Positions 1 through 64,000 of a DNA stretch of 64,000 bases are shown piece by piece. This stretch comes from a virus (Duplodnaviria; Caudoviricetes). Position 1 is the stretch's first letter; each line of letters begins with the position of its first letter. The translations under genes were made by a program, and so were the position numbers. The stretch lies in the IMG/VR virus record IMGVR_UViG_3300031993_000008, positions 64,001 through 128,000 of that record; one strand, written 5' to 3'. The notes under the pieces were generated by a model, which was not told the origin of the DNA, ran no database searches, and saw only the letters and a program-made list of their open reading frames with translations.

Positions 1-1
1 C

Positions 2-2905
2 ACATCAATAGGTGAAAACCTTGTTGATGCAGTAAAGAAACTTGGTGGTCTCAAGATGGATAAAGATGAGAAAGCCGCAACAATTGACATTGAAGATTCT
101 GAAGGTATCTATGCAGGTGCAAAAACTGAAGAAGAAAAATCATTTATCAATAACATCATATTGAGAGTTCAGGCAATCCTTTCAAAGGATGAGGACAATG
201 CTGCAAAACTGATGACAGAATCATATGTTGCAGAATCTATAGTTGACAACAAGTTCATTGCCTGGTTGGCTGGTTACAAACCAGATGGTACCAAGATGAG
301 TTGGTGGAAGTGTATACTTATTGGTCTCTGCGCATCACTTATTGTATGGATGCTTCCAAAGGTTCTGGTTCTTGCAGGTCTTGGTGGTGCTCTTACAGCA
401 TTTATTGCAGCTCTTGTGGGTCTGACCTGGAACGGTATAGGTATGTTGAGACTTGTATATAGAAGAAACAAGGAAAGAAAACCTGGTGAAAAGTTCTTTG
501 ATAGGAAGACCAGTATCTTCTTCGGACTTTCGCTTATTGCAAACATATTCAGTGCAGCCACATTTGTCAAGACTATTGGTCCTCTTATGAGAGAGATTTG
601 TAACACAATGGGATGGACCGGTGGTGATGATATGAGTAAATTTGGTGAAGCAGTATATGAGATCACAAAGAAGATAAGTCCAAAGAATGCATTTTCAGAA
701 GGTGGATTCAATGAGGTATCAGAAGAGATCCAGAATCTTGGTGGTGATTTCAGAGGAGATGACCTCTTTAAGTCAAAGGATGATGTTCTCAATGCAGTAA
801 AAGAAATGCCTGGTTCAACCGATGCACAGGTAGATGCACTTGACAAGTTCCTTTCAGCACCTCTTGATGCAAAGGGTTCATCTGCTGTTTATGATGCGCT
901 TGAATCATTCAAGGATAATGCAGACCTTCCTTTCACTGCTGTATTTGATACTTCAAAGTGGGGAGGTACTGGTCCTATCAGACAGGCCATTGAAGTATTG
1001 AAGGATCAACTTCCTGAATCAGCAGTCCTTGGTACTATAGGATCTGCTGCAACCCAGGAAGCATCAAAGGGTATGTATGGTTTTGCCAATTTCCTCACAG
1101 GTGTAAACCAGGAACAGGCAAATATGATTTTCCAGAAGGCTGCTGAAATTGCCGGTAAGGATATGGACTTACTCCAGTTACACACATATGGTACAGGTGA
1201 GATTGCAAATGTCATCACAACAGTTGAACCTATCAAGGGACTGTTTGATGTACTTACACCGGATGTTCCATTCCTTCCTATGGTTATGCCATTCTTTGAT
1301 GACAAGAAATGGGGTGAATATAAGATAAGGTTTGCATCAGCAACAAGAGGTGCAGCAGCTTATGTGGTTGACAGGGTTGAAATGTTACCTGCTGACAAGA
1401 TTGAAGGTTCAAGTAAAGCATTTGACACCTTGAAGACTCTCCATAACAATGCATGGGAAGAGTTCAAATCACTTGACATTGAAGACATCAAGGTAAATGA
1501 GGCAAAGGAAAAGGAAGAGAAGAAGGAAATCGAGGAACCACAGTTCATAGCATTCTATATAAAGGTAGAGGAAAAGACTGGAAAGGATGGAGATGAACCA
1601 AAGGAAGGTGAAGAGGAAAAGAAAGAAACAACCGGAGTGGGTGTTGTAATTGATACTCTTACTATGATGTGTGCTGATGTCTGCGATTTCAACGAATCAG
1701 TGGAAATCAGAAGAAGACCACAACCTTACTTTATGAAAGGTCTCCTTTCAAGACTTTCATTCAGACCATTGAAAGATAATGACAATGAAACAAAGGACTA
1801 TATCAGGACAACTCTTGGTCAGACAATGAAGACTCTTGCTTCACAGAATGTTCTTTATGGTATGGGTAAGAAATACATTGACTCAACAGTTGATGGTAAA
1901 AAAGCAAACTTCACAATAAGAAAGGAGATTTTGGGTAGTGACAAGAAAATATCTCCAAATAAGACCACATTTGAACTTGGTAACTTCTCACCTGAAGAAC
2001 TCATCAAGATTCTTACAGATGAAAGCAAGAACAACAAGGTTGCCTATGAATTCCTTGGTGGTGAATATGCATCAAAGGTTTCCGTCAAGACAAATGAGGA
2101 TGGTTCAATCAAGTCAAAATCAGTAATGAAGGATGAATCAACCATTGAGAATGTAAGATATTACAGAGTTTCAAAAGACACATATAATGAATCTATTGAA
2201 AAGTGGAAGAAAGAAGTTAAGAAGTGGGAAAAGGATGGTAAAGAAGGAAAGAAACCTACCAAACCTACATTCATCAAGGGTGATGACAAGGAATATTACA
2301 AGAGGGCATCCAAGAAATTTATGAGTGATCCTGCAAACAAGAGAAAGAGAACATATGATTTTGTTGACATCAGAATCATACCTCTCCTCAAGAAAGGTGA
2401 ACTTTACAAGAAACTCATTGATAATGAGAAGTTCAAGAATATGCTCTACAAGGAAGATGAAGTGAATAATGTAAAACTCAACAAGGAAGTCATCAAGGTT
2501 CTCAAACCATTCCTTTTCAGACCAGAAAAGACATTTGCCAAGGATGATGAATACCAACTTTCACAACTTCTGAAAGACCAGGGTGTAGAAGGTGAGAAAC
2601 TCGGATGGTTCAAGAATCTCTTCAAGGATGAGGAACAGCTTCATGACACATTCAAAGACCTTGTGGAAACAATCTGGGATTACCTGTCAGACAACAGAAG
2701 AAAGGTGTTCAAAGATAAAGACCTCATACCTAATCATGGTAAGAAAGTTGAGGAGGATACTGAATACACACTGTTTGATGAATTGATTGAGGAGTTCTTC
2801 AATGATGAATATGATGAGGAAACAGAATATGAATATGATGTTGACATCATCAGTGAACAGAAAGATGTTCTTTCATTTGAAGATTTCCTGATTGAGAAAT
2901 ATTAA
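2..2905 (+). CDS. Large hypothetical membrane-associated, probably virion protein (5' end lies outside the window)
   Basis: Frame is open from base 2. Hydrophobic segments (ILIGLCASLIVWMLPKVLVLAGLGGALTAFIAALVGL); C-terminal VLSFEDFLIE motif shared with other late proteins. Confidence 0.75.
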   Translation, partial: TSIGENLVDAVKKLGGLKMDKDEKAATIDIEDSEGIYAGAKTEEEKSFINNIILRVQAILSKDEDNAAKLMTESYVAESIVDNKFIAWLAGYKPDGTKMSWWKCILIGLCASLIVWMLPKVLVLAGLGGALTAFIAALVGLTWNGIGMLRLVYRRNKERKPGEKFFDRKTSIFFGLSLIANIFSAATFVKTIGPLMREICNTMGWTGGDDMSKFGEAVYEITKKISPKNAFSEGGFNEVSEEIQNLGGDFRGDDLFKSKDDVLNAVKEMPGSTDAQVDALDKFLSAPLDAKGSSAVYDALESFKDNADLPFTAVFDTSKWGGTGPIRQAIEVLKDQLPESAVLGTIGSAATQEASKGMYGFANFLTGVNQEQANMIFQKAAEIAGKDMDLLQLHTYGTGEIANVITTVEPIKGLFDVLTPDVPFLPMVMPFFDDKKWGEYKIRFASATRGAAAYVVDRVEMLPADKIEGSSKAFDTLKTLHNNAWEEFKSLDIEDIKVNEAKEKEEKKEIEEPQFIAFYIKVEEKTGKDGDEPKEGEEEKKETTGVGVVIDTLTMMCADVCDFNESVEIRRRPQPYFMKGLLSRLSFRPLKDNDNETKDYIRTTLGQTMKTLASQNVLYGMGKKYIDSTVDGKKANFTIRKEILGSDKKISPNKTTFELGNFSPEELIKILTDESKNNKVAYEFLGGEYASKVSVKTNEDGSIKSKSVMKDESTIENVRYYRVSKDTYNESIEKWKKEVKKWEKDGKEGKKPTKPTFIKGDDKEYYKRASKKFMSDPANKRKRTYDFVDIRIIPLLKKGELYKKLIDNEKFKNMLYKEDEVNNVKLNKEVIKVLKPFLFRPEKTFAKDDEYQLSQLLKDQGVEGEKLGWFKNLFKDEEQLHDTFKDLVETIWDYLSDNRRKVFKDKDLIPNHGKKVEEDTEYTLFDELIEEFFNDEYDEETEYEYDVDIISEQKDVLSFEDFLIEKY

Positions 2906-2908
2906 AAG

Positions 2909-2939
2909 AAAGGGTGAGAATCAAATCTCACCCTTTTTT
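2909..2939. terminator. Bidirectional rho-independent terminator
   Basis: AAAGGGTGAGA-atcaaa-TCTCACCCTTT flanked by A and T tracts, between convergent genes. Confidence 0.8.
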
Positions 2940-3066
2940 ATATTCATAATAAGATATTTCTTTTTGAACATCCAATACTTTCGCCATTCTTTTGATCTGG
3001 CATAATGTATCAGTTCCCACCGCTGCCACCAACAAAGTAATGACCACTGACCTTTAAGATTCATAA

Positions 3067-3270
3067 TTACTCCCTGTAATCATCATATATCTCTATAGAT
3101 CCATATTTTATAGAAACAATCAATTTATCACCGCCAGCCTCTTCCAACTTCTTCAAGTCATCAAGACTGTCAATATTGATCTTGTATCTATAACCATACT
3201 GCTTATCAATCTCTGTAATACCAGGATAATCAATCTCCTTACCTGATGTGCGATGTAATGTAAATTCCAT
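3067..3270 (-). CDS. Small hypothetical early protein
   Basis: 67 aa ATG ORF directly downstream of 3272..3436; ends IEIYDDYRE. Confidence 0.75.
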   Translation of the reverse strand: MEFTLHRTSGKEIDYPGITEIDKQYGYRYKINIDSLDDLKKLEEAGGDKLIVSIKYGSIEIYDDYRE

Positions 3271-3271
3271 T

Positions 3272-3436
3272 TTAATATGCTTCTAATCTTATTGAATAAA
3301 GTTTGTTCTGCATCTTAAGAAGAGCAAGTTTATAACCAATTGCCTGATCATCATTGTCTAAATGAAGATTCTCATCCAACAACTTCTGGATCTCATCAAT
3401 TGCCAAATTGAGAGTATTTCTGTCGGGTTTTGCCAT
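3272..3436 (-). CDS. Small hypothetical early protein (54 aa, not in ORF track)
   Basis: MAKPDRNTLNLAIDEIQKLLDENLHLDNDDQAIGYKLALLKMQNKLYSIRLEAY; directly behind a host-type promoter. Confidence 0.7.
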   Translation of the reverse strand: MAKPDRNTLNLAIDEIQKLLDENLHLDNDDQAIGYKLALLKMQNKLYSIRLEAY

Positions 3437-3460
3437 ATTAAGTATGTTTTAATTTCAATA

Positions 3461-3492
3461 CAAAGATAATGGATTTTTCTGATATATCCAAA
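3461..3492 (-). promoter_or_regulatory. Bacteroidota primary-sigma (host-type, early) promoter
   Basis: Minus strand TTTG-N20-TATCTTTG matches the Bacteroides -33 TTTG / -7 TAnnTTTG consensus. Confidence 0.75.
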
Positions 3493-3530
3493 TAAAAACC
3501 CAGGATTTTTTTATCCTGGGTTCATTTTTT

Positions 3531-4730
3531 TTAATCATCCATATCTCCATCATCCGGAATATCATCCTCTTCAAAAACCTTCTCAATATTGTTTCCACTA
3601 TCAGCATACCTGAACTCAGACTTGATATATTCATCAAGTTTCTGGAGTCTTTCCTTTGTAAATGCCTTTGCTGTGAATAACTGGTTAAGAGGAATGGTTG
3701 TACCATCATCCAGACAGAATCCTCTTGCTGTTTCAGAAGGAACAAAGTACTGGACTGTACCATTTGCATCACATTTGATATATTCAGGTTTAGGATCCTT
3801 CTCATATTCCTTCTCTGTAATGAACTTACCTCTCTGGATACCACATCTCTCAAATGAGATATAATCCTGCAAACCAACATAAGGATTCATACCATTTATA
3901 TAAGAGATATAGAACTTAACCTCAACAGGTTTACAGAACCTGTTCTTATCAGGTTTGGCAGTAACAATGATACCTGTCTGTGTATTATCTGAACCTTCCT
4001 TAAGTTTGGCCTTTGAAAGATTCAAGACTATACTTGCACCATAGACAAGACCCTTACCACCAGATTGTATCTTGGTAGGAACATATGAATCAGTGGCATC
4101 ATACACATGGTTGGAGAAAGCGAATGTACCTCCTATCACTCCCATCTTCTGCATCAGGATTCTGAATATTGACCTAATCTGTTTTGCCTTGGTCATATCT
4201 GATTTGTCATTACCTGCCTTGGCATCATCAATCTCCTTCTGGGTTGCAAGGTTACCAACTGAATCCAGGATGAAAAGAACCTTTGGGATGTTCATACCTG
4301 CCTCCTTCTTTTCAATAAGAAGTTCAACAGTCTGTGTAATATTGGTCTTGAATTCCTGAACAGTACCAACAGGTTCATAACGGAATTTTGAGGGGTCTAC
4401 ACCAAACTGTACTATTTGTGATTTTTCAATTGCATTCTCTGAATCATACCAGATAACAAAAATGTCCTTCTTTTGTGCCTCTCTTGCAATATTGAGAAGA
4501 AGATATGTCTTACCAGTGCCAGGATCTCCACTCAAACATATTGACCTGTTGTTGGGAACACCTCCGAAAAGACTACCAGTGAGACATGCATTACAGGCAT
4601 AGTTACCTACGGGTATATATTCGGTGATTGCCGAAACACCAGCACCATCAGACATAAGTCCTCCCCACTTGGAGTTCTTACTCATTTCCTTATTTAAATC
4701 TGCAAAACTAAAATCTCCACCTTTTGCCAT
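3531..4730 (-). CDS. uvsX: UvsX/RecA-like recombinase
   Basis: Walker A GDPGTGKT, YDSENA, Walker B FILDSVGNL, SGGKGLVYGAS, KNRF. Likely start is MAKGG at 4730, downstream of the promoter. Confidence 0.9.
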   Translation of the reverse strand: MAKGGDFSFADLNKEMSKNSKWGGLMSDGAGVSAITEYIPVGNYACNACLTGSLFGGVPNNRSICLSGDPGTGKTYLLLNIAREAQKKDIFVIWYDSENAIEKSQIVQFGVDPSKFRYEPVGTVQEFKTNITQTVELLIEKKEAGMNIPKVLFILDSVGNLATQKEIDDAKAGNDKSDMTKAKQIRSIFRILMQKMGVIGGTFAFSNHVYDATDSYVPTKIQSGGKGLVYGASIVLNLSKAKLKEGSDNTQTGIIVTAKPDKNRFCKPVEVKFYISYINGMNPYVGLQDYISFERCGIQRGKFITEKEYEKDPKPEYIKCDANGTVQYFVPSETARGFCLDDGTTIPLNQLFTAKAFTKERLQKLDEYIKSEFRYADSGNNIEKVFEEDDIPDDGDMDD

Positions 4731-4757
4731 AAACTTAACTATTAAAATATTATATAC

Positions 4758-4770
4758 TAAATATAACAAA
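4758..4770 (-). promoter_or_regulatory. Putative phage middle promoter TTTGTTATATTTA
   Basis: One of 13 intergenic copies, each oriented toward a downstream gene. Confidence 0.7.
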
Positions 4771-4783
4771 AAAAGAGGATGAA

Positions 4784-5338
4784 TTACTCACCCTCCTTCT
4801 TTGCTTTTTTCTTTTTCTTCTTTTTAATCTCTTTCTTGTCTGTAAGTTTGAACTCCTTACTCGGGTCAACCACAACCTTGGCCCTGGACATAAAGTCCTT
4901 ACAGAGTAGCATCCTACTCCTGTAGGTCTTAGTTCCTGACAAATCAGAAATCTTCAGGTCAACCAGTTCATCCTTGTATTCCTTTCCATTGAACTTGATG
5001 TCAACCTTTATGACCGGTCTTTCAGTTGCCTTTCCATGATGCCAAATTTTGATATGTTTCACAATATCATACTCTTTCTTCTCATCATTGAAATCAAATG
5101 AAACCTTACCATCCTTCTCTTCAAAGTCCTGGACTATGATAGCATTGTAAGCAGTGTTACCGGTATCAAGTTTTGCCTTCATCTTTCCAAGACCGATAAC
5201 CTCAATTACCTCCTTGAATCCGGAAACCTCCTTGCCATCATGTGTTTCCTTTGATGTAGGATGAACAGGAGTTTCAGGTATAAAGGATTCCACCTTCACA
5301 CCTCTACTCTTTATATATTCATCAAATTTCTTTAACAT
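4784..5338 (-). CDS. RimK-associated retropepsin-like protease (RimB/PF05618-like)
   Basis: KAKLDTGN catalytic motif, ERPVIKVDIKFNG, MLLCKDFM..VVVDPS; next to RimK. Confidence 0.75.
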   Translation of the reverse strand: MLKKFDEYIKSRGVKVESFIPETPVHPTSKETHDGKEVSGFKEVIEVIGLGKMKAKLDTGNTAYNAIIVQDFEEKDGKVSFDFNDEKKEYDIVKHIKIWHHGKATERPVIKVDIKFNGKEYKDELVDLKISDLSGTKTYRSRMLLCKDFMSRAKVVVDPSKEFKLTDKKEIKKKKKKKAKKEGE

Positions 5339-5351
5339 AATATTATTGAAT

Positions 5352-5507
5352 TTATTTAAATCCTAATTGGTCTTTATTGGATGTGATTTTACCATTACCA
5401 CTTTCCTGCCAAAGTTTTTTCACCTCAGCAACCTTCTGCTTGAATTCTCTTCTCAACTTCTGTTTCAAAGAAAGCGGTGTTGAATCATTATGACAATTAC
5501 ATCCCAT
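5352..5507 (-). CDS. Small hypothetical protein (51 aa, MGCNCHN...; not in ORF track)
   Basis: ATG abuts the RimK stop (TAAATG) and the ORF fills the gap to the protease gene. Confidence 0.6.
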   Translation of the reverse strand: MGCNCHNDSTPLSLKQKLRREFKQKVAEVKKLWQESGNGKITSNKDQLGFK

Positions 5508-7295
5508 TTAATCTACCTTATTATATGGTGCCAGGTCAACCTCATGACCATAGAAGGCTTCTATCACACCAGCAACCTTACATGCATTCTCAAATGAGAT
5601 TGTATCATTGTTGAAGTAAGCATAATTCTCTTTACACTCAATGAGTTCATTTCCCTTGTAACTCAATGTCCAGTTATCCTTACTTTCATTTACACTCTCA
5701 ATCTTCCAGTTGTCATTCTCATATACTGACTGTTTACCCTGGATGAATCTTGTGATGAGTTTCCTCAATCCACCAAGTCTGATGTTCTCACCTTCTTCTA
5801 TTATCTTACTTTCATTTAACATAACACTTTCATCAAGTTTCTCAACAGGTACATCAAATCCTGTGGTGTTGTCTGTGAGGATGAATGAGTTCTCTACTAC
5901 AACAGCCTTGTCTGAAATTCTGTGAAGCAGCTTACTACCACCTATTGCAATATTGATATTGATATTGTCATTTACAGTCTTCAAGACAACAAGTTCATTC
6001 TTGTATATGGTACCATTGAACCTGATGTTCATCTCAACCATAGGATCTCCCTTTCTCATACCTGAAAGTTCCATCTTGTAAGTGACACCATTGAATACGA
6101 ATGTCACGTCATCGTCCTTCGCATTTACTGAACTACACTGGAGTTCTGTGAATGTCTTGTTGTCATCAAACTTCATAGCAGCATCAACACCATCACCCAA
6201 ATCCTTGAAAGTGACAGTTTCATACTTACCAATCTGATCTGAATCATACTTGGTGTACTTGAAGTCCTTGAACATATCCATCAATGTACCTACAACATCA
6301 TCACCGGCAGCAGTTGTAATACCCTTGGTACCAGGAGATGAGTTCACCTCAATCACATATGACTGCTTTGTCCTGGAATCCATAATAAGGTCAACACCGG
6401 CCCAACGACAACCTGTTGCCTTGGCTGCCATCTTTGCAATCTTCTCCTGTTCTGATGTAAGATGACCCTTCTCTGCTGTTGAACCCAGTGAGTAGTTACT
6501 TCTGAAATCGCCGGCAAGCTGGTTTCTCTGCATACATCCGATAATCTCAAAATTGTCAATACCTGGGGTCATCCTTTCAAATCCCCTATAGAGTACATGG
6601 ATACGGAGGTCATAATCTGAATTGATTTTCTCCTGGAGAAGAATATCTGCCTTTGGTACAAGTGCAAATATTGCCTGAAGGACAGATTTAAGTGAAATCA
6701 TTGAATCTATCTGGGCAACACCAATACCCTGTGTTCCCTTTGTAATCTTGATGATAAGAGGAAAACCACCACCTACAGCAGCAACCTTATCTTCAAGTTT
6801 GTTCATTGAAGAGTTGGTAACAACAGCGGTCTTTGGTGTAGGAACACCGGCAGCTTTAAGTTTCTTGTATGTGATGAACTTATCCTCACAGTTGTCAATT
6901 GCATCAAGAGTATTCAATACAAAGAATCCGTCATTCTGGAGTTCAGTAAGGAAATCCCTTGACTCGATATTCTTCAAAACTGTTCTTCTTGGAACAATGA
7001 TGGTGTTGTTTGGATTGAGGGTGAAAGTCTTTTTTGTTTCACCATTCTCAACTACATTGTAATCATCATCACTACCCTTTGAGATTGTAGATGAAGAAGG
7101 ATCAATTGTGACCAATTTCAATCCTGCCTTTTTGGCTGCCTCCTCAAAGAAAAACATTGAATTGGAACTCTTTGTGGTCTTTTCTGCCCTACTTGACAAG
7201 AAAACAACCTGGATGTTCTTTGCTTTCTTACTTTCATTAAGAGGAGCATATCCTTTACTTGAATATTTCATAGTCATAAATGTATATAATTTCAA
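5508..7295 (-). CDS. rimK: RimK-family ATP-grasp ligase fused to a degenerate protease-like domain
   Basis: DKFITY..GVPTPKT, PLIIKITKGTQGIGV, LLQEKI..DLRIHV, FRSNYSLG, AGVDLI..VIEVNSSPG. Confidence 0.85.
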   Translation of the reverse strand: MKLYTFMTMKYSSKGYAPLNESKKAKNIQVVFLSSRAEKTTKSSNSMFFFEEAAKKAGLKLVTIDPSSSTISKGSDDDYNVVENGETKKTFTLNPNNTIIVPRRTVLKNIESRDFLTELQNDGFFVLNTLDAIDNCEDKFITYKKLKAAGVPTPKTAVVTNSSMNKLEDKVAAVGGGFPLIIKITKGTQGIGVAQIDSMISLKSVLQAIFALVPKADILLQEKINSDYDLRIHVLYRGFERMTPGIDNFEIIGCMQRNQLAGDFRSNYSLGSTAEKGHLTSEQEKIAKMAAKATGCRWAGVDLIMDSRTKQSYVIEVNSSPGTKGITTAAGDDVVGTLMDMFKDFKYTKYDSDQIGKYETVTFKDLGDGVDAAMKFDDNKTFTELQCSSVNAKDDDVTFVFNGVTYKMELSGMRKGDPMVEMNIRFNGTIYKNELVVLKTVNDNININIAIGGSKLLHRISDKAVVVENSFILTDNTTGFDVPVEKLDESVMLNESKIIEEGENIRLGGLRKLITRFIQGKQSVYENDNWKIESVNESKDNWTLSYKGNELIECKENYAYFNNDTISFENACKVAGVIEAFYGHEVDLAPYNKVD

Positions 7296-7300
7296 TATAG

Positions 7301-7308
7301 TATTTATG
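7301..7308 (-). promoter_or_regulatory. Late promoter CATAAATA (T4 gp55-type TATAAATA variant), fused to the upstream terminator
   Basis: Recurs upstream of most structural genes; hairpin GAGTGAGA-atcaa-TCTCACTC at about 7314-7334. Confidence 0.7.
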
Positions 7309-7337
7309 AAAAAGAGTGAGAATCAATCTCACTCCCT

Positions 7338-9269
7338 TTATCTTCTATCCATCTGGTTGTATGTCCTGTCAACATACTCTCTGAAATCATCCACATAGTC
7401 ATAAACCTTTGCATTTGGTGAATGTACACAAGGTTCATCTTCCTTCCTGAATTTCTTTGATTTCTTCTTTTTCTTCTTTATCTGTTTAAGGAACATTGTA
7501 TATGGTGCAACCTGGTGGTAAACTATTCCTGTTGGTGATGGAAGGTCTCCTGATCCAGGCTCACCATTTGGACCTGGAAAATAAGCAGCACCCATTCCAC
7601 CCACACTGGCAGGTGTGGCACCACCCGGAACACCCTCACATTCATTTGTGATATTTTTTTGTCTTTCTGCCTCTTCCATTTCAACATATCCTGAAAGTCT
7701 GTCTGACAATTCATCAGCCCAATAGTTCCTGACATAATTCAATATACCTTCAATGTTGGCATCCTGTGACACAACACCCTCTCTGTCATTACTTTCAATA
7801 TAATCACAAAGACCATCAAGTGAAAACTCATAATCATCATATACTATCCTAGTAGCATAAAAAACAAGGAACTGTTCAAGATTATCCATATCTTCAAATG
7901 ATAACTCATCCTCCTTCTTTATTTTCTCACCACTACCCCTGTCCAATATACCTTTCCAGACTGATTCATTTGTAGGATGCCATGCAACATATTCTGTCAT
8001 CTTTTCCTCCCATGTGAGGTCACCCCACATATCACTTGGATTGACATAGTTGTCTTCACATCCTCTGGAGTATAATACATCCATTCTATCACTTTCATCC
8101 AATGAATCTGCCCACCAAGTATCAAGTGTATCATCTATGGTCTTACCTGGTTGCTTCTCAAAACCTATTTTCTTTATTTTCTCATTTTCTGAATTAATCT
8201 CCTCATCTATGACTTTTTTAACTTTTCCCCAACATCTCTTGGCAAAATCAACCTTCCTCACTACATATTCCTTTGCTTTATTGTCAATGATGTTCCATCT
8301 TTCCTTGCAGAACCTTTCAAAGTCATAGAGGATGTTTTTGTACTGTTCATAATACACTATCCTTTCCACAAATGACCTGATGTCATATTTAATGTCATCA
8401 ACAGTAAGGTCATCCTCCTTTCTTACACTGTCTCCTGAACCCCTGTCAAGCATACCACCCCAGGTTGATTCATTCACATATTGACTGTTCAGGGAATCGA
8501 CAACATCATCAATTTGCTTATTTAAATTATCAATCGCATCTTCTATGGCAGGAAGTACAGTATCATCCCAGTGTTCTTTGGTGTAGTCCAGGAGATCATC
8601 CATATTGTAATCAATTGATGACACCCTTGGTTTATCCTTATAATCTTTTATAAAGGCTTTGAATTCAGAATAACTACCCACAGTATAATCATGTGTGTAT
8701 TCTATTGCTGCAAATATTTCTATATATGCAGAAAGGGCGTTCAGAAGATTTTCTGATATTTTGTCTTCTTTCCTTTTGTCATCTCCTCTACCTCTGTCAA
8801 GTATTCCACCCCAGGCGGATTCATTGACAAGCATATTATCTTTATTATTCAAAAAGAATTCAATTACATCTATGTATGTCTTATTGGTACAAGTACCATC
8901 TTCTTCTTTTATAACTCTTCTACATGTACCTATATTTTCTACATTAAACTTTTCTGATAAAGCCCACAAAAATGAGTGTCTTATTTTTACACCTACACCA
9001 GACCAAGACAACACAATATGATCCATTTCACCATCCTCATTATAAATGGTCTTTAATGATATATTACCTATTATATCAACACAAATTTCCCATGAATTGA
9101 ATTTACCTGTATACTTATCTAAATAAAATATCCTTTTCTCATATTTGGACTTGATATAATCATAAAGACCATCAACATCAAGGAGATTGATATCATCCTC
9201 CTTTCTGATAGTCTCTCCTGTACCCCTATCAAGGACATCACCCCAGACTGATTCACTGATTTTCTTCAT
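7338..9269 (-). CDS. Modular polyprotein with four ESxWGxxLDRGxG repeats (putative internal head protein)
   Basis: Motif at the N-terminus and three internal positions, each internal copy preceded by NE; late promoter at 9275-9282. Confidence 0.85.
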   Translation of the reverse strand: MKKISESVWGDVLDRGTGETIRKEDDINLLDVDGLYDYIKSKYEKRIFYLDKYTGKFNSWEICVDIIGNISLKTIYNEDGEMDHIVLSWSGVGVKIRHSFLWALSEKFNVENIGTCRRVIKEEDGTCTNKTYIDVIEFFLNNKDNMLVNESAWGGILDRGRGDDKRKEDKISENLLNALSAYIEIFAAIEYTHDYTVGSYSEFKAFIKDYKDKPRVSSIDYNMDDLLDYTKEHWDDTVLPAIEDAIDNLNKQIDDVVDSLNSQYVNESTWGGMLDRGSGDSVRKEDDLTVDDIKYDIRSFVERIVYYEQYKNILYDFERFCKERWNIIDNKAKEYVVRKVDFAKRCWGKVKKVIDEEINSENEKIKKIGFEKQPGKTIDDTLDTWWADSLDESDRMDVLYSRGCEDNYVNPSDMWGDLTWEEKMTEYVAWHPTNESVWKGILDRGSGEKIKKEDELSFEDMDNLEQFLVFYATRIVYDDYEFSLDGLCDYIESNDREGVVSQDANIEGILNYVRNYWADELSDRLSGYVEMEEAERQKNITNECEGVPGGATPASVGGMGAAYFPGPNGEPGSGDLPSPTGIVYHQVAPYTMFLKQIKKKKKKSKKFRKEDEPCVHSPNAKVYDYVDDFREYVDRTYNQMDRR

Positions 9270-9296
9270 AATAATATTTATGAAAAAAGGTGAGAA

Positions 9297-10163
9297 TCAC
9301 TTCTCACCTTTCAGTATCTTATCCAGTACATTGTCTGGAATCTTGTCTATATAAATCCTCTCATATGTTCCGTCATCCTTCAACCATATCAGTACCCTGT
9401 CAATAATCTTGATTCCTATTGATTCAAGGAGTCTCTGATATATATTGAACTGGAGTATGTAATGTGAAAGAGGTTCATCAACATACTTTGACACACACCC
9501 CTTCATCATAATCCCATTCTGTCTGTTATAATCCTTAATGAGAGACTTGTTGGTCTTCCAGTCCATAATGACATATGCATCATTGTCACTGTCATAAAAC
9601 AGAAGGTCACATGTACCGCAAATTCTCCTCACATCTTTTATATATTCTGTTGACAGTTTGAACTCCGCACCTACAGGATGATAGTTGGATTCCAGTTCAT
9701 CATAGAATTTCTTTATTGCTTCCTCCTTTGGATAAGTTGGAACCATTGTGTTGAATTCCTCAATATACTGTGACTTGTTTTCCTCACATATAAGTTCAGG
9801 ATGACCACACAGGACATTGGTATATGATTCACCGAAACAGTGTGTCCTGGTACCGGAGATTGTGGATTTCAGGTTGTTGAGTTTCCATTCCTTCTGTACT
9901 TCAGACTTCACCTTTTTCCACTTAAGCGCATAATCAGTTGCCTTCTGATCCCAATCAACTTCCGGTTCATATTCCTTGATTATATTACTTACAGGTGTAT
10001 ATTCCTCTTCCCCTATGAAGTACCTGTGACTATCCTCAAAGAACTCTATATCACCAAACTTGTCAAGTATGAGATCTCTGCATGCACTTACAACAGAATC
10101 AATCTTATTCTTATCCTGCACCTTCTTTTCAAAGGTGTTATTGAAAATATCATCAAAATCCAT
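9297..10163 (-). CDS. PD-(D/E)XK exonuclease (RecB/Cas4-like)
   Basis: GTRTH, ICGTCDLLF..IMDWKT, YILQFNIY motifs. Confidence 0.8.
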   Translation of the reverse strand: MDFDDIFNNTFEKKVQDKNKIDSVVSACRDLILDKFGDIEFFEDSHRYFIGEEEYTPVSNIIKEYEPEVDWDQKATDYALKWKKVKSEVQKEWKLNNLKSTISGTRTHCFGESYTNVLCGHPELICEENKSQYIEEFNTMVPTYPKEEAIKKFYDELESNYHPVGAEFKLSTEYIKDVRRICGTCDLLFYDSDNDAYVIMDWKTNKSLIKDYNRQNGIMMKGCVSKYVDEPLSHYILQFNIYQRLLESIGIKIIDRVLIWLKDDGTYERIYIDKIPDNVLDKILKGEK

Positions 10164-10166
10164 AAT

Positions 10167-10436
10167 CTACAATTTACCTATTATCATATCTGGAGTAATG
10201 ACAACATACTCCACATCCTCAACCTTAATATATATTCCTCCCATATCAGCAAAGGCAATATGGTCTCCCTTCTTCCACTCATTCTCAAGACCCACACTGT
10301 CAATCACTCCGGTATATGGTTCAGGTATCTCATACATATTCTGGGGTTGTCTGTCTGGAAGAATCAGGGGTGAATTGTTCACACTCTTATCCTTCACCAA
10401 TATTATAGTATCATTTATTGCCTGAAACTTCATCAT
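10167..10436 (-). CDS. GroES-like co-chaperonin
   Basis: FQAINDTIILV..LILPD..GVIDSVG..KKGDHIAF..EYVVITPDMIIG matches the GroES pattern. Confidence 0.75.
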   Translation of the reverse strand: MMKFQAINDTIILVKDKSVNNSPLILPDRQPQNMYEIPEPYTGVIDSVGLENEWKKGDHIAFADMGGIYIKVEDVEYVVITPDMIIGKL

Positions 10437-11494
10437 AACCTATCCCTATATTCCGTCATCTTATCCTGAACACCCTTCATCATCTCTTCAGTCAGATCCT
10501 GCTTAAGAAGAAAATCCTCCACATATTCATCACTGCTCTTTGCATCATTGAAGTTGAACTCACCTGTTGTTTCCAATTCCTGCATCACATTATCACCAAC
10601 AGGAACAAAACTTCTGTATGATGATTTCAATTGTGAACAGAAGTCATCAAAATTACACTTGGTGATGTCACTGCTCTTCACATGGAGTTCAATCCTGTTA
10701 TTCTTCCACCTTTCCATCAGTTCACCCACTGTTGTATAGATGAGATCATAAATGTTCTCTTTCATATATTTAGGTGAAACAGTGTTCTCAATGAAACTGG
10801 TTTTTCCGGTCTTGATTTCCAGGACTGTTATACCTTTTATATTATCCCTATCACCTCTGTCCTTATGATAAGGATTACCTACATAATGGATATTCTTATT
10901 GTCCTGTCTGATGTGAATGTGTCCGGCATATACCTGGGATTTCTTGAAGTCTCCACCCTGGACACCACCAGAAACATTGATTTTCACACCTGACCTGTTG
11001 GCAACCTGTGAACCATTTATTTCAAGATGACCGAAGATGTAATCAACATTGACACCAGAAAGAACCTGTTTCTCCTTTTCAGGATCCTCAATCCAAGGAT
11101 TGAAAAGACAGGACTTTCCGTCAATGACATCAACAATCGGTGTGTAATACACTTTCACACCAGGTATATGTTTCAGCATATTGATTGATGTGATGTCATT
11201 GGTTGACTTCTTCAGAATATCATGGTTACCAACAGTTATCCTGATGTCCTTAAAGATTTCAGAGAACTGCTCAAAAAGTTTGATAACTCTGTGTATGGTG
11301 TTCAGACCAATGGTTGAACGATTGTCAAAGACATCTCCAAGATGAATGAGTATATCTCCCTCCTTCACTTCCTTCCTCATCAATGGTATGACAACATCTT
11401 CAAAGTAACTGATATAATCTTCAAGCCACTCCTCATCATCACCTTTATAACCAAAGTGAGTGTCTGCTAAAAGCCAAATCTTTCTATTTTCCAT
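10433..11494 (-). CDS. gp47/SbcD/Mre11 recombination nuclease subunit
   Basis: ADTHFG, HLGDVFD, VGNHD, FGHLE, AGHIH metallophosphoesterase motifs. Confidence 0.9.
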   Translation of the reverse strand: MENRKIWLLADTHFGYKGDDEEWLEDYISYFEDVVIPLMRKEVKEGDILIHLGDVFDNRSTIGLNTIHRVIKLFEQFSEIFKDIRITVGNHDILKKSTNDITSINMLKHIPGVKVYYTPIVDVIDGKSCLFNPWIEDPEKEKQVLSGVNVDYIFGHLEINGSQVANRSGVKINVSGGVQGGDFKKSQVYAGHIHIRQDNKNIHYVGNPYHKDRGDRDNIKGITVLEIKTGKTSFIENTVSPKYMKENIYDLIYTTVGELMERWKNNRIELHVKSSDITKCNFDDFCSQLKSSYRSFVPVGDNVMQELETTGEFNFNDAKSSDEYVEDFLLKQDLTEEMMKGVQDKMTEYRDRL

Positions 11495-11557
11495 ACATTA
11501 AATATAACAATAAAGGAGGTATTTGTAACCCCCTTCATTTAATGGTCTGAAAATGAA

Positions 11558-12367
11558 TTAGATAAGACCCCACTCTGCCAGGGCTTCAAATCCACCGATA
11601 GAGTCAATATATGCCTTTGCTTCCTCTACAATCTTACTGTAAGGGATACCATTCACCTCTGTATCACCAATGGCACAGAAGAATGTCTGTGTTCTACCAG
11701 TTCTTTGGGCTTCCAGGAAAGCATAGATGTTAACAGACACATCTGCCTTTGATATATCCTTTCCATTGATACCACCACCAGTAACACCACGACCCATATC
11801 TGAACCAAGCTTGCGGTTGACAGCACCAGTATCAACATTTGTTCCACCAGTCCAGTCACCCAGAGGATTGACAGTTATGGTATATTCCGGATAGTTATAC
11901 TGGAGTTCTGCCTTGAGTTCTTCTGAATTTGCACAACTCTGACATACAATCAAAGTCTTTGTCTTGTCATCAATGACATACTTTCCATCTGTGGGATACT
12001 TCTCATATATCTTCTGTACAATATCCCTCAACTCCATCTCTTCCGGAAGTATAGGTTCACCCTTGAAGATACCATTGTCGCCACAACGGATCTCACCATC
12101 CTGGTTGTGTGCCAGGTGTTCATCCTGGGGAACATTGATGAGTTTGAGTTTTACATCATCACCTGCTATCCTCTTGACAACCGGTAACACATTCTCATCA
12201 TTGAAATTGAAACTTGACTCTGCAATAATGGTACAAAGTCCATGACCAAGGAGTACCTCTATTGCAACCTTGGGATTTTGTTGATTAGCATATGCAAGGT
12301 CAACCAATGCACCAGCAATGCGATCTGCCACCTTATCAGGATGGCTGGGGTTTACTTTCTCAAACAT
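11558..12367 (-). CDS. metK: Compact S-adenosylmethionine synthetase-like protein
   Basis: HPDKVADRI, GDNGIFKG, DTGAVNRKL, GGGINGKDISKADVS; 269 aa versus about 390 aa in cellular MetK. Confidence 0.8.
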   Translation of the reverse strand: MFEKVNPSHPDKVADRIAGALVDLAYANQQNPKVAIEVLLGHGLCTIIAESSFNFNDENVLPVVKRIAGDDVKLKLINVPQDEHLAHNQDGEIRCGDNGIFKGEPILPEEMELRDIVQKIYEKYPTDGKYVIDDKTKTLIVCQSCANSEELKAELQYNYPEYTITVNPLGDWTGGTNVDTGAVNRKLGSDMGRGVTGGGINGKDISKADVSVNIYAFLEAQRTGRTQTFFCAIGDTEVNGIPYSKIVEEAKAYIDSIGGFEALAEWGLI

Positions 12368-12403
12368 ACTATATACTTAAAAATTAATATTTTTTCAACA
12401 CTT

Positions 12404-12427
12404 TAAATATAACAAACCTCATAAATA
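12404..12427. promoter_or_regulatory. Back-to-back middle promoter (-, metK) and late promoter (+, cassette array)
   Basis: TAAATATAACAAA at 12404-12416 and CATAAATA at 12420-12427. Confidence 0.7.
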
Positions 12428-12450
12428 TTATATCACATTTCTAAAATAAA

Positions 12451-13221
12451 ATGAAGAAATTAAGTAAAATAGATGAATCAGTCTGGGGTGGTATCCTTGA
12501 CAGAGGAACAGGTGAAATCAATAGAAAGGAGTATGGTAAAAAAGTCCATACCTGTATAGATATTGACATTTACATTAAAGATTCATCCTGTCAGTATGAC
12601 AAATACATAAAACACATCCTGGATTATGATAACTATAAATTACCTTGCAGAATTTGTATAGGTTTTGAACGAATCAGTAATCCAACATATACTCCTGAGG
12701 ATTTGGCAAAAATGAAAAACTTTGAAATGCCATATGATTATGTACTTGATGAATACACCAAACCTAAAAATGAATTTGACTATCTTGTTGCATGGTTTTG
12801 GAAATATAATGAATTTATGGACCACAATACCAATGCTGACATCACTGAAGATGATTATATGTCAATATGTAGAGGTATAGCAATCAAACTAAAAGAGATA
12901 GGTAATCGTATTGAACATATGCCTGGAAACAAAACCAATATTATTGGTCAGGATGGTGTATCCAGTAAGTATTCCAATTTTGCCTTGAAATTGATGGATG
13001 AAAAAAATACTTTCCACTGGAAACATGCACATAATGGCAAATCCTTACTTGATTACAAAGAAGATATGATTCATGAATTTCCGGAATTGAAAGATGTTGA
13101 TTTCTTAATGTGGCCATTCAATCAATTCCCTTATGTAAACATTGGTCTTCCAATCACATCAGTAACTGTCAAAGACTTCAAAAAATATGAAGAATATACT
13201 CATAATTGGTTTACAGTATAA
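12451..13221 (+). CDS. WGGxLDRG-leader protein, cassette 1
   Basis: MKKLSKIDESVWGGILDRGTGEINRKE; cargo is paralogous to the next gene. Confidence 0.85.
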   Translation: MKKLSKIDESVWGGILDRGTGEINRKEYGKKVHTCIDIDIYIKDSSCQYDKYIKHILDYDNYKLPCRICIGFERISNPTYTPEDLAKMKNFEMPYDYVLDEYTKPKNEFDYLVAWFWKYNEFMDHNTNADITEDDYMSICRGIAIKLKEIGNRIEHMPGNKTNIIGQDGVSSKYSNFALKLMDEKNTFHWKHAHNGKSLLDYKEDMIHEFPELKDVDFLMWPFNQFPYVNIGLPITSVTVKDFKKYEEYTHNWFTV

Positions 13222-14003
13222 TGAAGAAATTAAGTAAAATAGATGAATCTACCTGGGGTAATATGTTGGATAGAGGTACTGGTGGTGTAATCAAAAAAGA
13301 AGATGGTAAACTTGTACACACATGTCTTGATGTAGATATAGCCATCAAAGACCAGAAATGTGATTATAATACACTCATTAAAGAAATATTGAATGATGAT
13401 TTTATTAGTGGATTTTACCAAGGGGTGGTAATACTAAATACACAACAGAAATCATATTCACCAGAAGAGATGGCAAACATAAGAAAATTTGAAGCACCAT
13501 ATGCATATCTCATTTATGATGGTAAACATGGTACAAGTCTTGTTGCTGAATTCTGGGCATATTCTGAATTCCAGGATTCTGACCTTACTACTGATTTTAT
13601 TGAAAGTGTATCGGAAGAGGATTACATATCCATCTGTAAAGGTATTGCCACAAAACTGAAAGAAGTCGGAGGAGACATTGCACAACTTCCAAGAAGACAT
13701 TCCACAATTTCTAACACAAAAGACCGTGATTTCAATGATGAATATGTGTTTAAACTCATTGATGAATCAGATATTGCATGGTGGGGAGACTATCCTGATC
13801 CAGAAGGAAGGACTCTTACTGATTTTGAAACGGATATGTTCACAGAGTATCCGGAATTAGCAGATGTTGATTTCTTCACTTGGACATTTTATAGCGGATG
13901 TAATATAGGTATCCCTATCAATTATGACACACTTGTTAATTTCAAGAAATATAAAGAATTTACTAAAAACTGGTTTAAAGTAACAGATGAAGAAACTGAG
14001 TAA
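13221..14003 (+). CDS. WGGxLDRG-leader protein, cassette 2
   Basis: Likely start is ATG 13221 (TAATG coupling); MKKLSKIDESTWGNMLDRGTG; shares VHTC.D.DI.IKD, DY.SIC.GIA.KLKE, PEL.DVDF, NIG.PI with cassette 1. Confidence 0.85.
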   Translation: MKKLSKIDESTWGNMLDRGTGGVIKKEDGKLVHTCLDVDIAIKDQKCDYNTLIKEILNDDFISGFYQGVVILNTQQKSYSPEEMANIRKFEAPYAYLIYDGKHGTSLVAEFWAYSEFQDSDLTTDFIESVSEEDYISICKGIATKLKEVGGDIAQLPRRHSTISNTKDRDFNDEYVFKLIDESDIAWWGDYPDPEGRTLTDFETDMFTEYPELADVDFFTWTFYSGCNIGIPINYDTLVNFKKYKEFTKNWFKVTDEETE

Positions 14004-14982
14004 AATAGATGAATCAACCTGGGGTGATATACTTGACAGAGGTTCAGGAGATACTGTGAGAAAAGAGGATGATGTGAATCATTTTGAGTTCTATGATTTT
14101 GTTCATTATCTTGAAGAGAAATATCCTTCCAAAAACAGAGGTACTGGAATTGTATCTGGGCAATCAATTAAAAACAAAAATATTCTCTATTTATCTATAC
14201 CAATTAAAAGATTTGATAATAAAACTCAATGGTTAAGAATTGAGGTTGATAAAGAAACATTAAAGTATACAGGAAACATAGAGGTTAGCAAATCCTTACA
14301 TACCGAATATGAATATACTTTGTTTTCTAAAAAGATATTGGGTAAAAAGTATAAGATTCTGTATAATTTTAGATTTGAAGACTATATATTGAGACCTATT
14401 GATGGTGAGATAACAAACAGTAGCATTGTGGAATTGATTGACATGTTTTTGCATAATGTTGATAACCCATTATTGAATATAGATGTCAATGAATCCACCT
14501 GGGGTGGTATCCTTGACAGGGGTGCTGGTGATGCCATAAGAAAGGAAGACTTACCGGAACAAAATAAGGAACACTGGTGGAGAAACATTGAATTACCAAA
14601 TGTTCCAAAGTATAAAAAAGATGAGCTCAAGGCATTGGATCTGATGTATGATTTTGCTGTGGATAAGATTAGAAAAAGATTCAATGTTTCCTGGCCATAC
14701 CAGATAGTGTTTCACTTTGATGGTGAACCATATTGGGATTTAAATATTGAACACATAACCCCACGAGGTTATGATACTTTTGCTATGTATGCTCATGGAC
14801 CCAGAGCGCCCTGGCAGATTTATTTTTCAGATATGTCAATGGGTGAAAAGAGAAGTATAAGATACAGACTTGAAAAGAAGAAGTTCTATGTATATCCATA
14901 TAAATATGGAGATGGAAGAGTAGAGTATCATTTAAGGGAACAAAGTACCTATAATAATGAAAAAGGAATTGAATTGAAATGA
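13987..14982 (+). CDS. WGGxLDRG-leader protein, cassette 3 (two modules)
   Basis: N-terminal motif plus internal VNESTWGGILDRGAGDAIRKED. Confidence 0.85.
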   Translation: MKKLSKIDESTWGDILDRGSGDTVRKEDDVNHFEFYDFVHYLEEKYPSKNRGTGIVSGQSIKNKNILYLSIPIKRFDNKTQWLRIEVDKETLKYTGNIEVSKSLHTEYEYTLFSKKILGKKYKILYNFRFEDYILRPIDGEITNSSIVELIDMFLHNVDNPLLNIDVNESTWGGILDRGAGDAIRKEDLPEQNKEHWWRNIELPNVPKYKKDELKALDLMYDFAVDKIRKRFNVSWPYQIVFHFDGEPYWDLNIEHITPRGYDTFAMYAHGPRAPWQIYFSDMSMGEKRSIRYRLEKKKFYVYPYKYGDGRVEYHLREQSTYNNEKGIELK

Positions 14983-15611
14983 TAAAAATAGGCTTGGATT
15001 TCTCACTTGTATCCCCGGCAATATGTGTTTACAAGAATGGAGAGTATTCTTTCATCTCCTTCTTTGATGATTATGGAAAGGACTGGAAAGGAGGAAAGAT
15101 AAAGGCATTCAACTACCATAGGGATCTGTCAAAGTTTATGGAGATGAATCCCTACACAAGACATATTGAAAAGAAGGATTACAGGGAGGAACAGAGGACA
15201 AAGATGAGGGCTGCGAAGATGATCGCAAATAAGATCTCCAACAGACTTGTTGAGATTGTTGGTGGTGAGGAGGTCATCATAGGTCTTGAAGGATTCTCAT
15301 ATGGCAGTATTTCATCATCCACCCTGGACCTGGCACTCTTCAACTCATTTCTCAGGATAAAACTCCTTGAGGATTTCGGTGAGGATTGTCTTGTAATCAT
15401 CTCCCCTACAGAAGGTAAGAAAAACCTTTCAGGTAAGGGAAATGCAAAGAAGGAGGATATGATCCAGGCCTTCATTGAGAACAGGACAAATGACCCGGAT
15501 ATTGAGAGATGTCCATTCTGGAAGTTCTGTAAGGAGAATGAACTTGATTATAAGAACATAAAACCTATTGATGACCTTGTGGATTCATATGGTATATTGA
15601 TAAGTATATGA
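14979..15611 (+). CDS. RuvC-like Holliday junction resolvase
   Basis: IGLDFSL, IGLEGFSYGS, SPTEGKK..GKGNAKKEDM, DDLVDSYGI. Confidence 0.8.
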   Translation: MIKIGLDFSLVSPAICVYKNGEYSFISFFDDYGKDWKGGKIKAFNYHRDLSKFMEMNPYTRHIEKKDYREEQRTKMRAAKMIANKISNRLVEIVGGEEVIIGLEGFSYGSISSSTLDLALFNSFLRIKLLEDFGEDCLVIISPTEGKKNLSGKGNAKKEDMIQAFIENRTNDPDIERCPFWKFCKENELDYKNIKPIDDLVDSYGILISI

Positions 15612-16183
15612 AAAAGTTAAGTAAAATAGATGAGTCAACCTGGGGCAATCTCCTGGACAAAGGTGCCGGAGAAAAAGAAGCAAAGGAAGATACATTCAAT
15701 TTCAACTTCTATCAAATAAAACCGGTTGATTTGGGTCCAGAATTTCCATTCCTTTGGGCAGATACTGACCTGATTGCCAATGATGAAATATACTTTGATT
15801 GGGACACATTACAGAGAATGCTTCCCCAAATTAAGAAAACAGGATGGAGACTTCCCTATTCACCAAACCAAATGAGAGATGTTATTAAACTCATAAACAC
15901 ATCACCTAATCTGAAAACAGTATGGCACCGCAGGGCATTTGGAATGATAGAGAATACAGACACTGGTGAATATGTATCATTTCCTACAGGTAGTCAATTT
16001 GGAGAAACCTATTGGTGTGAAGATGATTATCATTCAACCAATCCAGGAAGACAAATTGAAAATGAAAGGGTATTTGAAATAGGTGAAAACTATTATCAAG
16101 ATGGTAAAAAGATGGTTTTACTTTCAACTAATAATATGGAAAAAACAAGAACAGCAAGAATAAGACTCGTAAAGGACAAATGA
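15608..16183 (+). CDS. WGGxLDRG-leader protein, cassette 4 (DUF1566/Fib_succ_major-like cargo)
   Basis: Leader, then PVDLG..LWADTDL, GWRLP, YW, IRLVKD. Confidence 0.8.
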   Translation: MKKLSKIDESTWGNLLDKGAGEKEAKEDTFNFNFYQIKPVDLGPEFPFLWADTDLIANDEIYFDWDTLQRMLPQIKKTGWRLPYSPNQMRDVIKLINTSPNLKTVWHRRAFGMIENTDTGEYVSFPTGSQFGETYWCEDDYHSTNPGRQIENERVFEIGENYYQDGKKMVLLSTNNMEKTRTARIRLVKDK

Positions 16184-17010
16184 AGAAGTTAAGTAAGTTA
16201 TTGAATGAATCTACCTGGGGTGGTATGTTAGACAGAGGTAGGGAAGATTCTGTAAGTAAACAGGATTTTGGTGCTGAACTGGAAATTGATGGTACAAAAT
16301 ATATATTTGCCAAAGATTTCTGGAATATGGGTGATATATATGAAAAGGAAAATGAAAGTGAATGGACATGTTTTGCCTTCAATAAAATGCCAAATGGAAG
16401 TAAAATCATAACCGGTGACACTGATGCTGCCGGAGTTTTCGGTAGAGACAAATGGGATATTGGTGAAAATGAATATGAGGTATATGTATTGAGGAATTAC
16501 TTTGATAAAACAAAACAGCAATTGGTAGAGAGTTCAATAAATTGGGGTGACATTGATGAAATAGGAATTCCTGAAATCAAAAATATTCTTGTAAAGTATA
16601 TAGAAGAAGTATACACAAAACATATGTCTGATTTTGCATATCACTGGATTCAGGAATTAGAATCAAAAGATTGGTCTCAGGATTTAATAATATGTTGCAA
16701 TATCTACAATGAAGATGATATTCAAAATGGTGAAGATTCTAATATAGATACCATTCAAGATGAATTTAATCACAATGTCATTGAAAAAATACATATCATT
16801 TCATTTTCATCATTGGAACACACAGATTGGGATGAAAGACTTGAAAAGGCATTGACAGATGAATATACAAAGATAGGATATGTCAAGTCAGAGGAATTTG
16901 ACCTGGATCCATTTAATGACCCAGGAAATACAATATGTCTTACATTTGTCCTTTTAGGTGAAGAAAAAGAGGATGATGAAGAAGATGATGAAAACCATAG
17001 AGATTATTGA
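16180..17010 (+). CDS. WGGxLDRG-leader protein, cassette 5
   Basis: MKKLSKLLNESTWGGMLDRGRED; acidic cargo of unknown function. Confidence 0.85.
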   Translation: MKKLSKLLNESTWGGMLDRGREDSVSKQDFGAELEIDGTKYIFAKDFWNMGDIYEKENESEWTCFAFNKMPNGSKIITGDTDAAGVFGRDKWDIGENEYEVYVLRNYFDKTKQQLVESSINWGDIDEIGIPEIKNILVKYIEEVYTKHMSDFAYHWIQELESKDWSQDLIICCNIYNEDDIQNGEDSNIDTIQDEFNHNVIEKIHIISFSSLEHTDWDERLEKALTDEYTKIGYVKSEEFDLDPFNDPGNTICLTFVLLGEEKEDDEEDDENHRDY

Positions 17011-17012
17011 TT

Positions 17013-17552
17013 ATGAAGAAATTAAGTAAAATAGATGAGTCAGTCTGGGGTGGTATCCTTGATAGGGGAACCGGTGAAAAGGTAAAGAAAGAGGATAACT
17101 TGGGCAATATCTTATCACTCAAACCTATTGATATGGGTGGTTCTGTCCTCTGGGCAGACCAGAACCTGATATATGATGGAGAAGAGATATTCACATATGA
17201 TGAGGCAAATGACCTCATATCCCATTCAGAATGGAGACTTCCAACATTAAAGGAGGTTGCTGAACTATATGGACATAACTTATACTATGATTCAAAATAT
17301 ATATACCTTGATGATCCCAAAAAAATATCATTCAAGAAATGTGGTTGTGGATATCCTAAAGATATTATAATTGATAATGGTAAATGTTTTTATGGATGGA
17401 CATCTGAACCATATGTAAAAAATCCAAGAAATATCAATGTATTTGTCATAGACCATTATACAGTAGATTATACAGGAATTGAACCAGCAAGTATCCCTGT
17501 TACCCAAGATAGAGACACCAGATGTTGTATAAGACTGGTCAGAGACAAATAA
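17013..17552 (+). CDS. WGGxLDRG-leader protein, cassette 6 (DUF1566/Fib_succ_major-like cargo)
   Basis: Leader, then PIDMGGSVLWADQNL, WRLPTLKEVAEL, YGWTSE, CIRLVRD. Confidence 0.8.
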   Translation: MKKLSKIDESVWGGILDRGTGEKVKKEDNLGNILSLKPIDMGGSVLWADQNLIYDGEEIFTYDEANDLISHSEWRLPTLKEVAELYGHNLYYDSKYIYLDDPKKISFKKCGCGYPKDIIIDNGKCFYGWTSEPYVKNPRNINVFVIDHYTVDYTGIEPASIPVTQDRDTRCCIRLVRDK

Positions 17553-17581
17553 AAAAGAGAGGACAAAATCCTCTCTTTTTC
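17553..17581. terminator. Bidirectional terminator closing the cassette array
   Basis: AAAAGAGAGGA-caaaa-TCCTCTCTTTT. Confidence 0.8.
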
Positions 17582-17609
17582 CTTTCAAATGTTTAATCTA
17601 AATATTTTT

Positions 17610-18467
17610 TTATGCAAAACGAACAGGAGTCAGAACTACATAAGTCTTGGTACCCTTTGCATCCACAGAGATGAACTTAATCTTGTTGCTGTGGAACTCA
17701 ATGTCATAATGTTCATCTGAATCAATCCAGACAAAGTATGACTTGTTGAAACAGTGGAGATAAGGTTCATCAGTCTTATTTTCACCATCTTCATAAGAAA
17801 GCTTCTTAGTGTAGAGTTTGTCAAATGCATTGAACTCCTCAATAAGACCATCCTCCAGGAATTTATTGACTGTCTCACGGACATTCTCATCAGTACTCTC
17901 AATCTCTGATACCAGTACAGTCTCACCACTGATTGAGAAGAATACTCTGCAAGACTCCTTGTTAAGAGCAAAGAGTTGAGACAGATACTTAAACTCATTC
18001 TCTGAAATACCAACCTTATATTCAAGAGTTGAATTATCCTCAAAGATACTCTGACGGGCATGGTCAGGAATTTCAAGGAATGCAAGTGCTTCCTTATCAG
18101 CAGCAGGGACAGTGAGGTTTACCTCATCATTAGCAACAATGACCTTCTTTGCATAACCATTGTCCTCAATAAAGAAGGTAACATCCACACCCTCTGTACC
18201 AACAAGACCAAGTACAGAAACCAACTTACCGGCATTACTGAACTGAATCTTTACAAGATCATCCCCACACTCATTGGTGAAACTCTCACAGTAGTTGTTG
18301 AGGTCAGCGGTGATAGACTTCAATGCAGACTTGTTCTTATTATAAGCAGTTGACTCGAACCTGTCTCCCTGGACATTTATAAAAATCATATTGTCCAATG
18401 AGGCACTTCTCTTGATGAGAGTATTAAACTCCTTTACATCACAATTCTTTAAAACGATTTTCTTCAT
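17610..18467 (-). CDS. Probable DNA polymerase sliding clamp (gp45-like)
   Basis: Size, acidic two-domain beta/alpha pattern, middle promoter, close to PolB; no diagnostic motif. Confidence 0.55.
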   Translation of the reverse strand: MKKIVLKNCDVKEFNTLIKRSASLDNMIFINVQGDRFESTAYNKNKSALKSITADLNNYCESFTNECGDDLVKIQFSNAGKLVSVLGLVGTEGVDVTFFIEDNGYAKKVIVANDEVNLTVPAADKEALAFLEIPDHARQSIFEDNSTLEYKVGISENEFKYLSQLFALNKESCRVFFSISGETVLVSEIESTDENVRETVNKFLEDGLIEEFNAFDKLYTKKLSYEDGENKTDEPYLHCFNKSYFVWIDSDEHYDIEFHSNKIKFISVDAKGTKTYVVLTPVRFA

Positions 18468-18521
18468 ACTATTGTTTAACTATTAGAATATTTTCTGTAC
18501 ATTAAATATAACAAATAATTC

Positions 18522-19292
18522 TCAAAACAGAGCAATTTCTTCAGGTTGTCCATCAAATCTTTCTGTTTCACCCTTATCCCAATCCATCACCTTTGCCGGA
18601 ATCTCTGAATATGGGATACACATTGTAACACCATCCATCTGATATATGTTATAGGAAATCACATTGGCAATCTCTTTTATCATATCAAAAGGAATCTCTC
18701 CCTTGAACTTGTCTTCATACCAGTCAATAACATCATACAATATGTTCTCCCTGGCAAGCAGAAGTGAATCACCCTGCCACTCATACCCATATGTTGACTT
18801 GATTGCCTCATACATCTGTTCAGTCCAGAAGTATCTGTCATCTAAATCTTTGAGACCTTCATTGATTCTCCTCATCTTCCTGTCAAGAAGTCCCTGTCTT
18901 TCAGAGAGGGAAATCATCTTTCCTGTTGATACATCATACCTGGATACCAGATATGGTGCCTCACCACAGGTCACCTCAAGAACCTTCCTTCTTATATATG
19001 CCCTGTTGTTTCCTTCAAACCTGTCATCCACAGAATCATTCATCTTCTTGATGATTTCAATTGGAGTATAAACCTCAGCCTTGGAATCAGTCCTGGACTT
19101 CTGGTCATCCAATGACTTCAGGACTCTAGGTTTGATGACATCACCTGATATTATCTGTTCTACCTGGATGGAAGACTTTGGATCATATCCATACTGGTCA
19201 GTACCCCAGAGAATGTTGTTCCCTGTTGTCCTGTCCATAAGGAGTATCTCCAGAATCTCCCTCGGTATTTCAAACTCTTTGATATCTATCAT
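18522..19292 (-). CDS. Restriction-modification methylase-like protein (SAM-binding half only)
   Basis: KAEVYTP (motif X), LEVTCGEAPYL (motif I), YGYEWQGDSLLLARENI, NIYQMDG; no NPPY/DPPY. Confidence 0.7.
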   Translation of the reverse strand: MIDIKEFEIPREILEILLMDRTTGNNILWGTDQYGYDPKSSIQVEQIISGDVIKPRVLKSLDDQKSRTDSKAEVYTPIEIIKKMNDSVDDRFEGNNRAYIRRKVLEVTCGEAPYLVSRYDVSTGKMISLSERQGLLDRKMRRINEGLKDLDDRYFWTEQMYEAIKSTYGYEWQGDSLLLARENILYDVIDWYEDKFKGEIPFDMIKEIANVISYNIYQMDGVTMCIPYSEIPAKVMDWDKGETERFDGQPEEIALF

Positions 19293-19313
19293 TTTACCAA
19301 AAATAACAAATTA

Positions 19314-22247
19314 TTACCACAATCCCTTGGCATATGTCATAGAAATGTCTATTGGCTGGAATCCCATAGCTTCAACAATTCTGTTGACCGGACTCAGAAT
19401 AAGGAGGTCAAACATCTTGTTTTTGTCAATCTCCAGGTTGGCGGCCATATCCATTGGGTACATACCTGCTGGATAACTGAATGCTTCACATCTGTTGAGA
19501 CTCATAATGTCTGTATAGACCTCAATATTACCCTTTCTTGTTTCCTTTGCATTACTTACAAGTTTGTATGCTTCAGGGTTCTTTGCATAATCTGATACAG
19601 GAATCTGCATCTCCTTCTTCCAGTACATATACCTCTGTGAAGGTTTCACATAAAGAACACAAAGTTTATCAGCATCAAAGAGTGTGCTGTATCTCTTCTT
19701 GAACTTCTCATTGTTGTTGAGAATGTAGTTGTAGAGTGCTGCACCCTGGACTGTAATCATACTCTTTGGCTGGAGTTCAATTTCACCAGTATCACTCAAT
19801 ACATACTCACTGTACTTATTCATAGCCTTGTTGACACTGATGGTTTCAGGACTCTGAAGCATAAACTGTTTCTTCAATGGTTCCAGTTTCTTGTCAATGA
19901 AGTTTTCAAGTACGAAATTCTCCTGCTGGAATATCCACTTAACCAGGTCTGTAAGCTGATCCTTAACCCACTGTGATGAACTGGTCTGTGCAATCTCAAC
20001 ACCAGTTGCCTTAATTTTGGCACAAGAATCATAATAAACATTAGGTTCTGCCCATGTCATATTCTTGATGTACTTCTTCTTTGCCAACCAGATACATGCC
20101 TCATTGTATGCTTCAAGCTCAAAGTCAAGGAGTGCAGGAGTACCATTCTTGGCAGCATAGTCCTCATGTATCTTCTTCAGATAGTTGGACATAAACACTC
20201 TGTTGATTGTCAGACAGAACTCTCTACCTGACGGTTCAATGGTGTCAATGTGCCAGTCATACTTGTTTGTGTCAATCGAATCAACATCAAAGTATTTCTT
20301 TGCATCATCCTCTGTTGGATAACCACCTGTTGACACATACATAAACTCCTTCTGGTCATTCTGTTTGTTTATCTTGGTCAGTCTCCATACATCATGCTGG
20401 AACCAGTCTGTAACATTGATGATGTCCTCATAGCAGGTATAGATTGAGTCAGTGTCAATATACCTGGTGATAGGTTTGATATCCTTGTTTGGATCCAGGA
20501 TCTTGATACCCATAGCAAGGTGTGTCTTGGTATCCTTCTGCCAAATCTTGTTTGCCCAGAGGTTGATAAGTCTCTCTGCATTAAGGATGGCATTCTTACC
20601 CTGCTTTGTAACAGCCTCCGCAATTGTAGGATTGTAGAAGTAGAATCCGGAGAATCCGAATGCACCATAGATACCATTGATGACCACCTTTGTACCAAGC
20701 TGGAAGTTGTTGTAGATGTCTGCCTGTACCTGGCAGTATGCCATAATCTCATCAACCTCACTTGCCTTTCTACCGGCAAAGTCATTCTTATTCAGATAAT
20801 CCTCTATCTCCTCTGCTGATGCATTGTCATGTTTGAGGTCTTTCAGGTCATAATAAATCTGTGTGAACTTGAAAGATGTCTTCTTATATGCCTTTCTCTT
20901 GAAGTAAAGGTCTGTGATAATCTTCTTGAGGTGACCATCCTCTTTCTGGAAGACAGCACCTGATGCACACACAATATAACCCTTGTCTCTCCACTGCTGT
21001 TTGAGTACCTCATCATTTTCAGGAAGAAGTGTAACAAGTGTTTCAGGACCTATGTTGAACTGTCTCATCAATGTAGGATACAGTGATGCATAGTCATTAC
21101 AGGTACAATATCTCCAAAGACCTGGGATAGGCTGCTTTACGAATGCACCCTCATACTTCTCACCCTCTGTCTTTTTCTTGAATGGGTCGATACCCAATAC
21201 CTTTCCATCATTATGGAATGAAGATCTCAACAGATTCTCCGGAATATAAGTAGTTGAGAAACAATCCATTGCCTTAATCCTACCCAACCAAGCAGTTGTC
21301 AGACCACAGGTCAAAGCATTACATGCCTCATGGATAAGTTTTACCAGGCAGCAGTCAATGGCATTATAATACACATACTTCTCAAAGTTATTATGAAGCA
21401 TGTCATCCAATGATTCAGCATGCTGAACCTTCTTGATTTTACACAACTTTTCTCCAATTGTGTCCAACCTATAATTCTCATTGGAGTTCCATGTCCATTT
21501 CTTATATGCCTTGAGATAGTCAATGATACCGACATGTGCAGGTCTATCAACCGGACCTGTAAGTATTCTGCCGGGGGAAGCAAGTGATGGATCAATACCC
21601 AACATCTTTGCTCTATTATAAAGGTATCTCCAGTCATAATCCTCAAAGTTCCATCCTGTCATCATTGCCATCTTTGGGATGAATGATGAGAAGAAGAAAT
21701 ACAACAAGTCATATTCAGTGGCAAAATACTTGAACACAAACTTGAAGTGTCTGTTCACCTGCTTGAAGTGTTCATCAATTCTCTCCTGAATATTACTCTG
21801 TTCTTTTTCTGTAAGATTATGACCTCCAGACAGTACCATCACAGTGTCATTAGGACAACATACACCTATGACCGTAACTGGCTTGTCCGGTTTTTCAGGA
21901 TTGGGTTTACCCTCCTGCAATTCATTTTCAATATCAATAAAGAATAAATCTGGGAGATTGTAAGAGAAGATTCTCTCTTTCAACTCTTCAGGCTGTGCAT
22001 CCAGGATTTCATACTGCCTGTACCTGTTGAGTTTTTCCTTCTGTGGATCCACCCTGTGTTTGTAAACTGGTCTTCCGTTCCAGTTATGGGTGTTCTTGAC
22101 TTTTAAGTCTGTCTTGTCTTTTGGATTTGTGAGCCATACATACTGCTCATCATCAGGAATTTTAATGATCTCAATGTGAGTCTTTCCATCCGCTCCCCAG
22201 TAAGACACCTGGAGATTGTTTCTGTCTTGTAATATGTCCAATAACAT
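19314..22247 (-). CDS. Family B DNA polymerase (gp43-like)
   Basis: Exo motifs FIDIE, GWNFEDYD, YNAID; polymerase motifs DYASLYP, KVVINGIYG, YIDTDS, KKKY. Confidence 0.95.
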   Translation of the reverse strand: MLLDILQDRNNLQVSYWGADGKTHIEIIKIPDDEQYVWLTNPKDKTDLKVKNTHNWNGRPVYKHRVDPQKEKLNRYRQYEILDAQPEELKERIFSYNLPDLFFIDIENELQEGKPNPEKPDKPVTVIGVCCPNDTVMVLSGGHNLTEKEQSNIQERIDEHFKQVNRHFKFVFKYFATEYDLLYFFFSSFIPKMAMMTGWNFEDYDWRYLYNRAKMLGIDPSLASPGRILTGPVDRPAHVGIIDYLKAYKKWTWNSNENYRLDTIGEKLCKIKKVQHAESLDDMLHNNFEKYVYYNAIDCCLVKLIHEACNALTCGLTTAWLGRIKAMDCFSTTYIPENLLRSSFHNDGKVLGIDPFKKKTEGEKYEGAFVKQPIPGLWRYCTCNDYASLYPTLMRQFNIGPETLVTLLPENDEVLKQQWRDKGYIVCASGAVFQKEDGHLKKIITDLYFKRKAYKKTSFKFTQIYYDLKDLKHDNASAEEIEDYLNKNDFAGRKASEVDEIMAYCQVQADIYNNFQLGTKVVINGIYGAFGFSGFYFYNPTIAEAVTKQGKNAILNAERLINLWANKIWQKDTKTHLAMGIKILDPNKDIKPITRYIDTDSIYTCYEDIINVTDWFQHDVWRLTKINKQNDQKEFMYVSTGGYPTEDDAKKYFDVDSIDTNKYDWHIDTIEPSGREFCLTINRVFMSNYLKKIHEDYAAKNGTPALLDFELEAYNEACIWLAKKKYIKNMTWAEPNVYYDSCAKIKATGVEIAQTSSSQWVKDQLTDLVKWIFQQENFVLENFIDKKLEPLKKQFMLQSPETISVNKAMNKYSEYVLSDTGEIELQPKSMITVQGAALYNYILNNNEKFKKRYSTLFDADKLCVLYVKPSQRYMYWKKEMQIPVSDYAKNPEAYKLVSNAKETRKGNIEVYTDIMSLNRCEAFSYPAGMYPMDMAANLEIDKNKMFDLLILSPVNRIVEAMGFQPIDISMTYAKGLW

Positions 22248-22326
22248 TGTTAAACTAAATTTTAATTGATTACTTTAGAAGGTAACCTTCATCCAAGACT
22301 AAATATAACAAAAATGAGATGAAGAC

Positions 22327-23262
22327 TTAACCCATCTCATTCAATTTATTTTTAATTGTGTTTATTGTATCTTTCAAATCATTTGAAAATATCTCTAAAT
22401 AATTTAGATTGTTTTCTTTTGCAGTTAACCTTTTATGAACATCTCTGTTTGTCCAAATGTCTATTGCCATTTTATAGAACTTACTTATTTTGGATTTTTC
22501 ACTCCATAATTCTAACTTATTTATATCATCAACATTTGTTTCATCAAAAGGATGTTTACCATGTGTCCAGGTACCTTGAATTTCAATATATAAATCATAA
22601 TCAGGTAAATAAAAGTCACATTTAAATGGATATTGTTCAGACATATATTGATATATATACTTATATCCTTGTTCTTCTAACCAATTTGAAACTTCAATCT
22701 CTATTCTTGATGTATGAAATGTATTGTTTCTTCTTTTTGTTTCACATTCTCTATGTTTCCATTCTTTTGTTTGAGAATAACTAATCCTCCCAAACCTGTC
22801 TAAACAGGTTTGCTCTTTTTTATTTCTCCACTCTTCTGTTTGTGAATAACTAACTTTACCATATCTATCCAAACAAGTTTGTGTATGTTTTTCTTTACAT
22901 AACTCACTTTGTGATGGATATTTTGTACCAAATCTTCTAAAAGAAGTTGATATAAACTTATTCATTACAGTATCATCTGAATGTGTACATTTTTGAGAAC
23001 AATGTTTTTGATACCCAAATGAAAATGAACGAAATGTACATCTATTTCCACATTCACATTTTCCAAGGTTTAACTCTCTATCATTATTAAAATAGTGATA
23101 AAGTTTTTGTGACCAAGAAAATCCTTCTGGAAAAGACCATTTTAGAATATCATTATAAATGTAAGGAAAATGAATTTTGAACTTTGGTTCTTGAATATAT
23201 GCCAGTGGTTTACTTTTAAGAATAGCATATACTTCATCTTTTGAAAAGATATATGTTTCCAT
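22327..23262 (-). mobile_element. Free-standing putative homing endonuclease (Zn-finger, xRYG repeats, Vsr/DUF559-like nuclease)
   Basis: CECGNRC..HCSQKC, repeated TCLDRYG/RFG, C-terminal CDFYLPDYDLYIEIQGTWTHG; more AT-rich than its neighbours; paralogue at 57045. Confidence 0.7.
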
Positions 23263-23397
23263 AAATATTATTGAGTTTATATTCAAAAGAGGATTTCTGT
23301 AGTTTACCAGACTACATTAAAGAAGTCCTCTTTATATATTTATGGTTTTTTAAATATTTTGTTATTTTTATTGTATAAAAAATGAACTCTAACTAAA

Positions 23398-23982
23398 ATG
23401 ATCAATAAGAATGATGATGTAGATTTTGATGATTATCCAATTGATGATGAAGAAGACATCGCAGTAGATAAAAGAGACTTCCTTGATGAGAATGGAGTAA
23501 ACATCTTCACAAAGAAATCCGGTGAGAAGACGGTGGAGGAAAGAATCAAAACATCCAGGACACTAAAGATCAAGAACAACAAGTGGAACCAGGTTGATTA
23601 CACAGATGAATACTCTACTGAAAAAATCACAATTGACCCCCAGAGTTGTCAATACACCTCTTCATATGAGGATGTTGAGTTTGAAAAGGCATTCCACAAA
23701 ATAATTGAGGACTCCAAATACAAGGAACTCCTCCTTGGTGAAGACAATGTCTCTATAAACTACCAGACAGTAAATGACATAATAATTTACTGTTACCCCA
23801 AGATGAAGCAGGATTATACAATGGCACAACTCTTTGTACTTGTATGTGAATATTGCGGTATAGGTCTTCAGGCAATGTGGAAAAGATTGAGTACTTATCT
23901 CCAGATACAGATTCTGGAAGACCTGAAAGAGGTGAGTAAGTTACCAAATGAGATTCTTAATAATAATGTAAAACTATTTTAA
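23398..23982 (+). CDS. Hypothetical protein
   Basis: 194 aa ORF behind the middle promoter at 23358-23370. Confidence 0.8.
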   Translation: MINKNDDVDFDDYPIDDEEDIAVDKRDFLDENGVNIFTKKSGEKTVEERIKTSRTLKIKNNKWNQVDYTDEYSTEKITIDPQSCQYTSSYEDVEFEKAFHKIIEDSKYKELLLGEDNVSINYQTVNDIIIYCYPKMKQDYTMAQLFVLVCEYCGIGLQAMWKRLSTYLQIQILEDLKEVSKLPNEILNNNVKLF

Positions 23983-23985
23983 ATT

Positions 23986-24219
23986 ATGGCAAACGACGTA
24001 GAAGTTAATTATTTTGAGGTTACAGTAAAACTTCAGAAAGAGACTGATAAGACTGACAGGGCAGGAAATCCAAAGATCAAGAAATGGAATGAGAAGTGGT
24101 TGGTACATGCAAAGACCACAGAGGAAGCCAACAGAATTATCAAGGAAGAATATGATGGTTCTATGGAAGAGTGGAGAATAGCAAATGTAAAGGAGACCCA
24201 AATCATAGGTGTTAAATAA
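23986..24219 (+). CDS. DUF4494-like protein (Bacteroidota family)
   Basis: YFEVTVK..KKWNEKWLVHAKTTEEAN..I..VKETQI resembles the DUF4494 pattern. Confidence 0.6.
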   Translation: MANDVEVNYFEVTVKLQKETDKTDRAGNPKIKKWNEKWLVHAKTTEEANRIIKEEYDGSMEEWRIANVKETQIIGVK

Positions 24220-24314
24220 ATTGTTATTGTTTTTGTTTGTTTTTTGAAGGTGAGGTTGTTTCAACCCCACCTTTTTTTCATAAATACCTTATATTATGTA
24301 CATATATAGACAGT

Positions 24315-24797
24315 ATGAACAATATAAAGACTTTCACAGAATTTCTCCTTGAAGTAAAATCTGATAAGGACATTGTAAAGGATTTGGCAAGACACCTTTC
24401 ATTTGATAAGGATATTATCAAATATCTTAACACATCCAGATCTAAACGTGAGATAGGTTGGAGAGAAATGCTGGATACCAAACTTCATGGTAAGAATAAG
24501 TTCTACATCAACTATATCACAAAGAATATGGTTGCTGACTATAACCCACAAATTACAGGTTATATCCACATCAATGATGATCCTGATGAGGAAGACTTTG
24601 ATGATAAGGAACATGATGAAAGAGGATTTGCAGATATGAGTCCGGAGGAACAGATTGCAGACCTCAATGACAGAGTTACTGATGTTGAAGGACTTCTCGG
24701 TATTGACCCAGATGATGACAAGAGTCTTGACAGGGTTGAGAAGGCACTTGATGATGCAGGTTATGAAAGACCTGATATTGAAGGAGAGGAAGAATAA
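24315..24797 (+). CDS. Late protein with KTFTEFLLE leader (putative internal head protein)
   Basis: Start MNNIKTFTEFLLE, after terminator plus CATAAATA (24279-24286). Confidence 0.75.
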   Translation: MNNIKTFTEFLLEVKSDKDIVKDLARHLSFDKDIIKYLNTSRSKREIGWREMLDTKLHGKNKFYINYITKNMVADYNPQITGYIHINDDPDEEDFDDKEHDERGFADMSPEEQIADLNDRVTDVEGLLGIDPDDDKSLDRVEKALDDAGYERPDIEGEEE

Positions 24798-25705
24798 TGA
24801 GTGAGTATAATCAGAAATACAACAAGGATGATGTTTTCATCAGGAGTATGATAGTATGTCTTCTTGCAGAAATGAATAAGAAGATGTACATCTATAACCG
24901 TCTTGATGATGGAAAGGTCCAGAAAGTCAATGTTCCTTGTTTATACTCCATAACCGGTCAGGAAAGATTCCTCAAAGATGAGTTTTATTATGATGCCCTG
25001 GAAGAGGGTAAGGCATATGGTGACTATGAGAAAGTCCCAAGATGTATGGTCAATCTCACATCATTTGGTGTAAACACAGCAGAACAGACCAACAAGTATA
25101 ACAGGACAAAGATTGTAAGGGAGAGTCAGGGTGTATTGAGAACCCTTTATCTCAATGTTGAATGGATTCCTGTCACACTTTCCTTTGATTGTAAAGTCAT
25201 ATGTGCAAACAACATTGAACTCTTCAAAATCACAGAGATGATTGTATCCAAGATTTACAAGAACCCCAACTACTTCAAGGTTGATTATGGTATGTTCAAT
25301 GTGGATGCATGTCTTTCTGTTCCCGCAGATTATAACCATGAACTCCCCCAGGAATTCGGATTGAATGAAAAGAAGGAATTTTCAACATCATTCAGTGTTG
25401 AAATGAAGACCTTCATTCCTGCATTTGAACATGGTCTTCTCCTTTGTGAGATAGATGAACTTCTCCTTGAAGTACCAAAGGATGCAAAGGGTATCCTCGA
25501 ATACAGACCTGATGAATTCGGTACATTCGGATTGAGGGCAGGAGGTGTTATGGAAGAGATTGCAGAGTCAGTTTATGTCCATCATACAGAAGAACCGACA
25601 CTCAAATCAAACACACATCAGGTACCAATGAAAGTAAGATCATTGGATGATTTGCAGAAAAAGGATTTGAATGAGGATTTAATCCAACGTAAGATTGTCA
25701 AATAA
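24797..25705 (+). CDS. gp15-like tail sheath stabiliser/terminator
   Basis: KVNVPCLY..ERFL, PRCMV, IPVTLSF..ELFKITEMI parallel T4 gp15 motifs. Confidence 0.65.
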   Translation: MSEYNQKYNKDDVFIRSMIVCLLAEMNKKMYIYNRLDDGKVQKVNVPCLYSITGQERFLKDEFYYDALEEGKAYGDYEKVPRCMVNLTSFGVNTAEQTNKYNRTKIVRESQGVLRTLYLNVEWIPVTLSFDCKVICANNIELFKITEMIVSKIYKNPNYFKVDYGMFNVDACLSVPADYNHELPQEFGLNEKKEFSTSFSVEMKTFIPAFEHGLLLCEIDELLLEVPKDAKGILEYRPDEFGTFGLRAGGVMEEIAESVYVHHTEEPTLKSNTHQVPMKVRSLDDLQKKDLNEDLIQRKIVK

Positions 25706-25744
25706 CCATAAATATAGAGTATTATAATCTTAATTTGAAGTAGA

Positions 25745-27436
25745 ATGGTAAGTTTACAAAACATACTTAATTCAGAAGGTCAGGAATTTTTGGATAATCT
25801 TCTTAACAAGGAGGTTGTGGTAAATGAGAAACTCAATGCCGCAACACTCTCATTTCAGAAGAAGGTCACATCAGAAACAGACCTCAACAGAAAGTTGACC
25901 TTCTATAAGGGTTCAGGTGTCAATAAGAGAGAAATCACAGTTGCTGATAGGGTTATGACCAACTTCTATTCAAGTGGCATGACTTATTTGAGTAACCTGA
26001 GTAAAATCATAATAGACAAGATTCCTAACAACTGGACTTTTGTCTGTAAGTATTTTCCTAACCACCAACCAAGTTTCATCAATTATTCAGTTCTTCCAAA
26101 GAACAACTTGGTTCTTTCTTGTATAATTACATCAGGTGGTACAAAGATTGAGGATGTTGAAGACCTGAGGTCCTGGGCCGAGATGTTTGACATCGCTTAC
26201 CAGGAACCGGTATTCAGAGGATACCTCTCACAATATCAGAAAGAAAGATTGAATGACTATCTCAAGAGTGGATCCACCAAGGATTCATTTGCAAGATTCA
26301 TTATAACATTGTTGAATCCTAACCTCACACATTCATTATATCAGAATGACGGTTTTGATTCACCTATTGACGGATTCATATTCAAGTTCATATCAGATGA
26401 CGGAATAACCAAACCTGTATCTGCCAAACTCATTGACCCTTATATGACAAACATCATTCTGAAGAATAAGTCAAACAAGGGATTCAAAGACAATACAGAT
26501 GTTCTGTTGTCTGATTTTGCTGTCTTTATGACAGGTCAGGATATGGATTCCATTCTCCTTAAGGGTGATGATGAGAACAACAGGTATCTTGAACTCTTCT
26601 ACAGACTGTTCAATAGATACATCAAATACAAGAAATCACAATTGGAAGACTTTGATGTCGACACCAATGACATTGTAAAGGAATCAATCAATGTTGATTT
26701 TGATGTTGACCTGGATGCAATAACCAATGAGACAACAAAGAAACTCCTGAAGGAAAACCCTGAATACAAGTCAATCTTCAAGACACTTCTGGGTTCATTC
26801 AAGACAAAGAAACCGGAAGATTACAAGTCACTTGTCATGTCTCCGGGTATCGTAAGAATCTTCAATGAAATCATTGACAAGATAAATGACAAAATCAAGA
26901 CCCAGGATCAGAGTACCAATCTCTCATTTACATCCTATCTTAATTCCATTCATCACAAGACAATCAATGACCTTGACATAAACAATGCTCCGGAGGATGT
27001 TCAGGCAGCCAACCTGAAGACAAACAAGGAAGATAAACCTAGTATTGCCGCACTTTCATTCGCAGACTTCAAGAAAAAGGATGAGAAAGAAAAGGATGAT
27101 AAGGAGGAGAAGAAACAAATCAAGTCCATTGAGGATATGATTAAGGATCTCCAGAAGGATGTTAAATCCCTCAAGGGTGACATCAGTGATGTTGAAAAGA
27201 CTGTTGAGGATTCATCTGAAAAGAAGGAAGATGAGGGTGAAAAGAAAGAACCTGAAAAGAAGGAGGAGGATAAGAAAGAGGAAAAACCGGAAAAGAAGGG
27301 TGACACTCCAAAGGACACCGGTGAATCTGAAGAAGAGGAAAAGAATGAGGAATCATCAGATGACAATGAAGATGAGGATAAAGACAAGAAGGATAAGGAA
27401 GAGAAAACAAATGACAATCCTCTTGCCCAACTTTAA
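25745..27436 (+). CDS. Late hypothetical protein with a degenerate ligase-like N-terminus and a charged low-complexity tail
   Basis: VVVNEKLNA resembles the KxDG motif; IDGFIF; E/K/D-rich C-terminus; CATAAATA at 25707. Confidence 0.7.
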   Translation: MVSLQNILNSEGQEFLDNLLNKEVVVNEKLNAATLSFQKKVTSETDLNRKLTFYKGSGVNKREITVADRVMTNFYSSGMTYLSNLSKIIIDKIPNNWTFVCKYFPNHQPSFINYSVLPKNNLVLSCIITSGGTKIEDVEDLRSWAEMFDIAYQEPVFRGYLSQYQKERLNDYLKSGSTKDSFARFIITLLNPNLTHSLYQNDGFDSPIDGFIFKFISDDGITKPVSAKLIDPYMTNIILKNKSNKGFKDNTDVLLSDFAVFMTGQDMDSILLKGDDENNRYLELFYRLFNRYIKYKKSQLEDFDVDTNDIVKESINVDFDVDLDAITNETTKKLLKENPEYKSIFKTLLGSFKTKKPEDYKSLVMSPGIVRIFNEIIDKINDKIKTQDQSTNLSFTSYLNSIHHKTINDLDINNAPEDVQAANLKTNKEDKPSIAALSFADFKKKDEKEKDDKEEKKQIKSIEDMIKDLQKDVKSLKGDISDVEKTVEDSSEKKEDEGEKKEPEKKEEDKKEEKPEKKGDTPKDTGESEEEEKNEESSDDNEDEDKDKKDKEEKTNDNPLAQL

Positions 27437-27472
27437 TTTTGCATAAATAATAATATAATAGATATCTGAATT

Positions 27473-29053
27473 ATGGATAATTTGAATACAAACTTAATCA
27501 ACTTGATTGCTTCTTTCAAGAAAACAGGTCAGTCTGATGATGTCATCAAGCAGTCAATGTGGCAGTTGGGTATGATTCCAGAGGTTGTGGAAGCACACCT
27601 TGATTATTATAACAAGCATACAGCTCAGATTAATAAGGACATAAACATAGTAAAAGAAACTAAAGATATGAAATTAACACTTGAAAAATTGCACACACAG
27701 TCTGAAAAGACTATTGCAGCACTTGAAGAAATGAAGTCTGACAACAGTCTCGGTTTCTCTGCAACAAGCGCAAAGGGAATCATTGAGAGTGCTATGGCAC
27801 AGCTTCAGATTTCAAATGATGACAAGACTGTTATGGAAGAGAAGATCAAGGCTGGTTACAAGATTGATGATACACTTGTAAATCCTGTTTTGAAATACAC
27901 TGTAACTGAAAATCTTTATACTGCTCTTACACAGTATGACTGGATTCAGCCTGTTGCTGATTTCAGAAAGATGATTGAAGAGTCATTTGTAGCAGACAAA
28001 TGGAGTTATGTTACAGCAAAGTTTGCCAACAGTCTTGCTGGACAGTCTTCAAATCCTTCATATGCACATCTTTATGAAGGTCTTGTTGATGCTCTCATTG
28101 ATGAGGAGAATGTAAGACTTGCTCTTAAGGATGTTCTTCTTGAGAACTCATGGAACAAAGATGCAAAGGCAATCCTTTCATCAATCGTTGCAGAGGAAAA
28201 GGCAGAACAGGGTGAAATCAACACCAGCATATATGAGAACTCTTCTTGCTCTGTAAGAAAGACCATCTCTCCTCTTATCATAGATGAAAACAAGAAGGTA
28301 TTCTTCCTTAATGGTAAGAACTACATCTTTGATGGTCAGACTCTTGAAGAGGCAACTGTTACTGACAGAAAATACCTCAATGTACTTGAAGGTCTTTCAA
28401 TCCTGAAGTATGAGGCAGACAAGGACAGACTTGTTTATTATGGCAAGAACAATATGGTTCTCGAATACAACTGCCAGACTGATGAGATTTCTCTCACAGG
28501 TGTTGAGGGTGTAAACGATATGTCAATCATTGACCTCAATGAGACATTGAAGAGATGTGGTATCTTTGACAGAGAGACAATCGGTAACTGTGAGAAACTT
28601 GTTAAGTTCTTTGAATCAAAGGACATCCTTGTTGAACTTGATTCACCTATCACCACTGTTCAGAGTGATAAGTTTGCTGGCTTATTCATAACTGTTATCA
28701 ATGTACAGGAGGGTGTATATGTAAATAAGGTAAACGCTGCTCTTGGTATCAATGAGATGACTTATTACAAGACTGCAAAGGAGGCTTGTGATGCAATCAG
28801 AGACTTTATGAAGTATGATGCAACTGCTATCCTTTCAGAGAAACTCCAGGCAGAGGGTATCCAGAATGCTGTCATTGAAGCAAAGAGAAATGAAATCAAT
28901 GAAACCCTTTCATTCCTTTCAGAGAAGAGAGCTCAGCTTATTGCCGGTCTCCAGGAAACCAACAACAACCAGCAGGTAAAGGAAGCACTTGAACTTGTTG
29001 AGGGTGAAATCAGAAAGTTTGAGAAGGAACTTCAGGAAACATACGAAGAGTAA
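27473..29053 (+). CDS. Late hypothetical (probably structural) protein
   Basis: 526 aa, coiled-coil C-terminus, CATAAATA at 27442. Confidence 0.75.
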   Translation: MDNLNTNLINLIASFKKTGQSDDVIKQSMWQLGMIPEVVEAHLDYYNKHTAQINKDINIVKETKDMKLTLEKLHTQSEKTIAALEEMKSDNSLGFSATSAKGIIESAMAQLQISNDDKTVMEEKIKAGYKIDDTLVNPVLKYTVTENLYTALTQYDWIQPVADFRKMIEESFVADKWSYVTAKFANSLAGQSSNPSYAHLYEGLVDALIDEENVRLALKDVLLENSWNKDAKAILSSIVAEEKAEQGEINTSIYENSSCSVRKTISPLIIDENKKVFFLNGKNYIFDGQTLEEATVTDRKYLNVLEGLSILKYEADKDRLVYYGKNNMVLEYNCQTDEISLTGVEGVNDMSIIDLNETLKRCGIFDRETIGNCEKLVKFFESKDILVELDSPITTVQSDKFAGLFITVINVQEGVYVNKVNAALGINEMTYYKTAKEACDAIRDFMKYDATAILSEKLQAEGIQNAVIEAKRNEINETLSFLSEKRAQLIAGLQETNNNQQVKEALELVEGEIRKFEKELQETYEE

Positions 29054-29059
29054 TTGGTT

Positions 29060-29335
29060 ATGGAAAAGGTCAAGAGTTTCAATGAGTTCATCAATGAAAC
29101 CTACCTTGAAAAACCTGCTGATGCAGACCTTCTGAAACATGACAAGAAAAAGATGCAGAAGAATGGTTATGCTGAAGTGACAGTGATTGAAACTGTAGAT
29201 GGTCTTAAAGAAGGTGATAAGGTTTTGGTTTCAGCGACTGAATTTGGTCAGTTAGATGACGAATCATTTGTTACCTGTTACAAGGATGATGAAGAATACT
29301 TCATCCAGAAAAAGAACCTACAGGCAAATTCATAA
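29060..29335 (+). CDS. Small late protein with VKSFNEFINE leader
   Basis: Leader resembles the T4 capsid-targeting sequence MKTYQEFIAE. Confidence 0.75.
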   Translation: MEKVKSFNEFINETYLEKPADADLLKHDKKKMQKNGYAEVTVIETVDGLKEGDKVLVSATEFGQLDDESFVTCYKDDEEYFIQKKNLQANS

Positions 29336-29410
29336 TATGAAAAATGTGGGAAACACCCACATTTTTCTTTTTGTTATATTTATTATATACAATATATCCA
29401 TTATATTGAA

Positions 29411-30082
29411 ATGGCCAAAAAGAAAAACTATTTAAGTAATGTAGAATTAAGGGATGAGATTCTTAAATGTATAACAGATGGATATGAGAAGGCCATATCA
29501 TATGGATTTGATCCTACACTTCCACCTTATGGATCAGACAGTTCAGAATCTGAACCGGATATACCTGATGATGACAAGACAATAAAAATCGGTTATCTTT
29601 TTGAAAGTGAGGATAAGGAAGTGAAAGAAAAGTATGAACTTGCAATCAGTAATGGTTACATGCCTGAAAGGTCATACTGGATAAGGGAAGTAAAGGAATA
29701 TGACAAGGCAGAATCTGAAGGTAAGGTTAAACTTGATGATGATCTCAAGTATCAAATGGCAAAACCTGTAGTCAGTGACAAACTTGCATACATGTTCCAA
29801 CTCATAGTGGATAATATCGCAAAGAGTTTCTACTGGGCAAATCCTGATGATGGTGAGGATTGTAAGGCCAATGCGATCCTGGATCTGTGTTCCAATTTCT
29901 GGAAGTATGAACCTGTTGATGTGAATGGAAGACCATACAGTGCCTTTGCATTTTGTTCACAGATTGCATATTTCGGTATTGCCGGAGCCCACAGAATACT
30001 TCACCCAAAGAAGTACAATGGAACAATATCCATTTCCTGTTTGGATGAAAACGGAAAACCATTTGAATTATACAATCTCTAA
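29411..30082 (+). CDS. gp55-like late sigma factor
   Basis: NYLSNVEL, LAYMFQLIVDNIAK, EDCKANAILD..WKYEP, AFAFCSQIAY parallel gp55 (YVNNKEF..NPFAYFTQI); middle promoter at 29370-29382. Confidence 0.75.
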   Translation: MAKKKNYLSNVELRDEILKCITDGYEKAISYGFDPTLPPYGSDSSESEPDIPDDDKTIKIGYLFESEDKEVKEKYELAISNGYMPERSYWIREVKEYDKAESEGKVKLDDDLKYQMAKPVVSDKLAYMFQLIVDNIAKSFYWANPDDGEDCKANAILDLCSNFWKYEPVDVNGRPYSAFAFCSQIAYFGIAGAHRILHPKKYNGTISISCLDENGKPFELYNL

Positions 30083-30145
30083 TCTACAAAGGAGTGACCA
30101 TAGGTTACTCCTTTTTTCATAAATACCTTATAATAGTGTATACTT

Positions 30146-31432
30146 ATGGATAAAGATTTATTTCAGAATGACCATATAACCGGTAACTCATTGATTGGAT
30201 TTGAGTTCAAAGGACAGTTCAAGGATGATGAGAATGTACTTCTCACCAAATTGAAAGATATACTCAACAGGGAAGTATCATTTTCAAACATCAAATATAA
30301 ACTCCTTGAACCAACAGACCACCAGGCAGTAATGTCACTTGATGGTAGATATTGTGAAGTAAAGACACCTCAATACAGTTACTTTGAGGCACTCTTCATT
30401 CTTCCCAAGATTCTTGAACTTCTCAAGACTCTGAAGGATGACAAAGGTTCATACCTTTATTTCAGGATAGGTTTCAACAAGGAGTTCTGTGACATCACCA
30501 ACATCAATGTGATGAAGTTCATACTTGAGTTTAAGGAAGAATATATCCTGAAACATATCACAGACCTTACTCTTGATGGTAGTTTTGAAAAACTCACAGA
30601 CATTAAACCCACAGACATTGAAGCATGTATCGATGACACAAAGAAGAGAATGGATGGTCTGAAATACACTGATTATGAAGACATCTATGGTATTGACTTC
30701 AGTACAATCAAACTGGGTTACATCACATTCACATATGCCAGGGAGATTAACTTCAGAAACAAATGGGAAGAACTTCTCAAATGTCTGAACCATACAATCA
30801 TCACACTCTACAACACAAGTTCATCTTATGACTTCTCTGATGATGAGAAGAATAAGATTGATGAGATTGAAAAGAAATATAAAGAGACATCCCAGGCATT
30901 TGGTTGTTATGAACTCTTCAAGGAAAAATACAAGGGTATCAAACTCACTAAAGACCTCAACAATGACAATATGGATATTGATATCATCTTCCCTGCAATC
31001 AAGGATAAACTCTTTGACATTGTAGTAAGATGTGGTATCAAGGAAGCAGAAATCAATTATGATTCAGATATTTCCAGAATTCAACTCAAGAATATTGAAA
31101 CCAAGAAATGCTATCACCTCAATGGTGTTGACATAGTTGACAGCGAACTCACCAACTGTACATTGAGAGACTGTGACCTTTATGACACAAAGGTTGAAAA
31201 GTCATCAATCATCAAATGTAATCTCTTCGGATATGCTGACTGCAAAGACTGTAAGATTAAGGATACTTTTGTAAGCAGAAACATCAAACTGAAGGATTGT
31301 AGGGTTACCGGTGCCCTTGGTAAGATGGGTGGTATTATGAAAGGTGGATCCCTCAAAGACACAACAGTTATTACATCAATGGCAGATATTGCCGATGATG
31401 TTGATAAGAACAATGTAAATGAAATCCAGTAA
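30146..31432 (+). CDS. Late protein: degenerate amidoligase-like N-terminus plus beta-helix-like C-terminus
   Basis: IGFEFKG, EVKTP, YGIDF..YITF; C-terminal DSELTNCTLRDCDLYDTKVEKSSIIKC pentapeptide-like repeats. Confidence 0.55.
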   Translation: MDKDLFQNDHITGNSLIGFEFKGQFKDDENVLLTKLKDILNREVSFSNIKYKLLEPTDHQAVMSLDGRYCEVKTPQYSYFEALFILPKILELLKTLKDDKGSYLYFRIGFNKEFCDITNINVMKFILEFKEEYILKHITDLTLDGSFEKLTDIKPTDIEACIDDTKKRMDGLKYTDYEDIYGIDFSTIKLGYITFTYAREINFRNKWEELLKCLNHTIITLYNTSSSYDFSDDEKNKIDEIEKKYKETSQAFGCYELFKEKYKGIKLTKDLNNDNMDIDIIFPAIKDKLFDIVVRCGIKEAEINYDSDISRIQLKNIETKKCYHLNGVDIVDSELTNCTLRDCDLYDTKVEKSSIIKCNLFGYADCKDCKIKDTFVSRNIKLKDCRVTGALGKMGGIMKGGSLKDTTVITSMADIADDVDKNNVNEIQ

Positions 31433-31791
31433 TGTTAAAAGACATTTATGCAATTCCTGAAGAGGAACCAAGATATAAGAATGATGTACTTGAAATCACC
31501 AGTGAATTGGATGAAATCATACAACAGGTTGATATGATTCTCTTCACCAATAAGGGTGATGTCCTGGGTATGCCTGATTTTGGATGTAACCTCAGTAGGT
31601 ATTTGTTTGACACATCATATGATGAAAACCTCATCAAACAGATAATAATGTCACAAATAAGAAGTTTCATTTACCTTGATGGGTCATATACAGTGGATGT
31701 TGATGTGAGTTTTGTCAAGTGGGACTACAATGTGGCAATGGTGGTGGATTTGAATATAAACAATAAAAAGGTTGCCTCATACCTGGTTTAA
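31432..31791 (+). CDS. gp25-like baseplate wedge subunit
   Basis: MILFTNKGDVLGMPDFGCNLSRYLFD. Confidence 0.85.
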   Translation: MLKDIYAIPEEEPRYKNDVLEITSELDEIIQQVDMILFTNKGDVLGMPDFGCNLSRYLFDTSYDENLIKQIIMSQIRSFIYLDGSYTVDVDVSFVKWDYNVAMVVDLNINNKKVASYLV

Positions 31792-31861
31792 ACACAAGAG
31801 ATGATGTTCTATCATCTCTTTTTTTCATAAATACTTATATAATATACAGATACCAGTTATA

Positions 31862-33634
31862 ATGGGATTTTTATCTAAAACAAGACTTAAAGCCAGTGAA
31901 TTGATGGAACAGGCTGTAGTATTCCTTCATAAGAAATACAACCAGGCAGCACATGTGTTCACAGCAGCATCTCCATTCGGACAGTTACTGACAGTCATAG
32001 CAAATATGGCTGAACTCATCTTCACATATATTGCCCATACAGCAGAGGAACTCAATATCAAGACTGCCCAGAATGTGGAGACAATATATGGTCTTGCACA
32101 GATGACTGGACATGATGCTTATAGGGGTGGAAGTGCCTATGGTATGATGGCACTCAAGATAAATACATCTTCAGATCTTATTGAGGGTAATTATGTAACC
32201 ATCAATAATTTCTCAAAGTTCACAATTGCTGAAACAGGATGTACATACTTTATAAATCTTCCAAGTGACTACATCAAACTCAATGTGGCTGCTGATGATT
32301 TTGTGAATGTCAATTTTATCCAGGGTACTCCTGAAACACAGACATTTACATCTGATGGTACACCTCTCCAATCATTCAATCCTATTATAAAGTCAATGAC
32401 AGACAATGATAATGTTGCTGTCACTGTAAACGGTAAGGAATGGAAGAGAGTTGACAGTCTTTATGATATGCCAGCAGATGATGGTTATGAAAGTTCAGAA
32501 TGTTTCATTGCAAAGTCTTCAGTGAATGTCGGTCTTTCAATCTTCTTCGGAAATGGTGAGTTTGGTAAGATTCCACCTGCCGGTGCCACAATAGAAGTAA
32601 CATATATCAAGACAGATGGTGCTACCGGAAACAGTACATCAGCAAGTCTGAATTATATGTTTGATGATTCAGGTATTGATGAGTATGGTAATGAGGTCAA
32701 CCTTAATGACATACTCACAGTTGAAACCATTGTACCTCCTACACTGGGAAGTAATTTTGAAGACCCTGAATTTACAAAGATGGTTGCACCAAAGGCAAGT
32801 AAGTCATTTGTTCTGGCAACCCCGGAGAACTATGTAAGTTACCTTTCAAAGTACAACCAGTATTCATTCATATATGCTTATAACACAAAGGATGATGCTA
32901 ATGTGTATGATGACAATGTGATTTACCTTAAAATCATACCTAATGTCAAAAAGAAACTCTCAAACAGCCAGGACTTCTTTGAACTTCCTACAAAGGAATT
33001 CATATTGAGTGAGTATGAAAAGGCATCAATTATCAATGCTCTTGACAATTCAGGAAGGATGCTTGTAAACAGTGAGGTTGAAATTGTGGATCCTACTGTA
33101 AAGAAATATGTGATCAATATCATTGTAAGATACTTTGAAGACATTGATAAGGCTCAAATAAGAGCAAGTATCAGGTCTCTTCTCAACAAATACTATCTCA
33201 ACATCAACAGAAATGACATTGTTCCTCTCTCTGACATCATATCTCTTGTGGAGAGTGTGGATGGTGTTGACACCTGTGATGTATTCTTTGTAAATGAGGA
33301 AAATGAAAGGGCAATCCTGAATGGTTACTATTATACCAATGAGATGTCCTGGAATGGTCTTGAATATACAGAGAACCAGAAGAAAGTATATGTGAACTAT
33401 GATGAAGACCCAAGAATAGGTTTCGATGATTTCGGTAACCTGAAAGTAAATGAATATGAAGTCTTCATTCCAAAAGGTGGATGGAAGGACAGAGACGGAA
33501 ACTATTATACAGAAACACCGGAAGATGGTAAGCTTGGTCCTCTCAACATATTCTTCATAGATAAGGTTGACAGTTCATCATATAACCTTGCTATGCAGAG
33601 AAAACTCAATACACTCTTGAAAAATAACTCTTAA
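31862..33634 (+). CDS. gp6-like baseplate wedge protein
   Basis: NIKTAQ..IYGLAQMTG, IFFGNGEFGKIP..IEVTYIKTDGATGN, LATPENY; follows gp25. Confidence 0.85.
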   Translation: MGFLSKTRLKASELMEQAVVFLHKKYNQAAHVFTAASPFGQLLTVIANMAELIFTYIAHTAEELNIKTAQNVETIYGLAQMTGHDAYRGGSAYGMMALKINTSSDLIEGNYVTINNFSKFTIAETGCTYFINLPSDYIKLNVAADDFVNVNFIQGTPETQTFTSDGTPLQSFNPIIKSMTDNDNVAVTVNGKEWKRVDSLYDMPADDGYESSECFIAKSSVNVGLSIFFGNGEFGKIPPAGATIEVTYIKTDGATGNSTSASLNYMFDDSGIDEYGNEVNLNDILTVETIVPPTLGSNFEDPEFTKMVAPKASKSFVLATPENYVSYLSKYNQYSFIYAYNTKDDANVYDDNVIYLKIIPNVKKKLSNSQDFFELPTKEFILSEYEKASIINALDNSGRMLVNSEVEIVDPTVKKYVINIIVRYFEDIDKAQIRASIRSLLNKYYLNINRNDIVPLSDIISLVESVDGVDTCDVFFVNEENERAILNGYYYTNEMSWNGLEYTENQKKVYVNYDEDPRIGFDDFGNLKVNEYEVFIPKGGWKDRDGNYYTETPEDGKLGPLNIFFIDKVDSSSYNLAMQRKLNTLLKNNS

Positions 33635-33637
33635 TAG

Positions 33638-33922
33638 ATGGATACCTCAAAGAATAATGACTTGAACATCCTTAAATATAAAGGATTTGATTCCATCTAT
33701 GATTCAATAAATGAAAGCAGATGGAAGACAAAGAATGAAGGTTACAAGTATGAAGATACACTGATGGAAGACAATACCAGTAAGTACCTTCAAAAGAACC
33801 CTACAATGAGACAGTTCTTTCCATATTTGAATAAGATTATGTCTCACCTCATCAACAGTGTAAAGTATTTGAGAAACTTCAATAACTATGCTGTAAGAAA
33901 AGACTACAAAAGAATTGACTAA
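33638..33922 (+). CDS. Hypothetical baseplate-cluster protein
   Basis: 94 aa ORF translationally coupled within the operon. Confidence 0.7.
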   Translation: MDTSKNNDLNILKYKGFDSIYDSINESRWKTKNEGYKYEDTLMEDNTSKYLQKNPTMRQFFPYLNKIMSHLINSVKYLRNFNNYAVRKDYKRID

Positions 33923-36315
33923 TGAATATAGACAATTTACATTTTTTTGATAGTAACGGTTACGAACTTAATTTTGAACAGAATTCTGATGGATTCTGGG
34001 AGGGTTCTATTTATCTTCCCAAGGTGAGTGTTGGTCTTTATACAAACACATCTATCTATGTCCTTGAAAAGTTAGACCCATCAGAGTTCTCATACTCAAA
34101 TGAATACTTCTCTGATGTAGTAAATCAAATAAACACATCAAAATTCAACAATGAGTATTTCTTCCCTATTGGTGATGGTAAGATAAAGTTCACCTGGGAT
34201 CCTCTCAATACATTTGTTGATGAGTTCTTTATGTTTGACTTTGATGAGTCATATACTCTCAAGGAAACATCATCACTCACATACACTCCAAATGATGGTC
34301 CTGAATGTAATACTCTTCTCATAAACACATTTGATACATATGAGATTCCTCTGGACAATACACTGAACTCAAAGGCACTTCCTATTCATATTGCATTTAT
34401 GGCAAATGAAAGGTATGATGCAACAACATACAACAGGACTCTCATAATGTCTTATAAAGGACAGACAGTAGCAAAAATTAAGTTCTATACAGAAACTGTT
34501 GAAGAGGATGAGAGATTGAAGATATGGAATGCTAACCTGGGTTACAACATTACTCCTGAGGATGAGATGTTGTTCTACAAGAGTGACATCAAGGAATATA
34601 AACCCGATTACATACTTCTCAATGAAAAGAGAAAGGAACTTATGATGGAGGGTAGTAATATCTATCCTTATATTGGTTCATACAAGGCCATAATAAATGC
34701 CATCAAGTTCTTTGGATACAACAACCTCAACATCATTGAATACTGGAGGAATGTGAATCCGGATGATGAAAACTTTGGTAAGATATATCACAGTTCAAAA
34801 TACAGTCTCACAAACAAGGAGACATTAAGAATTGGTGCAAGAACAATCACACTTCCTAATAAGGATTACAAGAAGATAAATTCTCTTGCTCTTGTATATT
34901 CCATCAACAAACCTTTGAAAGAGAGGAATGAGATGGATCTCCCTCTTGTAAAGGAACAATTCACATACACCATTGAAGAGGCACTCATAAAACTCTTTGG
35001 ATTAAGGAAGAAACTCAATAAGGAGTTTATGCCTGGCACCAGTAGAATCATTGATATTATTGGTGAGGCAAATTATTTTGTTTCATATGGTATAACAAAA
35101 ATACACAACTCATCATGTATTCTTCCATCTGAAAAAAGATATACTGCTGATTTTGAAGTTACACCAGGTAAATACTTACATATAACAGGTGATGACGAAC
35201 AGGAGGAATATTATGCATATGTAACTATAAAGAATACATCATTTGATCCTGTCACATTTGAAAACTGTGAGTTGAAATTCAATTGTATAGACAACCCTTT
35301 GTGTCTTCTTAATTCAGAATCATCAGAGATCAAGATGGGTGATAATAGTTTATCATTTGGAAATATTGACCAATTAGGTAAACCTGAATCAATAACATGG
35401 GATATTAAAATGTCTGATGACCAACTGGATGAAGACTTGATAAAGGTTGATATTGAAAAGTATTATAAAAAAGATTCATTTGCTCCACACAGTTCTTTTG
35501 ATTATGGTTCACAGGGTTATACTGAAAGAACATTTGAACTTCCATTTATTGGTTATTATGATGTAACTTTAACACTTAATTATAGTAATCTTCCAGAGCC
35601 AATAAAAAAGACAAAGAAAAAGTGTATAAAAGTTGAACCATATAATATCAGTCTTCTTGGTTTCTATTATGATGCAAGAAATCTTCCTGAATCATTAAAA
35701 TATGATATGGATGATAAATTAAGAAATTTCATTCAAGAACATATAAATTATCTGACAGATAATGCAAAAGATGAAAGACCTGAAAATAATACAGAATCTC
35801 AATTTTCAATGCCTAAAGGTACTAACCCTGGTCCATACTTCAATGACAACATTGATAATAACTGGATTATTTCAGATAATATCAATTTTGATATTGCACA
35901 ACTAAAACCAATTGTTGATTATACAAGATATATCAAGAATGGTGTTGATGTAAAACCATTTACATGGTTTTTACTCACATATGACTATGGAAAAATAGTA
36001 GGTGTTAAGGATGAGGATAGAGTATGGACTATAATCAATAATTCAGCAGAAGAAGGTGATACAAAAACCTGGACTTGGACAGGTCAATATTTGACATTCT
36101 TACTTAAGAAGGAAGGAAACTATACAATCAAACTAACTCTTACAGATAAGAATGGTAATGTATATGAAGTATCCAGAAATATCATTGTTGTAAGTAAATC
36201 AGCGGATTATAAGTTATATCAGACATTCAAGAGAGAATATGATTATATGATTCAGCAGGATGAATTAAATGCTCTCAATGAATATTATTTGATTGATAGA
36301 GAAGAAACTGAATAA
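33922..36315 (+). CDS. Probable baseplate protein (gp7-like position) with PKD/Ig-like segments
   Basis: IYPYIGSYKAIINAIKFFG, GYYDVTLTL, EGNYTIKLTLTDKNGN; follows gp6. Confidence 0.6.
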   Translation: MNIDNLHFFDSNGYELNFEQNSDGFWEGSIYLPKVSVGLYTNTSIYVLEKLDPSEFSYSNEYFSDVVNQINTSKFNNEYFFPIGDGKIKFTWDPLNTFVDEFFMFDFDESYTLKETSSLTYTPNDGPECNTLLINTFDTYEIPLDNTLNSKALPIHIAFMANERYDATTYNRTLIMSYKGQTVAKIKFYTETVEEDERLKIWNANLGYNITPEDEMLFYKSDIKEYKPDYILLNEKRKELMMEGSNIYPYIGSYKAIINAIKFFGYNNLNIIEYWRNVNPDDENFGKIYHSSKYSLTNKETLRIGARTITLPNKDYKKINSLALVYSINKPLKERNEMDLPLVKEQFTYTIEEALIKLFGLRKKLNKEFMPGTSRIIDIIGEANYFVSYGITKIHNSSCILPSEKRYTADFEVTPGKYLHITGDDEQEEYYAYVTIKNTSFDPVTFENCELKFNCIDNPLCLLNSESSEIKMGDNSLSFGNIDQLGKPESITWDIKMSDDQLDEDLIKVDIEKYYKKDSFAPHSSFDYGSQGYTERTFELPFIGYYDVTLTLNYSNLPEPIKKTKKKCIKVEPYNISLLGFYYDARNLPESLKYDMDDKLRNFIQEHINYLTDNAKDERPENNTESQFSMPKGTNPGPYFNDNIDNNWIISDNINFDIAQLKPIVDYTRYIKNGVDVKPFTWFLLTYDYGKIVGVKDEDRVWTIINNSAEEGDTKTWTWTGQYLTFLLKKEGNYTIKLTLTDKNGNVYEVSRNIIVVSKSADYKLYQTFKREYDYMIQQDELNALNEYYLIDREETE

Positions 36316-36361
36316 CTTTTATCATAAATATATTATAATACATTCATAAAACAAATTGATT

Positions 36362-37381
36362 ATGGAAGAAAACAAAAAAGACATTGTTGAACCTGTAGTT
36401 GAATCAACATCAGAAGACAATGCTACACCTGTAGTTGAATCAACACAGGAGAAAGATCAAGATGAAAATGAAACAGTTGATAATAACACTGAAACAGATC
36501 CAGAACCTGTTACAACAGATGAACCAACTCCAGAACCAGAACCAGTAGCAGAACCCACTGAACCAGAATCTGGTGTTGAACCAGTAGAACCTGTGGCAGA
36601 ACCAGTAGTAGAACCTGTGGCAGAACCAGTGGGAACTGAACCAATAGTTTCAGAACCTGTTGTTACTGAACCTATCACAACTGACCCTGTTGTTACTGAT
36701 CCCATTGTAACAGACCCTATTGTTACTGATGTACCAGTAGAAGACCCAACACTTGCAACAACTGATGAGGTTATTCCTGCACCTGTTGATGTTCCTGCTG
36801 AACAGACAGTAACTGATGACCCTGCAACAATAATTCCAGCAGAACCTGCACCTGTTGATGTACCAGGTGAAACCGTTGGTGCAGATGCAGCATGTGCTGA
36901 TGGTTCATGTTCTGATTGTGGTTCAGATGCTTGTGTATGTTCACCAGAATCACCTGTAACTGTTGCTCATCTGTTTGGTACACTTCAGGAGTGTGTAACT
37001 ATTATCTGGAGATTCCATCTTAAGACAAGAAAACATCATGTTCATGTTGACCTTGCTGATTTCTATGAGAGTGCTCTTGATAAGATTGACAACATCATTG
37101 AACAATACCAGGGTATCTGTGGTATAATTGAGGATCCTTTCGTTAACTGTATTGTAGGTGATGGTAAGGATGAGATTTCCTATCTCCAGGAACTTAAGGC
37201 ATTTGTTGAAAAAAATAAGTGTATTATTGGTGGCAGCTGTGAAATCAATTCTGCAATAGATGAGTTCCTTGGTCTTATTGACACAACCCTTTATAAACTC
37301 ACATCATTTACAGAGAGTGCAGTAAAGTCATTTGAAGAGTTCATATATGAGGACTATAATGAACAGTCAGAAGAAGAGTAA
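36362..37381 (+). CDS. Pro/Glu/Thr-rich repeat protein with C-terminal Dps/ferritin-like (DUF5856-like) domain
   Basis: EPV/TDP repeats; WRFHLKTRKHHVHVDLADFYE..IDNIIEQYQG..TLYKL; VKSFEEFIYE tail; CATAAATA at 36323. Confidence 0.7.
   Translation: MEENKKDIVEPVVESTSEDNATPVVESTQEKDQDENETVDNNTETDPEPVTTDEPTPEPEPVAEPTEPESGVEPVEPVAEPVVEPVAEPVGTEPIVSEPVVTEPITTDPVVTDPIVTDPIVTDVPVEDPTLATTDEVIPAPVDVPAEQTVTDDPATIIPAEPAPVDVPGETVGADAACADGSCSDCGSDACVCSPESPVTVAHLFGTLQECVTIIWRFHLKTRKHHVHVDLADFYESALDKIDNIIEQYQGICGIIEDPFVNCIVGDGKDEISYLQELKAFVEKNKCIIGGSCEINSAIDEFLGLIDTTLYKLTSFTESAVKSFEEFIYEDYNEQSEEE
36498..36880 (+). repeat. Coding tandem repeats (EPVA/EPVV, 15-nt TDPxV units, PAPVDVP x2)
   Basis: gaacctgtggcagaaccagt duplicated; actgaccctgttgtt-type units. 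Confidence 0.8.
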
Positions 37382-37432
37382 ATCAAATACCTGATAAACA
37401 AAAAGAGAGAACTTGATGTTCTCTCTTTTTTT

Positions 37433-38005
37433 TTATACCTTTGCTGGTTCCAGGATCACATTCACCTTGTTTGCTCTCCAATTGGTTGTCACCACCTTTT
37501 GGTCAACCTCATTTGAACTGAAATCAAATTCAAGACCACTTACACCTGTAAATAGAAGGTCATCAAATGTAATCCTGTATAATGAACGGTTATAACAGTC
37601 CAGGATTTCCATACCTGGTGTTGCTGGAATAAACTTTGGATCTGGTTCTGCTGTATAGTAATACATAAAGAGGTCTGTCAGCATTGACCATATTATATAT
37701 GCTGAATCCAACTGAAAGGTAATGGTCATAGATTTCTTCCATAAGAAGTCTGGAAAGAAGTCAGACCTTTTCAATCTTCCATAAGGAGTTCCTCTATCCA
37801 CCTGTTCAATAGGATCATATTCAGCAGGGTTCACTTCAAGTTCAACAGACTTGATACTGTAATTGAGGAAATCAACAACTGTGGTACACATATTTCCCGG
37901 TATCCTGTTAAGGATTGGAGAATACTTATCCTCTATCTCCTTTGGAACAAACACCTTTGGAAAATTAAACTTGAAGTTATTATTTTTTCCGCTTAAAAAA
38001 GCCAT
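37433..38005 (-). CDS. gp3/gp19-like tail tube-family protein (tube terminator)
   Basis: NNFKFNFP, MTITFQLD, EILD..ITFDDLLFTGVSGLEF; late promoter at 38030-38037. Confidence 0.6.
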   Translation of the reverse strand: MAFLSGKNNNFKFNFPKVFVPKEIEDKYSPILNRIPGNMCTTVVDFLNYSIKSVELEVNPAEYDPIEQVDRGTPYGRLKRSDFFPDFLWKKSMTITFQLDSAYIIWSMLTDLFMYYYTAEPDPKFIPATPGMEILDCYNRSLYRITFDDLLFTGVSGLEFDFSSNEVDQKVVTTNWRANKVNVILEPAKV

Positions 38006-38091
38006 ACAATATTCAGATGATATATATTGTATTTATGAAAAAAGTGGTCATTCCAAAAGGAACAACCACTTATTCTTTTATAAATCAGTAT

Positions 38092-39264
38092 TTAAGAAAT
38101 CTTCAATCTGACTGTCTTCTTGACCACATCCACATTTTCAACCGGAAGTTCTACTTCCTGACCTACTGTGAGTTTGTCAATCTCAACAACCTTTGATGAG
38201 AGGAAGAATGTGATTCCATTGAACTCCTCAGAGAGGATAACCACACCATTGTCAAAGATGTTCTTTACAACACCCTTCAACTTATAGTCAGGTATCTTCT
38301 CAATGGTCTCCTTCAACTTATCCCAACCCTCTGACTTACTTACAGTCTGGGTGATGATAACCTTCTCATCACTAATACTGTCAATGTAGAAGTCAATAGA
38401 ATCACCAACCTTAAGTTGACCACTCTTGAACTTGGCTTCTGTTATCTCATTCATTTCTGATACAGAAAGTAAAGTAGCAACACACTTGTCAATAAGGATG
38501 AATACACCGAAATGCTTGATAGATGAAACAACACCGGTAACAACACTACCCTTGTCAAGGTTGATGAGTCTGTCAAGAACACCAGGTTTGAGAGTATTGA
38601 GATATTCCTTGTGTGATACAATGATACTGTCCTTAATCTGATTGACAGGCATTACAAACAGTTCTTTATTAAGGAGATCATTGAAATTGTTGAGTGGAAC
38701 AATATCTGACTCTGTACCAGGCATAAAACACCTGACACCCTTGATGTCAACAATGAATCCATTGAATACATTTGCATTATTGTACACAATCTCCTTCACA
38801 AGACCCAGATATGCTGATGTAGGAGTCTGGATTTCACTTATAAGTTCCTGTTTCAGTCTCTCTACCTGTGCTGCCTTTGAAGAGGCATCAGCATTGAGAT
38901 GACCTCTGTTCTTTGTTACAACAACATCAATCTTGTCACCTACATTAACCTTCTCATTGGCATTTATCTCAACAAATACTGAATGCTTCTGTGAAAGAGC
39001 AATATCAGCTGTTGATTTTTCCTCATCATATCTGGAAATCTCACCCCTTCTGACATCTTTAAACTTACCAAGTCTCTCATATTCAACAATAGCATCCAGA
39101 ACATCACCGGAGCATGACTGTGAATATTTCTTCATTGCCTCAACTACATAAGGCTTGTTACAAAGGATTCTTTCACCTTTGTGTACAGGAATTTCAACAA
39201 CTTGGGAATTCAGGGGATCTGATTCAGAAAAGATTTCAATTCTTTGAGTTAAAATATCACTCAT
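38092..39264 (-). CDS. Ribosomal protein S1-like multi-S1-domain protein
   Basis: GFIVDIKGVRCFMPGTE..IIVSHK, KGSVVTGVVSSIKHFGVFI, KGVVKNIFDNGV; late promoter at 39313-39320. Confidence 0.8.
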   Translation of the reverse strand: MSDILTQRIEIFSESDPLNSQVVEIPVHKGERILCNKPYVVEAMKKYSQSCSGDVLDAIVEYERLGKFKDVRRGEISRYDEEKSTADIALSQKHSVFVEINANEKVNVGDKIDVVVTKNRGHLNADASSKAAQVERLKQELISEIQTPTSAYLGLVKEIVYNNANVFNGFIVDIKGVRCFMPGTESDIVPLNNFNDLLNKELFVMPVNQIKDSIIVSHKEYLNTLKPGVLDRLINLDKGSVVTGVVSSIKHFGVFILIDKCVATLLSVSEMNEITEAKFKSGQLKVGDSIDFYIDSISDEKVIITQTVSKSEGWDKLKETIEKIPDYKLKGVVKNIFDNGVVILSEEFNGITFFLSSKVVEIDKLTVGQEVELPVENVDVVKKTVRLKIS

Positions 39265-39377
39265 TATAATCAATATTAAAGTTCCAGAACGGAACAGTTA
39301 AACAATACAAAGTATTTATGAAAAATATTAAATAGTTTTCAGGATACCTTATAATATCCTGAAAACCATCAACTTAT

Positions 39378-40205
39378 TTATTCATCAACCTCTGGTGCTA
39401 CCTCTTCCTGGGTTGAAGGTTTTATCTCATCTTCAGGAATATCATTCTCACTGCGGTTGAACTCTTCCTCAACAGCATTGAGGTCTGCACCCAACTGACG
39501 GGTTGTAGCATTATCCTTCTGAATCTGACGGACAGCATTTGAAACTGACTGACCACAGTTTGCCCAACACTCAAGGAAAGTACGGGCTTCATAGAATCCC
39601 TTACCATTGAAGTCTTCCATAATACATCTCCAGAGACTCAACACACTTGCTGAACGGAGGATGATTACATTATCAAACTCCTTACTATTAACCCATGCCT
39701 TATTCTCCTCCATATTGCGGACCAGGACCATAAGGTTGACAGCACTCTTTGCAGTGAATGACACATTATGGTACAGATACTCAAGGAGCTGCTTGAACAC
39801 CTTCTTACCCTTTGCAGGATTGATGGGTTCACCCTCCTTCTCTGGTTTTGGAGCAACCTCAATATGATACTCCTTGATGGTATCATTTCTGTATGCCTCC
39901 TCAAACTTCTTTGCCAACTCATCAAGAATGGGCTTGAGTTCAGACTGCTTGTATGAGAGTTCAGCAATCTTCTTTTCTGTCTCTTCTATTCTTGCATTGG
40001 TGGAATCAACATGACCCTTCTGAAGTTCATACTCCTTTGAACCTACACCGAATACAGTCTCTGCATTCTTCAGGTCTTTCTGATGACCAATCAACTCTTC
40101 CTTGATTGACTCAAGTTCAGTGCGGGTCTTCTGTAACTCTTCCACTCTCTTTACTGCATCAGCAATCTGCTCATCAGTAACAACTACTTTTACTTCTTCT
40201 GCCAT
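39378..40205 (-). CDS. Hypothetical coiled-coil protein
   Basis: 275 aa; middle promoter at 40240-40252. Confidence 0.8.
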   Translation of the reverse strand: MAEEVKVVVTDEQIADAVKRVEELQKTRTELESIKEELIGHQKDLKNAETVFGVGSKEYELQKGHVDSTNARIEETEKKIAELSYKQSELKPILDELAKKFEEAYRNDTIKEYHIEVAPKPEKEGEPINPAKGKKVFKQLLEYLYHNVSFTAKSAVNLMVLVRNMEENKAWVNSKEFDNVIILRSASVLSLWRCIMEDFNGKGFYEARTFLECWANCGQSVSNAVRQIQKDNATTRQLGADLNAVEEEFNRSENDIPEDEIKPSTQEEVAPEVDE

Positions 40206-40252
40206 TTTATTATTATTAAATATTAGAAATCCTTTACACTAAAAATAACAAA

Positions 40253-40504
40253 TTATAATGATTTTATTAAAGACTCCTTGTCACTAAACAATTCATTATT
40301 TTTACAACTAACAATTGTCTCAGTATTGAGATATTTGCTTTCTTTAATAGCAACATCAAATTTCTCTACTGTGACAACAGTTTCATGGTCTATATTACTT
40401 ATATATTTTCTATACCACATATTCTTAATGTGTCCGCATTCAATATGGTTCTCATACATGATCCATACCTTTTCTCCAATGCTTCTTTTAAATGTCACCT
40501 TCAT
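40253..40504 (-). CDS. Small hypothetical protein (paralogue of 40506..40715)
   Basis: IGEKVWIMYEN..LFSDKESLIKSL. Confidence 0.75.
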   Translation of the reverse strand: MKVTFKRSIGEKVWIMYENHIECGHIKNMWYRKYISNIDHETVVTVEKFDVAIKESKYLNTETIVSCKNNELFSDKESLIKSL

Positions 40505-40505
40505 A

Positions 40506-40715
40506 TTACAATGATTTTAATAATTCTTCTTTTGTTGGAAACAATCTATCCTCATAATATTTTTCAGATACATAATCCAACTCATAATAAATGCTGACAG
40601 CCTTATTCTTATCTATATTGACATCATACATAGTCACGGTCTTTTCAACAGCCTTGTTTTCGTAAATGAGCCAAACCCTGTCACCAATATTAAATTTTAT
40701 ATTTACATCACACAT
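40506..40715 (-). CDS. Small hypothetical protein (paralogue of 40253..40504)
   Basis: FNIGDRVWLIYEN..LFPTKEELLKSL. Confidence 0.75.
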   Translation of the reverse strand: MCDVNIKFNIGDRVWLIYENKAVEKTVTMYDVNIDKNKAVSIYYELDYVSEKYYEDRLFPTKEELLKSL

Positions 40716-40717
40716 AA

Positions 40718-41188
40718 TTAAAACAATGATTTTTCTGATTCATTTTCTGTTTCACTGGTATCATTTTTAACCAATGTCTTTTCCTTATTATTAAAAAAAT
40801 TAGATTTTATCAGTTTGAGTGCATTATCTACCTCATCCTTATTGATGGCATATGCCTCTTCAACTTCCCTGATACCACACTCATTGATTTCCATATACTT
40901 ATTAAGGACATCATCTTCATAATATGTCCTGATGGTCTCCTTCTTCTTTTTCTGGTCAATCCTGGTCTTCAAGAAATCAGGGATACCACTATATCTCATA
41001 GCAAGCATTGCAACAATTTCAGAAGACATCAGAGGATCAGTATCCAGTCTGTTGATAAGTTCACACTGAATTGGGAATTGTGCAGAGAAAAGTCTTCTCA
41101 ACATATAGGAATGTTTTCTCTTGTCATCCTTGGATACTGCACCGGAATTACGGTTACAATAACAATTCAATACTTCAAACAACTGCAT
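40718..41188 (-). CDS. Hypothetical protein, possibly gp62-like clamp loader small subunit
   Basis: LFEVLN..YMLRRLFS..INR pattern weakly resembles gp62 homologues; follows RNase H. Confidence 0.4.
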   Translation of the reverse strand: MQLFEVLNCYCNRNSGAVSKDDKRKHSYMLRRLFSAQFPIQCELINRLDTDPLMSSEIVAMLAMRYSGIPDFLKTRIDQKKKKETIRTYYEDDVLNKYMEINECGIREVEEAYAINKDEVDNALKLIKSNFFNNKEKTLVKNDTSETENESEKSLF

Positions 41189-41190
41189 AC

Positions 41191-42375
41191 TTATCCTTTA
41201 ATAAAACTCATATCATCATCGTCCTTGATTCCCTTCATCACATTACTCCTCATCTGGATACTGGTCTTGTAATCCTTGAACCTTGACTTGGAGAAGATAG
41301 TTTCCTTTGTAATCTTTGAAAGGATTGCCGGATTCTTTGCATTTTCAATCTCAATATCAGTTCCCATATTGGTGATGACATCTTCAGGAATACTCTCATC
41401 TGTCAATGATACAAGAGAGGTATTGGTCTTTATGTTCTCAAACAACATCCTCCTGGTGAACTCCTCATCATTTATCTTGGCAACATCATAAATGACATTA
41501 CACAAGAGTTTAATAGTATCCTCCTGTCCATAGATGTGGTAATCAAACTCACAACCCAGTTTATCCTTGAACTGGTCATATATCTTCTCAACAGTCTTGG
41601 GACCAAGACCCTTTGCCCTGGTTTCCTCTGTTGCTGCCTTGTAATATACAGGGAATATGTTGTCTGATGTATCACCACCGACAATCTTCATAAACCTCAC
41701 CTTCTCCGGATCCACCACTTCAATGTTCACTCCTTCAACAAATCTCTCGAATGGGTCATTCTCAATTGAGATTGTGAAATACTCATTGAACAGATTCTCC
41801 TGGGTGATCTGCCTGTTACTCAACTTCTTTATCTCCTTGTCTGATGTTTCAGACACCCAAAGTTTATTATTCACAGGACCATACTGAATGATATGTACAC
41901 CATTAACACACTTCACCAACTGGTTAAGATCCCTGTCAGTGGAAAGTATGAGACTTGACTTACCTTCATTGAAAAGATATTCACTCCATGCATAAATCAA
42001 ATCATCACCCTCACTTCTTTCAACCTGACTCACCTTCACACCAACAGACCTCAATGTGTCAGCAAAATTGGATATGACTTTGTTGAAATTATTCTTGTCT
42101 ATGTCTTCCTGAACTTTCTTCCTGTTACCTTTATACTCCTGCTGAAGAAGAAGATCCTTTCTCCAGGAATGACTGTCCATAATAAACACAACATCATTGA
42201 TGATTGGATTCACCTGTTTGATAACAGAACAGAAATCAACCATCAACTTCTTTTCAAAGGTATCCATATCCTTCTGTGTAGAGAGAACCTTTGACTTACC
42301 TCCCTGACGGAAAGTAGACCAAAGACTTCTGAAGAAGAAGTTATGTCCGTCTATAATTAATGTAAATCTTTTCAT
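41191..42375 (-). CDS. rnh: T4 RNase H-like 5'-3' exonuclease/flap nuclease
   Basis: LIIDGHN, SWRK..EYKGNRK, EGDDLI, STDRDLNQL, GDTSDNI, GLGPKT. Confidence 0.9.
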   Translation of the reverse strand: MKRFTLIIDGHNFFFRSLWSTFRQGGKSKVLSTQKDMDTFEKKLMVDFCSVIKQVNPIINDVVFIMDSHSWRKDLLLQQEYKGNRKKVQEDIDKNNFNKVISNFADTLRSVGVKVSQVERSEGDDLIYAWSEYLFNEGKSSLILSTDRDLNQLVKCVNGVHIIQYGPVNNKLWVSETSDKEIKKLSNRQITQENLFNEYFTISIENDPFERFVEGVNIEVVDPEKVRFMKIVGGDTSDNIFPVYYKAATEETRAKGLGPKTVEKIYDQFKDKLGCEFDYHIYGQEDTIKLLCNVIYDVAKINDEEFTRRMLFENIKTNTSLVSLTDESIPEDVITNMGTDIEIENAKNPAILSKITKETIFSKSRFKDYKTSIQMRSNVMKGIKDDDDMSFIKG

Positions 42376-42395
42376 ACAATATAAATATAACAAAA

Positions 42396-43094
42396 TTAGT
42401 CAACATAATTGGTTAAAACTCTGATATTTGGTTTTTGTTCCCGTATCAGTTGAGGAAACAAAGCGAAATAATCATATATGTTCTTATCCAACTGGTTAAG
42501 TTCCTCCTTGTTGTTATTGAGAAACATACTTATGAAACTGATATAGTCATCATATGCAAAATCCAAAAGGAACTTTCTGTCAAGATATGAGTTGGGAATC
42601 TGACCATTACATATGAATATCCTGTTGAGCATATCTATTATTCTCTGTGAAAACATATCAGCAAGGTTGAACTCCATCTTATCAACATTATAGATATACC
42701 TCTTAATCAACTTCTTCTTGTCTTTCAACAGGAGAAGTTTATATGTCTTATCTATCTCTTCATCATAAGTGAACTTGAAAGTGATGTATTTGAGTTTCTT
42801 GAACATCCTCAATGAACTAATCATTATATTCATAATATCCTTATTCACATCCAGTTTCAATGAATCCTGATATGCCTGACAACAGATGAAGACATTCAAA
42901 GCATCAATCGCCGGAACATCCTTCCATACATCATCTTCAGTCTTATACTGGGGAAGCATCAGTTCAAAAGTATTTTCAAGACCAAGAACACAAAAGTCAC
43001 TCAAAGGACAGAACAGGGTAATGGTATGTATCTGATTTATCCTTGATATTACATCATCTCTATCTCCTTTTGTGTAATATTCGTTTTTATCCAT
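42396..43094 (-). CDS. Hypothetical protein
   Basis: 232 aa; middle promoter at 43118-43130. Confidence 0.75.
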   Translation of the reverse strand: MDKNEYYTKGDRDDVISRINQIHTITLFCPLSDFCVLGLENTFELMLPQYKTEDDVWKDVPAIDALNVFICCQAYQDSLKLDVNKDIMNIMISSLRMFKKLKYITFKFTYDEEIDKTYKLLLLKDKKKLIKRYIYNVDKMEFNLADMFSQRIIDMLNRIFICNGQIPNSYLDRKFLLDFAYDDYISFISMFLNNNKEELNQLDKNIYDYFALFPQLIREQKPNIRVLTNYVD

Positions 43095-43132
43095 AAATAT
43101 TTAATAATTATCTTTTGTAAAAATAACAAAAT

Positions 43133-43624
43133 ATGACAGGAATCAAAGACCTGAAACCCAGAAGAGGTGGACAATTCAAACAAGGTTATTATGAACCAGT
43201 CTATCCTCAAAAGTACAAGACCAATACAAAGCAGATTATTTATAGGTCTTCATGGGAGTTCAAACTGTGTAAATGGTTTGATCTCACACCGGAAGTATTG
43301 GAATGGGCGTCAGAACCTGTATCAATAAAGTACTTCTTTACCCTGGACAATAAAATGCACACTTATTATCCGGATTTCTATTTCGCCTTTCAGAAACCTG
43401 ATGGCAGGATAGTGAAGTATATAGTTGAGGTAAAACCAACAACACAACTTCAGAAACCTGAAGAACCTAAAAGGAAAACAGTCAATGCTGTAAAGAATTA
43501 CAATTACTTGATGGAAGCATACATCAAGAATACTTGTAAGAGGCAATATGCGAAGAAATGGTGTTCTGAAAATGGTTATGTCTTTGTTTATGTCACAGAG
43601 AAGTCCAACTTGAATTTTTTATAA
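43133..43624 (+). CDS. gp4-like head completion nuclease (TnsA-N fold)
   Basis: QGYY.P.YPQKY, IYRSSWE, WASEP..I.Y, YYPDF, VEVKP; late promoter at 43092. Confidence 0.85.
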   Translation: MTGIKDLKPRRGGQFKQGYYEPVYPQKYKTNTKQIIYRSSWEFKLCKWFDLTPEVLEWASEPVSIKYFFTLDNKMHTYYPDFYFAFQKPDGRIVKYIVEVKPTTQLQKPEEPKRKTVNAVKNYNYLMEAYIKNTCKRQYAKKWCSENGYVFVYVTEKSNLNFL

Positions 43625-43691
43625 CTATTATTCTTATAATATACAAACGGGCCATTTCTCATAAATATTATACATAAGATAATTGTCTTTA

Positions 43692-46562
43692 ATGCCAGCA
43701 GATAAGAGTTTAAAGGATCTGTCTAATGCAGTCTATAGGATTGCAGAGAATTCACCAAAGATTCAGAAGGATGTCAAGGATATCAGGGATGCTGTATGTG
43801 GTACAGAAGGTATCCTTGAGTCTTTACATACTATTGGTGAAAAGATTGATGGATCCCAGAAAAAAGATGTTCTGTCAAGGACATCAGGTAGGAGGACAGA
43901 TCCTGGCTTGAACACAAAGAAAATCCTCAAAAGTACAAGTTCAATTACCTCCCTTCTCAAGAAAATACTTGGTAGTGTTGATTCCATTTCATCAAAGGGT
44001 GGAAGAAACAGAAGATTACATGCAGAGAATTTCAGAAGGGATGATGACAGAAGAGTCAGGAATGTAAAAGGTCTTGAATCATTGTCAAAATCTGTAGAAA
44101 TTATAGAAAGACTCAAGAATATCAAACTCAAGGATTTCATCTTTGCAAAGAGAAAGATGAAGAATATAGGTAAGATAATGGGAAGAGCCTTGTCTATGTT
44201 CAGGAACTTCAAAAATCAAAAGGAAGTTGATGGTACAGTTGGGTTGGTCAACTCATCAATAGAGATAATGAATAAACTCAAAAAGGTATGGTTGATATCC
44301 AAACCTGCCCAGTGGGGTGAAAAGGCAATTGAAAAGGTATTACTTGGAGGTAAAAAGAATCCAAAAGGAGGTCTTCTTGGAATATTCAGAAAACTCAGTA
44401 AAAATCAAAGACACATAAAGAAAGGTAAGAAATCAATTAATGATATTCTCAAATCATGTGGATCATTCCTGTTGACATCTATGATTCTTGTTGGTATTGC
44501 TGCTGTCTCAGTACCTGCTATGTTGGGAGCTCTTCTTATGAAGGGTGTTGTGTGGTTACTTGTAGGAACATATAAATTCCTCAGTAAGTCTGCCAAATCT
44601 GTAACAAAGGGTTCTATTGTATTGCTGTTGATGAGTTCAAGTGTAATCACATTTGCTCTTGGACTTGGAGTTATGGCAATAGCAACAAAACATATGAGTT
44701 GGAAACAATTTGGAATGATGATGGCAAGTATTGGTGCCCTTGGTACAACAATGGCAGTACTTGGTATTCCTGTTGTTGCTGCCCTTGCTGCTCTTGGTAG
44801 TTCTGTATTGTTACTGATGGGTGCATCCCTTGGTGTATTTGCATTATCTCTTTTGGCATGGAGTAAGGTTGATGCAAAACCGGCAATGAATAATATCAAG
44901 ATAGCCGTCAATGGATTGAAGGAAGTGTTTGGTCTTGATTCAAATAAAAATGAAGGTGAAAAGAAACCATTTCTCAAAAAACTTGCCGGAGGAGTTATGG
45001 ATATTGCTATGGCAGTTCTTAACTTTGGTAAGATGTTCCTTACAATGGGAACATTACTTCTTACTGGCGCTGCATTAGGATTGTTGTATAAAGGTATAAA
45101 ACCTTGGTCAAATTTTGATGGAAGAAAAGCCGCTGGAAATATCAGAACTGCCATCAATGCTTTGAAAGATGTGTTTGGTCTTAATGAAGTAAAGGGAGAT
45201 AACTCTAGTAAATTAAAGGGAATAGGTGGAAGTATCCTTGATATAGGTATTGCAATATTACAGGGTGGAAAGGCACTTATGCAACTTGGTACAATTGTTT
45301 TTGCAACAGCAATGATGGACATTGTAAGACTTACAATGATACCCTGGATAAAAGATTTTGATTCCAAGAAAGCAGCAACAAATATGAAGACTGCTATTGA
45401 TGCATTGAAAGATACCTTTGGTCTTGAAGATAGAAATGGTGAAGATATTAAGTCAAATGCAAAAGGTGGATTGAATGATTTGATAGGTCTTGCATCTTCA
45501 ATATTTCAGATGGGTTCAACATTTGCCAGGATGGGTACACTTGTCTTTGCAACAGCCATGATGGATGTTATAAGACTTACATTGATTCCTTGGAACAATT
45601 ACAATCCAGTACCTGCTATTGGTAATATGGAAACTGCCGTAAAGGGATTGTCTGAATGTTTCGGATTGAGAGAAAACAACCAGAGTGTAAAAGACAGTAT
45701 TCTTGGTTCTATTTCAGATTTGTTCTCACTTGGTTCAGGTCTTATCAAGATGGGTGACACATTTGTCAGGATGGGTACACTCCTTATTGCTACCGGAGCA
45801 ATGAATAAGATTAAGGACAACCTTATGGTTTGGGAAAGTTACAAACCTACCAATGCAATAACAAACATCAGAACTACTGTTGACAGTCTTCTTGATGTAT
45901 TTGGTCTTACAGGAATTAAGAGAATGGAAGATGAGATTAATAATGATTCTTCTGGTAGATTTGGAAAGGTACTTGGAAAGATTGGTAATGCTCTTGCTAA
46001 ACCATTTGAATTAGTAACCTCTTTGGCTGATACAGCTGTAGCCGCTGCTGAAGGAGGAAAGTCAATGTTGAAGATGTCAAGTATCCTTAATGTTACATCT
46101 ACAATGGCAACCATAAAGGGTACACTTGAATCATGGGAAACATTTAATCCATCAAAGTCATTGGAACCTTTTAACAAGAGTATCCGTAGTGTTAATACAT
46201 TGGATATTGAAAAGGCATCAATAATGATTGACCTCTTCAAGTCATTCACTAATATTAAACAGAAACCATTTGACAAGTTTACAATGTCTGTAAATAAGTT
46301 TTCAGAATCTTGTGCTGAACTCATTGAAGCTCTTAATAACTTCAATGGTAGTAATATCAATAGTGTAGAAATCACAGATAAAAATAATGATACTGTTATC
46401 ACAAGAACTGAAAATGTCAATATCAATAATCCAGAATCTTTGGCCCAGGCAATTGCAAAAGCAATCAAATCACTGCCTGTCAATGTTGAGACTAATATGT
46501 CTGATATCAGGTTGGTTGTTGATGGTGTATCAGGTAAAAAGGTTGTACTTTCATTAGAATAA
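43692..46562 (+). CDS. Tape-measure/hub (gp29-like) candidate with hydrophobic region and about 80-aa repeats
   Basis: Ala/Gly/Leu-rich helical sequence; five AxxNxxxAxxxLxxxFGL repeats; late promoter at 43660; next to gp26/gp51-like genes. Confidence 0.55.
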   Translation: MPADKSLKDLSNAVYRIAENSPKIQKDVKDIRDAVCGTEGILESLHTIGEKIDGSQKKDVLSRTSGRRTDPGLNTKKILKSTSSITSLLKKILGSVDSISSKGGRNRRLHAENFRRDDDRRVRNVKGLESLSKSVEIIERLKNIKLKDFIFAKRKMKNIGKIMGRALSMFRNFKNQKEVDGTVGLVNSSIEIMNKLKKVWLISKPAQWGEKAIEKVLLGGKKNPKGGLLGIFRKLSKNQRHIKKGKKSINDILKSCGSFLLTSMILVGIAAVSVPAMLGALLMKGVVWLLVGTYKFLSKSAKSVTKGSIVLLLMSSSVITFALGLGVMAIATKHMSWKQFGMMMASIGALGTTMAVLGIPVVAALAALGSSVLLLMGASLGVFALSLLAWSKVDAKPAMNNIKIAVNGLKEVFGLDSNKNEGEKKPFLKKLAGGVMDIAMAVLNFGKMFLTMGTLLLTGAALGLLYKGIKPWSNFDGRKAAGNIRTAINALKDVFGLNEVKGDNSSKLKGIGGSILDIGIAILQGGKALMQLGTIVFATAMMDIVRLTMIPWIKDFDSKKAATNMKTAIDALKDTFGLEDRNGEDIKSNAKGGLNDLIGLASSIFQMGSTFARMGTLVFATAMMDVIRLTLIPWNNYNPVPAIGNMETAVKGLSECFGLRENNQSVKDSILGSISDLFSLGSGLIKMGDTFVRMGTLLIATGAMNKIKDNLMVWESYKPTNAITNIRTTVDSLLDVFGLTGIKRMEDEINNDSSGRFGKVLGKIGNALAKPFELVTSLADTAVAAAEGGKSMLKMSSILNVTSTMATIKGTLESWETFNPSKSLEPFNKSIRSVNTLDIEKASIMIDLFKSFTNIKQKPFDKFTMSVNKFSESCAELIEALNNFNGSNINSVEITDKNNDTVITRTENVNINNPESLAQAIAKAIKSLPVNVETNMSDIRLVVDGVSGKKVVLSLE

Positions 46563-46602
46563 TTTTTTTGTTATATTTAATTTATACTATAGTTTTATAA
46601 TT

Positions 46603-47586
46603 ATGAAGATAAGTGAAGACAATTACGAAGAGCAGGTCCGCAAAGAATTTGAAACTACTCAGGAAAAATCAGAAGAAACCAATGTAGTTAAGGATCTTGG
46701 TAGGGTTCAACTCAATAAGGATATAGATGATCCAGACCTTGACAGAATCAAGGGTTCTATGGATTATGTAAATATTCCTCTTGATACTCTTCCAAGTGGT
46801 GGTAGATTCTATCCAGAAGGAACACGAATTCTTATTCGTGCTGCAAGAGTTGGTGAAATCAGAGAGTTCTCAATCATTAATGAGGAAGATCCAAAGGACA
46901 TCAGGGATAAAATGACCTACATTGTTTCACAGTGTACAAAGGTTTATTATGGAAATACCCCTGGTCATTACAAGGATATTCTTGAGGATGACAGGATTGT
47001 TCTTGTGTTCAAGATAAGGGAACTTACCTTTACAGATGCAAGACAGAGTATTAAGATTCCTGTACCAGAAGGTTCATGTCAGACACCTGGTTGTCATCCA
47101 CAGGAGACTGTTGATTTTGATTCAAGTAAACTTGAGTTCTTACATCCAAGTGAAAAACTTGAAAAGTATTATGACCCAGTTGAGAGATGTTATAACATCC
47201 AGACTAAGAGTTTTGGTACAATCAAATTATATCCTCCTACAATTGGAGTGACATCTATTGTTGCTGATTGGATAAGAGAACAGCAGAGAGAAGATAAAAA
47301 AATTGATGCAGCTCTTACTGATATTCTTCTTTATACTATTAAAGATTGGAGGACATTCTCATCAAAACAGATATTTCCAAAGATTACCGAGATGGCAGGA
47401 TGGTCAACAGAGAAGTTTGCATTGGTTCTCAGACTCAAAGATGAAATTACAGTTGGTATTGAGTTTGAAATAAAAGAAAGATGTGCTCAGTGCGGAGGTG
47501 AGTTGACTATCCCAGTTTCCTTTCCCGAAGGATTCAGATCCTTATTTGTTCCGACAATTTCTGATCTCGGAGACGAACTTTTATGA
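46603..47586 (+). CDS. gp26-like baseplate hub assembly protein
   Basis: LPSGGRFY..IRAARVGE, DRIVLVFKIRELT, CAQCG..IPVSF..LF. Confidence 0.7.
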   Translation: MKISEDNYEEQVRKEFETTQEKSEETNVVKDLGRVQLNKDIDDPDLDRIKGSMDYVNIPLDTLPSGGRFYPEGTRILIRAARVGEIREFSIINEEDPKDIRDKMTYIVSQCTKVYYGNTPGHYKDILEDDRIVLVFKIRELTFTDARQSIKIPVPEGSCQTPGCHPQETVDFDSSKLEFLHPSEKLEKYYDPVERCYNIQTKSFGTIKLYPPTIGVTSIVADWIREQQREDKKIDAALTDILLYTIKDWRTFSSKQIFPKITEMAGWSTEKFALVLRLKDEITVGIEFEIKERCAQCGGELTIPVSFPEGFRSLFVPTISDLGDELL

Positions 47587-47833
47587 TAATATTGTAATTG
47601 CTATGGAAAAACTCCATATGCAGTGGGATGTTATAATGAGTTTGAATTTCTATGATTTCCAGAATATCCTTGACAGTTATACAAGGATACTTGAACAGAG
47701 AAAGGAAGAAGAGGAGGCAGAGATGAAGAAACAGGGTTATGATGAAAAGACTATGAACCCTCAAAATCTGATGAGTCAGGCAAAAAAGAATATGCCAAAA
47801 ATGCCTACAATAAATACTCCAAAGATAGGTTAG
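47546..47833 (+). CDS. gp51-like hub assembly chaperone (start uncertain)
   Basis: FYDNIVIAMEKLHMQWDVIMSLNFYDFQNILDSY followed by coiled coil; overlaps the gp26-like gene. Confidence 0.55.
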   Translation: MFRQFLISETNFYDNIVIAMEKLHMQWDVIMSLNFYDFQNILDSYTRILEQRKEEEEAEMKKQGYDEKTMNPQNLMSQAKKNMPKMPTINTPKIG

Positions 47834-47859
47834 CTGATCTGATGACAGAAACAGTTTCG

Positions 47860-47891
47860 GGGCCCGCAAGACATAGAATCTTTGCGGGCCC
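47860..47891. terminator. Strong GC-rich hairpin between convergent genes
   Basis: GGGCCCGCAAG...CTTTGCGGGCCC. Confidence 0.75.
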
Positions 47892-47918
47892 TGTTGTTTT
47901 ATATGGTAAATTCAGATG

Positions 47919-50744
47919 TTAATTATTATGTACATTACCAAGGTCTTTGGTGGTTTTTCTTTCTTTTTCTTCCTCACCTTCAACCTTACCTATATATTCC
48001 ATAGTATCAATATCAACAACCTTACTGTTCATAGCATTACCAAGATTCTTTGTAACAACTGTTGCCTTTTCCTTATCATTAAGGTATCCATATATATTAC
48101 CTATATTCAAAGCATCAGCTGCTTTCTTTGGAGGAATACCTGTTGATGCAGATATACCTGTTACAATTTTTCTCAATGCATCATCCATTGCTGTCAGTTC
48201 CTGATTCTTTTGTGAAACAGAACCTAATGCAAAGTTATTGACAACTGTTGTCTTATAGTGGTCATCAACAGCAACAGAAGCATCACGTCTGATATAATCC
48301 CTGTAATCATTGTTATTTACATTACCCAGGACACTCTTATCGAACCACCTTCTGAAGTTTCCATCAATACCAACAGTATTTTTTCTGTCACCCCAACTAC
48401 TATTACTCAAAGAATCTTTCAGACTCTGGTAGTTACTTATTTCACCAGGTTTGATTTCATTGAAATTCTTATTAAGTACATACTTCCTCAAGTCTTCAAA
48501 TGGCAGGAAGTTGATTACACAGTTACCATAAGTAAATGTGAATTTTGTTTTTCTTGCCTCATTATTAGGTAAATTTGAAACACTGTCAAACAATCCACCG
48601 GTTTCATTAGGAACAATCTCACAGTCAAAGAACTTGAACTCAATTGCTGATACATAATTAAGGGCAAACTCTGCAATAGGAAACAAATCACCACTGTCCT
48701 CAACATTTGGGTTATTGATAGAGTTCTTGAAGTTCCTGATGTCATGTACAAAAATAGAACAATTGAATCTCCTCAAATTGATAGGTACTCTCTCCCTTCT
48801 GTATTGTCTGTCATAAGCTGCATTGAAATACTTGTTAAACATTGATGTGACCCTCAAATCAAGAAACTCCATACATTCAATTGAAATCTTGTCATCTCCA
48901 GAACCCATATAAGGATCCTTTATTTCAAAATATTTATTATATGCTTCATCAAGACCGGTTATTGACTGGAACACATAAGGAGTTTCATTTATGAGTTTTT
49001 TCATATCCCTGGTGAATCCCAGCATATCATACACTGTCTGGGGAATTTCAAACAGTTCCCTGGTATTTCTTGTTTGGGGATCTACATAATCTGAAGAAGG
49101 AAGACTGCTGTTTCTTGTTACACTATTTACATCCCTGTTCTGATAATCCTCAATTGTTGAAATATTATCTTTTGTATTCTGTAAATCATTTATCCTATAC
49201 TCTTTTTTTGTATAATCATCATTTTCAAGTTCTTTCTTTGCCTGAAGATAATTATAACATAAACTATTTGGTGCAGGATTGTTTTCAGAACCTATTGTAC
49301 CATCAGGATGTGTACCAAATATATCATTTTCTTTTTTTCTTAAATCTTCATTCTTTTTATTAATAATATCATTTGCACTATTGGCAGATTTGATATTTTC
49401 TATATTTGCCTTTGTTACAAATGCAATCTTTTTGATATATGAATCCAGGTCATCCTTGTTTATCTCTTTTTTCAAACTCTTTTCTTCATTTTCTAAATCC
49501 TTCAATGAAGGGAGTTTAAATGTGGCGGTGGTGGATTTTTTATTCACTTCCTTCTTTTCACCTGAAGGACTGTTGTACATAGAGTCTGTACCTTCCACCA
49601 AAGAAACAAATTCTGCCCAGACATTGTTTATTGAATTCTTGACATCATTCAATACACTGTCATCAACTGTTGTTTTGAGTTTATCTGTATTACTTGAAAG
49701 TGTTGATTTGTAATCATTCAATGATTGTTTGATGTCCAATGTTTCGGATTCTATGCTGTTTTTCTCATTTTCAATCTCTTTTTTCAATTTTGCATACTCT
49801 TCAATTTCCTTCTGGTATGTCTCTTTTAATGCTTCAACATCCTTCTTTTTATTTTCATGTGCAGTTTCAAGTTCCTGCATTTCTTCTTTCTCTTTTGCAA
49901 TCTGCATATCTATTGCTGCTGCTTCAGAACCAATCTTACATTTTACAACACGGTTTGGATCTGGTTGTGGTGAGAATTGAGAGGTTTCACCTTTATAATC
50001 AGTAGCAATCCTGGATGATTCAATACCATTACTGATAAGAGCATCCCTTACTGTCTCAACTCTTCTTTTTGACAAGTCTATATTATGTTGACTGGTACCA
50101 ACCTCACTTGCATAACCAGTAAGTTGTATGGAACTGTCAGGTTGATTATTCATTGATTCAACAAGTTCATTTATCTTTGTGTTCTCACTGGGACTGATAA
50201 AATCCTCATCATTACCAAATAAAATATCCTGTTCATTCTTGAATGAGTTCAGAATATCACTGTAATCATCAAGAATACTTCTGTCAGGAGTACCATTACC
50301 CAAATCTGTAACACCAAAGTCATCTGTATATGTACCTATTGAAACCTTATCAACCATATAAATATAATCAGCAGCACCATAAAGAACATTGTCTATATAG
50401 TGTTTATCCCATAAACCATAACCAGGTCTCCTTCTGTTGTCAGTACCAAATGGATTCTTTGTGTCTATTGTCAATATTTCATATGTACTTGGGTTACCCA
50501 AAATATCAATGGCATTGACCTGATTAAGTTTATTCTCTATACTTTTTGCAATTTCTGTATTTGTTCCATCTGGTGATCTCAAACTGTCTGTAAATTCCTG
50601 TTCACAAAGAGAATAGAACAATGGAGAATGAAGTTTGTCAATATCAAAGGTAAATCCGGTAAATATCGGATCCTCAATACTGTTCCTTGAATTTTGACAA
50701 TACTTGGTCAAAAGATTATGTGTATTCAAAAATTTTATGTCCAT
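47919..50744 (-). CDS. Structural-cluster protein with an inserted OmpA-like peptidoglycan-binding domain and coiled coil
   Basis: IQLTGYASEVGTSQHNIDLSKRRVETVRDALISNGI..KGE..NRVV is an OmpA_C signature. Confidence 0.75.
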   Translation of the reverse strand: MDIKFLNTHNLLTKYCQNSRNSIEDPIFTGFTFDIDKLHSPLFYSLCEQEFTDSLRSPDGTNTEIAKSIENKLNQVNAIDILGNPSTYEILTIDTKNPFGTDNRRRPGYGLWDKHYIDNVLYGAADYIYMVDKVSIGTYTDDFGVTDLGNGTPDRSILDDYSDILNSFKNEQDILFGNDEDFISPSENTKINELVESMNNQPDSSIQLTGYASEVGTSQHNIDLSKRRVETVRDALISNGIESSRIATDYKGETSQFSPQPDPNRVVKCKIGSEAAAIDMQIAKEKEEMQELETAHENKKKDVEALKETYQKEIEEYAKLKKEIENEKNSIESETLDIKQSLNDYKSTLSSNTDKLKTTVDDSVLNDVKNSINNVWAEFVSLVEGTDSMYNSPSGEKKEVNKKSTTATFKLPSLKDLENEEKSLKKEINKDDLDSYIKKIAFVTKANIENIKSANSANDIINKKNEDLRKKENDIFGTHPDGTIGSENNPAPNSLCYNYLQAKKELENDDYTKKEYRINDLQNTKDNISTIEDYQNRDVNSVTRNSSLPSSDYVDPQTRNTRELFEIPQTVYDMLGFTRDMKKLINETPYVFQSITGLDEAYNKYFEIKDPYMGSGDDKISIECMEFLDLRVTSMFNKYFNAAYDRQYRRERVPINLRRFNCSIFVHDIRNFKNSINNPNVEDSGDLFPIAEFALNYVSAIEFKFFDCEIVPNETGGLFDSVSNLPNNEARKTKFTFTYGNCVINFLPFEDLRKYVLNKNFNEIKPGEISNYQSLKDSLSNSSWGDRKNTVGIDGNFRRWFDKSVLGNVNNNDYRDYIRRDASVAVDDHYKTTVVNNFALGSVSQKNQELTAMDDALRKIVTGISASTGIPPKKAADALNIGNIYGYLNDKEKATVVTKNLGNAMNSKVVDIDTMEYIGKVEGEEEKERKTTKDLGNVHNN

Positions 50745-50749
50745 AGTCT

Positions 50750-52564
50750 TTACTCTGTTACTATTATATTTTCTATGATGTTTTCTTCTTTATATTTATC
50801 TATCGCCTTTTTTGCAAGTACATATTCATCCTTGAAACAAGGTTTGTACTCAATCCTGTTAAGACGTAAGTTCATCTTAAGATTATTGTCATTGGAATCA
50901 TAATCAATTTCAATCTCTGTTACTACATACCATCCAGATAATGCTCTGTTGTAAATGACTTCGGGCCATTTGGTTTTCCACTGTCTTGGATTCACTGCCT
51001 CAATGATACCCTCATCTTCAAACTGAATTATGTTGTCATTCTTTGCCTGTTTATATTTAACTGCATCCCCGGTGTCATAATCTTTAATATCCTCTTTTGA
51101 TATTTCCTTCTGGGAATACATATTCTTGTCAAATATATCAACCCACACCCTACTGAACTTTGTGACAGAAGGATTGTAATTTTGGAGTTTTACCTTCAAT
51201 CCACACATCTTCATACACTTCATCTGGTATCTGTTATTCACCTCTGCAAAGTAATACTGCTTGAAAGTGTTGGATGTGTCAATGTTTCCGAAGTTATTGA
51301 ATGACTCTACATTGGTCATATTGTCAACACTTGCCATATTACCATTGATATAGTTCTCATTTGTCATCTGCATCAGGTTGAGAGGTATATATGATTCCTG
51401 TGTAGGTTCATCAGGGATGGACAATATCTTCTGTGATATAACATCTCTCTTTAGATTATCAATAGGTCTTATGACAAAATCACAAGAACTGAACCCCCAG
51501 TTACCAACATTGGAATCACAATATCTTGCATGTGTCTTGTATCCATCAGATAATGATGAACTGGTGTTTGTTATCTCCTCATATGATTCTATATAATTTG
51601 ACCATCCGTCAAACAGTTCATCATTTGTCAGGAAGTAATAACTCAACTTCTGATATTGATTGTTCAGTGGGTCATCATCCTTCTTTAAAGGAAGTTGATT
51701 CTCTGTTGTTTTCTCATCCTTGGTGGGATCAAACTTTGGGATTTCCTGGGGTGGATAACATTTGTATATCATAGCTGGAGTGTCTGTCTTACTTCCACCA
51801 TGTGAAAGAAGTGAATGACATTCCACAAAATTCAATACATTGTACTGGTCAATGAATGATGTGAAGAATGTATTTGGTGAGTAACAGGCATGTGCTGTGA
51901 TGTCTTCCATAAAATCAAAGTATGTACCTGTCTCATTATTTCTCCAGGTCATATTGTCCAGGGTGTTACTCTTTGTAAAGTTAGTGGCAAATCCAAGACC
52001 TGTCCATACTGCGAGATTGAACAATGACTGTATTGCTGTACATTTACCTCCACACCATGCTTCCTTCCTGTATCCATAAGGTATGTTCAATTTACCATTC
52101 ACCCTATATCTGAATCCGCTGTTTCCTACCTTTCTTATATTTGTAAGTATGAAATCCTGACGGATTGGTTTATAATAGAGTTCATCACCCTGACCACCTA
52201 TATGAACCTTGATGATTGCACCGGGTTTAGGTACATTGGTTGACAACATTGAATTGGAACTGTCCATAAAATCAAATGACAAAACAGGAAGAAATCCTGT
52301 GTAGTCCAACTTAAATGTACATATATCAACCTGGTTGATCAACCAGTCATTGATAGAAATCAACGGTATCCTGTATGCATACTTGTAAGGGATGTTATTG
52401 GAATCGTGTATGAACTTCTCATTAAGTATGAACTCACTTACACTGATGGCAGGTTCAACCAACTGAACCGAATTAATTCTGTCTCCAGTCAGTTCAGCAT
52501 ACCTATTGTTGTCATCTATTCCACCTATGGGAAATATTTTATTATAAAGTGTATTTAAATCCAT
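50750..52564 (-). CDS. Probable baseplate hub/tail protein (gp27-like)
   Basis: FKLDYTGFLPVLSFDFMD, FIDQYNVLNFV, ALSGWYVVTEIEIDY..MNLRLNR. Confidence 0.5.
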   Translation of the reverse strand: MDLNTLYNKIFPIGGIDDNNRYAELTGDRINSVQLVEPAISVSEFILNEKFIHDSNNIPYKYAYRIPLISINDWLINQVDICTFKLDYTGFLPVLSFDFMDSSNSMLSTNVPKPGAIIKVHIGGQGDELYYKPIRQDFILTNIRKVGNSGFRYRVNGKLNIPYGYRKEAWCGGKCTAIQSLFNLAVWTGLGFATNFTKSNTLDNMTWRNNETGTYFDFMEDITAHACYSPNTFFTSFIDQYNVLNFVECHSLLSHGGSKTDTPAMIYKCYPPQEIPKFDPTKDEKTTENQLPLKKDDDPLNNQYQKLSYYFLTNDELFDGWSNYIESYEEITNTSSSLSDGYKTHARYCDSNVGNWGFSSCDFVIRPIDNLKRDVISQKILSIPDEPTQESYIPLNLMQMTNENYINGNMASVDNMTNVESFNNFGNIDTSNTFKQYYFAEVNNRYQMKCMKMCGLKVKLQNYNPSVTKFSRVWVDIFDKNMYSQKEISKEDIKDYDTGDAVKYKQAKNDNIIQFEDEGIIEAVNPRQWKTKWPEVIYNRALSGWYVVTEIEIDYDSNDNNLKMNLRLNRIEYKPCFKDEYVLAKKAIDKYKEENIIENIIVTE

Positions 52565-52568
52565 ATCC

Positions 52569-55112
52569 TTATCCTACTCTATATCTTTGACCATTGACAG
52601 TTACATAATCACCACTTCTGACATTGGCATTTGCAACAAATACTTTCAGTGTCTGTCCATTTACATCTGTTACCTGAACAATAGAACCATTCTCTGTCCT
52701 CATAATATTATCAACAAAACTTTCATTTTCTGTTGCCTTTCCCTCAAAACAATCTTTATCCAGGTCTTCGGTGTAATATGTATACCAGTAGAAAGCTGCA
52801 TATGCTTCATCAATTTTTGTCAGTATTGTACCTACTGATTTGTTATGAAGCATAGTAATGCCACCTTTATTCTTGTGACTCTTCTTTGATGCTTTCTTGA
52901 TAATCTTACTCTTTATTTTCTTCATCAAATCTCCAAGAGGGAATAACAATGGTGACAATGATGAATAATATTTATTTCCAGTATGATCCAGGTTAGGATG
53001 GAAGAAATGCCAACCTATGAATTTAATATCACAGTCCATTGGTTTTCCATCTGTCAAATCTGAAACATTTGTAGTTTTTCCAATCTCTTTTATTATAGGA
53101 GATTTGTAAGCAACAACAATATCACCTTTATCATCAAGTTCATCAATCACAGCTTCAATCTTATCCCTATCATAATCTCCAGATGCACTGGTAATCTGTG
53201 AAACAAGATTTCTGGCATTCTTATCTGTTGTACTTATACCCTTTAACAAACTTTCTGCATCCTTTATATATCCTTTTTGTTTATCTTCAAGTTTTTCATT
53301 TTCAAGATATTCTTCAAGTGCTTCCAAGGTGTGTTCATATTCTTCAGTGTCACTGAAATATACAGGTGACAACATATTGGTTAATAATTTACGGGCTTCT
53401 GATATATTTTTACTAAATGCATCAATAATTTCTTGTATCAAATTCATCAACCATTCAAGACCAATCATTCCCATAAGTTGTTTGATAATTTCATTCAGGT
53501 TATATAAACCATTTATCATCAACCTGGCAATCTTATTGATGTTGTTGAGAATATCAATGATAAGGGTTATAATATCCTTGATGAATTTAAATATAGTCTT
53601 GATGTCCATCAAGAAGTCAGAAATCTTATATGCAGGATTTGGAACAACAGAACCAATGTCAGATGGCATAGCAACTTTAAGAGAACAGCATATCAATTGA
53701 GATCCCAAATTTTTACACAATTCCTTGATGTCATTGAAGTCCTTATTAATTGCATTACAACAATCATCAATGAACATATCACAAGAACCACCATTCTGGA
53801 AAAATCCCTTTATTTCGGCAATACAGTCTTGATATTGTTTCATCATTGACTGCCAGTCTGATTTAAGTGCGTTACTTCTGTAACCTGCCTCTTCCCAGAA
53901 CCTATCCAGTTCTTCACCAATAATATCCTTGAGTTTTGATGTCTGCTTTGCTTTCTTGACCTTATTCCTGTATTTCTTCACTTCCTTTATAGCAGATCTC
54001 ATCTCCCTCTTTGACAATGTACCCTGGGCAGCCTTATTGTCAATGTCAGTCCTCTTCATATAGAGTCTGATATCCTCTCTCTGTTTTTTTATGTCCTCAT
54101 CAAATTCCTTCAGGAATTCTTCATAATTTTCTGCACTGTAGTTCCTTTCCTCTTCAGGAATTTCACCCAACTCTTCAAGTTCCCTATATGCTTCATTGGT
54201 CAAAGCATTGTATTGTTTGTACATATCTTCAGGAGTCATTTCAATATCACTCCTTATCTTATACAACATTGATTCAAAATCAATAGGAGGAAGTTTGTCC
54301 AGACCAGTCCTTACAATAACAGACTGGGTAAGAACCCCTGCAAATACAGCAACAACTTTACCAATACTGAAATTCTTTATTACAGTATCAAGAGATGCTG
54401 CAACAGCAGATGTAATTTCTACAGTCTTTTTGTTTTCATCCTGATATATGACTTCCTGAGATATTTTCTGGGCACCGGTTGAAACAGAACTCAAACCAGT
54501 AACATCCTTGAAACCGCTGTCAACAATGTTGTTCAGTTTTGCCATCTTTTCACGGAGTTCCTTAATGAGAGTCTCAACCCATTTGTTTGCATCTGAAAGA
54601 CCACCATTGATAGTATCTGCAACACCCTGGACAGCACCCATTGCCTGGTTCTTTTTATCTGTCACTTTCTGTTTTGCCCTGTCTGCTGAATTCAGTTGTT
54701 TGAATCCATCACCTGTCCATTCAAGTTCATCTTCACTTTCCTTTCCAAGAATCATTGATACTGTATCAGTCAGTTCTGAAACCATATCAAGTGTGTTTTC
54801 TCCAAGACCCATTGTTTCATTGATAGCATCCTGGGAAACAGTATTTAATCTATTGGTAATATTTGAAAGAGAACCTGTGATACTGTTCATCTGTGTCATA
54901 AGGTAGTTGGTAGGTATGTCTGCATAACTGTCCAAAAGTTTATCCATATCATCAGACAGTTTCTGAACCAATGCTGACAAATAAACAACATCACCTACGA
55001 CTCTTGTTATGAAATCCTTTGGTTTAGGCATAAGAGATATGAACTGCATTGTTTGTGCAGTAACACACATTATCTTTATGCTTTTTCTCATTCCAGAGTT
55101 AATAACATCCAT
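52569..55112 (-). CDS. Large helical hypothetical (structural cluster) protein
   Basis: 847 aa ORF in a tightly coupled late operon. Confidence 0.75.
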   Translation of the reverse strand: MDVINSGMRKSIKIMCVTAQTMQFISLMPKPKDFITRVVGDVVYLSALVQKLSDDMDKLLDSYADIPTNYLMTQMNSITGSLSNITNRLNTVSQDAINETMGLGENTLDMVSELTDTVSMILGKESEDELEWTGDGFKQLNSADRAKQKVTDKKNQAMGAVQGVADTINGGLSDANKWVETLIKELREKMAKLNNIVDSGFKDVTGLSSVSTGAQKISQEVIYQDENKKTVEITSAVAASLDTVIKNFSIGKVVAVFAGVLTQSVIVRTGLDKLPPIDFESMLYKIRSDIEMTPEDMYKQYNALTNEAYRELEELGEIPEEERNYSAENYEEFLKEFDEDIKKQREDIRLYMKRTDIDNKAAQGTLSKREMRSAIKEVKKYRNKVKKAKQTSKLKDIIGEELDRFWEEAGYRSNALKSDWQSMMKQYQDCIAEIKGFFQNGGSCDMFIDDCCNAINKDFNDIKELCKNLGSQLICCSLKVAMPSDIGSVVPNPAYKISDFLMDIKTIFKFIKDIITLIIDILNNINKIARLMINGLYNLNEIIKQLMGMIGLEWLMNLIQEIIDAFSKNISEARKLLTNMLSPVYFSDTEEYEHTLEALEEYLENEKLEDKQKGYIKDAESLLKGISTTDKNARNLVSQITSASGDYDRDKIEAVIDELDDKGDIVVAYKSPIIKEIGKTTNVSDLTDGKPMDCDIKFIGWHFFHPNLDHTGNKYYSSLSPLLFPLGDLMKKIKSKIIKKASKKSHKNKGGITMLHNKSVGTILTKIDEAYAAFYWYTYYTEDLDKDCFEGKATENESFVDNIMRTENGSIVQVTDVNGQTLKVFVANANVRSGDYVTVNGQRYRVG

Positions 55113-55114
55113 AC

Positions 55115-57001
55115 TTAACTACCCCATTTATAATTTACAAGCAACTCATTCTGTGCATTGTCAACAACCAGTGTATTGTGAGTGTCATCAACAACATACT
55201 GACTCAATATGAGTTTGTGGAGATCCTCCTCACAGAGTTTGTTCCATATTCTGAAATTGGTGAGATGGAGGTTACCACCCTTGAGACCACAGTATCCGTC
55301 AACACTGAATGTACCAAGTTCATTTGGTGTACATCCTATCTTAATGATTTCACTGTGTGAATTGTTGATGGTATCACTACCCTTCACTTCATATAACCAC
55401 ATATTTGACATACCTCTATTCAATCCAAGTACACAGAAGTACCACTTGGATTCAAATGATGAGAAACCTTCAAAGTTATAGTCATAATCCTTTCCATTAA
55501 GTCTTACAACCATCCTGTCAGGCATCTGTATGATTTCAAATCCATCACCGGCATACACACAGGTATTTGCCTCATAACATATAAGTTTACCACATGACTG
55601 GACTTTCATCCTCTCATCATAAGGAACATTGATGTCCACAAACAATTTTCCTTTATCAATACCTGAAATCCTGTACCAACCTTTGAGACCAGATACCCTT
55701 GAAATTTTGATCATATTTCCAGTGTCAAGAAGTTTGTCCCAGGACTTGACCTTCAGTCTGGTCATATCTCCATTGGCAACAACAGAATCTATCATTACAT
55801 TTTCAGATACATTCTTCATATTGGTAGGTCTGAAAGCGAATGTGAACATTCTTTCATCATCAGATGAAAGACCTTTGTTCCAGTATTCAACAGCAACCTC
55901 ACCCCTACCAATGGTTGAAAGATTGTAATATTGTTTTGCCACAACTGTCCAGTCACTGTATATGTTCTCTTCAACAATCCTGACATTCTCATGGAGAATC
56001 CTTCTCAATGAATCCTGACCCTGTTCAATCATACCAACATCATTGAGTTGGTTATCCTTTCTGTTGTCAGCAATCTCATCCTTCATCTCTTCCTCAAACT
56101 TACCTTCTGCTGAGAATATGAGACTCTCTGTGTCCTCCATAAGGTCATCATTGTCAAACTGTACAGACTTCATCTCCTGGTAAGGTACAAGACTTACTCT
56201 CCAATATGATGCGACATATCCGAAGTCATCCGGGTCAGATACAGAATCAACCATATACATCTTATTCATATAGTTGCTGAAGTAGAGATAATCATGGGGA
56301 TCAGGATGTGAACCGGCACCAAATACTTTCCAGAACTCTGACTTAACTATGTGACACTCCCACGAAACTGGATAGTCTATCATCATTGAATTGAACTGAA
56401 GTTCCCTGGTTGGAAGATTATTATCTGGTACCAAAACTTTTACATTCTGCTTATCTATAACCTTTTCTATACTATATTCTTTTAATACCACATCTCTACT
56501 CTTTGCATTTGGTTCTGTCTTAAAATAAAGAACACAAAAACCAAACATATTAGATATAAGTGTAGACATCTGGTTATATATATTTAATGACTGACCAACA
56601 GAATAAGGATTAAATAAATTACTACCAGTACCCTGGTTATATACAATCTGTGGTGTAGATGTACTTTTATTCCAAAAACATTCTGGAATAGGACTTTCTG
56701 TATCATTAGTATAATCCACATCAAGAGAAATACTCTCAATATTATTCTCATTTAATTCTCCAGGACCAATTGGTGTGAACTTATATTGGATATAAACTTT
56801 ATTATCATAAATCTTAACACCAAGAAGATTCTTGTTAGTTAAAGATTTCCAGTCACTCCACAATATTTTATCAGAAGAATATCTAAATTGTTTTTCAAAA
56901 TAAGTATCTTCTGTTTCAGAAGTAATCACACAGGTAACACCAGATATAGATTTTATACCAGTGTATTCCATTATATTGGATTCTATAGGATTCTTACTCA
57001 T
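55115..57001 (-). CDS. gp14-like neck protein with additional C-terminal (LamG-like) domain
   Basis: MFGFCVLYFK, PDPHDYLYF..MYMVDSV..YWRVSL; C-terminal WYFCV..LTNFRIWNK; start MSKNP behind CATAAATA at 57024-57031. Confidence 0.55.
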   Translation of the reverse strand: MSKNPIESNIMEYTGIKSISGVTCVITSETEDTYFEKQFRYSSDKILWSDWKSLTNKNLLGVKIYDNKVYIQYKFTPIGPGELNENNIESISLDVDYTNDTESPIPECFWNKSTSTPQIVYNQGTGSNLFNPYSVGQSLNIYNQMSTLISNMFGFCVLYFKTEPNAKSRDVVLKEYSIEKVIDKQNVKVLVPDNNLPTRELQFNSMMIDYPVSWECHIVKSEFWKVFGAGSHPDPHDYLYFSNYMNKMYMVDSVSDPDDFGYVASYWRVSLVPYQEMKSVQFDNDDLMEDTESLIFSAEGKFEEEMKDEIADNRKDNQLNDVGMIEQGQDSLRRILHENVRIVEENIYSDWTVVAKQYYNLSTIGRGEVAVEYWNKGLSSDDERMFTFAFRPTNMKNVSENVMIDSVVANGDMTRLKVKSWDKLLDTGNMIKISRVSGLKGWYRISGIDKGKLFVDINVPYDERMKVQSCGKLICYEANTCVYAGDGFEIIQMPDRMVVRLNGKDYDYNFEGFSSFESKWYFCVLGLNRGMSNMWLYEVKGSDTINNSHSEIIKIGCTPNELGTFSVDGYCGLKGGNLHLTNFRIWNKLCEEDLHKLILSQYVVDDTHNTLVVDNAQNELLVNYKWGS

Positions 57002-57044
57002 CAATGTATATACATTATATAGATATTTATGAAAAAAGTGGCAT

Positions 57045-58040
57045 TTACACACCACCTTTTATCTTGTTAAGTATTTGTTCTACACAATAATTAAAGTCTA
57101 TTGAAAAGATTTCTAAATAGTTCAAATTATTATTTCTTGCAGTTTCTCTTTTCTTAACATCTCTTACTGTCCAAATATTGATAGCAGTCTTATAAAAAAC
57201 ACTTGTTTTAGATTTTTCTTTTAATATTTCAAGTTTATTTATATCATCAATATTATTTACATCAAATGGATGAGTTCCATGTGTCCAATTTCCCTGTATT
57301 TCAATATATAAATCATAATCAGGTAAATAAAAATCACAATTATATGGATACATTTCAGAAACATATTGATGAATATATTTAATATTATTTTTAGATAAAT
57401 ACTCAATAAGTTCATTTTCTATTTTTGATGTATTAAATGTATTATGTTTTTTCTTTGTTACATATCTTTTTATTTTTACATCTTCTAACTCTGAAACATT
57501 TTTCACACCATATTTTTTAATACATGTATTTTCTCTTTTCTTTATTTTTTCTTGAATATGAGATTTATATTCTTCTGAATTACATATCAATTTCATTATT
57601 TCAGATTGTCTATCTCTATATTCTTTATTCTTCATAGGATTATCAACACCATAATGTTCAATATATGTTTCTTTTATTTTCTCCTTTACATCATCACTTT
57701 GAAACACACTCTCAACCCCATATCTTTTAAGATTTGTTTGATGAAGTTTATCAATAACATTTTCATCTGTTGTTGCACACTTTGAAGAACAATGATTCCA
57801 ATATCCAAAATTCAAAGTCTTGAACTTACATCTATTACCACATACTGGACAAATCCCCAATTTTAAATCAGGGTCATCCATAAAATAGTGATACATCTTT
57901 TGGATTAATGTGAAATCTTCTGGAAAATCAATTCTACATATATCATCATATATATCAGGAAATCTTTTGATGAATTGTTTTTCCTGGCAGTAGAACCTGC
58001 CTTTTGTCTTCAAGAGATTGAAGACCTCTTCTTTATTCAT
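57045..58040 (-). mobile_element. Free-standing putative homing endonuclease, paralogue of 22327..23262
   Basis: CPVCGNRC..HCSSKC, KRYGV/HYGV/KYGV repeats, CDFYLPDYDLYIEIQGNWTHG; very AT-rich. Confidence 0.7.
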
Positions 58041-58141
58041 AAATATATTGTTATTATTTTATAACAGAGCAGATGATGATGTTTGGCGACTAATCATCTG
58101 CTCTTACTATATTTATGAAAAAAGGAGGTCTCCAGACCTCC

Positions 58142-58684
58142 TTAAATATCTAATTTCAAGTCATATTTCCTCAATACATCACCAAACCCGAGTCCTTCCA
58201 CTCTCCTCAGGAAAACATCTTTCTGGTTATTGAATATAGGTTGGTTGGCAAGGAATCCCCTACTTGTTATCTGATACAGTTTTCTGAAATGATAATTGAT
58301 GATGTATTTCACGAACTTGTTGTACAGATCAACCAGTCCTGCTTTATCAGGAACAATGTAGTTATCTTCCAGGTAGAATGTCTTGTTGTTGAGTTTCTGG
58401 ATAAGTTCACTCATACTGTTGATTGAATCAACCTCACTCTTTCTCAACAGTGTTGTAAGGTTGGCGGTCTTCAGACTCATTGAAACCTTCACATTGATGA
58501 AGTGTTCCTTGAGGAAATTGATGTCATTCTCGAATATCTCCCTTATCTTCACCTTATATGTAGTCCTGTCACCCTGGGTGTATTTCTCAAGGAGGACAAC
58601 CTTAACCGGTAAAAGGAATTCAGGTTCATTGGGGGATGTGACCAGAGCATAACACTCTGTACCTATATTATATGTCCTGACCAT
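58142..58684 (-). CDS. Hypothetical protein
   Basis: 180 aa, coupled to the gp16-like gene. Confidence 0.75.
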   Translation of the reverse strand: MVRTYNIGTECYALVTSPNEPEFLLPVKVVLLEKYTQGDRTTYKVKIREIFENDINFLKEHFINVKVSMSLKTANLTTLLRKSEVDSINSMSELIQKLNNKTFYLEDNYIVPDKAGLVDLYNKFVKYIINYHFRKLYQITSRGFLANQPIFNNQKDVFLRRVEGLGFGDVLRKYDLKLDI

Positions 58685-59283
58685 TACTTGTCTTCTTTAT
58701 CTGAAACCTTCCTGATCAGTCTCATCAAATCCTTCTGACTGCTTGACTTGAATCCGGATGAAATTTCACTTGCCGGTGATGCACTTGTAGTATCCACAAC
58801 ACTGTCCTTGTCAAGTGCAAGTTTCTCATATTCATCACTGGCATTCATAATATATGTGGTCTGTGCCTTGACCAGATCAATGAATGTACCCTGGAGTTTA
58901 CCGAGTACCTCAAAGAGTTTGGGATTGATGTCACCAAGCTCAATATTCTCCATAAGAATCTGTATTGCCCTCTGACTGACCTCCATCTGGTTCATAATAT
59001 TACCCAGGGTCATAGCATCCAGGTTCACCTTTGCCTTGACATATTCATTCTTTGAGATGAAGTTGTCTGAAAGATAAACTCTCAAAAGGGATTCCATCAC
59101 ATCCTTTGCTTTTTTCCTGGACTGTTCCAGAGTTATCATCTCTCCCCTGGATACAGTGGATGGGACTCTACTGAAACTCAATGTCTGTGAATCAATATCG
59201 TCTGTCAGGTTGATGTCATTGTCTGTCAATAAATCAGCAATACTGTTCCTGATTATCTCTTTATTATCGTCTGATGTATCCAT
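58684..59283 (-). CDS. gp16-like small terminase subunit
   Basis: AIQILMENIELGDINPKLFEVLGKL..SSQKDLMRLI parallels gp16 HPRAYEV..GST.EL.K.L. Confidence 0.6.
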   Translation of the reverse strand: MDTSDDNKEIIRNSIADLLTDNDINLTDDIDSQTLSFSRVPSTVSRGEMITLEQSRKKAKDVMESLLRVYLSDNFISKNEYVKAKVNLDAMTLGNIMNQMEVSQRAIQILMENIELGDINPKLFEVLGKLQGTFIDLVKAQTTYIMNASDEYEKLALDKDSVVDTTSASPASEISSGFKSSSQKDLMRLIRKVSDKEDK

Positions 59284-59293
59284 TTATATAGTT

Positions 59294-59476
59294 TTAATCA
59301 AAATACTGCCTAATACTTTTCATCATGCTGTCTATTTCCTCAAACTCTTTCTTTATGAAAGTTCCGGTTACAGGTTGAGTCATCTCCTCTATTTCCTCAT
59401 CAGTTATGATTCTTCCTTCATATGTCTTGGAAGTATCCTCAACCTTCTTTTTATGTCTGAAAAAATTAAACCTCAT
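59294..59476 (-). CDS. Small late hypothetical protein
   Basis: 60 aa, CATAAATA at 59482-59489. Confidence 0.65.
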   Translation of the reverse strand: MRFNFFRHKKKVEDTSKTYEGRIITDEEIEEMTQPVTGTFIKKEFEEIDSMMKSIRQYFD

Positions 59477-59515
59477 ATAGTTATTTATGAAAAAAGGATG
59501 GTATCAACCATCCTT

Positions 59516-60166
59516 TCAATCAATTAAGTTCTTTATGATATACTGTTCATAAGGTTCTATGACACCTTTTCTCATCAAATCCTCATATTGTTCATCAGTC
59601 CACATCTTAAGGTTTTCAGGCCATTCCTCATCAAGTATCTGCTTGAAGAATGGGATGTATTTGAGTTTGGCACCATCCACAAATCTTTCATCACCAATTG
59701 CAACAGTCTTTGCAATTTCAGGAAAAGACCTGTAGAAGTTCATCCATTCCCTGTCTGAACGCTTGAGTGAAGGGACTCTTATCCTCTGATGACCCCTTCC
59801 TTTTGCCTGCCAGGTATTCCTATATTTACTGTCATCAGCAGTGAGTTTTTGTCTTATGGTATCACAGTCTTCCGGTGTCCAATGTTGTTTCTTATATTTC
59901 TTCTGGTCATCAGGAACACTGTAAGGATACTCTTCTGCTTCAACAATCCAATAAGGAGTCCTCCAATTATCCCTCTCCTTTCTGATTGCTTTGCGGATAG
60001 TCTCTTCAAGAGGTATGAAATCATACCATCTTGCATATTCTTTAGTATCTGTATACCTCCTTACAGGATTGTCTCTGTGTCCTTGAGGTGTTACCACTGA
60101 ATGAAATCTCATCCATCTACCTAAAGACCTGTGATTAGGATCATGATGTGGATTGGGTTTTTTCAT
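59516..60166 (-). CDS. Hypothetical basic protein
   Basis: 216 aa in the early operon behind the sigma gene. Confidence 0.75.
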   Translation of the reverse strand: MKKPNPHHDPNHRSLGRWMRFHSVVTPQGHRDNPVRRYTDTKEYARWYDFIPLEETIRKAIRKERDNWRTPYWIVEAEEYPYSVPDDQKKYKKQHWTPEDCDTIRQKLTADDSKYRNTWQAKGRGHQRIRVPSLKRSDREWMNFYRSFPEIAKTVAIGDERFVDGAKLKYIPFFKQILDEEWPENLKMWTDEQYEDLMRKGVIEPYEQYIIKNLID

Positions 60167-60588
60167 AATGATGTTTTGGATTTAAATACATTTTCAGCAT
60201 AATGTTCAATACTTTCTATATTTCCTTCCGGGTTATGTGCCATAATAGCATCCGGGACAACTCCCCATTCTTTAGAACCATCAGCATAGTATATTGTATA
60301 AGTGATGGGATCCAAGGGTATAGCAGTTTCACAATTACATCCAAAATCAATAATGTACTTTTTATCAAATGCTTTTGAAAATGAATATAATGTTGGATGT
60401 TCAAATACTACTACTGCCAACCGATTGAGATCAAGATAAGTTTGTGTATATCCCCTTCTTAAAAGTTCTTCTTTGACAGCAACAGAATATTTAGAATTTT
60501 CCTTTTTGATTTCATCTTCTGACATATGAATATTACCACACATCAAACATATCAGGAAAAATATTATTGAAAGTATTATAAGAATCAT
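60163..60588 (-). CDS. Hypothetical membrane-anchored protein
   Basis: N-terminal hydrophobic MILIILSIIFFLICLMCG. Confidence 0.7.
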   Translation of the reverse strand: MILIILSIIFFLICLMCGNIHMSEDEIKKENSKYSVAVKEELLRRGYTQTYLDLNRLAVVVFEHPTLYSFSKAFDKKYIIDFGCNCETAIPLDPITYTIYYADGSKEWGVVPDAIMAHNPEGNIESIEHYAENVFKSKTSL

Positions 60589-60600
60589 ATTATATAATTA

Positions 60601-61278
60601 TTACTCAGCACAAGCTGCTCTGCAATACTTCTTAAGTTTCTCAAAGGCATCCTTATATATCTTGTTTGCTGTATTGACGGGAACTTCCAGTTCATCAGCA
60701 ATATCCTGCATTGAGTTATTGTACTTCCAGACTATCTTATCTTTATCTGGGTTAGGAAGTCTTTCTGAATACTTACCAAGATGAAGTTTCATTTCCATAG
60801 CAATCCTTCCATTAACATCAAGAGTCTTTAATCCTTCCTTGAGAATTTCCTCCCTGTCAACATCAAAGACCGGATCATCCACTTCTCCAAGTGTATCATA
60901 GTTGTTTGCATCAATTGAACAATATTCTATCTTTGAGTCTTCAATTCTCTCCTGTCCTTTCTTGAAACCTTTCATATGGTTTGCCGGGATATGAACCAAT
61001 GAATCTTGTCTGTTCAAATAGTTCAACATATATCCTCTGACTGACATTGCTGATGATTTCACAAAACTGTCATTCTTTGCAGGGTCATATTTCTTTTCTG
61101 CTTCTTTCATGCCTATCACTCCTTCAACCAGAAGTGTTTCAAAATCGGCACCGGTTTTATTTGCAAGGTCAGTGGCAACTTTCACCACATAAAGAAGATT
61201 TTGATCTGTGAGTGAGGCATTATTCTTTTTTGCGATTTCCACAGCCTTTCCAAATTCATTGTACAATTTACTATCCAT
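60601..61278 (-). CDS. Phage sigma70-family factor (regions 2 and 4)
   Basis: NLLYVVKVA..LLVEGVIGMKEAEKKYDP..LVHIP; HTH SMQDIADELEVPVNTANKIYKDAFEKLK. Confidence 0.85.
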   Translation of the reverse strand: MDSKLYNEFGKAVEIAKKNNASLTDQNLLYVVKVATDLANKTGADFETLLVEGVIGMKEAEKKYDPAKNDSFVKSSAMSVRGYMLNYLNRQDSLVHIPANHMKGFKKGQERIEDSKIEYCSIDANNYDTLGEVDDPVFDVDREEILKEGLKTLDVNGRIAMEMKLHLGKYSERLPNPDKDKIVWKYNNSMQDIADELEVPVNTANKIYKDAFEKLKKYCRAACAE

Positions 61279-61329
61279 ACTAAAAATTAAACTGATTTAC
61301 TTGTATAACTGAATCATTATACCGTATTA

Positions 61330-61361
61330 CAAATATAATGAAACTTTACCAAAAATCCAAA
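61330..61361 (-). promoter_or_regulatory. Bacteroidota primary-sigma (host-type, early) promoter
   Basis: Minus strand TTTG-N20-TATATTTG upstream of the phage sigma70 gene. Confidence 0.75.
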
Positions 61362-61417
61362 TTTGGCAAAAATATTTAACAGATTAAGACATCTTGCTCT
61401 CACAAGATGTTCAATCA

Positions 61418-61954
61418 TTAAAGGTTATCTTTGAATGTCTCAATGTTTTTCTGGACATTAGATATGTTTACAGGTAGGAATTTCCATTCCTTTGCCACAC
61501 ATGATATATTGTGTTTTTCAATATCCATCATATCATCCAGACCATGAAAACAATATGTACCGGTTGATTTACCAGGCCAGTCTGAAAGAGGAAGATAAGT
61601 GAGTACAGAATCCAGTTCATTGACTGTCATGATTTGTTTATTCTCAAAATATATCTTCTTCTTGAATTCCGGGTCACTGCATTTCTCAACAGCATCCTTC
61701 ATATTGATGAAAAAGTTCATCTCATCATCATTGAAATAATTGTTGAGAAAATGTATCTCTCCATTCAGTCTGACCAGGATGTGATACAGGTCACCTATAC
61801 CGAATCCTCCCAGAACATAAACAATGTCATCTTTATTCACTGTCTCATTCCAACAGTTAATGATATGGTCATTGTTATCGATAACATTCTCATTTGGATC
61901 ATCCACCAAAAGGCGGTTGAACCAAGTGTCACTAATAGCAAAAATGCTTGGCAT
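61418..61954 (-). CDS. Calcineurin-like phosphoesterase fold, apparently catalytically degenerate
   Basis: ISDTWF..WNETVNKDDIVYVLGGF..RLNGEIHFLNNY..YLP..W..FHG, aligned to SDTHF/GDF/GNHD/HYP/HGH. Confidence 0.7.
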   Translation of the reverse strand: MPSIFAISDTWFNRLLVDDPNENVIDNNDHIINCWNETVNKDDIVYVLGGFGIGDLYHILVRLNGEIHFLNNYFNDDEMNFFINMKDAVEKCSDPEFKKKIYFENKQIMTVNELDSVLTYLPLSDWPGKSTGTYCFHGLDDMMDIEKHNISCVAKEWKFLPVNISNVQKNIETFKDNL

Positions 61955-62007
61955 GCTTTTTAGATTAAAAGGTGGTGGAAGATGTTCCACCACCTGGATT
62001 AAAGAAT

Positions 62008-63081
62008 TTAACTATTCAACACACTGTTGATCCATTCATCATCATCAGTTGAGACTGGTGTCTCATCAGAAGAAGGACTTGATGAATCTTCAGCATCAAA
62101 ACCCGGTATATCATCATCTGCCGGTATTGTGGTTTCTGGAGCTGCAGCAGGTTCAACCTTCTTGGTTGTGGTTGTGGTTGCTTCCTTGACTGCCTCCTGG
62201 GCAGCAGCAGTAGTTGTGCGTGGTGCCTTATAACCAGAGGTGTAAGTTGCAAGGTTTGCATTTACCTTTGCTTCAGTCTCACTGTCCCACTCCTTCCAGA
62301 AGTAATCCTTAATCTTTGGAGCTTCCTTCTCCAACCAGGTGATGAATGCCTTCTGTGAATCCCTGTCATCTGCTGAAAGGGTCATTGTCACCTTGTTCTC
62401 ACCATCAGTAACCTTGAAGTGAATAGGTGCGGTCTTCTCAATGAAACGGCATGCATCATAATTGGCAACACCCTTACTATTGTTGTTGTCCATCTTCTTG
62501 GATGCATCCTTGGTCATGTTAATCTCAAAGAGACGACCATCATAAAGAGCAAAAGGATTGAAACCTTCAGTGAACTCTGAACTCTTCATAGCATTCTCAA
62601 GCTTGTCATTGATCTTCTGACCGAACTGGTAGATGAAGACATTACCATCATATTCAGGATGCTGGACATCCTTGACTACCTCAACAAGAGCATAGTACTG
62701 CTGGTAAACCTGGATCTTCTTGGAATTTTCTTTGTCAATTGCGCTGTCACTTGTGTAGAGCTTATAAGAGAGAGCTCTCATAGGACATTTCTTGTTATCT
62801 GTCTTTGGTGATACAACAAAGATACCGTTATCACCATTTACATCCTTAAGGAAACATTCCCAACGACAGATTGTGGTGCGCCACTTACCTTCATGAAAGA
62901 AAGGTATGAATCTTACAAGTGCACGATAATTCTGGTCTGTACACTTTTCATCCTTAATGGATGGTTTGTAGAGACCTGCTCTTCCAGAATAACTGGTGTT
63001 GTTGTTGGTCTCTGTTGCTGCAAGAGCATCTGCTGCGGTGAAATTACCAAACAGCTCATTGAAATTTACTTCATTTCCCAT
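62008..63081 (-). CDS. gp32-like single-stranded DNA-binding protein
   Basis: ALVRFIP, KCP, YYALVEVVKDVQHPEYDGNVFIYQFGQKINDKL, NPF..GRLF, NYDACRF, acidic tail. Confidence 0.9.
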   Translation of the reverse strand: MGNEVNFNELFGNFTAADALAATETNNNTSYSGRAGLYKPSIKDEKCTDQNYRALVRFIPFFHEGKWRTTICRWECFLKDVNGDNGIFVVSPKTDNKKCPMRALSYKLYTSDSAIDKENSKKIQVYQQYYALVEVVKDVQHPEYDGNVFIYQFGQKINDKLENAMKSSEFTEGFNPFALYDGRLFEINMTKDASKKMDNNNSKGVANYDACRFIEKTAPIHFKVTDGENKVTMTLSADDRDSQKAFITWLEKEAPKIKDYFWKEWDSETEAKVNANLATYTSGYKAPRTTTAAAQEAVKEATTTTTKKVEPAAAPETTIPADDDIPGFDAEDSSSPSSDETPVSTDDDEWINSVLNS

Positions 63082-63146
63082 AACTAAAACTTTATTAAAC
63101 TTATATTAACTGTGTCCAATTGGACAACATTTTAACTAACACAAAC

Positions 63147-63159
63147 TAAATATAACAAA
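63147..63159 (-). promoter_or_regulatory. Putative middle promoter TTTGTTATATTTA for gp32
   Basis: Exact motif copy. Confidence 0.7.
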
Positions 63160-63177
63160 ATTATCACAAATAATCTA

Positions 63178-63939
63178 TTATTGCTGAATATTTTCTTCAA
63201 GAGATTTTACTGAATTTGACATTTCCTCTTCAGTGTATTGCTCACTGGTTGATGAATATGAAATAGTTGCATTGGTATCAATGATTTTACCATCATATTC
63301 AGCACCAGATTCATATGCTGTGAGTCTATTTTCAAGTTCACCTATATATGAATTGAGTTTATCCATTTCCTCCTGGAGGGTTGTGATTTGAGATGTCAGT
63401 TCTGTATTCTGTTTGAGAAGATCAACATTAGAGTCCTGGAGTTTTTTTATCTGTTCATTCCTGTCATTGATTATACCCATCATATTTTTTACCTGGGCTG
63501 TGTAATTATCCACAGTGTTTGAAGTTTCATCCTTGAACTTACCAGTATAAAGTACCTCTTCTTCTGTTGAAGTCACCTTCTTACCTGTTGAATCCAAAAT
63601 ATCATATACCCTGGTGATATAGAATATGTCTGTATCCATAGCAAGAGCATCAATGGCATTCTTCTTTGAAATCTTAAACAAGACTTGACCATTTACCTTA
63701 TCAACATTATAATCACTGTTTACCAGGTCATATTCAGGTATTCTTATTTCATTCTTCTTTGATTTGAACACAAGATATATCTTCTGTCCATTTGAAAGGT
63801 CAATGGGTTTGCGATCATCGCTTCGCCAGTCCTCATATAATGTGAACAGTCTGAAATTGTCAAATGGATTAAGTTTGAGACATATGTCTCCCTTTCCATA
63901 TACAACACTACTTGTATTTCCTTTTACAGATATTGCCAT
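63178..63939 (-). CDS. Hypothetical protein with C-terminal coiled coil
   Basis: 253 aa ORF. Confidence 0.75.
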   Translation of the reverse strand: MAISVKGNTSSVVYGKGDICLKLNPFDNFRLFTLYEDWRSDDRKPIDLSNGQKIYLVFKSKKNEIRIPEYDLVNSDYNVDKVNGQVLFKISKKNAIDALAMDTDIFYITRVYDILDSTGKKVTSTEEEVLYTGKFKDETSNTVDNYTAQVKNMMGIINDRNEQIKKLQDSNVDLLKQNTELTSQITTLQEEMDKLNSYIGELENRLTAYESGAEYDGKIIDTNATISYSSTSEQYTEEEMSNSVKSLEENIQQ

Positions 63940-64000
63940 AACCTATTACTTGATTAAATATATGAATGACTTTTGACCATTGATATCTTCACCTACACAT

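Follow-up and report, generated by a model that had tools for sequence, protein, structure and literature searches.

We suggest that the 643-aa protein encoded on the minus strand at 7338..9269 (stop codon included; ORF translation) of the window, i.e. the whole 64,000-nt stretch of DNA that was analysed, is probably a late-expressed precursor of head-packaged cargo organized as a 'beads on a string' polyprotein. Its modules are delimited by tags, and because a protease-compatible site and a genome-specific tag are present at every joint, the chain is probably loaded into the head and cut at these joints. The initial annotation had proposed that a head protease cuts one precursor into four or five proteins. 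At the level of sequence and prediction, this proposal is supported by (i) the protease encoded by the phage, (ii) the fit of the sites, (iii) the position of the tags in linkers, and (iv) the variation in modules among relatives; outside the tags, the likeness of the four modules to each other had been overstated.

The tag has the consensus S-x-W-G-x-x-L-D-R-G-x-G-x3-[RK]-K-E-D and starts at residues 7, 151, 268 and 436, each time directly preceded by [I/V/T]-x-Glu. A regular-expression scan of six frames located the four copies where the initial annotation had placed them, i.e. KKISE↓SVWGDVLDRG, LVNE↓SAWGGILDRG, YVNE↓STWGGMLDRG and PTNE↓SVWKGILDRG (arrows indicate proposed cuts). Read from the N-terminus, and with all parts on the minus strand, the chain begins with the 6-residue leader MKKISE (9252..9269; P3-P1 is I-S-E) and tag 1 (residues 7-26, 9192..9251), which was delimited by motif scan, tag profile and AlphaFold2 and has a pLDDT <50. 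These are followed by module 1 (residues 27-147, 8829..9191), the LVNE↓S junction with tag 2 (residues 148-170, 8760..8828), module 2 (residues 171-264, 8478..8759), the YVNE↓S junction with tag 3 (residues 265-287, 8409..8477), module 3 (residues 288-432, 7974..8408), the PTNE↓S junction with tag 4 (residues 433-455, 7905..7973) and module 4 (residues 456-540, 7650..7904). The last part comprises the ITNE↓C junction and a conserved basic C-terminal tail (residues 541-643, 7341..7649), and, as had been described, this fifth segment begins with CEGVPGG at residue 544, is Gly/Pro-rich and continues into a poly-Lys run, after which comes an invariant FRKEDEPC (7452..7487). The modules are acidic (predicted pI 4.2-4.8) and only the tail, from residue 544, is basic (pI 9.1).

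The motif occurs 11 times in the window, seven times at an N-terminus and four times internally, and two further N-terminal copies are present elsewhere in the 248-kb record. In a search of 1.84 billion proteins with a profile of 70 tags, the 643-aa protein was matched over four stretches with E = 1.2e-46, i.e. far beyond chance. Internal translation starts were considered as a source of separate products and rejected, as neither a Met nor a start codon is present in the internal tags. Counting against the packaged-cargo reading, the polyprotein gene is placed among replication and repair genes outside the head module.

AlphaFold2 predicts four confident domains (pLDDT 75-90), of which module 1 is an alpha/beta domain (pLDDT 89.7) and modules 2, 3 and 4 are helical. 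The segments with pLDDT <50 (residues 1-25, 148-169, 262-285 and 433-451) coincide with the tags; all five junctions lie inside such segments between domains, and of the protein's seven [ILVMT]-x-E-[SAGC] sites five are found there. Because the tags fall exactly in low-confidence linkers, the motif lies, in this prediction, outside any single repeating fold. Module 1 resembles module 1 of the 331-aa ORF at 13987-14982, as had been claimed (30% identity over 175 aa, E = 1.5e-19). The proposed likeness of modules 2 to 4 holds in part: all three are helical and, with tags removed, modules 2 and 4 share a stretch of 27 residues (33% identity, E = 5e-4 in a tiny database), but module 3 matches neither. 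Judged by these alignments, 'four modules resembling each other' overstates the likeness outside the tags. Structurally, module 1 comes closest to the double-wing domain at the C-terminus of T4 MotA, a match that is marginal and a lead only: VIA-align gave Z 8.1 and an rmsd of 2.8 over 97 residues for 6k4y_M and Z 7.4 for 5jlt_A, and Foldseek gave a probability of 0.90-0.94, TM 0.55-0.63 and E > 0.1, values at a level that chance arrangements can reach. With the whole model, Foldseek found no match in PDB and BFVD at E <= 0.001. The 643-aa protein and its tagged neighbours matched no Pfam (E <= 0.01) or PHROGs family, and tblastn and megablast gave no match in 50,697 phage records.

The phage is a giant (jumbo) uncultured T4-like phage with a gp21-type protease, and the hosts of these huge phages are probably Bacteroidota. 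Among the gene products of the phage are a prohead protease of the gp21 family (Peptidase_S77; 36.6 bits, which exceeds the cut-off) and a capsid protein of the gp23 type (98.5 bits). In the protease ORF (genome 38380-40389), the S77 domain, about the first 174 residues, is fused to a VNE↓S site and to a coiled coil that is scaffold-like and repeats Y-L-A-E. In five genomes, the capsid protein reads SLNE↓S at the position of the cut in T4 gp23, and RVNE↓S closes the protease domain; L/V-N-E↓S in these two proteins coincides with the cut positions of their T4 and SPN3US homologues. All junctions of the polyprotein fit both the T4 rule (aliphatic-x-Glu↓small residue) and these sites of the phage itself. 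The proteases of T4, phiKZ and SPN3US all cut after Glu (PMC5694885).

The same pattern extends to related genomes. Among 72 tags with upstream residues in four related genomes, P1' is Ser in all 72, P1 is Glu in 71 (the remaining tag is preceded by Met, probably its start codon), and P3 is I/V/L/M in 66 and Thr in five. P1 is likewise Glu in 516/516 cases in 170 representative proteins, a count that is partly circular as the profile includes that Glu. Tag-bearing proteins form 783 clusters at 50% identity, with 2-7 tags per protein and a median tag spacing of 152 aa. Fourteen further tagged proteins are leaderless and begin directly with Met-Ser-x-Trp; removal of Met from these proteins would yield an N-terminus identical to that of a cut product. 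From these 14 proteins and the genome-specific conservation of the tag, the earlier suggestion that the post-cleavage motif may have a function of its own gains support. Searched with the tag profile, LR756500.1 (in INPHARED the closest relative by capsid protein, at 44% identity) and Lak-A2 gave no match; the search had no positive control, and Lak phages use another genetic code.

As a new feature, the spelling of the tag follows the genome and not the cargo, as judged from tag-core identities of 0.69-0.78 within one genome, whatever the cargo family, and of 0.35-0.40 between genomes, even for homologous modules. In this genome, the synonymous codons of conserved tag residues match at 0.50 vs 0.48 expected from codon usage; for capsid genes, the synonymous-codon match between genomes is 0.73-0.81. 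Recent gene conversion was therefore rejected as the sole cause of tag uniformity in this genome, and these codon comparisons, which are also new, indicate that peptide-level selection rather than recent gene conversion keeps the tag here. In the genomes G001 and G004, synonymous-site tag identity is above expectation (0.69 vs 0.51 and 0.62 vs 0.49, respectively), so that recent duplication or gene conversion contributes there. Across five genomes with differing tags, the S77 domain and the coiled-coil scaffold repeats hardly differ. A nearly invariant protease domain cannot explain tag variation between genomes, and for the variable tag positions both protease and scaffold were rejected as a co-evolving reader.

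The initial annotation had proposed checking whether module number varies in related genomes, and it does: homologues contain from 1 to 8 modules. The 643-aa protein has 30 homologues of 356-1111 aa. Module order is permuted among homologues and the same module family is found both as a solo tagged gene and as an internal module. One homologue has leucine-rich BspA-type repeats, and a more distant relative consists of one module and the tail without a tag. The tail is present in one copy per genome and is predicted to be disordered save for a terminal helix; E543 and C544 are invariant in 24 homologues. It contains a copy of a peptide from the N-arm of the capsid protein (VGGMGAAYFPG ... GSGD; residues 556-575, 7545..7604, minus strand), which begins 12 residues after ITNE↓C; the capsid protein itself has this peptide 13 residues past SLNE↓S. 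Strict co-variation of this copy with the capsid was rejected: the copy drifts, reading GAISFPG in G002 and GSAYFPG in G004, and the capsid N-arm is almost invariant. An ESM Atlas search with the tail gave only a score of 0.75 to one viral cluster, with TM < 0.4.

The signals around the gene support late expression. The late promoter consensus of T4 is TATAAATA. On the minus strand, a late-promoter-like motif, CATAAATA, is located 13 nt before the ATG (9275..9282), and upstream of it a hairpin followed by a T-run (9285..9312; -15.8 kcal/mol, z = -5.3) forms a terminator-like end of the preceding exonuclease gene, an arrangement that is conserved in G001 and G004. A second hairpin, T-run and CATAAATA (7301..7339, minus strand; -16.2 kcal/mol, z = -4.8) is predicted to close the polyprotein transcription unit and to start the RimK gene, and the polyprotein gene is in this way flanked by such cassettes at both ends. 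Across the genome, about 50 ORFs have CATAAATA in front of them, among them the genes for the prohead protease and the tail sheath. A division into early promoters for leaderless and late promoters for leader-bearing tagged genes was also considered: 13/14 leaderless genes have no CATAAATA within 120 nt, but these genes lie in tight arrays and the motif density of that region is not clearly different.

Combining these data, we propose a scheme in which we infer packaging, cutting, injection and the binding target of the tag. The polyprotein would be made from its own late promoter and enter the prohead core, with the repeated tag and the C-terminal tail as candidate determinants; the capsid-protein segment that the tail copies lies, in T4, inside the prohead beside the scaffold. 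The activated gp21-type prohead protease would then cut after Glu at ISE↓S (residue 6), VNE↓S (residues 150 and 267), TNE↓S (435) and TNE↓C (543). Cutting would release four acidic folded proteins of 16.8, 13.5, 20.1 and 12.7 kDa, each beginning with Ser-x-Trp, and an 11-kDa basic tail beginning with Cys. The pieces would remain in the head and would probably accompany the DNA into the host, and the 20-residue tag kept on each piece may serve as a genome-specific address label that is read by one partner or by other tags. Tentatively, and well aware that it may not hold as a whole, we extend this to a joint reading in which the tag is an address code specific to each genome and active as a free N-terminal Ser-x-Trp: virion cargo would be cut after Glu by the head protease, in-cell proteins would lose their initiator Met, and the 12 to about 40 tags per genome would co-evolve with each other or with one reader, which would be neither the protease nor the scaffold, both being constant.

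Alternatively, the chain may stay uncut, its tags being flexible linkers that bind one partner or each other and the whole 643-aa protein acting as a multivalent adaptor or scaffold in the head or the infected cell. This is rather unlikely in our judgement, even though the tags are modelled as short helices of low confidence within linkers, conservation runs 20 residues past the supposed cut, more than a protease site needs, and genome-wide tag uniformity would also be expected if tags bind one another. The invariant Glu-Ser with an aliphatic P3 before the tags matches the maturation sites in the capsid protein and protease of the phage. Moreover, leaders vary in sequence and length (most commonly 6, 9, 10, 11 or 13 residues) yet all end in Glu, leaderless forms begin exactly at Ser, and free permutation of modules and their occurrence as separate genes fit independent products better. 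In the K-E-D that ends the tag, the Glu shows the same invariance as the first Glu, and the following Asp is nearly invariant (70 tags); this leaves room for no cut at all, or for a cut there.

In the latter case, cuts at x-x-E↓S and at [RK]-K-E↓D would make the tag a removable propeptide and leave the mature modules untagged. T4-type head proteins have an N-terminal propeptide of 20-30 residues ending in Glu (PMC5694885), and leaderless M-S-x-W proteins would simply carry such a propeptide at their very start. We nevertheless find this quite improbable, as P3 would be Arg/Lys, unlike the sites placed by homology in the capsid protein (L-N-E), the protease (V-N-E) and the scaffold (L-A-E); R-K-E-D also recurs in the tail after the poly-Lys and at the start of the tag-less relative, which suggests a binding or charge motif instead. 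Very improbable, finally, is cutting of the junctions by another protease, for which there are two candidates. The polyprotein gene is directly followed by a gene for a RimK-type ligase (window 5508-7295) and, two genes downstream, by one for a DTG retropepsin-like protease (window 4784-5338), and the late block encodes a DUF2201-type metallopeptidase (vWA) with a MoxR-like AAA+ partner, a pair among its most divergent parts when orthologues were ranked by divergence in a search for the reader of the tag, a comparison of four genomes that has no statistical power. RimK-associated aspartic proteases trim poly-Glu tails but are not known to carry out endoproteolysis after a single Glu. An aliphatic P3 combined with Glu at P1 is characteristic of gp21-family proteases, and the same site marks the capsid protein where gp21 cuts T4 gp23.

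The proposed precursor system resembles the T4 internal proteins IPI, IPII, IPIII and Alt in the presence of a gp21-family protease, in the short leader ending in aliphatic-x-Glu that is common to otherwise unrelated small proteins, and in the tandem, fast-evolving gene arrays, here at window 12451-17552. In T4 a leader of about 10 residues is removed, and by analogy the tagged proteins would be expected to undergo packaging, a single cut, retention in the head and injection (PMC3012670, PMC8442874). The analogy is incomplete, because the targeting sequence of T4 lies upstream of the cut and is discarded, whereas the conserved element here lies mainly downstream and would stay on the cargo. 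Unlike in T4, up to 7-8 cargo units are joined in one chain with a site and a tag per joint, the modules are acidic rather than highly basic, tag spelling differs between closely related genomes, and there is no sequence similarity to the T4 proteins by Pfam, PHROGs or tblastn of 50,697 phage records.

The polyvalent proteins of phages and conjugative elements have 2-15 distinct domains per phage polypeptide, which are shuffled among relatives; these proteins are predicted to be packaged and delivered along with the DNA, and to be released through proteolysis (Iyer et al. 2017, PMC5512222). The 643-aa protein, with four domains and a tail, is similarly built from many unrelated, shuffled domains, and we propose the same fate for it. 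Polyvalent proteins, however, have recognisable enzymatic domains and often their own peptidase domain; the modules here match neither Pfam nor PHROGs, and zincin-like peptidase, ADP-ribosyltransferase, ParB-like and other polyvalent-protein domains were not found by Pfam at E <= 0.01. Release here would need the head protease to act at a repeated site-plus-tag cassette, which is absent from the description in PMC5512222.

In phiKZ-like giant phages, the processed ejection proteins (gp53/gp54 of SPN3US, inner-body proteins of phiKZ) are paralogous head proteins that a gp21-related protease cuts after Glu, sometimes at several sites, which we liken to the junctions here. The mature N-termini (E)SLWDDIK and (E)GWKETL reported for SPN3US have Trp at position 2-3 after the cut (PMC10052503), as in the tag, a parallel that may be coincidence. 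In contrast to the chain described here, degradation of a long N-terminal propeptide leaves a single mature C-terminal part; the motif is A/S/G-x-E, and no repeated tag or multi-cargo chain is reported for these phages. Polyproteins of RNA viruses and retroviruses share the single translation product, a protease site at each domain boundary and equimolar products. They are evolutionarily unrelated, and in this dsDNA tailed phage, with its separate genes, only accessory cargo would be made as a polyprotein.

If our reading is true, many small proteins are delivered into the host from few precursor chains, and the cassette of site and tag lets cargo modules be swapped freely from one gene or genome to another. 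The capsid-targeting principle of T4 would be extended to a polyprotein format, the tag would mark at least 783 uncharacterized protein clusters (50% identity) as candidate injected effectors, and it could be a transferable means of bringing foreign proteins into phage heads. With a spelling specific to each genome, the tag offers a rare opportunity to follow a short linear motif together with its reader through co-variation in natural genomes. Should the address-code reading also be true, the system would be re-addressable between phage lineages and could be used to load or route arbitrary proteins.

The tag motif described in the initial annotation is real and the anatomy of the 643-aa protein (window 7338-9269, minus strand) is clear: tags lie at residues 7, 151, 268 and 436, the fifth junction lies at residue 543/544, and a profile of 70 tags searched against a library of 1.84 billion proteins matched this protein in four stretches (E = 1.2e-46). 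In an AlphaFold2 model built with 24 homologues, four confident domains (residues 26-147, 170-261, 286-432 and 452-540) are separated by segments with pLDDT <50 (1-25, 148-169, 262-285 and 433-451) that coincide exactly with the tags, and residues 541-629 are also of low confidence, followed by a terminal helix. By this model the tag is a linear element within flexible linkers; a motif integral to one repeating fold, proposed beforehand as the observation that would speak against processing, is not what structure prediction returned. The reported likeness of the modules holds in part: without the tags, the module bodies are barely alike, the one similarity being a stretch of 27 residues in modules 2 and 4. 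Modelled alone (pLDDT 89.7), module 1 has as top structural match the C-terminal double-wing domain of T4 MotA (Z 8.1 and 7.4; Foldseek probability 0.90-0.94 with poor E-values), and we regard a MotA-like double-wing fold as a lead and not an assignment. Cleavage at all five junctions is predicted to yield products of 16.8, 13.5, 20.1 and 12.7 kDa with pI 4.2-4.8, and a basic tail of 11.1 kDa.

The 248-kb IMG/VR virus record (67% complete by CheckV; the window is its bases 64001-128000) encodes a gp23-type major capsid protein and a Peptidase_S77 (T4 gp21-type) prohead protease, together with a T4-like family B DNA polymerase, an SbcD-like nuclease, a RuvC-like resolvase and a RimK-type ligase. 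Among deposited phages, the closest capsid protein is that of an uncultured 462-kb phage (44% identity); identity to Lak phages of Prevotella is 33%, and further near relatives occur in Tenacibaculum, Chryseobacterium, Flavobacterium and Sphingomonas jumbo phages, which makes Bacteroidota the likely host. The protease and a scaffold-like coiled coil form one fused 669-residue ORF outside the window (contig positions G000:C1:38380-40389, minus strand, L001), an arrangement kept in five genomes. Its S77 domain ends at RVNE|S; next come an acidic linker, coiled-coil repeats (about nine copies of [H/N]-x-D-Y-L-A-E, each possibly cut as L-x-E), a spacer rich in Pro, Thr and Glu, and a conserved C-terminal region.

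The junctions resemble the maturation sites of the phage itself. The capsid protein has SLNE|S where T4 gp23 is cut, a site kept in five related genomes, and the VNE|S that ends the S77 domain is kept in all five; the related SPN3US protease undergoes C-terminal self-cleavage (PMC10052503), and Glu precedes the cut for all characterised proteases of the gp21/S77 family (PMC5694885). Across the 72 tags with upstream residues in four whole genomes (G000, the record itself, and the related phages G001, G002 and G004), Glu stands at P1 in 71, and the remaining one, in G004, has there a Met that is probably a true start codon; P1' is Ser in all 72, P3 is I/V/L/M in 66 and Thr in 5, and Asn is the commonest P2. 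All 516 tags in 170 representative proteins have Glu at P1, a figure with some circularity, since that Glu is part of the search profile.

The leaders ahead of first tags vary in sequence and length and all end in Glu (MKKLSKIDE, MIPDFKTYIGE, MKKISE, MGVIKTCSEYLEE), some of them looking like the T4 targeting sequence MKTYQEFIAE (PMC8442874). Leaders similar to it also occur on several late ORFs (MGIVKSFKEFVNE, MGVIKTCSEYLEE, MNNIKTFTEFLLE and MNNIKSFDEF, with starts at G000:C1 916(-) and 17209(-) and at window 24315(+) and 126756(+)), and of these four only the ORF at 17209 carries a tag. The abundant SPN3US ejection proteins gp54 and gp53 have the mature N-termini (E)SLWDDIK and (E)GWKETL after prohead-protease cleavage (PMC10052503, Figure 3 legend), with Trp 2-3 residues past the cut as in the tag; this parallel may be coincidence or a shared requirement.

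Most homologues share a terminal tail of ~100 residues, present in one copy per genome, in the order x-E|C-[E/D]-G-V-P-G-G, a copy of the capsid N-arm peptide (VGGMGAAYFPG ... GSGD), a poly-Lys run, FRKEDEPC and the terminal helix; E543 and C544 are invariant among 24 sequences. In the cut form of the T4 capsid protein, residues 66-105 are disordered, face into the unexpanded head and probably contact the scaffold, and they become the external N-arm once the head expands (PMC9546572). That the tail carries a copy of the corresponding peptide, equally far from a matching cut site, suggests that it may borrow the contact made by the capsid protein itself, whether for entry into the prohead or for docking on the shell; strict co-variation between this copy and the capsid protein was looked for and not found.

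The polyprotein gene lies between two similar cassettes, each with a strong hairpin, a T-run and CATAAATA, which differs by one base from the T4 late promoter TATAAATA and stands 12-44 nt before ~50 ORFs genome-wide, those of the protease and tail sheath among them. In G001 and G004 such a cassette also lies ahead of the homologous gene, and in G002 just the CATAAATA motif is seen; these cassettes point to late transcription. Directly downstream (window 4784-7295, minus strand), a hairpin and CATAAATA cassette of their own precedes two genes. One encodes a RimK-type ATP-grasp ligase of 595 aa that has a long extension at its C-terminus and, close to its N-terminus, PLNE|S; the product of the other is 184 aa long and combines a retropepsin-like D-T-G motif with a poly-Lys tail. 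Also in the window, a 269-aa protein (window 11558-12367, minus strand), far shorter than cellular MetK, matches in Pfam only the N-terminal domain of S-adenosylmethionine synthetase and PHROG 1569 over its full length.

The tag is spelled differently in each genome, with the consensus S-T-W-G-G-I-L-D-R-G-T-G in G000 (12 copies), S-A-W-G-D-M-M-R-R-G-S-G in G001 (10), S-V-W-N-D-I-R-R-R-G-N-G in G004 (24) and S-V-W-A-D-I-H-K-R-S-N-G in G002 (40), and the capsid proteins of this set are 91-97% identical to that of G000. Over ten variable positions, tag identity is 0.69-0.78 inside one genome for any cargo family and 0.35-0.40 across genomes, homologous modules included. Conserved tag residues in G000 share a codon in 50% of pairs versus 48% expected from codon usage (73-81% by the same measure for capsid genes between genomes), and tag uniformity there is therefore upheld by selection on the peptide and not by recent gene conversion; the higher values in G001 (0.69) and G004 (0.62) suggest that recent duplication or conversion contributes in those two. 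As a partner tracking the variable positions, the S77 domain and scaffold repeats were ruled out, being nearly unchanged among five genomes. Alternatively, the tags could associate with one another instead of with a separate partner. A late block (G000:C1:49736-58696, minus strand, L071) diverges more than any other part of the head-proximal region, with 45-87% identity to relatives versus 91-97% for the capsid protein. It encodes a MoxR-like AAA+ protein that carries DUF285 repeats, a metallopeptidase protein of the DUF2201 type, and two proteins with no known identity (588 and 660 aa); x-N-E|S lies close to the N-terminus in at least three of the four, and they are possible candidates for a tag reader.

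M-S-x-W, or something close to it, forms the very start of fourteen proteins: G002 has twelve, all small, and G004 and G000 have one each. A start at an internal Met-Ser would probably add a fifteenth in G004. The G002 proteins (55-173 aa; ~29-67 kb and 286.7 kb of the 411.6-kb record, L033-L035 and L046) start M-S-[I/V]-W-x-D-[I/M/L]-H-[K/R]-[R/K]-S-N-G with no Glu ahead; CATAAATA is absent within 120 nt upstream for 11 of the 12 genes, and the proteins may be made in the cell and not packaged. The initiator Met is usually removed before Ser (permissive residues are listed in PMC10052503), and its removal would leave an N-terminus identical to that produced by a cut after Glu. Leaderless tags fit a post-cut motif with its own function, and they agree also with the rival explanation that the whole tag is a removable propeptide. 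For the 643-aa protein, a polyprotein cut at its junctions is the best-supported reading, held with somewhat better than even confidence; the maturation sites of the phage, the placement of the tags in linkers, the freely permuted module order and the late promoter all agree with it. The literature searched has descriptions of the T4 targeting sequence, of polyvalent proteins and of ejection proteins processed in giant phages, and none of the site-plus-tag cassette.

As the initial annotation had asked of related genomes, module number does vary: thirty homologues of 356-1111 residues came to light, and 1 to 8 tagged modules stand ahead of the tail. Module order is permuted, module type 1 being the first unit here and the third in several homologues, and the same families appear both inside chains and as tagged genes on their own, as with the gene at window 15608-16183, the counterpart of an internal module in the homologue P0003. 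A tandem array of six tagged genes occupies window 12451-17552, its sole untagged gene being the RuvC-like resolvase (14979-15611, plus strand). In the more distant G003, a 62-kb IMG/VR record whose capsid protein is 86% identical, a single-module relative with the tail (~56.3-57.0 kb, minus strand, L067) begins MNEIRKED without the Trp tag and has a degenerate N-arm copy (VAGIGPITFPD); this form is probably close to the ancestral gene. At E <= 0.001 the tag profile recovers 783 clusters, with 2-7 matched stretches in each of the best 150 hits listed; when these 150 and the earlier homologues were rescanned locally (170 proteins), each had 2-7 tags at a median spacing of 152 residues. Chains with several tags are thus general in the clade and not peculiar to the 643-aa gene.

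Follow-up and report, generated by a model that had tools for sequence, protein, structure and literature searches.

Why would a giant phage place one and the same short sequence at the start of six neighboring genes that code for largely unrelated proteins? The genes lie in a 64-kb window (the whole stretch of DNA analyzed, 64,000 nucleotides) of the 248-kb genome of a T4-related giant phage, uncultured and from gut or rumen. On balance, and with slight preference, we read the tagged proteins as capsid-loaded, protease-separated cargo modules of a late operon of this T4-related jumbo phage.

The tagged array and its genomic setting

The features of concern, in window coordinates, are:

7338..9269, minus strand: 643-aa protein with four tags (nt 9195-9260, 8763-8828, 8412-8477, 7908-7973)
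12420..12427, plus strand: late-type promoter motif CATAAATA, 31 nt upstream of the first ATG of the array
12451..13221, plus strand: g12451, leader, tag, and cargo A (256 aa)
13221..14003, plus strand: g13221, leader, tag, and a cargo A paralog (260 aa), its cargo 39% identical to that of g12451
13987..14982, plus strand: g13987, leader, tag, P module, internal VNE|S tag, and Y module (331 aa)
14485-14550: the internal tag of g13987, seventh in the array
14979..15611, plus strand: RuvC-like Holliday junction resolvase, untagged, mid-array (phrog_159, E 1.6e-12)
15608..16183, plus strand: g15608, leader, tag, and Lcl_C-like (lectin-like) cargo (191 aa)
16180..17010, plus strand: g16180, leader (LNE|S), tag, and cargo Z with an acidic tail (276 aa)
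17013..17552, plus strand: g17013, leader, tag, and Lcl_C-like cargo (179 aa)
17551..17581, no strand assigned: 14-pair hairpin, T-runs on either side, at the operon end where two genes converge

The array genes adjoin or overlap each other. A first-pass annotation had recognized six genes with a common leader (12451, 13221, 13987, 15608, 16180, and 17013), and this was confirmed, with all six on the plus strand and their ORFs starting with MKKLSK(I/L)x(x)ES(V/T)WG.(I/L/M)LD(R/K)G; g16180 is slightly off this consensus (MKKLSKLLNES..., with GRED in place of GxG). Its proposal of a single late promoter for all six genes likewise agrees with the occurrence of just one CATAAATA between 12300 and 17700, that at 12420-12427. 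Genome-wide, 50 of the 62 copies of CATAAATA precede an ORF start by no more than 60 nt, as they do for the portal and protease-scaffold genes, and the motif thus behaves like a late-type one. It also heads the tag arrays of relatives, and the majority of tagged genes, like every array examined, stand behind it. Hence, the motif match suggests that the array is one late operon sharing the promoter motif of the head genes. The mid-array position of the resolvase is constant in the synteny of all relatives.

Judged by its predicted gene products, the phage with the tag array is T4-type: it codes for a gp43-type polymerase, a gp21-family (Peptidase_S77) prohead protease fused to the scaffold (PF03420, 36.6 bits), and a gp23-family capsid protein (PF07068, 98.5 bits), the latter two scoring over the curated cut-offs. 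The closest INPHARED capsid proteins, from Lak phages or uncultured ones, share 45% identity at most, the 643-aa tagged protein has no tblastn match in INPHARED, and the tag profile has no match in Prevotella phage Lak-A2 or LR756500.1.

The tag and its candidate protease site

The tag is a motif of 25 residues, PHI-x-E-S-PHI-W-(G/S)-(G/D)-(I/M)-x-x-R-(G/S)-x-G-x-x-PHI-(R/K)-K-E-D, with 383 instances in 150 metagenomic proteins. Because 246 of these instances are internal, the tag is a module delimiter, and its initial description as essentially an N-terminal leader was too narrow. Individual genomes carry 13-29 tags, with polyproteins of 2-8 modules. A degenerate DNA pattern of the motif core matches 18 times in the window against 1.65 expected (none of 100 shuffles reaches 18), and the rest of the genome, outside the window, contains three more tags. 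The tag region (residues 1-30 of the tagged proteins) is covered by no Pfam, PHROGs, or NCBIfam family and is predicted to be disordered in two cargo models, which speaks against the possibility, raised earlier, of the motif being a piece of some described folded domain. In the AF2 model of g12451 (pLDDT 78) residues 1-27, comprising leader and tag, fall below 50, as does the tag in that of g16180 (pLDDT 65). When the profiles of the A, P, Z, and Lcl_C-like families were compared, the five pairs examined aligned over the leader and tag only. On these grounds the tag is portable and, as modeled, unstructured.

The leaders preceding the tag in stand-alone genes are 6-13 residues long, end in (I/L)-x-E, and fall into the classes MVKSFKEFIGE, MIPDFKTYIKE, and MKKLSKIxE. 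In sequence they resemble the T4 capsid-targeting sequence (CTS) MKTYQEFIAE (PMC8442874), and they keep those aromatic or hydrophobic, I, and E positions on which targeting and processing depend in T4 (PMC9026906). T4-family head proteases cleave after Glu at short motifs (PMC5694885, PMC9026906). Of the 383 tags, 381 have E at P1, 370 have S at P1', and 313 have I, V, or L at P3; the 137 N-terminal instances taken alone include 136 with E at P1 and 130 with I or L at P3. This PHI-x-E|S site fits the sites inferred for the phage's own capsid protein (LNE|S) and protease-scaffold. In the former, SLNE|SALGY aligns with LTE|AEIGG of T4 gp23 (E65|A66) and LRE|S of gp24; in the latter, an RVNE|S after the protease domain is invariant in 17 relatives. 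Across the proteome, [ILV]NES occurs 19 times against 5.4 expected, and 10 of the 15 such sites without a link to a tag fall within residues 1-50 (binomial P = 3.8e-5). Among the internal tag sites, 64% have N at P2, as do the capsid and scaffold sites. Moreover, leaderless tagged genes begin with M-S-x-W-G, which is exactly the predicted mature N-terminus. The suggestion that the leader is removed at E|S is therefore consistent with the inferred protease specificity of the same phage, namely the capsid site, the site behind the protease domain, and the [ILV]NES enrichment.

The conserved stretch of 20 residues on the P' side exceeds what a protease needs, an observation that counts against a reading in terms of packaging and cleavage. 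We also considered whether the tag mimics the capsid protein propeptide (W-S-G-F-I-T-E-S-T-G, and W-K-P-L-L-E-G-E-G in T4 gp23). This was not supported: the tag HMM misses the capsid protein, and a relaxed mimic pattern matches the capsid N-terminus, yet also a UvsX-like recombinase.

The excess length of the tag relative to a protease site is among the features that would favor a different function, in which the tag is a short linear motif that, during infection, draws many phage proteins to a single hub in the cytoplasm, be it a protein of phage or host or an assembly of tags, with no role in packaging and PHI-x-E-S being a mere part of the motif. The predicted disorder of the tag and the homogenization of its variants within genomes would be compatible with such a hub, as would certain leaderless tagged genes that occur in early-looking runs of small genes lacking CATAAATA (G000:245543; G002 at L037 4091-5529). 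Since these genes lack the motif, the tag may also act outside the head. We nevertheless regard a purely cytoplasmic role as rather unlikely, given the presence of CATAAATA ahead of most tagged genes and every array examined, the T4-CTS-like look of the N-terminal leaders, the preference for N at P2 shared with capsid and scaffold sites, and the 643-aa tagged protein, whose tail repeats GGMGAAYFPG, a peptide of the capsid protein N-arm. The CATAAATA upstream of the gene for this last protein is only 5 nt from its ATG, which we count against the capsid-cargo reading.

At the DNA level, the near-identity reported for the shared 5' region holds for the 27-nt leader (0-3 differences among five array genes) and not for the tag proper, where 43% of same-residue codons differ within one genome. 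A role for the shared DNA as a recombination handle thus loses its basis beyond those 27 nt, and recent gene conversion is ruled out as the source of the uniform tags as far as the tag proper is concerned. Seven positions are near-invariant over the 383 instances despite these synonymous differences, pointing to purifying selection on the tag peptide. This same conservation bears on the idea that the tag is an inherited N-terminal piece of an ancestral P module, spread by duplication and recombination and kept as a recombination junction with no function of its own. The near-identical leader DNA would be expected from such a history, and a single P-module family does account for about half of the modules of the top 150 proteins; in this family the tag continues into a conserved DD-PHI-N-x-L-D helix. 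We hold it to be very improbable, as selection on the peptide would be left unaccounted for, at least five unrelated families of cargo carry the tag, and tags go with the genome rather than with the cargo orthologue.

Cargo modules and their shuffling among relatives

The seven modules of the array represent five families (A twice, P, Y, Lcl_C-like twice, and Z), in keeping with the first description of the cargos as unrelated; their supposed AT-richness was not borne out, the GC content of the array region being 34-36% against 37% for the genome. The Y module has no BLAST match to any other module. Over the wider set, a 70% mutual-coverage rule yielded 49 module clusters; single-linkage clustering at 50% coverage was dropped as it merged unrelated modules. 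Most modules are acidic (pI 4.1-6.5). The cargos of g15608 and g17013 show a likeness in sequence to the Lcl_C/DUF1566 lectin-like domain that falls short of membership: g17013 scores 22.9 bits against Pfam Lcl_C (PF07603; E 1.1e-4), below the gathering cut-off of 34.9, and 23 of the 32 members of its family match Lcl_C weakly (best E 4.6e-6). PDB profile searches with the Lcl_C-like and P-module families returned only E >= 0.08. For cargo A (pLDDT 78), Foldseek gave nothing at E <= 0.001 and a wider structure search a best Z of 4.4, whereas cargo Z reached a best Z of 6.5 with nitroreductase-like alpha/beta sandwiches, within the range that the tool calls common; neither cargo is given a fold. 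The only recognizable cargos are Lcl_C-like and BspA-type LRR/DUF285, binding domains that are usually extracellular, which we count against the capsid-cargo reading, and with only binding-type cargos recognizable, the injected-effector role first proposed for the array is not supported.

Such typical surface binders would instead be at home in an arrangement where an uncleaved tag docks interchangeable binding modules on the outside of the virion (as capsid or fiber decoration), the E-S forming part of a docking surface. Late expression would suit this arrangement, multi-tag proteins could staple across repeated sites, and genome-specific tag variants would fit co-evolution with a site on the virion surface. 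Still, it leaves unexplained the exact PHI-N-E|S match to the phage's inferred protease sites, gives no account of the T4 CTS-like leaders ahead of the tag or of fusion and fission precisely at tags, and meets no Ig-like or other known decoration fold in cargos A and Z. For these reasons we consider it unlikely.

Comparison of array content among relatives, as had been suggested at the outset, revealed that it indeed differs: the same cargos recur in a different order, fused or split exactly at the tags, either as stand-alone proteins or as second or third modules, and the Y module, for example, is a separate tagged gene in one genome (G001). At the variable positions, tags of one protein are 84% identical and those of different proteins 39%, and the tag variant tracks the genome and not the cargo orthologue. 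As these genome-specific variants persist despite diverged synonymous sites, a common partner for all tags of one genome is implied by the sequences.

We propose that each module carries a two-part element, comprised of a gp21-type protease site, (I/L/V)-x-E|S, which forms the end of the 6-13-residue leader in stand-alone genes, followed by a peptide of about 20 residues (S-x-W-G-G-x-L-D-R-G-x-G-x3-(R/K)-K-E-D) that would be retained on the mature module. What the sequences show is the motif pattern, the operon structure, the match of the site to the phage's own inferred sites, module shuffling, and genome-specific variants; that the proteins are packaged and cut, which partner the tag has, and whether anything reaches the host are matters of inference. 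The late-made proteins would enter the prohead core via the leader and/or the tag, and the protease would then cut ahead of every tag to give products of about 15-25 kDa, each starting with Ser, so that fused and split genes would yield the same product set. Finally, the retained tag would bind one phage-encoded partner, or other tags, and a single partner would keep all tags of a genome as one variant. More tentatively, the retained 20-residue peptide might be a new portable signal for capsid cargo loading and sorting, distinct from the cleaved T4 CTS, which binds a receptor particular to the lineage within the prohead core, or else associates with itself; the 13-29 interchangeable modules would be released by the head protease with a Ser-x-Trp N-terminus, and receptor-tag co-evolution would give each lineage a private address code. 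A complex prediction for the protease-scaffold (669 aa, alignment A6) with g17013 (alignment A3) scored 0.00, a value that weighs neither way on binding.

Parallels with known cargo systems and implications

The organization of these genes parallels that of T4 IPI, IPII, IPIII, and Alt, in which a short leader ending in (I/L)-x-E precedes unrelated cargo. The two systems further share a gp21-family protease and a gp23-family capsid protein in the same phage, a TATAAATA-like late motif, cargo content that varies between relatives, and, in the class MVKSFKEFIGE, a leader close to MKTYQEFIAE (PMC8442874, PMC9026906). Unlike in T4, a conserved 20-residue peptide after the cut site would remain on the product, two thirds of the sites are internal, and there are polyproteins of 2-8 modules with 13-29 tags per genome; no homology is seen to the bodies of the IPs or Alt. 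The cargos are acidic where the T4 internal proteins are basic, which we count against the capsid-cargo reading. In the giant phages phiKZ, 201phi2-1, and SPN3US, many proteins of the head interior are processed by a gp21-related protease that cleaves after Glu at a short motif. [quoted passage not shown] These systems differ in their motifs, (A/S/G)-x-E, and propeptides often of more than 100 residues, and neither a beads-on-a-string architecture nor a conserved tag that stays on the product has been described for them. The tag-array phage is itself T4-like rather than phiKZ-like.

For the retained part of the tag, the nearest functional analogy may be the cargo-loading peptides of encapsulins, which are short, disordered, and portable, and bring unrelated cargo inside an HK97-fold shell. 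Those peptides are usually C-terminal, have no link to proteolysis, bind the shell protein directly, and differ in sequence from the tag.

If the capsid-cargo reading is right, gut and rumen phages of a large uncultured clade (genomes of 230-410 kb, with over 5,000 protease-scaffold homologs in metagenomes) would spend as much as about 3% of their coding capacity on head cargo. This cargo would follow a grammar of cut site, tag, and module, in which fusion, splitting, and exchange leave the products unchanged, and the T4 internal-protein principle would be widened from a few proteins to dozens, with a second, retained signal added. The tag and leader could then serve as a packaging handle for engineering Bacteroidota phages, and the cargo modules, mostly without a known fold, would constitute a defined pool of candidates for host-takeover or anti-defense functions.

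Tagged gene array and its counterparts in relatives

The array lies in a 248,382-bp source record (37% GC), of which the window covers positions 64001-128000, and comprises seven tightly packed plus-strand genes, six of which begin MKKLSK(I/L)x(x)E-S-(V/T)-W-G-x-(I/L/M)-L-D-(R/K)-G-x-G-x3-4-K-(E/Q)-D. The first-pass annotation had recognized this shared leader and motif (hereafter the tag), and both the ORF starts and the DNA pattern of the motif core (18 matches in the window vs 1.65 expected) bear it out. Its six N-terminal copies stand, but it overlooked further ones in g13987, in a 643-aa protein and elsewhere in the genome, which holds 14 in total in a record that is 67% complete by CheckV:

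7338-9269, minus: 643-aa protein with four tags
12420-12427: CATAAATA, 5' boundary of the array
14485-14550, plus: internal tag in g13987
14979-15611, plus: RuvC-like resolvase without a tag, mid-array (phrog_159, E 1.6e-12)
17551-17581: hairpin with T-runs, 3' boundary of the array
G000 (whole genome) 17164, 245531, and 132530-133831: three tags outside the window

A synteny comparison anchored on the RuvC-like gene recovered four syntenic loci and agrees with the earlier expectation of variable content, the same cargos being reordered, fused, or split at tags.

Cargo families in the window array and in those of relatives (RuvC identity in parentheses; square brackets enclose modules that share a gene)
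Window: A, A', [P+Y], RuvC, Lcl, Z, Lcl
G003 (93%): [A+Lcl], RuvC, Lcl, Lcl, Lcl
G001 (88%): A, Y, RuvC, Z, [Lcl+Lcl]
G004 (87%): A, [?+Y], RuvC, [P+Lcl], Z, Lcl
G005 (68%): RuvC, followed by proteins of 497-499 aa whose tag has diverged, LKE(S/A)LWKGVIDR

Gene fusion and fission points always fall at a tag, the expected outcome if the products are in any case cut at that place; other metagenomic proteins carry the same cargos as second or third modules. The records hold 13-14 (G000), 23 (G001), 13 (G002), 11 (G003), 29 (G004), and 6 (G005, a fragment) tags, and a tag search found none in Lak-A2 and LR756500.1. Beside the array, all relatives keep a gene (window 11558-12367, minus) for a 269-aa protein matching the N-terminal domain alone of S-adenosylmethionine synthetase (PF00438, E 1.1e-9); DNA similar to it is present in numerous gut phages of Firmicutes.

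The tag as a delimiter of unrelated modules

A profile built from 11 window copies and searched against 1.84 billion representative proteins retrieved 342 clusters (50% identity) at E <= 0.001. The best 150 proteins contain 383 instances, with a median module length of 155 residues and at most 8 tags per protein. While 137 of these instances lie near the N-terminus, in keeping with the conserved leader first proposed, 246 are internal, which argues against that as the sole role and for the tag being a delimiter between modules.

Tag conservation (Trp = position 0; counts out of 383 instances in the best 150 proteins)
-5: I/V/L, 313
-4: N, 177 overall (64% of internal sites)
-3: E, 381
-2: S, 370
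+2: D, 327
+6: R, 354
+9: G, 368
+13: R or K, 381
+15: E, 378
+16: D, 362

The tag is portable and separate from the cargo folds. In profile-profile comparisons of families A, Z, Lcl_C-like, and P, the aligned part is the leader and tag alone (22-30 residues, probabilities 97-98.5%), with no similarity beyond it. AlphaFold2 gives leader and tag pLDDT < 50 in its models of both cargo A (whole model pLDDT 78, pTM 0.79) and cargo Z (whole model pLDDT 65), and no family in Pfam, PHROGs, or NCBIfam covers the tag, so that the motif lies, as anticipated, outside any described domain.

Structure searches with the predicted models gave no convincing relatives of cargos A and Z. The products of g15608, g17013, and G000:17209 are Lcl_C-like, with weak but consistent Pfam matches in 23/32 members, all below the curated cut-off; among 51 representative modules, clear Pfam matches are confined to BspA-type LRR/DUF285 (2 modules) and Lcl_C. 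The window's modules are mostly acidic. No enzyme or known anti-defence protein was identified among the cargos, and their 'effector' role hence remains a guess. Their usually extracellular kind of domain weakens the case for capsid loading developed below; that the tagged modules are instead displayed on a surface seems to us quite unlikely.

The tag differs by genome: W-G-G-I-L-D-R-G in G000 and G002, W-G-D-M-M-R-R-G in G003, W-N-D-I-R-(K/R)-R-G in G001, and W-A-D-I-H-K-R-S in G004. Among proteins with several tags, identity at the variable positions is 84% within a protein vs 39% between proteins. Codons for identical residues differ in 43% of cases among the 11 window tags, which rules out recent gene conversion as the source of this uniformity and points to its maintenance by selection on the peptide. 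Its simplest cause would be that all tags of a lineage bind a single partner, or that tags associate with one another; a functionless inherited junction appears very improbable. The same codon differences speak against the tag proper as a recombination handle, as the shared DNA had been read; near-uniform DNA is limited to the 27-nt leader, which could for that reason serve as a recombination site.

Candidate head-protease sites, leaders, and putative late-type signals

The phage has a T4-type DNA polymerase (best match Flavobacterium phage MaF61, 23% identity), a 580-aa gp23-family capsid protein, and a gp21-family protease (PF03420) fused to a coiled-coil scaffold in a single 669-aa protein (genome 38380-40389, locus L043 5383-7389, minus). 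As the nearest public relatives of the capsid protein include Prevotella Lak phages (33%), besides an uncultured 462-kb phage (44.5%), a Bacteroidota host is likely. The protease-scaffold has >5,000 metagenomic homologs at E <= 1e-10, many on 300-412 kb contigs; its scaffold part has ~8 tandem 14-residue units, (H/Y)(Q/N)(D/N)Y(L/I)AE..N..(I/V), whose number differs among relatives.

Proteases of the T4 family recognize short motifs and cleave behind their Glu: (L/I)-x-E in T4, A-x-E in SPN3US (PMC5694885, PMC9026906). SLNE|SALGY of the capsid protein aligns with the T4 gp23 (LTE|AEIGG) and gp24 (LRE|S) sites, whose cut positions are established (PMC9026906), and RVNE|SYGFG directly after the protease domain is invariant in 17 relatives. 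The proteome has 19 [ILV]NES sites vs 5.4 expected, and 10/15 tag-unlinked ones fall in the first 50 residues (P = 3.8e-5), large late-operon proteins among them. These patterns mark PHI-x-E|S (PHI, hydrophobic) in the tag as a candidate head-protease site. Four large late proteins (588, 784, 935, and 1174 aa; genome 49736-56701 and 63381-66905) carry (I/L)NE|S at residues 14-32, a placement that would suit short propeptides for head targeting; their PHROG matches are only the 'HNH endonuclease' (phrog_1314) and 'ATPase' (phrog_1297) families. A RimK-like ATP-grasp protein (window 5508-7295, minus; 589-595 aa; PF08443, E 1e-28; also phrog_2599, 'ribosomal protein S6 glutaminyl transferase') may, given one PLNE|S (residue 13) and a further two [LV]NE|S near its C-terminus, be a head-packaged, processed enzyme. 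A likeness of the tag core W-G-G-I-L-D-R-G-T-G to capsid propeptides (K-T-W-S-G-F-I-T-E-S-T-G within capsid-protein residues 11-30, gene at genome 35948-37690; K-W-K-P-L-L-E-G-E-G in T4 gp23) was discarded as loose and without statistical support.

N-terminal instances carry the leader classes MKKLSKIxE, MKKLSE, MIPDFKT(Y/F)(I/L)xE, M..IK(S/T)FK(K/E)(F/Y)IxE, and MVKSFKEFIGE. The last closely resembles MKTYQEFIAE, the capsid-targeting sequence of T4 (PMC8442874), and retains its positions 4 and 7, reported as important for targeting, and 8 and 10, for processing (PMC9026906). Some tagged genes are leaderless and start M-S-(I/V)-W-G, exactly the predicted mature N-terminus.

CATAAATA occurs 62 times genome-wide, and in 50 cases an ORF starts within the next 60 nt. 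Among these are the genes for the portal and the protease-scaffold (that for the capsid protein has AATAAATA). It also stands in front of the array, the 643-aa protein, the tagged genes G000:17209 and G000:133831, and likewise the relatives' syntenic arrays. The T4 late promoter is TATAAATA, and by analogy we read CATAAATA as a putative late-type signal. It recurs immediately after a GC-rich hairpin with a T-run, as a terminator abutting a late-type promoter:

window 9282, minus: before the 643-aa protein
window 7308, minus: before the RimK-like gene
genome 17239, minus: before G000:17209

At the 643-aa protein CATAAATA ends only 5 nt before the ATG, and by implication the mRNA would be leaderless or nearly so. 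In G001 and G002, tagged genes whose leader is MIPDFKTYIxE (L036 7087-7779, L005 6853-7551) form an operon immediately behind a CATAAATA-headed 230-aa gene starting MKTGIVVNNYDP.FKNRCQIRVFG, whose product we take, by eye, to be like a gp5/GpV-type baseplate hub OB-fold. Part of the tagged cargo may belong with the tail tip instead of the head.

Loading into the capsid leaves the retained 20-residue peptide unexplained and is further weakened by those leaderless tagged genes that occur in gene runs without CATAAATA; that the tag is instead a cytoplasmic hub motif we hold to be unlikely. The site match, the leaders, the late signals, fusion and fission at tags, and the copy of a capsid-protein peptide that ends the 643-aa protein (GGMGAAYFPG common to both), five independent and indirect lines, together suggest as the best reading, at slightly better than even confidence, that tagged modules would be loaded into the capsid and separated there by the protease.
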